This document shows positions 1-64,000 of a stretch of DNA of 64,000 nt, in pieces. The translations under genes were made by a program, and so were the position numbers. The first letter of the stretch is position 1; every line of letters begins with the position of its first letter. The DNA comes from Yuukianura sp. NJ FZ-2021 (taxonomy: Eukaryota). Under the pieces are notes generated by a model. It worked only from the letters and a program-made list of their open reading frames with translations. It had not been told where the DNA came from and did no database searches. The stretch covers positions 3,100,001-3,164,000 of the forward strand of contig CM102290.1 in the NCBI GenBank assembly GCA_046563655.1, written 5' to 3'.

Positions 1-181
1 AAGAAAAATATCCCTTTTAGCCTAAGTTGAATTTTAGTTAATTTTAGAAAAAAAGTAAAAATTCCTTACTAGATTTTTGGAGTGACAGAAACCGTAATAT
101 ATTTTGGCATTCAGTATCCAGGTACTTGTGTTGTGATGGAAGTGTAATTGTAATGGTAAATATTTGTCATGCTTTGGTCCT

Positions 182-1930
182 TTAGTCCCAGTCGTCATCT
201 TCTGACAAATTCCCGGTACGGGAATCGAAGGAGTCGTCATTGACGGGGATGGGAATGCTGGAAGCCATTTTCTTCATGATGTCTCCGATTCCGGTTCCCT
301 TGTTAGTGTCATTGATCCCAGAAATACCCTGAACCGTAACATAGTCATCAAAACGTTAATCAACATGGAACAGCATCTTTAGCTGCTTGACAATACATGA
401 CAACTTACCCGACGACGCATGGCCAACGAATTCTTCAAATCCTCCAACAAATCACCTCCTGTTCCAGCAGCTTCTTTCTTTGGCCCATTAGTACTTGCTG
501 GAGTTGCGTTCTTAGCTGACTTGAGCTTGGATTTCCCGCCAGCATCTCGAATGGCTGCCATAAGAGTAGATCTCATGTCTACATTTCCCCCTGCTGGTTC
601 TTGTCGGATGACTGTCGGTGGGGCAGTAGCAATGGTGGCTTGTTCCTCTGGTCGACCAACAGTTGGGGGTGGTGGAGGAGGAGGTGGGGCAGGGAATACT
701 TGAGCCAAGGTTGGAAAAGGTTGTTTCGGTGGTGTATGTTCAGGGTTTGCATCGGAGAGTAAGAAAGCAGGCATCGGTGGAGGTGGCGGTGGGATAAATG
801 CTGGTTTGTCCTGAAGCTGTTCTGGAGGTGAGTGGGATGGTCTAACTGGTTCTGGTTCTTTCACATATTGAGATGGTATTGGCGTAGGAGTGGTTGACCT
901 TTGAGTAGCACTGACGTCCAAAGTATTGAAATGAATTGTCTCCGAAAGTCCTGAGAAAAATAATCTCGTCAAAATCAAGAAATACACAATAAAGTCATAT
1001 AGAAAACAACAGTAAATTGATAAAAACTGCAATTGATGTGTCACCTGGTAAAGACGGAAGATGCTCTGGAAGGTCAATTTGAGGAATTTGAACTGATGAA
1101 GGATAGTAATAGAAGTCGTCCAGTTCGTCACCATTGTTGCTTTGCGACGTTTCATCAGTCTTGGTCACATCTTTCCGACTCGCTTCTGCTAAAGTTTGGT
1201 TAGCAGAGCTCACTTTATGCCGAGCGCCTTTGGTACTGGTACTGGCGCTACTTCCATCCGATACAATGTAGTTTTGATATCTATAAAAACAAAACCACTA
1301 GCAAATAAATGACTTACGGATGATGAATTTTTATGTTAAGTTAATATTTACTCACGGGTTAACGTGGGTATTGAAAAGAAAATAACTGTCCAGGAATTCA
1401 AGCTCTTCCGGTGGATTTCCTAAACCAAGCTCATATTTGGTACCGAGTTGAGATAGACTGGAGGCCTTGGCATAGTTCAAGTCGCGCACTCGATAGTACT
1501 GCAGGAGTTCGTCCATGTGTTTCACCGGAGAGTCGTACAAAATACGTTTGCTTTTTATTCTGGACAAAAAGTCGTCAGCAGTATCTCGAATTTCTCGTTC
1601 GTTTCCAAGTGGCCGAAGAAGAATAATTGGAAATTGTTGCGGCTTTTCTACGGATTCTCCTTCTGGAAACTTGGCCGGAGATACGATATGAATAAGCTTC
1701 GGTGAATTTTTGAAATTGGATACTTTTGTTGCCGCAGCAGTAACTCGTGTCCTCAATGCAGCAACCTCAGTATTCTGACTTCTGATTCTTTCCTGGATTC
1801 TGCCGAATATCTCGTCTGTAATGGCACTAAGGTGATCCAACGCTGACACCATTTCAAATACGACTTCTTCACGGTGACAATTGGCCGGAACCAGCCGAAC
1901 GTTATACTTTTCGCCTCCTTTGACTTTCAT
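182..1930 (-). CDS. WASH1: WASH complex subunit 1 (Arp2/3 nucleation-promoting factor), 4 coding exons (~1930-1357, ~1280-1046, ~951-409, ~329-182)
   Basis: N-terminal WHD1/WAHD-like region (REEVVFEMVSALDHL...SPAKFP...LGLGNPP...FNTHVNP), 'IDLPEHLPSLPG' motif, poly-Pro tracts, WH2 (STLMAAIRDAGGKSKLKS), C region (DLLEDLKNSLAMRR|GISG) and acidic end EDDDWD*. GT-AG junctions keep frame. Confidence 0.93.
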
Positions 1931-2443
1931 GGTTGAAACTAACCTGGAATACGACAACAAAACGATATCAAACATTTATTTAACTTTTCATTTATCAATC
2001 ATTACGAGAACTCACCAATTAAATTAAGTTAAACTGCCGATGCTGATCATAAATACGTACAAAATACCATCTGACTGTACACGCTGGACCAAAGTGCAGA
2101 TGATTTCTTCCGGTGAGATGGTGGGACGTGGGAGCACAGCCAACAAACCGTAAATCAGCTGATCTGAGTTCACTTGAGATTGAGTGTGCACGAGGTGAGG
2201 TGTGCCAAACCAAGACTGGATTCATTTTTACATCGGCAAAACAAGTGCCAAAATCTGACGTGACAGAACGCCACTTTGACATGTTATAGCAATGAGAAAA
2301 CAAAATTTTAACGTCAACGATGATACGAGTGACCTCGTCCAAGCTCCCTATTTATTGCAATATGAAAATACATAGAAAGATTGATTCTTTTAATAATTAA
2401 ATCGTTGAAGTGTAAGATAATTAACGTTAACAGTTCAGCTTCT

Positions 2444-3973
2444 TTTACATTATAATTTGCGGTTCTGGGACGGAAGTAGAGATAGCCTTGTGCGGCAGGA
2501 CCTTCCCTCCATTGATGTAAACTTCATCGTTAATAATGACATCCTCCCCAAGTACGGTAACGTTCTCCATCCGAACCCATCTGCCTATGGTGCAGTTCCA
2601 CCCAACAATGCAACTCTCAAGCCACGAATGAGAATTAATTTTGGACCCCTTCAGAATCGTACTCCGCTTTATACAAACGCCATCTTCAATTACTACATTT
2701 GGCCCGACCGTGACATTTGGTCCAATAACGCAGTCACGCCCAATCTTGGCAGTCGGATCCTAAGAACAAACTTTTTGTTAGTGATTTCGTAAATTTTGGG
2801 TGATGTGATGAAATCTATTGGAAACTAACTACTAAAACATTGCCGACGACTCCCGGCCCTTTGGCAAGAGTTTGTGAAGCTTTGGCGTTTTGACGAACTG
2901 ACTGTAAGTACAGGCACATTCCAGTAAGAAAGTCTTTCGGCTGCCCAATGTCCATCCAGTAACCAGAAAGTTCGTAGGCAAAAAGCTGCCCATCCTGAGC
3001 CATAGCTGGAAAAATCTCTTTCTCGATGCTGGTTGGTCTAACCTGAAAATGAGTCAACATTTAAAAACAAAGTTCATTCCAGCCAATATGTGACCAGAAA
3101 AATGATTCATAGCTTGACAAGCTCTGGATTACCTCGATTCTATCTAGAACTGAAGGATTCAAAATGTAAAGACCAGCGTTAATTCTGTTCGAGACAAATT
3201 CGAGCGGTTTCTCAACGAATCGCTCCACTCTCCAGTCTCCGTCGTATACGACGACACCATATTTGGAAGGCTCCTCAACTTGCGTCACCTATTTAAAAAT
3301 TACCAAACGTAATTAGTACTTTTGATCCGATAACTCAATTCACTTTTGGTTCATTCATCATCATCACCGATCAACCTCCCACAGTCAATGACTGAATGTT
3401 ACGACTCACCACTATCGTTCCCTCGCACTGGTGCTTCCTATGAAATTCCAGCATTTCAGTGAATGGAAATTCGCAAGTGATGTCTGAATTGAGAACGAAG
3501 AACGGTTCGCTGTCCTTGCAAAGCACGTCACGAGCCAGGGCCAGTGGTCCAGCTGTACCAAGCGGCTCCACTTCATGGGAAAACAGAAGATTGATGCCAA
3601 GCTAAACAAAAATACATAGTTATTTCAAATTTAACCTGGAAGCTTCTTCAGAGTTACCGTGTCTAAATTGTCTAACCTTATCTGCATATTGAGACAACTC
3701 TTGTTCCATTTCCTGTGCCCGGTAAGATACTGCCAGTACTACATCTGTTACACCAGCTGCCACTAGTGCTTCCAGCTACAATCAACCAATAAACTAAAAA
3801 TTAGTCGTCGATTCTCAAGGTTGAATTCGAAGATTCGCAATTTTTTGAACTGTCTAACATACCTGATGCACAAGGATGGGCTTGTTTGCAAATTCAACCA
3901 ATGGTTTTGGTCTGAACAAGGTCAATGGTCTAAGACGTGTCCCATATCCGCCGACAAGAATCAAAGCTTTCAT
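2444..3973 (-). CDS. GMPPB: Mannose-1-phosphate guanylyltransferase beta (GDP-mannose pyrophosphorylase), 6 exons
   Basis: Starts [18 protein letters not shown]...[11 protein letters not shown]; contains [46 protein letters not shown] and a left-handed beta-helix C-terminus ending PQIIM*. AATAAA on the minus strand at ~2351. Confidence 0.96.
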
Positions 3974-4090
3974 TGCTCACTTCTGCAGGAACGACTTCTT
4001 TGGCTTGAACAAGTAACTGTTAACTAAACTATGACAATGAATCAGATTGGACTTGACACTGACAGTTATAACGTGACAGTATCGAAGAGC

Positions 4091-4098
4091 TATCGATA
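4091..4098. promoter_or_regulatory. DRE (TATCGATA) in the divergent GMPPB/MAPKAPK2 promoter region
   Basis: Exact DREF-type palindrome ~120 nt upstream of the GMPPB ATG. An ETS-like CACTTCCGG lies at ~4443 near the likely MK2 first exon. Confidence 0.55.
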
Positions 4099-6218
4099 AA
4101 CGTATGTTAAGCTGTCTTGTCCTAGAAGACTACTGTTTTGGAAGAACTGCTGGACTTGTCACACGTAGATCTAAAAACCTCTCCACGTCAATGCGGCCGG
4201 CAAGCAGCAGGGAAAGTGAATGGAACAAAAACAGGGTTCACCAAACACCCTCACTCACTCACCCTGCCGCCCGCTTGGGGAAAGTTTAGCAAAACAGACG
4301 CTTCAACCATCAAGGCTTTCCAAAAACATTTTTGCCATTTCAATAACACAAAGCATCCACCACAAAACAAGTTTTATAGTAAATAAATCATTAAAAATTA
4401 AACATTTGAGCAAATACGCCCGAATACTGCATTACAACACGTCACTTCCGGTCATAATCTATCCGCAGCATCAGCATCATCTGAGTCAACTTCCTCAAAT
4501 TCATGTGCAGATCCTTAATGTGCGTGTCGAACAGTGAGTGACACAAACACAACCCTTATTTCTTTGGTTTAGTGATTTGGAAAACTCAACCATTAATTAA
4601 TGTGTTTTTAACTGCCTCCGTTGCACACAGAAAGTGCTAAGCAGTCATCTACGGCGGCGTTTGCATCTTTCCTACCATATGCTGACCTCACTGTATAAGT
4701 GTTTACTTAACGTTGCCCATTTCAACATGTATTTTACGACTGACAGATTAATTTACGTTTGTCTAAAAACAAAAATGACACAATCCATTCCTCTCGGTAC
4801 ACCAATGGTAATGGTAGTATGTACATAAAAACGTTATGAAATCGATTCTTACGTATCGAACCTTACACCATGTCATTTGTGGTTTGTGGATTTTCAAAAA
4901 TTGCCATCAATAACAAAATAGAGATGCAGATTCATTAAGGGATTTCTGTATACAATTGGGACGTAAACAACGTGTTGTTGTAAGTTGGTTCATCTAATCT
5001 ATGGACTCTGGACTTGGCAATAAACAATGGACGACTTTGTTACGTAATCAATTGTTATGTTTCTTGGGATCCGAGGCTATATTGGAGGGAATTCTGCTGA
5101 AATGTAGCCTAATGCTAACCTAACCTAAGAAGCTGAATGAAAGCACGAACACCGTGGGACTCTCGTGTTATCTGAATCCCAGGAAGTGTGAAGTGGAGTA
5201 AGTGGGTGGAGGTATGAGTCAAAAGAACTTATTCAGCCAATTCTCTCAATCCTTAAATTTTTCTTCTATTTTCATAGTAGTAGTGCTCTTCCAGAACTAT
5301 GGACATCATTCGGCATTACCCACAGGAACCACCAAATTGAGTCACTCCAAAGCATCCCACGTCTTGTGACCAAATATCACAGTTCAGAGTCTAACAACAA
5401 ATAGCACAGCCACACTTAACCCATACTCAGGCAGTCCTCTAATCAGACACATAGAGGATGTCATTGAGAACAGACAGGAACCTGACTCATTTTCGCAAAT
5501 ATTCACGAATTTCCAGCTACAATCGTCGAGGTAATTGATCTCATCTATTTGCTTTCGTCATTTCAGTACGAATTACATCTATTACCACTATCGTTTTGTT
5601 TTCCAAGTAAAGGGATTAGCGGAGGACAACTAGACATTATCGCAAGTGGATTTGGTTAACTTGATTGAATATTGCGTGTGGGATATCCTCTTCAGTTTTA
5701 AGTTCAACATTCAACTAGTTTCATCATCAAGCCTCCCATCTCATCATCACCTAACCTACCACTCTACTGAACACTGTTAATCAGTACACTGAACGTGAGC
5801 TGCCACCGAAGTCGAAGTCTTTACTGGAGTGTTTGGAGATAATAGTGAACAGTAATTAGCTACACCACTTTGACTCGTCCTTGGAATTCCATCAACTCAT
5901 GCCATTAGTTCTCTTCCACATTACAAAGTCGATCATATTCACAACGTCAACGTGACCAGCGGAGTTCCTCGTGAGCATCCTACCAAATTTCGCAATTCTA
6001 AAATACACACTACTATTACATTTGATAAGGAAGCTATCTGTCAAATCTTCTTTTAACGAACATTTTGTTGTTATTAACAGAGTCGTGTTCGTGGTGTGAC
6101 CATTTGGGCTTCCTGTATTCCGAAGATCATCCGTCCTATTGTAAACCTACAACGGAAGTAACTGCCAGTCAAGATTAGGAAGTCATTTGTATATTTAGCG
6201 AAGGTTTCTGCTGGAAAC

Positions 6219-8127
<1,909 letters not shown>

Positions 8128-8403
8128 TGGTGGGATTAGGAACAATTAGCAACTGTTTTTTTAATTACTAGATTCTATATTGTTAGATAAATCGAGACAA
8201 ATCGCAAGGGTAAAGAGAAGCTGAAGATACAAAAGTTAAGCCTTCCTTTAGAAAACATAAGAATAACTAATATATGGAATGCAACAATTTCCGAATTTTA
8301 TTGTTTTAGAGTAAAACTGTTGACTTGGTCTTTCCAAAGTGGAGGTTAGTGTTAATTAAATGTGATTAATTGACATCTAAACAGTGTTGAGAGTACATAA
8401 GTA

Positions 8404-8607
8404 CAGTAGAGCCTCTCATTGCGCAACTTTTAGCTCCGCCTCTCATAATGGTAGGGTACCGTAAAACCTCAGTAGTTGGATGGGTTTCATTTGTAAACAA
8501 AAACAAAAAAAAGCGTTTCGGGTAATTGAATCCCTCAGATCTCGTATAACTTGGAGCCTCTTCAAACCCACCAATCAGGGCGTGTTGCTCAATGAGGAGT
8601 TTTACTG
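8404..8607. mobile_element. Tc1/mariner-pogo-type MITE (~204 bp)
   Basis: Imperfect TIRs CAGTAGAGCCTCTCATTGCGCAAC / GTTGCTCAATGAGGAGTTTTACTG, flanked by TA on both sides. Confidence 0.7.
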
Positions 8608-8633
8608 TATTAATATTTACGGAGGGAACTTAA

Positions 8634-9482
8634 TTATTTGGTTTCTGTAAGGCTATATTTCAATTGGAGCAGCTCCATGGACTTTTCATATAGAATTCCT
8701 GGTCGAATGATTTTAAAGTGACCAGGAATGGACAAGTCGATGACGGTGGAGCCGCAACGTTCCAAGTCATCCGACGGTAACGATGGACACGACGAAGCGC
8801 TCTTATCTAACTTGATTGTTCCACCGTCAAACACCCCTTCTAGTCTTGCCCAAAGTGACTTGAATTCTTCTGGAGAAATAGTAGAAGGGCAGGCTGAAGG
8901 ATTAGCACTAGTGAGAGCGAAGGGCCCGCCATGCTCCCGGGCCAGTTGACGAGCAAATTCATGGTTTGGAATTCGAATTCCAATTAAATCGGTATTGGGA
9001 TTAAGATGTGGGTTGAGTGCGCTTCGTCGCTGAAATACTAAAGTAACTGGTCCTGGAAGGAATTCTTGAAGTAGAGACCGTGGTACGGTCAGTTCTGCCC
9101 ATGTTTCAATTTCATCAATTTCGGCTATGCAAATGGCAATTGGTTTCTGGGAATCTCGTCCCTTGATGTCGTACAGTAGAGCAATTGCTTCGTCTCTCTG
9201 GCAGTCAACTGCTAAACCGTACAGAGTGTCTGTTGGAATGGCTATGACTCCGCCGGTTTTGAGCATGTCAGCACCAATCCTGGCGAGGGCCTTGACTTTC
9301 TCTGGCTCTGTTGGTAACTTGAAAACCCTGGTCTGAGACTCTCCGTTCCTTTCTACTGTCATGGTGGCTTGGACAAGCGGTCTCGCAAGTAGATTTGAAG
9401 TAGTGCTTACTGTAGAAAAAGATTTACCGGCAACAGAGACGGAACGGAATCGATATAGGAGTTGGACTGCAATTTTCATCAT
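8634..9482 (-). CDS. YRDC: Threonylcarbamoyl-AMP synthase YrdC/Sua5 (t6A37 tRNA modification), single coding exon, 282 aa
   Basis: VIAIPTDTLYGL, IKGRDSQKPIAI, LPGPVTLV, IGIRIP, ALTSANPS, GSTVIDLS, IIRPG. First in-frame ATG at 9482, just after an acceptor at 9499. Confidence 0.95.
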   Translation of the reverse strand: MMKIAVQLLYRFRSVSVAGKSFSTVSTTSNLLARPLVQATMTVERNGESQTRVFKLPTEPEKVKALARIGADMLKTGGVIAIPTDTLYGLAVDCQRDEAIALLYDIKGRDSQKPIAICIAEIDEIETWAELTVPRSLLQEFLPGPVTLVFQRRSALNPHLNPNTDLIGIRIPNHEFARQLAREHGGPFALTSANPSACPSTISPEEFKSLWARLEGVFDGGTIKLDKSASSCPSLPSDDLERCGSTVIDLSIPGHFKIIRPGILYEKSMELLQLKYSLTETK

Positions 9483-9622
9483 CAGTAGCAAAACATCCCT
9501 GTGTGTCAAAGCAAAAAAGAAATCAGAATATCACTCAACGTTAAAGCCGAATTGCTCATACCTTGCTACTTTTCGTATAACCTATAGCACCAACCGAGAT
9601 GAAAACGGGTCGCTCTTAATGA

Positions 9623-10037
9623 CTATTCTCTCCAGTTATGTCGGCAGTCCTCGTTAGTACATTCGTAGAAATTGGTCATGGGTTCATCAGCTGAACGGGT
9701 TTGCATTTGCCTAAAGTACGCTTCCGTGTGACTACAAACAGGGCAAATGACTTCTGTTCGTTCCCGACGTTCGTTCTCCTTCTTGAGGTCAATTACTTTA
9801 TTTCCAGCGTCCTCCGTGTCTCTCTAAAAAGTTAAACATAAAAATTAGTATACTAAAATCTAACGTTTGGAAAATTTATACTCTTACCTTAATCACTGTT
9901 CTGTTGACGATTTTAGACGAAATATTAACGTAGTACGGACAGCGTGGACAATCCAGTCGGTAGCAAATATTTAATTCACTATTATTAAGTGTGAGTAGAT
10001 CGTGGCATATGGGACAAAATACGTATTTCCCATGCAT
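9623..10037 (-). CDS. POLR3K: RNA polymerase III subunit RPC11 (TFIIS-like), 116 aa, exons 10037-9888 and 9823-9623; absent from the ORF track
   Basis: Manual translation: MHGKYVFCPICHDLL...RLDCPRCPYYVNISSKIVNRTVIK|RDTEDAG...VICPVCSHTEAYFRQMQTRSADEPMTNFYECTNEDCRHNWRE*. Two Zn ribbons, the QTRSADEPMT acidic hairpin and the WRE end are characteristic of RPC11. Confidence 0.9.
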
Positions 10038-10192
10038 TTGTCCTTCAGACAGAATACTCTCAAGAAGATGACACTAAATCAATTAAAAATTCAATTGACT
10101 CAGCAATTTTAAGAAATTACGTCAGTAAACAGTTATGTTTTTTGTTTGGTTTTTGCGTGGTGACATAAGCATGGTCAGCTGAAAGTTAAATT

Positions 10193-10200
10193 TTTGGCGC
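10193..10200. promoter_or_regulatory. E2F-type site TTTGGCGC (with nearby CAGCTG) in the divergent POLR3K/SRPK promoter region
   Basis: Exact match ~160 nt upstream of the POLR3K ATG. Confidence 0.35.
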
Positions 10201-11048
10201 TCTTTTTCTCTGTCATTAAGAAAACCAAAGGGCCCTTCGATACCGTTACAAAAAAAAACAGTCTGTGCCCCTTGGCCTCACGCTGACCCTACAGTGATTG
10301 GTATTGAATTTCAATTAATTGACTGAATCTTAATCAGGACAAGGTGTTAACGTTAATTAATTAATAATTAATTTTTATTACACAATAATTTATTCCTGGA
10401 AAGCGTCAATGACTCTTCTGCTCCTATCTCCGTTTCGACTCCTTCCGTTCACGGGTTTACCGTAGTTGTTCCATACAAAGTAGTTGGTAGAGCGCTTAAC
10501 AAAATAAAATTAACATTTCCATTTTTCAATAAATTAAAGCGCGTGATGAAAAATTTGTGTTAAAATCTATGAAATAAATATGTGATTGTTAATTAATTAA
10601 ACGAAAAGAATTCGGTAGTGATTAGTGAATATAGGAATGACGTTTCGGAGAAGCCCGTGGGTATGTGGGTAATTAATTATTGGTGCGTTTACGGTGCCGT
10701 TTGGTACAGACGCACGCAGATACGGGCAAAAGTTCTTTTTATTGTCATCTCTGTATATAGCAAGGAGCAGCGGAGTAAGCGCCAAGAGCAAGACTAAAAT
10801 CAAACTCAAATTAATTTTTAACTCCACTTTTAGTAACATTCAGTTAAATTCAGTGACTGTGTGACTAGTACCACTAATTGAGTAATCCAGCCTTTCCTGA
10901 TTACTAATTAACTCTAGGAAGACTAACAAAATGGCTACCTAACTCTCCAATAAGTGTAAGACCTAATTCGTTGACACGGTTCAACCCACCTCTCGAACAA
11001 CACCTCTTGTAAAAGTGGGAGAGCCAGCTCGACTGAAAAAACACAGAA

Positions 11049-15324
<4,276 letters not shown>

Positions 15325-15740
15325 CCAACCGTAACCAATAATCACAAACAATAGAAAACTTCAGAGGTGACGATGGTCAGTCGAGGAACTCAAATAATTG
15401 TCGACTGGCTGAAGAGAGCATTAAAATACGAATTGAAATACTAGAGATTGACTGAAGAATCCAGCGAATTTGGGAAACAAGGGACTTTTTAGGTCGGCCC
15501 TTGCCTTCAATCTACATGCAAGTTCGTATCCAACTATTTTGTAGTCCCTTTCTACTACGAACCCTGTTGATAGGGACGAATCGTCATAATTTCAGCGTTT
15601 GAAACTACCGCCTAAGTTCTAGAAATAGTTGCATTAGGATAAGTACGTTTTTAGAGTTAAGTCTTGTAATTTAAACTCTCGGCCGAGTGAGTGGTGTAGG
15701 GTCAGCATAAGGCTAGTGAGAGGTCATTCTAGTCGCCGGG

Positions 15741-15753
15741 AGGTCAGTGACCT
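15741..15753. promoter_or_regulatory. Perfect IR1 nuclear-receptor element (EcRE-type AGGTCA-G-TGACCT)
   Basis: Exact palindrome with further half-sites at 15699 and 15721. Function is inferred only. Confidence 0.45.
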
Positions 15754-17069
15754 TGTCTTTTAGATCCGAGCCATATCCACTAAAACCGAGATGGTAAAAA
15801 TGAGGGATGGAAGTATTTAGGAAAGTATTCTTATCAAATGCTAAAGGAATAAGCTTCGGCCCTTACAAAATACCTCCCTTTTAGCAAATTATAATCATCT
15901 TTTAAGTTAGTTCTGACACTAATTTATAGGATCCTCTCTGCAATAAACTTCTGTAACATCACAACTTCCCATTTCACCTTTCTTGGCCTTACATTTTTCT
16001 TTTTTGAACATTTCTTCAAAAACTTTCATCAGTTACTGTCGAATTTTGTTGTAAATTTTCGAATTTGCTTAATTTCAATTTGGATTGAATTTAATTGATT
16101 TTTGTTTATCCAAGAGATGCAAGTTAGGTTTTTCTCATTAAAAAAAATCGAATCGTAAGATTTTGGAAATTTACGAAATGTAAAATTTCTTCGTAGTTGA
16201 AAAATGTTCGAAACAAGACAGGAAAAATGGTTTCCAAAATGAGCTTTCTTTTTTTCTCCTCCGCTGCCTTTAACATTGTTTGAGTTTGGTATGTGAAGAA
16301 AGTTAGCTTTCACCGTATGCCTTTTACTAAAAAGCTCTACTGCGCCTGCGTCGGCGTGCCATAATGGCTGGTACTTTTTGCTGGAAGAGTGGTTCTTAAA
16401 AAGTTTTGTAACTTGGGTGAAAGTGGCTGGGAATGGCTCAATCCTTTCTCCCACTCTGCTTTCCCTTCCATTTCATTTGAATTATGCCTTCTCCCTCCAA
16501 GTCACTTTCACCCGCTTTCCAGACATTCCCAGAAAAGACATGGATTCATGGATCCAATTATCTCGACTCACTGAGCTCCCCTCCCCTGAATTATGCTCAA
16601 TCATCCCCACCCCCGAGCCACCCACCGGCCAACCACCACCCCCGCACCCACCATTTCCAACTCCACGCTCATGTAACTCTTGCTTCTTTTTTGCTCAAAT
16701 CTTTGCCTGTACTAGTAGGATCGTTCACCTTTTGAGATTCTGAAGATGTCCGGAGATACTGCAATGGTAAGCAGCTTGGAAGAAGTGCAGAGAATCAATT
16801 GAATCGGTCCGAGGTCGTAATTAGGAGTGAATGGAACAATTAACACCATCTCAACCCATACAACTCACCACCTCGAAACAGCATACCACTTTACTACTGT
16901 CTCAGCGTGACTCCGCCTCCGAGAGACTACCCTCCGCCTCCGCCAAAGAAAGCTCCGCCCCCTTCGTTCCGCTCTCCCGCTCTCCCTTGACTTCAAACCG
17001 TGAGCCCTTGGCATGGAACTTACTAGGTTGAAAGTTGGACAGTCACTGTCCAACTTCTAAGGGCAGAAC

Positions 17070-26313
<9,244 letters not shown>

Positions 26314-28774
26314 CACCAGCCACACTCTACGTACTACGATTAGCTAGAGCCTTAACTTATTCTAATTAATTAGTTAACACCTTAGGCAGATTTGAGTTAA
26401 ATAAATTAATTCAATTAAAGATTTCAACGCATTCAAACCTTCAATTCAACTACAACGTTACTTGACTCAGGATTAACTTGTTTAACATAAAAAAAAGTTA
26501 ATGCAACAGGCTCTAAAAGTGAAAGTTTTAATTGGCTCAAGATTTCACAGAAAAAGTCAAATTCATAAATAGATTTTCTTAGTTTTTACTTTTCTTATGA
26601 TGTTTTTAAGTTAAAAAAAGTCTGGGAAATTTTTTGTTCGTTTTTCCTGTTTCTGGTTAGATTTGTCGGACTTTCTCCTTTATTTCTGGACAGAAAAGGT
26701 TGTAAATCTCTCGCTTTAAATTTATTAGGAAAACTTTGTGCGTCAAGTGGAAAAGTAGTAAAAAGAAAGGCGATGGAAAAAGTGGCTCCTGTGATTCTAA
26801 CCCAAAAGTTATGAAATTTTGGGGGAAACGGAAAAAGAAGAAGGTTTCAGTTTCACGTTCACTTTCACTTTGTTCTGTAAGTAGAAGAGGATCAGGGAAG
26901 CTGGAAGTAGACAGGCTCTGATTGTTATTTATTAGGAAAGAGGGATTAAGGACGGACATAAATCCAAACATCTTCAGTTTCGCCTTCAAACGTAACCACG
27001 GCCATCACTTCAAACTACCTAACCTAAACCTACCACTTCCATTAGTCTTCTTGACATTGAGTGGACCTAGAGGAGGCTCTGCATTTCCTCTGATCTTACA
27101 AAATCATGTTCTACAATCTAGTTTCGCAAGGATTTTCTCCTAAGACACTTTTCACCCTCCCCGGTTTTCCTTTTTTACAAAAAAAAAATGAAAGTGAAGG
27201 AGAAAAAAATTATGGAAGACTTGTCGGATGGCGTTTAGAGGCCTAAAGTAACCACATACTTCGGTAACACTTTGGTAAAAGTGTAAAAAAAAAACTGTCA
27301 AGATCACTTTATCATGTAAAGGATGCAAAAAAAAGCAATCCAACGTCATTTTTCAATTCCAAAATAACACATCACTAAGAAAACTTCCTGAAATTACGGC
27401 ACATTTTTAAATAATTTTTCCAAAATCTGCACGACTTCTATTTTCATCTATCCGTCCAGTTTCAAAGTTCAGAATTTCTAATACTTCCCACAGTTAGACT
27501 TCAAAATTTTCCTAAATTTTTCCTACAGCAAAAGACAGAGAGATTGCGTTTTCAACATACGTTTTTAACATACGAATGCGTTAGCGTAACTACTGTTAGT
27601 AGTTACATAAAAAGCGAAAGTTATTACTCAATTTTTTTTTGAAATTCTGTAGATTCGGCACACTTTTTTTTTGAGACGGATTTTGTGTTTGTGAAGGGCC
27701 CCGTAAGCCTTTAGAGTTGTGTTTAAGGACCATTGTAACGTGATTGGTGGGCGTGTGAGGAGGAGTGGCGTAAGAATGGAGCTGCCCTTGGGTGCGGAGT
27801 GATTAGGACTAAATTATAAGTTTGTGCTGGGTTAATTAGGTGCTGGTTGAAGTGGTGTCGTGGGACTGAATGGGTGATTTGGCCTTAATTAAAAGTGTAG
27901 GAAGGCTGTGGATGGATGGGCGACAAGGGAACAATCTCTCCACTTTCAGGCACTTACTTTCGCCTTCACTTTCACTTCCACTTTCCAACGCACAATTAGG
28001 CCCCAATCTCAGCATTCAACTCCCACACCACTCTAGCGTCTTTTTTTGCCAAAAGTTTCCAGTCACTTTGCCAAAATTTAGCAGAAGACATGCTTAACCC
28101 AAGACTTCACGAAAATTTGAATTCCTTGTTTTATACTGAATCACAAACGCCACTCAACGTTTTGAAAATTCTTTTATAAAAAATCTGTTAGCAGTCCATT
28201 AGTTGCGGATTGTTGGGGAATTCTCCTTTCTACGGTTATCAACATTTGCACTTTGAAATCAATAAGATCCAATTATTGTTGTTAAAGCTTCATCAAATGC
28301 GAACTTAATGTAAACAGGACACAAATTATTAATATAAATAAAATTTTCAAAATATAAAAATTCGCCCGATACATCACTCGCAATGTTCAAACTGATAGAG
28401 ATTTACGTTCGTACGTTATTCCACTGTGACCCTGGTGGTGTTGAAATAACTGGAAACAACAATTAGTACTTTGTTTTCGACTTTAATTGTTACTAAAAAG
28501 CAATTTAGCAATGCTAATTCATTATGAATAAGAACTAGTTAATTTAAAATTAGTAAATAAAATCTTGGCATAAGTTATGCCCATACGTAATAAACAGGTG
28601 AAACAAATGTGAGAAGCTGCTTGTGCAGTCTTGAAAAATTAATCAAAACAAAGTTGCTTGATTGAGGCCATGTGTTTGTGTTTTTTCTTTAAAATTTTAA
28701 AAAGCCAACAATAATTAACAATTAACTTAATAATTAGTGCGATTAACAGAAAACATAGTTGAAATCGGTTGCAA

Positions 28775-31540
<2,766 letters not shown>

Positions 31541-32351
31541 TCAAAATGGAAATAAAACTCACTAGAAGTTGAACAAGAAAAGATTTACTGTGAATTGAAA
31601 TTCTTCTAGTGGAGAAAATTGTTAGTATAAAAATATTCAGAATTATAAACTAGTAGATCAGTTACAATAATTAAAGTTACGATAAAGTATAATAGGTTTA
31701 TGCCAGGTTGAAGCGGGAAGGTGTAAAGGCGAAGTCAATGTCCATTGGTACCGTAATGATTCTGGAATTGACCTTTAGCAATTTAGCATCATGAAATAAA
31801 TTATAAAGTAAATTTTAGAAGCAAAAAAACAGTTGGAGGCCGTGTGGTGTGCGATACATCATAAAAACAAAATGGATAAAACGAATTCAGAATGTTGTTT
31901 ACAAAGTTCAGCCTTTCATGCTTTAAGAATAAGAACAGTCCAGTATACTGTTTCGTTCTGGGTCAAAGGTCAAATGAATAAGGCCTATACGTATACTGCA
32001 GGCTACCTTTAACCTAGTTACTAATTTACTAAAAATTAATCCTACAACTAACTTTTAACTTTCGGTCTTATGAATTTGACCTTCTGGCATTTTTTTTTGG
32101 CTTTTTTAAATTTTTCAATTCTAAACTCCATTGTTTTTTCGGTTTGGTTTTTGGAAATGACAAAAAAATGAAATTCAAACTGCGAGGTATTTGTGTTCCA
32201 TAAAAAGAAAAATGTTAGACCTGAAATTTTTCTAAAAACTAAAACTTTAAGATTTCTAAAAAAAAATCTAAATTTTTTGAAATATGCTCTTACGTATTGA
32301 TTTGTCACAGAATAACATCAATAACACTTTTGCCTTACTTTGACCATAAAT

Positions 32352-35300
32352 TTACTTGAATGATCTCTTGTGCGTGAGCCCTTTAGGTTTCGGTGGATCA
32401 ATTTTGTCTTTGGCTGAACTGGAGGCCGTTGGACGCATGAAACTGAGGATGCGCGGTGTCAAGCTTTTGTTTTTGTTGTCAGACGAACCTTTAGTTGGAT
32501 TTGAGCTAATGGCGGATCCGTTTAAACTGTTATCGTTTTTGCCATTTTTTGTCGGCAGAAGAACAGCCGATGTGGGTCGATTGTTGTTGACATTCAGCGG
32601 TTTTCGAACTGGAAGAGCACTGACCTGAAGATGTCCTGGAAGAACAGCACCACCGGAAGTAGCTTTGGATTTTCCATCCGGAAACTCCCGAACGGTGTTG
32701 ACAGTGGATTGGCTCGTCAGAGAACTGCGTGACCCCTGAAGACTTGTTCTGGATCCTCCATTGACATGCGGTAGTTCCGCTGGTGAATTTTCTTGGTGAC
32801 TCTTCTTTCTCGTCAAGGGAAAGATGCCACCAAGTCGTTTTTCAACATTCCCACGGCCACCGCCGTCGCCAACGGTCGTCGCGTCTTGTCTCAGAAGTCT
32901 GTGTCTGCCATTCGGAACTTTTTGAACACCGCCGCCGTGACCGTGCAGAGCACTCATGGGATCCGATTGGCTGTTCGTTTCTGAAAGTGAACTTTGTGAC
33001 TCTTCAAATCCTTCATCTCGCTCAGTACTTCCTGGAGAGGAGCTAAGGAGGAGGCCTTTGTTGGATCCAGTACTATCACGACCACTTGGAGCTGGAATGG
33101 CAAATATTGGCTTAGTTCCGCCAGTACTATTGGACATTCCAGGGTCACTTGGCTCGTTAGACACTTTTCGACCAAGAGCCAAGTGAACATGTCTTGGCTC
33201 AATCATGCTGGAACTTCTGGGATCATTACGAGGGCGCGAAAACGGCCGAGGCCTCGTCGGTTCATTGTTGCCTGTACAGACAACTTTGGCTTCAATTCCA
33301 TTAGATGCTGCTCCGCCACTGTGAGAATCTCCAGTAATGTCAACTTTTGATACGAATTTTTGTGTTGGAGGTTTAGATGCATTTGGAATTTCTTTTTTGA
33401 TGGTTGGAGATTCGGGCCCTTTTTTGTAGCGCCGTGACCTGCGAATTGATGAGAAGCGATCAAAGCCTTCTTTGGTTCCAACTGAGGCGTAACTGTCTGG
33501 ACTTTGAGCACCGTCCTTGACACCGTCTTCTTTTACAGACGGAGACCGTCGTAGAAGCTTTCCAGTTCCAGTGGCAGCGATAGATTTTTCGGGAATGTAA
33601 AGCACCAACTTCTCGTCCTTGGTTTGATTTCCAAGCGATTCAATTAATGATCTCCTTCCGCTCTCCTGTAAGCAAAATTTCAAAATTTCAAAACTTACTA
33701 AAAACATTATTCTAATTATTGAATACGTACAGGGTACTGCGGAGGAGATTCCGAGTCTCCACTGGCTGATGCTGGAGATACGAGTGATGGTCGCCTCCAA
33801 CCAAACTTTTCCTTCACAGGGCTCTGAACTTCTACAAAAAGTTAGCAATGAATATGTTAAAGTAGAGGTCCAAAGTTATTTGAGAAGTCAGATTAAAGTA
33901 AGAGTTAACAGGTTAAAGCTTACTCTCTATAGCTTCCATGGCACCGACAACATCCGTGTTGACAGTAAGTGACGGTTTCCTGTCAGGGTACACACGTTGA
34001 TATGTCGTTGGATGTGACTCTTCTTCCGGATCAGCCTCTCCCTCAGGCAATGTCGCCAGTCCACCCGACACACTCTCTCCGCGTGTTTCCATTCCAAGGC
34101 GACGCTGGAACTTTTGCGGAGGCGGTCTCACCCGTTTCGGAATTTCTCCACTCCCGCCATTTTCAAGGTCAACAAACCAAGCAGCGATTCTCTCACGCCA
34201 TTCCCTGCAAGTGTAAACAAAAACCAAAATTTTGGAGTAGGTTTTAAAATTACTCACATTTTGTTGTGAATTTTTGTGTGCGAGTGCATTTACCTCACTG
34301 GACTTTCTCCCTTGGGCTTCCTTTCTCCGTCTGCTTTTGAATCTGAACCAATTCTGGGATCGTTTGTGTCATTTCCTGCCTTGTGATCAGGATGCGCAGG
34401 GGCAGGAGATACTGGTCGTTCACGCTCGTCGTTGACAAAATCCATGAGATTTGGACGCCTGCGTGTTTTTCTGGACCAGGAACGATCCAGTGATCCATAC
34501 TGTTCCATTCCACGTTTCTCTCTGAGTCCTTCGGACGAGGATCCTGACGAACGCAGAAAGTCCATCAATCCTGTTTCATCTTCTTCCGAAGGAATGCGAC
34601 TTCGACGACGTCGAAGTGATCCGTTCGGTGTGATATCTAAAGTAAGCAAAAAAAAATTCTAACTTTTTTTCAAAATTTCAAAATTGAATGTGTTTTCTTC
34701 TCAAAATTTTACCAGGAGATGGCAGTGTGAGTTGATCAGTTCCAACTGTATTTGGGAGTTGTGCGCCGGCTCCATTATTGTTATCCGACAAAGAGCCTAG
34801 GCGCCTGCGTACAATTCTTGGAGAACATGCAATGAAAATATCGTCTTCTGGATTCAGTGCTATTCCCTTGTTCTGAAAATAGGCAAGCATGAAAAGCTTT
34901 CAATTCTTTTTTCTAAAAATTGGTTTAAAGAACTTACATGATTCAAATCTTCCGTGAGTTGTGCCTGGTTCTGCCAATTGACTTGCGTACTGCGTCTTCT
35001 AAGTTGTTCTTCCCGTGCTTTCCGCCTTGTTTCTGCTTCAACCTCTTGTTTCCTCCTCTGCGCATTCTCCTGCGCAGCTACTTTCCATTTCGTCGTAAAT
35101 ATGAACAGGATCCGGAAACACTCTTCGAGCTTAAACGTTTGCAAATCTTCACAAAAGAATTGAGCCAAGTCTTTCCGCGTTTGTTCCACTTGGACCAAGT
35201 ATGATTCCAGTGAGCTAATCTGAACCATTGCCTCCTGCATAAGGTCAAAAGGTCAAATTTTATACAAAGGTCACCAATGGGGTGTTAGCGCAGGGTGTGA

Positions 35301-38300
35301 AAATTGTGGTTATCCAAATATTTGGTAAGTAGTTACCTTGAAGAAGGTTTCAAATTGATTGATGACGTCCTTAGGCGTGAGTGGATTTGTAAGTTGTTGA
35401 CAAATGTTTGTCACTTTGGAGTTGAGTGATAGGATTTCAGCCTGGAGTTGGTCACTGCTCGTTCTAAAGGCGTTAAATAGTCAATTGGACAGTGATTAAT
35501 TACTTTGTAAACTTACAATAATCCTAAGCTACAGGTTTACTTTGGAGTAATACGATATCAAAAAATGGACTTACTTGGAAGCCTCTTCCAAGGACGGCAT
35601 GTCGTTGACAAAGGAGATTAGGCGGGGGTTCCTCCCTTCTGCTTGCTAAAAAGCAAATTACGTTCAATTTTAAATTAACAAGTGGTACAAAATTTACATT
35701 TTAAAAAGTTTCAGGCGCCAAGAAAAAACTTACCGTTGAAATAAAATGGAGAAGACTCACTCCAGGTTTGTTCCCACGAATGTCGGTAATCTTTTGCAAA
35801 GATGCTAATTTCACCCCTGCTGCGTCTCCCGCATAACCACCCTGTCAATACCAAATTTGAAAAAAAAAAAGTAAAAATTTCAATTCTGAAACATTCCGCA
35901 ATAAAAAAAATCTCGAAATGATTTTTCCTTACAGAGTTGAGGAAATTTCCGGCGACGAGAATCATAAAAATTACTTCCTGAAATTCTTCAGACGCTTTCA
36001 CATCTTAAAATTTAAAAAAAAAATCAAATTCTTTATTTTGGGATGAAATTTTGACTTTCAGAGTTTGAAATTTTGAAGGTTTGAGTGTAAAACGAACCTT
36101 GAGCAGCTTGAAGAATTGCTGTAATTGAGGATTCAATGCTGGATGCACATGTTTCCAGTTCTTCTTTGAGAAGCATCGCTTCAATTCGTAATTTGTAACC
36201 CGGTAACTTAATTAATTGTAACAAAAAATTTTCAGCACTAGCCAATTTCCCTGTGTCACTTTCTGGAACGGAACTCAACATTTCAATTTCATCTGAAGAT
36301 GGAAGTATTTTGAGTAGTCCGCGCAGACGCTCTGCTCCAAAATCTTCAGAAGAACCACGCAGAATCAATTCAATCATTTCTCCATAAGAACTCCGAAACT
36401 GTTTTAGAAAAATGTTGATGTTGAGACTGCGTTTGGCATCCAGAATTGTCACCTGAAATGTTATACATTATAATCACAATTTTAAAATTTCATTTTGGCA
36501 CCTTTTTTTTTGCTTTTTTGTTCGAAATTTTGAAAGTTTACCTCAGACGATTCTCTACGTACTGCACGTTTGTCTCCGTCGCCATCACCAGAAGGCGTCC
36601 GCGTAACTGCCATATTGCTTCCGTTGTTAACCGATTGTTTTTCCGTTTGGAGACAAAAGAGTCCTTCCAGCGTCGTCCAGTCCAAAGCTACTTTAGAATT
36701 TTGTTTTTTAGCAATTGTGGCCCAAAGATTGTCACCAGACAGTACTTGGCCACTTGGAATTTTGTTCCAATTGACTGTTCTCATTTTGGCTTTTGGAACT
36801 GGAATGGACTGTTGTGGAAGTTTCGGAATGTCTTTTTTGAATGGTGGGGGAAGGCCACCAGGCGGAGGCGGAGGTGGTGGGGCAGCTCCACCCATTAGAG
36901 GAGGTGGTGGTGGTGGGACTGGCGGGGGAGGTGGTGGGGCCAGTGCTGGAACTTCGGTGGTGGCTTCCGGTCGTTCACTTTTGTGGCATCCACAATTGAT
37001 ACATTTTTCTCCATTGGCTAAAAAAAATAAACACAAAACGATTTTTCGGCATTCATTTGCTCCTACCATTTTTTGCAAGTCAAACAATGTGCAATTTTTT
37101 GCTGGTCATGCAAGGAGTGGAATATTTTTTTTTGCAAATTGGTATTCCTATTGGTTAGTTCGTTAGGTTGCTAATTTTTGTTTTTACAACTCTGTTGACA
37201 AATGACATGAAAAGTGACATGAATCTGTTTAAAAATTCCCTCTTCTGTTTGTCTTTTTGACTCAAGTGACAACGCAATAAAATGTCACATAATTCCTAAC
37301 TACAGAGGAGTCAAGTGCTCAAACTACCAAATGTCCACAGAGACTTAACTGCCAAAATATGGAAAAAAAATTTATGTAGCAAAAAAAATTTGGTAATTTT
37401 TTTTTAGTATTGTCCAGATTTGACCAATTTTACAAAACAGTTTAGCGTTAAGTTCCCGACGAATCAGAATCAGCTCTCGGCTGAAATTTTATAATGACAA
37501 CAAAAGTTATAAATTGAAGTAATTAATAAAAAGTTATTAGAACAAAATCTATAAGTGTTTTGAAATTTTTTTGCAATTTTGTTATGCTACTTTGTGTCAA
37601 CGTTGTGTTTTTTCTCTTTCACTTTTTAAAGCAATTACTCTTGTTCATTTTGGAACTGATTTCCATTTTTAGTCTTTTGACAGTACTAATTGCTTTGAGT
37701 TCATCTCCCTCTCGTTAGTGTTATTTTTAGTCTCCAAACATTAATCTGTGTGTTCATTTATTTTTTTACCTTTGAGCTTTTGTAAGGACTTGGAGTGACT
37801 AGGCGTCTTGAGGAGGCGAAGTGCATCATCACTGGACTCAATGAGCGTTGCTCGATGAACAAGCTTCTCAGCAGCATCCCAAATCAAATCCGAAATCGGT
37901 TCTTTGGCCTCAATTCTCAAAAGATGCTGGAGAAGGCACAGGAACGGCCCCTCCAGCGGTGAATCTGCAATCGGGCGCAAAATGGCGTCGAATACCTCCA
38001 GCGGACTGGAGAGGTCAATTCCACAAGAGTTCGGGGCAACTTGAGACTCGTCACTCTCTTTCTGCTCGTCAAATACGTCCAGCTGAACTAGGAGGTCTGG
38101 AAACTCCTTGTGCTTTGACCTGCGCGCCAAAATTTAAAATTTTAGGTGGCACTGGTTGTAATGAAGTTGTTTCCAAAGTTACCTCAAGTCACTGAGACCT
38201 TGCAGCAGTTTCAAACCGATAAATTCCGATCGGACCCGAATCCGTTCTCGTAAATCCGGTGTCGCCAGAATGAGACAATTGATGAATGCGAGAACTGCTG

Positions 38301-40980
38301 TTTGGTACTCCACGGTAGGAGACGTCCGAAGTTCCTGGACAATGAACTTGAAACGGTAACGCTCTGCTCGGTGACTCTAAAGTTCAGAAATGGCGGGAAT
38401 TTTTAAATTTTATTGCTTTCGGCATATTGATTGTTGCTTTATTTTATGATTTGTTGCCTTGAAGTAGTCGAGTGCCTGAAGTGTCCTTGCATAGCCTTCG
38501 TTACTGTAAACGGCTAGGGCTGACAAAAGTTCAAAAACTTGTTTCTTGACTACAAAGTTCTTGGATTCAAGAGCTAATCAAAAGGAAATAAGAAAAAGTC
38601 ATCGTTAGTCGATTCAAAAAAGTGCTGGAAGAAAAGAGCGCGATGTTTTGAAACAGTCATGAATAAGGGTGGAGTGACGCTTATTTTGTTTATGGTTCGT
38701 CCAAAATGGAAGATCAAACTGTGCAGATAAGTTTAAAATCCTTGCTACAACGTTTCAATTCATCATCAAGCAGTACAGAATTTGCCATTGTAAATTTTCA
38801 AAAAAAAAAAAAAAACTTTCGTTTTTTTTAAATTTCCTCGTATGGTTACACAAGTTCTGGAATTTGAGCTACATTGTCCACTCCACCCTAAGAGTGAAGA
38901 TCACGACTGCACGACTGACTTTCCCGGTTAGTGGTACATCCTTAACTTTTTTTGAAATTTTTTTTTTGAAATGGTTAATTGATCCAAGGACTCGTTGGCA
39001 GCTACTAAGAGCTAAAGGGACTCGTTAGGCCAAATTGGCGTTGCCATAACAACTTAAACTCCGCGCCCTTCCCTTGGCGTCTTCCAAATTTAGGCAAAGG
39101 GTTGTCCGTTATGGACTGACTAGGAAGTGTCACTCCTAACTACACCATAAGCTAAGTTGACGACGACGCTCTGGGAAGTCCTTGGATCCTTAAGCACCTC
39201 TCACAGAATTACGTTTTGACTCAGAAGGTAGTTTGAAAAGCCTATGTTAGTTTGGATTTGTTACACAAATGCCTTGATCAACGACTTGAATCTTCAAGAT
39301 CGTCAGTTAACCTTTGAAATCTCCTCTTGTCGTCTTGATCTTCTCAATTCTCAATTTGGAAGTGGCTGGTCTTGAGTAATCACAAGATAACAACAGAATC
39401 ACTATCTTCATTTAGTAGTTACTCCCTCTGCCACAAATGTTAGCCTACGTTTTTTCTCAAATTTTGTTAGTGTAAGCTTTTCCAAAAAGTTGTTCTAAAC
39501 TTTTCCGGGAAGGCTTTGCTTTCCAAAAAAAACTTTTTTGTAAGACTATGTTTTCTAAATAAAATTTTGTTTTTGAAATTTGTTAAGCTCTGTAGACACA
39601 CTTGAATGTGACCTGAGATGAGATGTGTCAATGATGAAGGTTGGTAGGTCACTGACAGACGGCGTAAAATTGACTCAAATTGACGTCATGCAAATTCGGG
39701 ATTTAAAATATCTACAAAATCCATGTCCACCTTAATCCACCTTAAAAATGTTATCCAACACTACACTAAGTTGACATTACAAAGAAAAAAATAGTCTTTT
39801 TTTACAACTCGCATGTCACTGTCAAAATGAAATACGTCAATTCACCCTTAGGCTTGTCTAATCTCTAAAAAAAAGTATTTTTGACCAAAATTAATCCGAA
39901 ATTTATCTAGTTTCAAACGAAATTTCACTCCAACGCAAATTTTTCAGCAATAAAATAAAAATTCCAGTTTTTTTTTCCTAAACTCATTTTTTTTCACTAC
40001 TTGCTTGAGTAGCTAGCTTGAGATAATTTGACTGTAAAGCAGTTTTATTAAATTGGCACAAATCAGCTTAAGTAATAAAGTCGAAGTTTACTTTTGCTTT
40101 GTCTTTTGAAACTTGCATTTTCTGCTTAATTGGAAATTTGCAGACGAAAAATCAAGTTTTTCAGCTTTTTTTTCTCGTTTTTGTTTTGTTTTGGACTAAC
40201 TCGTGTGCCTCTCAATCAGCAGAAATTTATCGATCCAGTTGCGATAAAAATTTAACGACTCCACGTAATGGATTTAATTGTTTTGTAAAGTGAGGGTTTT
40301 AGAGACTTTTTTTTGAAAATTTTCTGGAAGAGTTCCAACATTGGACAACCAAAATTTACAATAAATGTTTTGATTATTCATCGACTTCTTGGAAAAAAAA
40401 GTCTCAAAAATCATCTTCGCCAAAAAATTTTTGTTACCAAAAAAACAGAACTTATTTTGGGGTGCTAAAATCCCACACTACCTCTTTAACTTCCTTGAAA
40501 TTTTCCCTTTCAAGTTTGTTATTTTTTACTTGAATGAATTGCTAAGTCACCATTACACCAAAAACGTGTAAGTCTGAGTTTCATTGACTTAACTGGCTCC
40601 ACCACCGTAACATTACAACAAATTTCACGAATTACGTAATCTTTTGTTTGGGGTTATTCCTAAGGTGGGTGTCAATTTGTCAGTAAACGCCGACTTCCGA
40701 AGGCGCCCACTTTCCAGAACTTTCTTTAAGCAGACCAATATATCAAAACTTGTCATCGCAAATTTAAGGGTGCATGACTAACCTAAGGTAAAGCTGCGCC
40801 TGCGCAGTAAAGTTAAGCTTGCACAGGCGCAGCTAGATTAAAAAACTTACCAGAAGCTAACTTTTGGACATAGTCAGCATTCTCCACGATGTAGTCAAGT
40901 CCAACACGAGCTGAGTCCATCATGGCTTCCGTAGGATCCATCCGACCATTGATCTTGTTCGTCCCATGCATGACGACCAT
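32352..40980 (-). CDS. form3: Inverted formin (INF2/Formin-3-like): partial DID, FH1, FH2, long disordered tail; ~16 coding exons, further 5' exons likely up to ~43700
   Basis: [43 protein letters not shown] (INF2/form3-type DID), poly-Pro FH1, [39 protein letters not shown] (FH2), C-terminal SFMRPTASS. The start codon is uncertain because the frame is open to the acceptor at 40987. Confidence 0.9.
40792..40834. repeat. 15-bp GC-rich inverted repeat with 13-nt loop, 16 nt inside a formin intron
   Basis: AGCTGCGCCTGCGCA (40792-40806) / TGCACAGGCGCAGCT (40820-40834). Confidence 0.8.
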
Positions 40981-43900
40981 TGTAATCTGGAAATGGAAAG
41001 TAATCGATTACAAATAGACTGATCATGACTTGAAAACGGATGTTATTTTTTCATTTTGAAACACCCTGTACTTGACAATATTGGACTTGTTCCCTCTCTT
41101 TACCATAGTCAAGGCTAGAGTCAGTGGATGTTAATAGACAAGGACACTTCGTGCACCGTGCACAGAGAGGAAATAATGGCACACTATTATTTGAAATATA
41201 AATTTTAAAAGACTTTGGCAATGGTAATAATACAACACAGAGTTGCCCAATATGGGTAATAGGGTGAAGGCCTTTGGTTTTGATGGATCACCTCTATCAT
41301 GTGCGAACAGTTTTGCTCATCCGCGATCACCATGCGCATACGCACAACTTCCGCAACTAACTTAACAACGTTTCCGAACAATTCCCACCTTCAATGCGCT
41401 TATACAAATAACTTCCGCACGGTCTTCTGAAAACCTACGAATGTAAACAGCAACTTTCAAAATTTTGAGCGAAAAAATTTGGATTAACAGGAACATAAAA
41501 TTTAGAAATCTGCAGGCCTGCACCAGTGGCATGGAGAACCTTTTTAGTATTTTGCATGCACTTCCATATTGACACTGTCTCCTTAATTAACTATACACTA
41601 GAGGTTGCATACTGAAGGCATATATAAAAAAACAGAATAAAAAAAATTTGCAACATGGAGTAACATTGTCCCAAAATTTTGATTTTGACTGCTCTCCATA
41701 GTTTCTGCGACGCAGAGACCAACGGAGCCCTTATTTTGCAAATCCAGGGAGCCCTTGAGGCCCAAATTGACAAAAGAGTTGTCAGATGGGATGTCCAAAT
41801 TTGAATTTTATGGAAGGAGATGGATGGACTCTGGCGTTTTTGACCAGAAGGAGTGGAGCATATCTAAATGGGATTTTAGCATTTAGGAACTCATCATCAA
41901 AAAACGTTAAAAGCATTAAGGGAACCTTCCTAACCTAAGGTATATCGAAACTGCGAATCCAGAAGAACTTGAAAAAAAAACTAACCTGTTGGAAACGCAT
42001 TCTAATCACTTCACCTTTGTGTATACACGGCGTCTTTCGTCCTTTAGAATTTACAAAATCAAAAGAAACTTTGAAGGAAACACCCAACTCCAGTCCAGCA
42101 CCCACTCAATTTTTCAGGAAAATAAAACTAGTCAGTGTTATGTAAAATTTTAAACAAAAAACATCAAATGAATTTTGAAACAAAACCTTTTCTTACACCA
42201 CAATTACAAAAAATTATAAAGGCCAACTAAAAAATTAGAAACGCAAAATAATCCATGATACTTTTTCTGTTTTTTTTTTAAAAACATTTTGTTTCACTTT
42301 TTTTGTTAAAATGTTTCTCTTTTTTCTTCAAATTTCTGAAATCTTGTTTTTTATGCTTGTAGTGCTTAAGTATTCTTATTCTGCGTAAATGAGATCATCT
42401 CTCAACGCCTGTTGACTTATAAAGTCAAATGTACAAGCACGATTTGTCCAGAAGAAGCCTTTAGTATAATGAAAGTACCACAAATGATGTCATATTTTCA
42501 TTGTGTCAAAAAATGATGACCGAGTAGATAAAATTTCTATTCAACCAAAAAAAAAATCAACAGTAGTACAAAAAGTGCAACGACCTAAACTAAAAAAAAA
42601 AGTGCTTACCATCGAATTTGAATTTTCCATACGCTTCATTGCATTTTGAAAATGCAAAGCTATCTGTTATTCTCATCTAAACTTGACGTAAAAGGCAATT
42701 TGAAAATTAATTTTGCTTGAAATTGCAAGTCAAGCAGATTTTTAGTAAAAACTGAAACTGAAAATCGATTCTGCTAACACACTCTGCGGTCAAATTCCAA
42801 ATCTAAAACTTTTTTTTTTGAAAAATTGGCTTTCAGTATACCAAGACCATGTTTGCTTTATAGTTTTCATTTTCGAAATTGAAATTTTGAATTGCAAAGC
42901 AACATTTATGCTGGATTTTGTTTGCTGCTGTATTTACATAACTTGTTCGTTTCTTACGCATAAGACTGTAAAGCAAAAGCATTTTTAATCCCAAAAACTG
43001 ACAATAGGATTAAACGTAAATCATTTTAGCCAGACGCCACATTTTCATTTTTACATCGTCATTTGTGAGCCTAAACTGCTTCAATTTAAGCCCGTTTTGA
43101 AATGTAGACATGCGCAGGTTGAAAATTTCAAAAAATGAAAAATTGAACTTTGACTTACGTAATTTCCAGTAGCTCCCTTGCAAAAATGTCACTTTCACGG
43201 CTGTCTCCTTCACGTTTGACCTCCTTATGTACAGAATCAGTTGTCTATGTCAATGGAACTGTCCATTGTACAGCACGTACTGTGATTCTCAGTTCAATTC
43301 CCTTTCTTCATTGTTGTTCTTCCGTGTTCAAAAGATCCAGGGAAGTGCCAAAGGTAAACAACAATTGAGAAACAATGGACTTCTTTCTGGTCAAAAGTGA
43401 ATAATAATATGGGAATGGTAACCTATTGTTGGTCCAACTTCTTGAGACTTACGCCACAACCACCACCACCACTACTACTGCCCAACTAAACAATACTACA
43501 CTTTTACTTGCTCCACAAAATCATGCACATTTCTTCCTGCTCCTTCTGCAAAAACGGATGGACCTTCTGTAAGCTACGGATGACCTCACTTTCCCACTTC
43601 ACAATGACGATAATCAGACCTTTTCTTAGAATTTTCAGAAATTTGAACTCAAATTTTCAAGAAAATTTTGACGGAAGTGTTACAATTTGAACGTTGAACT
43701 GAAAAAGTGACACTGGGCGACAAAGTTTACTTTTCCTTTTTTAGAGTCTGCGCGCAGGACGACGACTTGCGACAGCGGCGGTTTAAAACGAAAAAAGTGA
43801 AAGGTGCCAAAAGCCCTTGTCGGGGTGCTTGATGAAGAAGTGCTTGAGGAGTCATTCACTAATCAACTGCTGAGTGAACTTAAAACACTTTTGGATTCTA

Positions 43901-44823
43901 AGTTTAAATGAAACTATGAATGACGATTTGGAGTTGCGCATGCCCACTTGACTCCTTTGACTCAAGTCGTTTGGTGGAGACGAGCTGAAAGGCTGAACTA
44001 TGGCTGTAGTTTGTGGATAGCCAAAAACTAACTTTTCCCACCCCCGCTTCTTGAAGTGAATCTGTTAAGGACGACAATGGTTGTCTTCCATACCTGGGCT
44101 ACTGAAACGCTATTTCCATCTTTCATTGTTTTCTTCCCACCCAAGAACCCATTGTTTCCTTCACTTGACTAAGAAATTCAGTCATGGCAGAGCACGATCC
44201 AGAGGCCTTCGGTAAGCCCTGACGTTGCATAAATCAACTTTTAAACACAAATCATGACTCCCTGTTCTCTGGAAACTACTTTCCCATGTGTCCTCATAAC
44301 GTATTACGTATAGCTTTAGATGTTGTAGTGACGTTAGAAGTTAACTAAACATTACTAGATGAATGGGGATGGTAAGTGAAGGTTTACAGTAACTGTAGTG
44401 TTATGTTCAAACTAACCGGAACTGTTGACAAACATCCGCAACCAGAAAAATAGTTCCTACCAAATCCCTGACGAATTGCATACAGGAAGTTTTTCGAAAA
44501 AAAGAAGTTTTGTAAAGTAAAAAATTTTGGTGACATTTTATAAAGATCTTTGAAAAACCCAATAGGTCGCGGCGAATTTCGTTCGAAATCTATTCAACCT
44601 TTATGAGCTAATATAGATTTTGACGCTTGTGTTTTTCGTTTTTCAATTTTTTTTTATTAAAATGTTTTCAAACGACAGAAGTAAAAAAAATAGTTGAAAT
44701 ATGTGTTTACATTTTTTTGTGCCCATCAAGTCTTTCTAATTTATAAAATTTCAAAATATTTGAAAGCCATTTACTTAACAGAGACAAAAATTTTGGTGTG
44801 ATTTTGTGAAGCAGTATAAATCA

Positions 44824-47509
44824 TCAGTAGCCTCCACCTAAAGTAATAAAAAATCACTGAAAATTTTGAAATTTGTGTAAACAGAACGAGAGTTTGCCAA
44901 TTACCGATTGGCAAATTTTGGTCATTGACTTACCATAGCCTCCTCCACCGTGGCCTCCTCCACCGTGGCCTCCTCCACCGTGGCCCCCACCACCGTGGCC
45001 ACCACCCCCGCCGTACCCTGGAGCAAAAGAATTTGCACAATTAATTTGCAATTTTCCCATGTATAGAAAAATGGTACTAAAAAATAATAGATTTATGAAT
45101 AAATCCAAATAGAAAAGTAATTAATTTCAACCCGTTGGCAAAAAATCAAAAAGTTATGATCGGGCAGACAGGTGAAAAACTTTCACTCTGAAGTTTACCT
45201 TAATATCAAAAACCAATTACGAGAAAAACAACAGCTTCTGCACCTTTTGTAAATTACTGCCGGATATTTCAAAATTTGAAACTCATAAAAGTTTGTAATT
45301 TACCTCCATGTCCATATCCACCGCCTCCGTGACCTCCGTCATAGGATTTGTACTGATGTGCCCCCTTCTGTTTTCGTAATTCAAAACACATAATTTAGTT
45401 GTAAATCCAGTTGTAGAAATAATTGATTTTGGATTGAATTCAAATTGAGACGAAGTTCAAAGCCAGTTCCTGACCTTTCCATGGGAAGAGTGGTGACCAT
45501 GGTGACCTTTTTGTCCGTGTTGTGCATTGTGACCTTTGTGCTGGTCATCGTAGTGTCCTTGGTTATGATGTCCATACTTACTGTGGTGATTATCCTACTC
45601 AAATCAATCAATTTTACTTTTTATCAAATTTTGAAATTCTTTACCAACCACATTATGAAAAATCTTTTCTTTCTTTCTGTCTTTTTCATTTTCAAATTTT
45701 CGTTTTCTTTTGCGGGTCAATTTGTGTTAATTTTGTTCGAAGTTTTAAGAAAGAAAAAAGAGTTGTAAAATGAATGAATTTTTTCCTACTTTTTTGTTTG
45801 AAAAAAAATTGTCTTACATTGTGATGTGCGTTGTGATGTTGTCCATGATATTTTTTGCCTATGTTAACAGTAGGATGACTCTCAAATTTTGATTACAAAG
45901 TGCAAAGTACTTAGGTGTTAAGTGTCTGTTGAATTTTGAATTTTACCTCCGTGGTCGTTGTAATGCTGTCCATGGTCCCCATATTTTGCATGATGACCTC
46001 CTGTTGAAACAAGACGTATTGTACACAATGTCCAAGAATGTTTTGGTATTCATAGGCCAATGAACAATTAAACACCTTCGACATCCATTAGTGTCTGTTC
46101 CCATGGGAACCAATTAACTCACCTGAATGGTAGTCGTCATAGAACTTCTTCTGCTTCGAGTATTCATCCTAACGTAGACAGAAAAGAGGGTGTGGAATTA
46201 AATCAAATGCAGCCTATTAATGTAAGGATTACGGTACTCATTGAGTCATACCTTGTGATACGTATTGTGAAACCTAGGAATAGGAACATAAATTAGCGTA
46301 AAGGAATGTACAGCCATGTTCAAAATGGAATGTAAACAATGTAGTTCACACTTTGGATTAGTGGGACACTAATGTTAAGTGGCAATTACCCTTTGGTGGA
46401 GTGGCCTTTCCGGTGGCCTCCTTTCTTCCCGTACTTTTGATGCTTGGAACCTTTGGCGCCATGTTGCTTCCCACCGTAGTGTTGTCCACCTTGCTGGTTT
46501 TCAAAATCAGAACAAACGTTAACTTGATAAAATTTTCAAAATTTTCAAAATTGTGCTCATTTTGGTTCAATTTTTTGGGGTTGGCTTTGCAATTTCGAAA
46601 TTTACCTTGTGCCCTTTGCTATACCCACCGCTCGCTCCGTACTTTCCTTTCTTGTGAGCCTGAAATTGAACGCGCATGTGCAGATTAATTTTTTTTCGGT
46701 TTGCTATTTATGTTACGTTAGATCAGACGTTAAGTTACCCTGTTCTCGTGTCCATGGTTGCCTTTCTTGTAACCGTGCTGACTGTGGTGGCCCTAAAGAA
46801 ATTTAAAATTTCATTTTTTTTCAAAAAAAATTTTTTTTCTTAAAGTCTAAAATTTTGGCATTTTGTATAAACATGTCGCATTACTTGTCTTCCTTGGTGT
46901 CCATATTTATTGTAGTGTGATGCCCCATGACCTCCGCCTTTTGAATGACTAAAACCGAAAAAGCAAATTACATGACATGATGAAATTCAAACAAATTTCG
47001 GATTAACACAGGTTAATCCCAAATTTTAACCTGCCATACCCATGTCCTCCATGCCCTCCACCGCCATGTCCTCCGCCTCCATGTCCATATCCAGTAGCTT
47101 CCGCTGCCAAGTCAGTAGCTTCCGTGCTCCTTTTAATCCTGAGCCAAACGCTCGGTGTTGAATTTTCTGTTAAATTTCGATTTTGGAGAGAAAGTGCATA
47201 GTTTGGCGAACGTTTGACCCTTGACCCCGGTTGCTCCTCCTCTAAAGGCTCGTCTGACTCTTCTTCATCATCCGACTCTTCAGAATCTGTACTTGAAGTT
47301 TCGTCATAGTCTTCATCCTCCTCAGCGTCGTTTCCATCTTCGTATTGGCCGCCCGAATCATCTGGAAGTTCTTGATACTGGACATCGGTGCTATTCGGTT
47401 CTGAAGTGGCTTCAACCTGCACACAAACAGTTCCTGCAACTAGCACCACACAAAACACAGCAATGAAAAGGTCATTGACCTTTCGGCTTTTTGACCTCGA
47501 ACCGGGCAT
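44824..47509 (-). CDS. Secreted His/Gly-rich protein A (DUF4779-like core), 13 coding exons, most under 130 nt
   Basis: Hydrophobic signal (LFIAVFCVVLVAGTVCVQVEA), acidic tract, RVKR and RIKR sites, DLAAEATGYGHGG, core GHSTKGFHNTYHKDEYSKQKKFYDDYHSG, GGGGH repeats, ends GGY* TGA TGA. All 12 introns are GT-AG and preserve frame. Confidence 0.85.
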
Positions 47510-47651
47510 CCTGCCCTCCACTAGTCCCAGTTTTTTAATTTTAAAAAACAAAAATTTAAGAAAAAAAACTAGAAAACTGAATTTTAAACTCTGATTAGAG
47601 CGTCGGTCCTTCTTCGTTTTTCATTTCCTAGCTTTTATGTAACTTTTGAGT

Positions 47652-47689
47652 AACTGAGGCAAAGTGGTTATTTTTGAAATGCTTTTATA
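47652..47689 (-). promoter_or_regulatory. TATA box (TATAAAA 47689-47683) plus Inr (TCAGTT 47657-47652) of His/Gly-rich gene A
   Basis: Canonical arthropod core-promoter motifs ~34 nt apart, ~145 nt upstream of the ATG. Confidence 0.7.
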
Positions 47690-50600
47690 CAGTTTGGCAA
47701 TTTGTCATTTCCAAATTTTTAGAAAGACTTTTTTAGCTCGAAATAGTTTAAGCGTAAAAAGGATGTCAACCCAGGGAATCTTTAAACTCTCTACGTCTTC
47801 CCAATTTAAATTTGGTTTTTAGCAACATTGGACTCCTTCCTTGTTTTTTTTTTCTGTTGTTATGTCGAATACTTCCTTCCTCCTTGAAACCCCCAGGGGG
47901 CAGACCCCTTGACTTAAGTGTTGGATTTGATTGATTTGTCTTATGTAAGAATACTTCAAGAGTGAACAATAGGTTAGATGAACAGTGACTTGGAAACGAA
48001 GTGCAGTCATTCAGAAAGGAAGAATCGTAGGATACGTCGTTACGCTGGGCGTTTCTGAATACATGGGGAAATGTATTTTGAAAAATTTAGCACAAAATTC
48101 AAAGAAAATACAAACCAAACTTTAAAAAGTGCACAAAATCACATACAACATTTAATACGCAAGCTCTGCGATGTAAAATTTGGTAATTTTTTTAAGGATT
48201 TGTTTTTAGATTTCGTTAATTTAACATTTGAGTTTGAAAATTCAATGTGCCCATGAGATTAGTGTGTTTTGAGAACTGACTAACCTTGTGGTTGTGTTAA
48301 GCTTAAAAATTTTCTAAAGTTTGAATTAGTCTGTTAATTCCTACTCCTCATCCTTGGCAAATTGAGCTAAATAATACTGGTGCATTTTAAATTTTGCCTG
48401 CTGTGAAATCAATATGAACATCACAGCAGCGTATCAAAATCATACTTAAAAAAAAGTCATTTCCAATTTTGCTCGCTCTCTCTGTTTCTCTCTGCAGAAC
48501 AAAAATTTTAAAGTTTGATGCTGAAATTTACCAATCGCCATTCGACACAATTTTTCGTACTTTCATTGGAACTTTGCAAGTGTAATCAAAAACTCATCAA
48601 TTGCTCACGTTACCAACCATGTCAAAATTCCACTGTAAAGAGAAAAACCATTTCCTAGGCCTCATGCCTACAAACTCATTCTTTGTTCATTTCTTACTTG
48701 TATTGTTCAAATACTGTTCAAATTTCTAGTAACTCTTGTGTTTTTTAAATTTTAGTCTAAGAAAAACTTCAAAATTTTGAAAGAAAGAAACAGTAAGTTT
48801 GAAGTGTAGTACGTGTTAAGGACAAGGTTGAAAGTGATAGGATGACAATTGTTTCAAGTGGACAGAGAGTGAGGGAGATTGATTGGACATGTTTTTTATT
48901 CTTATCATTTTGATCATGGATCTCTCCATATAAGTCTTCTGATCTCCAAAAAGAGCCCTTAGAAACAATGACTCACTTTTTGAAGGATCCCTTAAACTAG
49001 TTTTTGTATTCGTCTCACAAGTGGAACCTTAATGCTTTGTGTAATTAATTTCCTATTTAAGAATTTCAATTAAACTTTACAGGAAATTCCCCAAGCCAAA
49101 CTCAAGATCACTTAAATTCTGGAGTACGAAAATTCCTTAATTTGCAGGTTACATTTAATACTTTTCTTTTTCTTTTTTTTTCAAAGTTACGTGTTCCACT
49201 ACAGAAATTTTAAACAATCTCTTTGCAAAAACCATCCGATTCGCTTCAGTTGTTCGACGACAAAAGATTCAATTTCTGTACAAATATCTTCGTGGGATTC
49301 TCAGGATTTTTCCCACGCCAAACTTTACATTTGCAGAAGAAATGTAAAAACTGTGAAATTTGATTACATCATCTACGCGTACATGATTTTTTTTCCTTGT
49401 AAAACTGAAATTAGAAATTGGCTCATCACTGGCAATTCGATTTGAATTTTAACTCAAATGTTTAATGATTTTTTTAGTTTAATAAAAAACGAGACAAAAC
49501 CGTTCCCACCCAAAAATTGACTTCATAAATCTCCAATTCCAAAAAGTTTATGAAAATTTTTTGGGGATACTGTGTGGGTAGCAGCAGGAAGGAGCAAGAA
49601 GATGACTTGAAATTGAGATTTTAACTTGATGGTCTGTGCTCCTTTGAATCCTTAATGAAGAAGTCTATTCATAATTTCTCATCATCTTTTGACTTTTTTC
49701 GTAAAGTCCAAAAACTAACTAAGCAAAAATCAAGACTTAACCTCATAAATCAAATTGGGAAGGTGGAAATGGAAAGGGAAGTACTAACAAAGTAAGGCTC
49801 TTCTCATGATTTGTTGCGGCAGATCACGTCCCCACAAACGCCAGGGTTCGCTGGGGTCCTGCTGTCAACAGTTGACCACTTTCCATGGCGTGACTTTTTT
49901 AAAAACCGGGTCAAGTGCATCTTTAGTTTTATACAAAATTAGGTTCAAAATTTTTCATTCAAAATTCAAAACCAACAACCTATTCAAATTTAATCTAAAT
50001 ATTACAATTCTAGCAATAGTAATCCCAACTTTAGCATAATCTAAGCTATCCTGTATTCCTACGGTTTAAAACCAACAAAAATTCGATTTGACTGAACTTG
50101 AATTGAATTTGACCTCACAGGCTTCGGTCAAGGGTCATTCACTAGCTTTTGCGTGATGAACCCTACAAGTCCTAGTGCCCAGTGGGTACTGGGCATTGGG
50201 CAGAAGTGTCCAACCCTGTCACACTTGGAGACTACTCCCAAGGGATTCAAATCAGGAATTAGTGGTTTGTAACGTGTCATGACCAAGTAGAGACAATACA
50301 TTCCGAAGGAGGTGCTAAGTAGAATGAAATATGAGTTCTTGGTCGCAAATAGTCTTGACCTCTGCCAAGGAAGTCCGTCTGTCCTAGCCCTACCCCGCGT
50401 CCAATTTTTTTTCTTTTAGTAAATTTTGCCATGACAGACACGTCCGCATGTCACTCTGTTTGGTCAACAGCAAAACAACCGCAAAATTTTGCTCAATTCG
50501 CATAACCATATTTTAATGACAACTGAACTCACTTCGCACCGCCACGGTCCGAAAATAAACAAAAAGTTACTAATCGAGGGAGCTCTTGCGACCAAGAGGT

Positions 50601-52475
50601 GCGGTCGTTTTAATACTCCGCGGAAGGAGAGTAGAAAATTGAATCCCAATTTGCAATCTGCTTCATCACGGAATGGCCGAATTTAGTCAAAGAAGCCATA
50701 CTGTCATGTCATCTCCTAATTTAAGTCATTCATCAATTACTTGTCACTTCAATTTGACCCATAACTAAATATTCTGTAGGTTGAATTTTACCACGCAAAG
50801 AAGGACTTTGTTTTCCAAAACAGGACCTTCGTAACAGATTTTAAACAAGGCTGTTTTTGCTACAGTTTTTGCGAATTTGGCAAATTTCGTTTTTGTTTAC
50901 AAAAAGTCATAAATGTGAGTCATGTTAAATTGTTACGAAAAGGCGTCAAGAATGAATCGAATTTGCACTTGGCTTCACCAAATACGAAAACCTTCACTTA
51001 ACTCCATAAATGCAGATGGAAAATTCAAAGGACTCTAAATTCAAAGTTAAGAGAAAAGGTGAAGGCTGGAGAGTGCCAATCAACAGTGAAGGTTTACAAT
51101 TTGCAAAATAGTTGGCCAAAACATTTGCATCGTTTTTTGCAAATGGTCGCCACCGTTTGCTTCCTACGTCACAACGGCGACGGCAGCGATGTCAGGTTTA
51201 AAACACACATTGTTTACTACTACATTGGCGACATTGTAGTGACACATGAACTTGGATGACAGCAGATCCGGCGAAAAGATGAGCCGTTCGTCACTGAAAA
51301 TCCCACGATTTAAAAGCGTTCGACTAAAGATTTTGCAGGGGAGGTTGACCATAACCTCTTAAATTAAAACGCCCACAAATGGTCAAGGGAATTCGGACTT
51401 TGGACGTTAAGTGGAAATGACACACCTAAAAACATTCATAGGGAATTTGGACACACTGAGAGACGTTGTTGACGTGCCCTTACGCTGCGCGAGGTAATTA
51501 ATTTATTGTTTTTGTCTTTTGGCCAATTTTTGAATCAGAGTTGTTGTACTTCCACATAAGCGTCATTCATGAGAGATCAAAATTCACAAAACAACTTGCA
51601 AACTTTTTTTTGCAACTTCCTAATTCAGAAAAACAATAATGTCCTCCTGCGCAAAATGGATTTGCGTTGGACTTTTGGAATTTTTTGCAAAAACGTCACG
51701 CAAATGGCTTTATATGCTCTCGTAAGGTTGGTTCAATTAGTAAGCGCTTTTCCATAAAGTGCTGAACATCTTTAACCTTCATTGTTGGGACAAAATTACA
51801 TATATTATACCGTAAAATTTAAAAATTGGTTCGTTATGCCTACGATTCCTACATGAAAATAAACTCAAAAATAATCGTTTTGGCTTAAATTGTTTGACCT
51901 TTGACCTCAGGAAGCGATTTGGCATAATTTGAGTTGTAAAAAAAGTTGGTGAACGTAAACTGAAATTGCATATGTTGTAACCATACAGTGTCACCATCGA
52001 CGTTATTTTTGTTAGCACCCTGTGGCTAACGGTGTGGTTACAATAATCAGTTGAATACAAAGCTTTAAAAACCCTCTCCAAATTTAACTTAACGTAACAA
52101 TGGCGTTGTAAACAACCACTAAACCACTGATGGATGCAAAAAATGGCGTTGGTAGTTACACCGTGTTGTTACAATGAGTGCAATTTATACATATCTCAAC
52201 CGAATTGTGGGTATGCTGCTTTATTGTTTGAAAAGGTTGAACAAGCGCCGTAAGTGAGACTTTAAACAAAAAATTTTGAATGTGGGAGGAGGGAAATTAT
52301 TTCACGTGCAAAAATTTCAAGTTTCGTTAAAAAATTTTTAGTGTTGTTGATGGGTCGTGCCGTGCCATTTGACAATAATCGTACCGCAGCAGTTGGTTTC
52401 TTTAAAACTCGGTATTCAATTTACTCATCAATCAATCGTTGAAGGGGTAACGTTGCGACTTCGTGTACATTTAGC

Positions 52476-53487
52476 ATGGGTAAGGTCAAGGGAAAGAAGG
52501 ATATCCGGAAATGGAATTCCAACAAAAGGAAGGTGACTGGAAAAACTAAGGGTGGCAATACTAAGCAGCGTAAAGATAAGCCAAAATCAGCCATGACACA
52601 ACCCCGGCCACCTAAATCGTCGTCTTCTACATCAGCTGGCACCGGATCGTTGCGAGAGCGCATGCTGAGACGGCTGGAAGCCGCAAAATTTAGGTAACTA
52701 GTAGGTTCACTTCCATTTGTTTTTAGTAATGTTGATAGCAAGAGAACGTTTAACTGACGCATTTTGATTTTGAATAGACAAGTCAACGAAGAACTGGATT
52801 CTCTGGCTGATGCAGACCCAAGAAGTGCTTTTGAGTCGGACATCTCCAATTTTGAAAACTACCATAAAGCTTATCGGGAACGGATTGAGACATGGCCCGA
52901 AAATCCACTGGACGTTATGATTGCTTACATCAAGAAAAAAGTACCACCGACTCACGTCATTGCAGATTTTGGATGTGGAGAGGCAATGCTAGCCGCTTCT
53001 GTTCCTAACACGACCCATTCCTTTGACCTTTTTGCGCTGAATGAGAGGGTCACTGCCTGCGACATGAGCTCTACACCACTCAAGGACCAAACAGTTGATG
53101 TCGCCATCTTTTGTTTGTCTTTGATGGGCACCGAAGTGGGGAAATACATTGCCGAAGCCAACAGAGTTCTCAAACAAAAGTGAGTAAAAACGTTTTCCAA
53201 AAATTTATTTTTTCAACACGCTAAAAAATTTTAATTTCAGGGGAATCTTGAGGATAGCAGAAGTTACGAGTCGATTTCCGCAAAACGATGCCAGTATATT
53301 TATAAAGCGAATGAAGAAGTTTGGCTTTGTGACGAAGGATCGTGTCAAGGAAGGCAAGAAAACTGCAACTACCCCACGGGACCAAGTATTCCTTTTACTA
53401 GAATTTATAAAACTGCGTCCAGTTAGACTGACCAAAGGGAAGCTGCCTTCAATAACCCTCAGTCCGTGTGCTTATAAAAAACGATGA
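52476..53487 (+). CDS. RRP8: Ribosomal RNA-processing protein 8 / nucleomethylin (rRNA m1A methyltransferase), 3 exons
   Basis: Basic N-terminus, RLEAAKFRQVNE, YHKAYRERIETWPENPLD, IADFGCGEA, HSFDL, DVAIFCLSLMGT, EANRVLK, IAEVTSRF, ends PCAYKKR*. Confidence 0.95.
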
Positions 53488-54052
53488 CTTTATAATACTC
53501 CGTCCAAATTCGCGTTCGGCAATACGGTAACAATACTTACTCTAATTGCCTATTCATAAATAGTTAGATTTTGACAGTCTTCCGGAGTGTTTGGCTTAGA
53601 GTTCAGTGTTTTAAAATGTTAACTATTTTACGTTATTGTTATTGTTATAGCGGAAGCGTTGAATTCCGTTGGAATGGAACCAGAAGAGGGGAGGATCGGA
53701 GTACTCACCTTATACACCTGTCTTCCTCTGTCGGTGTTGAATTCTTGAATTCCATGTATCCAATTGACAACAGAAAAAAAAACAATAGATTTTTTTGTGC
53801 CAGGGAGGCTATGGATATAAAGTTGAAAGACGGGGTGTGTATGTAGGGTTGGTTTTTTTCAACGAAGTTGAGTCATTCCGAATTGCAATTAATTCTAAAA
53901 TTCAAATGGTTTTAATCAAAGATTGATATAAATTTTTGGTCAGATTTGACACATTGTGTTCATCAATTTTAGGATTTTAATTGGTTGTGTTTTGTATAGG
54001 CGTGTGTTAAGTTGGAAATGTACATTTCTTGAATAATTTAACGCTGACCAAT

Positions 54053-54785
54053 ATGAGATCAATTTTTATCAATGTTTGTGCCTTCCTGTTTGGGATTTTA
54101 CCAACCGGTGAGTTTACTTTCAATCAATTAATGATTTTGACACTTCGTTAATATATTTCTGATCATGATTAACCATGTTTTTTTTAACCTTTCTAGCTAA
54201 ATCATTGTCATGCTATCAATGTGTTAGTAGTCAACCAGGGTGTGGAGCAGAGCTGGACTATCGATGGCACTGGTCCTGGACATGTGAGGATAACGATGAC
54301 AAATGTGTTAAAATTGTGGAAAGAAAAGGAGGTATGATGCTGAATCTTGATTTAGAAAGTGTTTCTGAATTAATTGAATTAATTTATTCTTACTAAAAAC
54401 TATGATGTTTTATTATTATTTTTAGCTGATGAGTTCATCACCAGAAGCTGTTTGAGTAAACTAGAATTTGTGCGACATGACATTCCAGCGGATAAGTACG
54501 AAGGATGTCGCCCTGCTTCTGTTGACATCAAGCTGGCTCACTATGTCAACAACACCATCAAGCAGCTTGACATTAAGAGGTCAACTTCATTTTCGCAATA
54601 TTTCCAATTCAAGGCGTTACAAATGTGTGTACGGACTTAACGGTTTATTGAATTACAGGAATTACTACGACGATGTCCTCTGGTGCTTCTGCGAATTTGA
54701 TCATTTTTGTAACGACTCCGTTCGGCCAGCGCTGAATTTTTCAATTCTTATATTCGGCATATTGATGGTGGCCATTTTAAAATAA
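54053..54785 (+). CDS. crim: GPI-anchored Ly6/three-finger (quiver family) protein, crimpled-like, 4 exons
   Basis: Signal peptide, CYQC...PGC, CVKIVERKG, ITRSCLS, DIPADKYEGCRPA, LAHYVNNTIK, YYDDVLWCFC...CN and a hydrophobic tail. These match my recollection of Drosophila Crimpled. Confidence 0.8.
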
Positions 54786-55290
54786 GTTTTGGAAAACTAC
54801 GTTACAACTCGCGTCACTGCCTACAATCCGTCCCATGACTTTGCCAGTTTTTTCAGAATCTGAAATCAAAACGTAAGTGATATACAACCGGTGAAGAATT
54901 AACATCTCCGTCCATTCGAACAAACCAAATCGTCATATTTATCTCAATCATTGTTCAAAGTTTAACAACATAGGCCAATTTTTTATAAGTTTCTAACTAA
55001 GAATAAGTCCCATTTTCAGGGTATAATTTTGAATAAACTTAGTATTTGGTCCCAATGTCACCACGGTTAATAGTTTTAGGGGCAAGAAGGTCAAACGGAA
55101 ACCTTTCACCAAAGTATTAGGAAAATTTTTACAGGTACAATTTGTGCCTTAGATGGTAAAGGAGGACTAATAACTTTACCAAACTCCACACTTCAGATTA
55201 CCCTATTTTAATACAACCTGAATCAGCCTAATTCGTTTTACTAACGTAAATAAGTAACTTTAGTGACGATATTGAGAGATTGACCTTGTT

Positions 55291-56606
55291 TTAGTAAGCA
55301 AAGCAGCGACTCTCTTCGTAGCCCAACTCCCGCAAAGCTGGATTACAGGCAGCAGTGATCATAATTGGTGGGCCGCACATCAAAACCAGTGTATCATCTG
55401 ACTGTTTGTAGAAGTGTTCCTTCAGCATTTCGGCCTTGATGAATCCCGAACTGTATTTCCAATCTAAAAAAATTGTTCAAACACTTATAGATTGAAGATT
55501 TCAGAACTAAACTGTTCTAAAAGTGAAGTCCGTTGTAAGGTCAAACCTGTCGGTGGTCGGTCAAGTGTATACCAAAGCTTGAAGTTATCAGGATGTTCAC
55601 GCGCAAGAGTCTCCAAATCCGATCGACACAAAATATCCTCTTCAGTCTGATTTGCAAAGATGAGTGACATCTTCAAGTCTGAATTGTTTTCTTTGAGAAT
55701 GGCTTTCACAATCTGCAGCATCGGAGTTATTCCACTTCCACCTTAAGTTAAAAGCAATTGAGAGTCGTAATTAATAGTTGAGACTTACAGGGCTCTACAA
55801 GATAACCAATCAAATATAGTAAAGTACTTACCAGCCACCATGTTGATATACTTGGTCCGAACTGGCTTCGCAGGCGTCTTCTTGTCCGGTCGGATACCAA
55901 ACTCACCGTTGCCATTATACTTCTACAAAAGAGATAGCATTTGTAACATTTCAGTCTCAGCGTATTCAAGATTGCTACTAACTCACCAAGTTTCCAGAAG
56001 GTCCACGCACATCAATAGTCTGGCCAAGTTCCATGTCATTGAGGTACTGGGTCAACTTTCCACCCTCAGGAAACTTTGGATGAACATTTTTGAAGTAAAC
56101 CTGAGCAGAAAATTCAAATATGCTGATTTGAGTATAACAGAAATTGAGATACGATTTTAATATCATTAAAAGCATACCTTGATAATCAGATCCATGATTC
56201 CCTTGTCATCGTCCGAAGAGACTGGCGTATATGGTCGCACAACCAACTTTCCGTCAACCATGGCCGACAAATGGACGTGATTACCCGTCGGTAAACCCAA
56301 GACATGATCTGGAGATGGTAATTCGAAACGGAACAGTCGCGTATCATGGGAAATAATCGTCTTCTTAATCAGCTTCAGTGGAATCTTCTCTCCATTTAAT
56401 GTGACTTTCTTCTTGTTCGAGCTCCAAAACCAAGCCAGTATCGCCAGTCCGACCACCGACACTCCGACCAACAACGGAAAAGAATCCTGTTACGGAATAA
56501 GTGGAATAAGTATAAGTTGAAAATTCATTCGTTACAATTTTAAGAAGAAATTGGTGTTGCAGCAGCTTACTGTCATCAATGGCTCGATCTCCTTTGCCGA
56601 ATCCAT
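55291..56606 (-). CDS. CYB5R: NADH-cytochrome b5 reductase, 6 exons
   Basis: N-terminal membrane anchor, [88 protein letters not shown], ends FAY*. Confidence 0.96.
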
Positions 56607-58334
56607 TTTATTTGGCACGTCTCAGACCGTCTAAAAACGATTACCGGTGAGCCTGCGATTCCAATCCACACAATTTCCTGGAGTGGGCGAGGAAGTGTGA
56701 CAGTCAGTGCCAGTGGTCAAGTGACAGCGACATGCACAGGTTTCCAGAAATCCAGCTGATCATGTGACACACACTTAAAAGCAATCACTCTTTGTGGTTT
56801 TGGTGGGGGCGTGGGCATGAGGGCATGACATGAATTTTAGCTGAACAATAATATCAAGATTCAAGAAATGCCACATCAATTGACTAAATTAATTGAACAT
56901 CAATTTAAGTTCCGATTTCCGAATAATGCTCAATGCTAAATATGTTAATTAAAAAAACATTCGCTTTTACTGTCAAATGAAAAACTGGCATAAGCAGTAT
57001 GGAGGCAAATTTCGACCAAGAAATTTTTTGCCTATTTTTTCCATGAAGTTTTTAAAATGAATTAAAATCGTTCCATTTTTATTCTTTTTGGCGTAGGTAA
57101 TCAATAACACTTTAGTCCTTCAAGTATGAGTGATTACTTTGGTCGTTTGCAAACGTTTGTAACGTTTATGTTTTATGGTTCAATGAACATAATTTTATAT
57201 TAAAGTAAACGTAGTGAGGAAATAGGTTAAGTTAGTTATTTCTACGAAATTTGCCAAGGAATGATTTTTCAATTTTTTAAAAAGCAACACCCTAATCTAA
57301 TTGTCAAGTATGAAATTGTAATTCGATAAAGTAGTATTGTACTCGAGTAAGAATTACGGAGGAGCTTGAATAACAAACATTAAATGCATACAATTCTCTA
57401 CAATCACTGAAATCCAAGGTAAACTGTTTCTGCATACACACACAAAAATCCAAAATTACAGAAATACAGCATCATTACATTTATGATTCGTTTGTAGTTG
57501 AAATTATAGCTTGTAGTTGAAGACAGACAAACATGACATCAGAAGAATTTAGCAGTAAACTTCACGCAATTTTATACGCATATTTTCCTTTCAAAACCAC
57601 AATAATGTTTTACATTCCCAAATTTCGTGTTTTGCAAAATGTCGTGTTGTCATTTTTTTTGTACAAAAAGTAAAAGAAAATCGCAAGTTGTAGTGACACG
57701 TTTTTGTCCAAAGTAATAATCGCATTAGGTTCGATTACCACAAGCTTTACTTTATGTTTTTTTATATTGTTAAAAAATAGTAATACAAAGTAGGTTTACA
57801 TGACTCGTGAAGCGAAGCGTCACAAAAGTTTAATGAAGTGAAGCAGAGCAAGTATTTTTTAAAGTTAGTGTCGCCATTGACAAAGAAATGTAACACGTAA
57901 CTCCTTAAATTGACCTCAGCGGAGTTATCTCTGTCACCAAAATGGCCTTAGCCTAAAAAAAACAATTTTTTTTTCTTAAAATAATTCAAATGTTAAACCC
58001 AAAGAACCTGCCACCATTTGCAACTGGGGTGGAGACACTTTTACTTTTAAGAATTGAAGGTGAGGTCAATCACCCAAGCCTAAACGCCATTAATCTCTTC
58101 CAACTTCCGCTGCTTGTCTCCATAACTGATTTTTAAAATAACGCGGGGCAAGGAAACGACAATTCCTGCTTTTCCGCTCGTTACGCAAGACACTTTTGAA
58201 CCTGTAGGTGCCATGTTTTAAAACTAACCTTCACGAAATGAGAAACAGCCATCTTGAATCCATCCCCTCCATTTCCTTTGGGGTACTTACAGTACCAGCT
58301 ATTCTGAGCTTTGTACTCACAAACTAAACGTAAC

Positions 58335-58371
58335 TATAAAAGTCAAACATTTAAAAATTGGGGCCACAGTT
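58335..58371 (+). promoter_or_regulatory. TATA box (TATAAAA) plus Inr-like ACAGTT of His/Gly-rich gene B
   Basis: Spacing of ~33 nt, as in paralog A, ~100 nt upstream of the ATG. Confidence 0.65.
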
Positions 58372-58466
58372 CCTCTTGACCCGCCAAATTTGTTAGGCTC
58401 AACTCCTGGTGACATCTGAAGTGAAATTTGACCTCAGCCGAAGTTACTTTGGATCAACCCAGAACT

Positions 58467-60527
58467 ATGGTGAATGTTTTGTTTTGGAGTTTAGTCTTCG
58501 GTGTGCTGTTAAATGTTAACCCGTTGACCTTTACCCTGGCTATTGACCCGCCAATTGAAACGCAGACACAGAGTTACGTTTTACTACAGAATGAAACCGT
58601 AGTATTCGACAGCGAAGATCCAGAAACGACCACGCCCGAAATTCTAAAGAGTGAAACGGATGACCCATCTGACCTCCGTGACCTCGAACGTGAAGAGCAC
58701 TCCGAAGATGACCATGAATCTAGTGAAGACGAACATGACAGTTCCAGTGAAGCAGCAGAAGCCGTACCTACCAAGAATGACGGTAATTCAGCCCTCAATG
58801 GCACTGACGACGCAGAGCCCTTAGCGCAGGGCACATCTTTAGCTGAAGTGATTTCACCACAATCAAAAGCTGTAGACTTGGCAGCAGAAGCGACTGGATA
58901 CGGCCACGGAGGCTATGGTGGCATTGGAAGTGACGGACAGTAAGTTCAAGACTTCATAGACTCATGCGCGGCAAGTTTAAGCTAAAATTTGAAATTTTTA
59001 GTTATGGCGGGCATGAAAAGGACGTCCACGGTGGAGGAAGTAACTATCACTCCAATCATCACGCTAATAAAGGTTTGTTAGGCATTTCACTGTGGCAAAT
59101 TCTAAATTGAAAATAATTTTTATGAATGTAATAATTCGTTTGTTTTGTTAAGGGTACAAGGGGAATCAAGGACACCACAATTCTGCTGGACACAATTCAG
59201 GTCGCAGTGGACACTATAATAAAGTAATACAATTTCGCACCTTAAACAAACTGCACTAAACTAATGAATGTTTTAAAATTATTTTATATTTTTTGTTAAA
59301 GGCGCATAAGAAAGGAAGTCATGGAAGTAACAAAGCGTACAATTCTGGACACAAGTCTGGAGCACAAAAGTATGGTGGAAATCATCATGGGGCCAAAGGT
59401 CAACCAAGAAGAATTTGTGTAAACATATAAATTAAAGTATAAACTTTGTATTATCATGTTTGCAGGATCCAAACATGCAACGTACGGAAGGAAAGGTCAC
59501 CAGCGTAAAGGTCACACAACGAAAGGGTAGATAAAGCAAGCAAGAACCAAAAAATAGCAAAATAGTGTAAAAGTTTTTACAAATGTTTAATTGTTCAACA
59601 GGTTCCACAATACCTACCACAAGGTAAAGGTCAAAGGTCAAATAGGATTTTCCATCTTTTGAAAAGCAAAAGCATTATGTTAAAAAATATTTAGGACGAG
59701 TATAGCAAGCAACATCAATTCTACGACGAGGATCACTCCGGTAAATAACGCTTTTATATTTTATATTCATATATATTTTACAATAAATATTTTTGCTAGT
59801 TGAGGAAATATACTAAATTTTCAAGTTTTATATTTTGGCACTCAGATGGCCATCATGCAAATCATGGAAATCACGGACAAACACACAACCAGCACCATGG
59901 AAATCAGTATCACGGGGGTCATCATAATGCTGGGTAATGTAATGAGGCTAAGCTTGACCTCTGACCTCTGGGGGACACTTTGACCTTAACATTTCGTTTT
60001 TCGTAACATATTTGTCTTTTTAGCCATAACAATCATCACCATAACCAATATGGACACCATTTGAACGGCCACCACGATCAAGGTAACACATAAAACAAAT
60101 CTATACTAGAAATCTAAATTTTAAATTTGTATTTTAGCGGACAAAGGCCACTACTCCAATCACGGGCAAAAAGGTGCAGCATTTTTTTTGTCAATTCTCA
60201 ACAGCGCTAAACTTCAAAACAATTTTTATGTAAAATTTTTTGTTGTAGGGCATCATGGACACCACAGTAATCATGGAAGTCAAGTAAAGTCAAACCTGTG
60301 TCCAAAATTGAAAAAAAATACAAAGTTTTTAAGGAATATTTAATTTTCAAAATTTGCAGGGAGGTAACCATTACCACAGTGGGCATCAGAAAGAATTGCA
60401 TGGACAAGGTCACGGAGGTCACGGATATGGACATGCAGGTCACGGAGGTCACGGATATGGACACGCGGGTCACGGAGGTCACGGATATGGTGGTCAAGGT
60501 TATGGCCACGGCGGTGGTGAATATTGA
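58467..60527 (+). CDS. Secreted His/Gly-rich protein B (DUF4779-like core), paralog of A, 12 coding exons
   Basis: Signal peptide MVNVLFWSLVFGVLL..., acidic tract, DLAAEATGYGHGG, core GHTTKGFHNTYHKDEYSKQHQFYDEDHSD, (GHGGHGYGHA) repeats, ends GGEY* TGA TAG. AATAAA at ~60698. All introns are GT-AG and in frame. Confidence 0.85.
60408..60490 (+). repeat. 30-bp coding tandem repeat (GHGGHGYGHA, ~3 copies)
   Basis: GGTCACGGAGGTCACGGATATGG recurs every 30 nt. Confidence 0.85.
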
Positions 60528-60876
60528 TAGTGGCCCTGAGGCTATCCAAAATTCTCCATTAATGTTATTTTTGACAATAGACGACGAGGAAAGGCTAAAG
60601 TCATTTTCCATGGATCTTTGCAGTAATTTAACATTTCTGTAAATCTTTAAAGTTAACACTTCCCTTAAACTCTCATTTTTTTACCGAAATGTTTTTGAAT
60701 AAAATGAAGCTTTGAAGCCCACGTAAATCATAAATCCAAAAAAAAATCTGAGGCATTTTTGTCTCTTGAAGGTGTCAAGCCCAGAATCAACTTTCATTTT
60801 GACTAATTGTTGTTCCATCACTAACTGTGATTAGTTTCGATTAATCAAGGTACAATGAAGTGAATTTTATTAAGTT

Positions 60877-63800
60877 TCACTCTTGATAGTTATAGTCCTC
60901 CGTGACAGAGTAATGGTGTCCACCATGGTAGTGGGGACTGTTCCTTGGGCAGTTGGTGCCCCTGCAGCGTCGACTTCGCTCCAACTTCGGTGAACATGGG
61001 TGACCACCATTTTCATTAAAAACCTATTTCAAAAAAAAATAAAAAAAAAATTTTTTTAGATTTAAAAAATGTGTACGTACTTCTATGTAGCGACTTCTAT
61101 ACTCCAAGCCCCATCCACAAGAGACGCTGCAGCTACTCCATGGGCTCCATGCACTTAGTTTGCAGTCCACTCTGGGTCCGTCGTCAATGTATGGTGGTTG
61201 GTAGGGGCGGGGGTTCACGTAAGTGTTAGCAGTGGGTGGGGGTGTTGGATACTGGTAGCGTTGGGGGTAGGTTTGTGTATGATGTTGGGGGTAAGTTTGT
61301 GTTTGCTGTTGGGGGTAAGTTTGTGTTTGATGTTGGGGGTAAGTTTGTGTTTGATGTTGCGGGTAAGTTTGTGTTTGATGTTGGGGGTAAGTTTGTGTAT
61401 GAGGTTGTGTGTCCAGTCGTGACATTCCAGAGTAGGACGATGTGCCTTGACGATATGGATCATGTCCAGAGTATTGATTGTAAGGCATCACTGCGTTGTC
61501 GTCAATTGGCCTTGAGTGGCTCGAATGTCGTCCTCGTGCCGGCATGTTACTCAAATTGTCTGAAAAAGAAATTACACAAAGTGAATCAGCTAAACAAAAC
61601 TTCGTCTGACTTTAACTTCGTTTTTTGATTTTGGAATAAACCGCAGTCACGGTAGAAGCTGTGCTAATGTGCAGCGAAAGCGCAAGCGTGCGTGGAAAAA
61701 TTATTTTCAAAAATGTTTGATACCACAGTCGAGTGACGTTTCGTCTGGTACGACGTAGGTAAAAGCACTGGAAATGACTACGCCGTACTTCGACTGAGCT
61801 TCACTACGCTCCTTAACCAGTGTAACTATTGTTAAAATCAAAAGCGTATCGGTCAAAAGGTCAAAAACTAGTTTAAATTGTTAAGTCAAAACCCTGCAAA
61901 CTGCTGCAAACTTGGTTACATTCCTGTTGGGTTCTAAAATTATTCCTGGTGGCTTTACATCCAGAGTAAGTGAACGGTTGACATCGGAGTTTGACCCGGT
62001 CAAAGTACCAACGACTCACTTTGTCTCTGCATCCTCCCGTATTTCTCGGTTCCAAACAATCGGCTGAATGTTATTTGTGTCAGTTTTGCCAAATAAGCGT
62101 TGGTTAGCAACAATTTTTCAAAAATTCTAAAATTAGGGACAGCCATAGAAGTTTTGTCAAGGAATGTCGCATACCTGTAGTTCTTTCTGGTGGGCAGTGC
62201 TGTTGAATTCCATCACAAGTCTCCGTTTGCTGCATTTCCAGCTTACATTGTCGATGGTCAAAGAGTGGAAACTTGTACAGCCTGTCCCGTGTCCTGATGC
62301 CCTTGCCACAAGTGACGGAGCAAGGACGCCAAGGGCCCCAATCTGTGACGTCACACCCTTCCCCTACTTCCTGAAACCACAAATTTTGTACTTTTGAGTC
62401 ATAAGGTATTATTAAGAGTCGATCTATAGAAGGTCAAAGGTCAAACCTTTGACGAAACGTCTTCAGGATCCCGACATTCTGGAGTTTTGGGACATCTCGA
62501 AGTATTTTTCAACTTGATATGCGTCTCACACTTGTGAATTTTGGCTTGCATGGGGCGTAGGAAACTTCTTGTTTGATGTCGGACCCCTTTGCCGCATGGA
62601 TCACTGCAGATTGACCAAGGTCGCCATTCAGTTGTTCCACAAACGTCATTTAGTGGATCTCCGAAACCGGGTTCTTCGGGTGGCTTCCGACCGGTATCCG
62701 GTACTCCTGGTACCGGTTGGCGGGGGCGTGGCTCGCGGTAGTAAGGACTCCTGTTGTCAACGTTGTAGACATTGAGTTGGTCGTATGGACTTTGTCGACC
62801 AGAGTCATCATAAGAGCTTTGACCGGAATAAGTCCCCCTGTACATAGAAACTTAAGATTAGCTTAGTTAGGATAAACAACTAGAAAGATTTAGACTTAGC
62901 GGTAAAATTCAGCCGTTAAGACCGAATTTCATACTTGCAAGGTCGTGGATTGTGACATGGTCGTTCAACGGTGTCTTGACGGTTACACTGAGCTTCCCTT
63001 GCGCGCACTTCATTTACATAGCGGCGTGTCTTTTTCTTTGTGCCTGTGCCGCAAGTTGGATTGCAAGGTGACCACTGTGACCAGGGGTACATGGCACATT
63101 CGGCTAAAACAAAAATAAAAAAATGAAAATTAATTAATACGCAGGGTTGTCAAAAATATGTGCTAAAAACTACCAAAATATGGACAAACAAAAATATTTG
63201 TTTAATCGCTCAAATATTTACTTATTTAAGATCAAGCGCAAATAAATAAATATTTAGCAACAAAAACCCGCAAATATTTTTTGCTAAAACTACGTAAATG
63301 AAGACTAAATATTTTTGGCATCCCTGCTAATAAGACACAACAGGACTACTTGTAACTACCGAGGTCTCTTACGTCTGTCTGTGTCCCTGTGTGGTGAATT
63401 CTCGTCGAATTCGTCATCTCCGTAGTCAGTGTGACCAAATGACCCGGTCGGATGAAATGTCTCTTCACATGCCCCGCGCTTGTAAGTTCTTTGTTGCTGA
63501 AGACGCAGAATCGCAAATGGTTTGAGTGCATTTCCATCAGGGTCGTAAAATGGTGAGTCGGGATTGCTGCTCCAAACAAGGCGCTGGATTTCAACTCTCG
63601 GAATTGTTGGTGAATCAGGATCCTAAATTTAGTTAAATAAAAAATTTCATAATTTAAAAAAAATCATAAAAGACGAACTGAAATTATTCCTACCGTGTAC
63701 GATGAACCGCTGTCCGTTCCAGCATCATTTGGATAAAGTTGAAGTACTTTCTCTGCCAACCAGCTTCCGTTTCTTCCACATAAGTTTACAGCCGAAACAC

Positions 63801-64000
63801 CAACGAACCAGTCGGGAGAAGGATCTGAATAGAAATTTAAAAATCATCACAATTTGTTAGAGGCGTTAATACGGAAATTTAGAAACCATAATTTTCGTTA
63901 CCAATTTTTGATACAAGGGAGATGAAATTATGGTTTTTGTCGGTTCTAAAAACAGCAAACGTTTTGAGTCCGTTAAAGTTGGTGTGTCGAAGTCCTCGAG
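60877..64000 (-). CDS. F-spondin / fat-spondin-like ECM protein, 3' portion: Spondin_N end, TSP1 repeats, Kunitz domain, low-complexity insert, final TSP1
   Basis: PSPDWFVGVS-like and DAGTDSG motifs of Spondin_N, WSPC/WRPWSIC/WGPWRPCSVTCGKG/WSPWSSCSVSCG TSRs, Kunitz GGCRDKVSRWYFD...FTYSGC...NNF...EC...C. The gene continues beyond the window end. Confidence 0.92.
61262..61405 (-). repeat. 24-bp coding tandem repeat, 6 copies, encoding TQTYPQ(H/Q)(Q/H)
   Basis: Plus-strand unit GGGGGTAAGTTTGTGTTTGATGTT repeated. In frame within the spondin exon. Confidence 0.92.
63142..63326. mobile_element. hAT-like MITE in a spondin intron
   Basis: TIRs CAGGGTTGTCAAAAATAT / ATATTTTTGGCATCCCTG (16/18 match). 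Flanks TTAATACG and CTAATAAG resemble a decayed 8-bp TSD. Confidence 0.6.

Follow-up and report, generated by a model that had tools for sequence, protein, structure and literature searches.

The closest described counterpart of the locus considered here is the Drosophila gene pair CG33785 (RPC11/Polr3K) and CG33786 (YrdC/Tcs2). In those passages of Hayden & Bosco 2008 that concern it, the locus is traced to Misra et al. 2002, where it stood as CG33005 ORFA/ORFB among 31 dicistronic genes before being renamed CG33786-CG33785 (PMC2276209). It is given there as one of the five dicistronic genes of the 2002 set in which the upstream ORF (uORF) specifies a conserved peptide, here of 108 aa, and the pair is labelled 'Transcription (uORF), Translation (mORF)', with conservation followed out to a Bombyx EST. 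A Ka/Ks of 0.03 for the CG33785 uORF, entered in a table of the same paper, indicates strong purifying selection, and single ESTs that carry both the RPC11 C-terminus and the YRDC N-terminus are reported for D. melanogaster, D. pseudoobscura, D. willistoni, Aedes aegypti, Lutzomyia longipalpis and Bombyx mori (PMC2276209). The FlyBase account of Crosby et al. 2015, in its entries for these genes, assigns CG33785 and CG33786 the same extent, classes both as 'all di/polycistronic', records the stop/start relationship as 'OVERLAP 1 nt' and, under similarity, describes the pair as 'unrelated'; by the figures it gives, 159 loci are dicistronic, and a monocistronic transcript exists besides for one partner in 69 of them and for both in 45 (PMC4528330). 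CG33786 is named elsewhere as fly Tcs2, in a text that contains neither the word dicistronic nor the word bicistronic (PMC5372737).

A second point of reference is MOCS2A/MOCS2B (Drosophila Mocs2/CG42503), cited in the relevant passages of both surveys as a functionally related dicistronic pair whose products belong to one pathway (PMC2276209, PMC4528330). The locus described below is like it in having the layout of a conserved eukaryotic two-ORF mRNA. MOCS2A and MOCS2B, however, are subunits that make up a single enzyme, whereas RPC11 and YRDC act at separate steps of tRNA biogenesis, namely transcription and A37 modification. To our knowledge, no binding of RPC11 to YRDC is known.

The window, that is, the whole 64,000-nt stretch of DNA that was analysed, holds the RPC11-YRDC pair in its 8000-10800 region, on the minus strand, with RPC11/POLR3K (10037-9623) upstream, YRDC (9482-8634) downstream and no gene between them. 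The RPC11 stop codon (9625-9623) and the YRDC ATG (9482) are separated by a 140-nt intercistronic spacer (9622-9483), exactly as the original prediction had it, and its two gene calls agree with Pfam and solved-structure matches. The original prediction also professed to know of no description of this pairing; that was wrong, the Drosophila locus having been catalogued as dicistronic since 2002. Its bicistronic reading thus stands in part: the gene identities hold, and by way of orthologous loci it is the best-supported reading, while its novelty is lost. The RPC11-YRDC pairing is already known, and the window is a further instance of it in what is probably a springtail-like lineage.

The resemblance to the fly locus extends to the gene families, the shared strand, the leading position of an RPC11 ORF of about 108-116 codons and the lack of an intervening gene. 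The differences lie mainly between the ORFs: where the Drosophila stop and start codons overlap by 1 nt, the window has a gap of 140 nt, within which lie an intron-like segment and a mini-uORF of four codons. Abutment of stop and start is a property of the fly locus, absent from the window, and not necessarily one of the whole family. RPC11 itself also differs from that of Drosophila, since the window protein is 116 aa long with a divergent N-terminal half, and its putative RPB9-type ribbon falls under the Pfam cut-off. Furthermore, the dicistronic transcript is shown by ESTs in flies, mosquito, sandfly and silkworm; for the window locus it is a prediction.

RPC11 is encoded by two exons on the minus strand. 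Exon 1 (10037-9888; 150 nt, 50 codons from the ATG at 10037) specifies the putative N-terminal zinc ribbon, and exon 2 (9823-9623; 66 codons plus the TAG at 9625-9623) specifies the C-terminal TFIIS-type zinc ribbon with its acidic RSADEP loop. Between them lies a 64-nt phase 0 intron (9887-9824; GTAAG...TTTTTAG), and joining the exons gives an open frame of 116 codons. The exon 2 product matches the Pfam family Zn_ribbon_TFIIS (PF01096) at E=3.9e-19, with all four cysteines and the acidic loop in the translation, whereas exon 1 reaches Zn_ribbon_RPB9 (PF02150) only at E=2.8e-4 and 21.2 bits, under the 25.2 cut-off, the CxxC...CxxC pattern nonetheless being present. Among solved chains, exon 2 is best matched by human POLR3K (2.2e-15), ahead of RPB9 (2.1e-11), TFIIS (3.8e-6) and RPA12 (1.1e-5); exon 1 is best matched by human RPC10/POLR3K (2.2e-5), followed at a distance by yeast C11 (0.025), and finds neither RPB9 nor RPA12 among the solved chains up to E=1. 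By this best-match argument the product is closer to the Pol III subunit C11 than to its paralogues RPB9, RPA12 and TFIIS. A homologue search with exon 2 returned 13 proteins, of which the named ones are protist.

YRDC (threonylcarbamoyl-AMP synthase) is a single intronless ORF on the minus strand (9482-8634; 282 aa, stop codon at 8636-8634). Sua5_yciO_yrdC (PF01300; E=3.3e-42) is the sole Pfam family found in it, and there is no Pfam match to the Sua5 C-terminal domain, which makes the protein one of YrdC rather than Sua5 type. Solved TC-AMP synthases match it at 3e-23 to 1e-13, and the KxR and LTSAN motifs are kept, with K107, R109 and T191-N194 invariant in an alignment of 19 sequences. Residues 1-40 contain five K/R, ten S/T and no D/E, and the second methionine is residue 41; in composition the N-terminus looks like a mitochondrial presequence, and YRDC may be dually targeted. 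The first poly(A)-signal variants past the stop codon are an overlapping AATACA and AGTAAA (8611-8601, minus strand), a candidate 3' end for the unit as a whole.

The relatives of this YRDC point towards springtails. Among 1688 candidates, 932 were homologous to it at E<=0.001; the best, P0002, has 57% identity, and the best to carry a species name, from the springtail Orchesella dallaii, is 57% identical over 72% of the query. P0007, at 54% identity, belongs to a 90% cluster that includes a protein of the springtail Folsomia candida, a species for which a 2026 assembly is reported to come with an ONT long-read transcriptome (PMC13194869). In a tree of 45 rows, from a quick search on a single short protein, the only well-supported deep split (SH-aLRT 95) sets the window sequence, L001/P0002, eleven other sequences, both named springtails and the bacterial outgroup apart from all other named animals. 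Together these matches suggest that the window YRDC is of springtail affinity.

Recurrence of the gene pair was followed in metagenomes, where a scan with the 19-sequence YRDC alignment left 80 loci. The sequence upstream of the inferred YRDC start came to at least 100 nt in 70 of the 80, at least 400 nt in 58 and at least 2000 nt in 40. RPC11 was found by tblastn upstream and on the same strand in three loci (L001, L003 and L013); the YRDC sequences of the other 77 are mostly only 36-47% identical, and most of these loci are probably not from arthropods. The collinearity of L001 with the window takes in the flanking gene on either side, and the kinase-like convergent neighbour is 87-92% identical. 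L001 also shares with the window the position of the RPC11 intron and the divergent N-terminal half of RPC11 (66% identity over the 50 aa of exon 1). On the strength of this gene order L001 is a true syntenic relative of the window, one in which the two ORFs nearly abut across a spacer of 34 nt. In L003, a metazoan-like contig, the spacer is 7 nt. The two genes of L013 lie about 1.06 kb apart across an AT-rich gap with AATAAA/ATTAAA, and presumably are separate genes in tandem.

This distribution bears on the possibility that RPC11 and YRDC are coincidental neighbours that share neither expression nor function. The 'unrelated' entered for the fly pair in the FlyBase similarity column (PMC4528330) and the roughly 1 kb between the genes of L013 would suit such a view. 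The same order and strand recur, however, in Drosophila, mosquito, sandfly, silkworm and all three metagenomic loci, which would be unexpected by chance; the adjacency is for this reason taken to be more than fortuitous, and mere coincidence is highly improbable.

The window locus, from a hexapod that is probably springtail-like, is probably an orthologue of the conserved arthropod RPC11-YRDC dicistronic locus, with a shared transcript as the most likely mode of expression. What favours a shared transcript is homology to the fly locus, and also the closeness of the two ORFs in L001 and L003, where spacers of 34 and 7 nt are too short to hold a terminator and a promoter of their own. A single promoter upstream of 10037 would then yield one pre-mRNA running through both ORFs and polyadenylated after 8634, and the cap-proximal AUG would serve translation of RPC11.

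The content of the spacer itself is less telling. It had been noted that no AATAAA or ATTAAA occurs there and, indeed, none of 13 poly(A) hexamer variants is found in the 140 nt, or in the sequence beyond it as far as 8717, close to where YRDC ends. Nevertheless, the absence of hexamers from the spacer carries no weight, because 60% of spacer shuffles are likewise free of them, and between the RPC11 and YRDC stop codons there are two hexamers against 4.7 expected (P=0.13). Core-promoter motifs are likewise at chance level: a scan of 9483-9830 gave no match to TATA, DRE or Motif-1 and one Inr-like hexamer at 9750, about the chance expectation. The spacer RNA folds no better than its shuffles (z-score +0.76), and Rfam returned no family at threshold, the one match being of chance level (21.7 bits against a threshold of 105 bits). 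Comparison of the window with L001 disclosed no nucleotide conservation in the spacer, 140 nt in one and 34 nt in the other, or in the region upstream.

Within the spacer lies a putative intron of 63 nt (9561-9499, minus strand), with an AAG|GTATGAG donor, a CTGAT branch-like site, a pyrimidine tract and a CAG acceptor. Its geometry agrees with that first proposed, from the GT at 9561 to the AG ending at 9499, and its removal would cut the spacer from 140 to 77 nt. An ad hoc filter, designed with this case already seen (G|GTRWGW donor, length of 50-90 nt, YAG following at least 13 pyrimidines in 20), recovers 14 donor/acceptor pairs on the two strands of the window (128 kb), six of them on the minus strand, and two of those six are the RPC11 intron and the spacer segment. 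About 0.6% of 140-nt segments hold such a pair, a figure equal to that for shuffled sequence and one that, since the filter was made after the fact, flatters the segment. The intron-like segment has no counterpart in L001 or L003. At 140 nt the spacer is four times that of L001, and the putative intron would fit just as well in the 5'UTR of a YRDC mRNA with a start of its own; both observations count against a shared transcript.

Two routes to a single RPC11-YRDC protein were considered and rejected. Readthrough fusion is ruled out, as had been claimed, since a second in-frame TAG stands at 9568-9566 and RPC11 and the YRDC ATG do not share a frame, with or without the 63 nt. Alternative splicing fares no better as a source of an in-frame fusion, joining of the exon 1 donor to the 9499 acceptor giving the wrong phase. 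Fused proteins were also sought as a proxy for adjacency: there was none among 286 proteins, of which only the 13 RPC11 homologues match RPC11, and no YRDC homologue matched RPC11 either, the best 150 of 22,163 representatives included.

The position of the 9499 acceptor raises the prospect of a nematode-type operon, in which a common precursor would be resolved into two mRNAs, RPC11 being processed at its 3' end and YRDC receiving a spliced leader by trans-splicing at this acceptor. As in C. elegans SL2 operons, two same-strand genes are separated by a region of about 100 nt that ends in a splice acceptor; here a strong one (pyrimidine tract and CAG) lies about 120 nt beyond the RPC11 stop, with 17 nt to go before the YRDC AUG, a geometry reminiscent of C. 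elegans intercistronic regions. Unlike those operons, the spacer has none of the 13 poly(A) hexamers that could serve the upstream gene, and it does have a good cis donor 63 nt from the acceptor, the simpler explanation for the acceptor. The spacers of L001 and L003, moreover, are without an acceptor, and spliced-leader trans-splicing is not known to occur in hexapods. Such an operon is very unlikely.

If both ORFs are read from one mRNA, as in the preferred reading, the means by which ribosomes reach YRDC is of particular concern. The YRDC AUG is preceded by eight AUGs in the spliced form and nine in the unspliced, the RPC11 start included, so that leaky scanning is implausible, and neither the spacer fold nor Rfam points to a structured entry site. 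Ribosomes rescanning past the RPC11 stop might instead reinitiate at YRDC, crossing 140 nt, or 77 nt should the 63-nt segment be spliced. On the way they may engage a mini-uORF (9496-9482, minus strand) whose ATG at 9496 (position 477 of the unspliced mRNA, 414 of the spliced) opens four codons closed by a TGA (9484-9482) that shares one base with the YRDC ATG (TGATG). For the window organism we infer co-transcription, splicing of the spacer and reinitiation at YRDC.

The overlap recalls the UGAUG/UAAUG mRNAs, both viral and cellular, in which termination is coupled to reinitiation, as does the 1-nt overlap of the fly orthologue. Unlike UGAUG-type reinitiation, no promoting RNA structure was detected at the window locus, and the long first ORF stops 140 nt short of the start codon. 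The mini-uORF is not conserved in L001 or L003. Reinitiation after an ORF of 116 codons is generally inefficient, according to the pertinent part of a review (PMC10275272).

These costs lend interest to separate expression of overlapping genes, whereby YRDC would be transcribed from a start site of its own, located in RPC11 exon 2 or within the initial 60 nt of the spacer, and the 63-nt segment would be an ordinary intron in the YRDC 5'UTR. RPC11 transcripts might still read into YRDC, the YRDC protein being made from a shorter, monocistronic mRNA. The window affords more room for a start of its own than do L001 and L003, the intron-like segment ends 17 nt ahead of the AUG as a 5'UTR intron might, and the eight or nine upstream AUGs would make translation of YRDC from a long mRNA costly. 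One metagenomic locus, L002, an RNA-like contig from an Orchesella-like springtail, points the same way. It has 85% identity to Orchesella dallaii in YRDC, it closes with AATAAA and then a poly(A) run and is for that reason considered RNA-derived, and its 74-nt leader is without RPC11 coding sequence; it is either a monocistronic mRNA or an assembly truncated at the 5' end, and some springtails may accordingly have monocistronic YRDC mRNAs or an unlinked pair. Mixed loci are, besides, common among those for which FlyBase gives counts (69 of 159 for one partner, 45 for both; PMC4528330). Against an independent start stand the missing TATA, DRE and Motif-1 in 9483-9830, where the lone Inr-like hexamer is at about chance frequency, the want of a poly(A) hexamer for RPC11 before 8717, the exclusively dicistronic status of the Drosophila orthologues in their FlyBase entries (PMC4528330), and the mere 34 nt between the ORFs of the syntenic L001. 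On balance, separate expression, the chief alternative to a shared transcript, appears rather unlikely.

With a shared transcript, the dose of the Pol III cleavage/termination subunit would be tied to that of the first enzyme of t6A37 synthesis, a link that is plausible. The searchable literature calls the two genes 'unrelated' or 'transcription/translation', and predates or ignores the finding that YrdC makes TC-AMP for t6A; searches for Polr3K or YRDC together with dicistronic found in it no published comment joining tRNA transcription and t6A modification at this locus. Papers listed in a search on springtails and polycistrons likewise did not concern this locus, to judge by title or abstract. 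Coupling of Pol III to t6A is a reasonable idea that seemingly has gone unremarked in the searchable literature, and a testable one on co-regulation of tRNA transcription and modification.

The window and L001 suggest that the RPC11-YRDC unit extends past Diptera and Lepidoptera into a springtail-like lineage; if so, it would rank among the older conserved animal dicistrons. A broader proposal can be offered only tentatively: that the dicistron dates at least to the split of springtails and insects, and possibly further back given L003 and L013, that it was selected for coupling of Pol III and t6A supply, and that fly-type abutment was remodelled here into a 140-nt spacer with a spliceable intron and a 4-codon uORF that sets the amount of YRDC made per RPC11. 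The series of spacers, from a 1-nt overlap through 7 and 34 to 140 nt, in any event provides natural material on how a second cistron is translated after an ORF of 108-116 codons. Elsewhere in the window, an ORF of 207 aa at 1355-1975, with which a homologue search scored no match, may encode a WASH-like protein.

The neighbours of the RPC11-YRDC unit have the same position and orientation in the window and in L001, the syntenic metagenomic locus with a 34-nt spacer between the two coding sequences. These neighbours are a convergent kinase-like gene (7636-8127, plus strand, in the window; 3303-3710 in L001), with 87-92% amino acid identity between the two loci, and a divergent upstream neighbour (window 11406-11552; L001 156-293), and the entire four-gene block is syntenic. 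TAATTA-rich palindromic runs resembling TTAATTAATTAA are repeated at window positions 10330-10390, 10590-10615 and 8350-8385, being sited upstream of RPC11 and also in the interval that separates YRDC from the convergent kinase gene.

A looser tandem of RPC11 and YRDC on one strand occurs at the metagenomic locus L013 (2434-4618), in a contig whose source lineage is animal-like and long-branched. RPC11 is here without introns, and the gap of ~1.06 kb that separates it from YRDC has 26% GC and five occurrences of AATAAA/ATTAAA. This locus suggests that the RPC11-YRDC gene order may predate tight dicistronic packing. A further YRDC locus, L002 (1-1020), is apparently derived from RNA, because the contig carries a poly(A) tail and an AATAAA. 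The encoded YRDC is 85% identical to that of the springtail Orchesella dallaii, and the 74-nt leader contains no RPC11 coding sequence; L002 is possibly a monocistronic YRDC mRNA of a springtail.

The 5' part of the window spacer, GUUUUCAUC (9596-9606, minus strand), and the region around the YRDC start, GAUGAAAA (9474-9484, minus strand), are complementary. The predicted fold pairs the two in a long-range stem, in which the YRDC start codon would be sequestered; the overall fold containing this stem is no better than those of shuffled sequences.

In two ORFs elsewhere in the window (47003-47620, minus; 58425-58943, plus), a Ser-rich, acidic stretch leads into the motif 'DLAAEATGYGHGG', nearly identical between them, and Gly/His repeats; the two look like paralogous secreted proteins. 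A single-exon ORF of 207 amino acids (1355-1975, minus), possibly WASH-like, had no scoring match in a homology search restricted to longer proteins. Approximately seven tandem QTQTYPQH repeats precede a Cys/Trp motif, presumably thrombospondin-type-1-like, in the ORF at 61024-61611 (minus), and a similar Cys-rich motif is found in the nearby ORF at 62441-62851 (minus).
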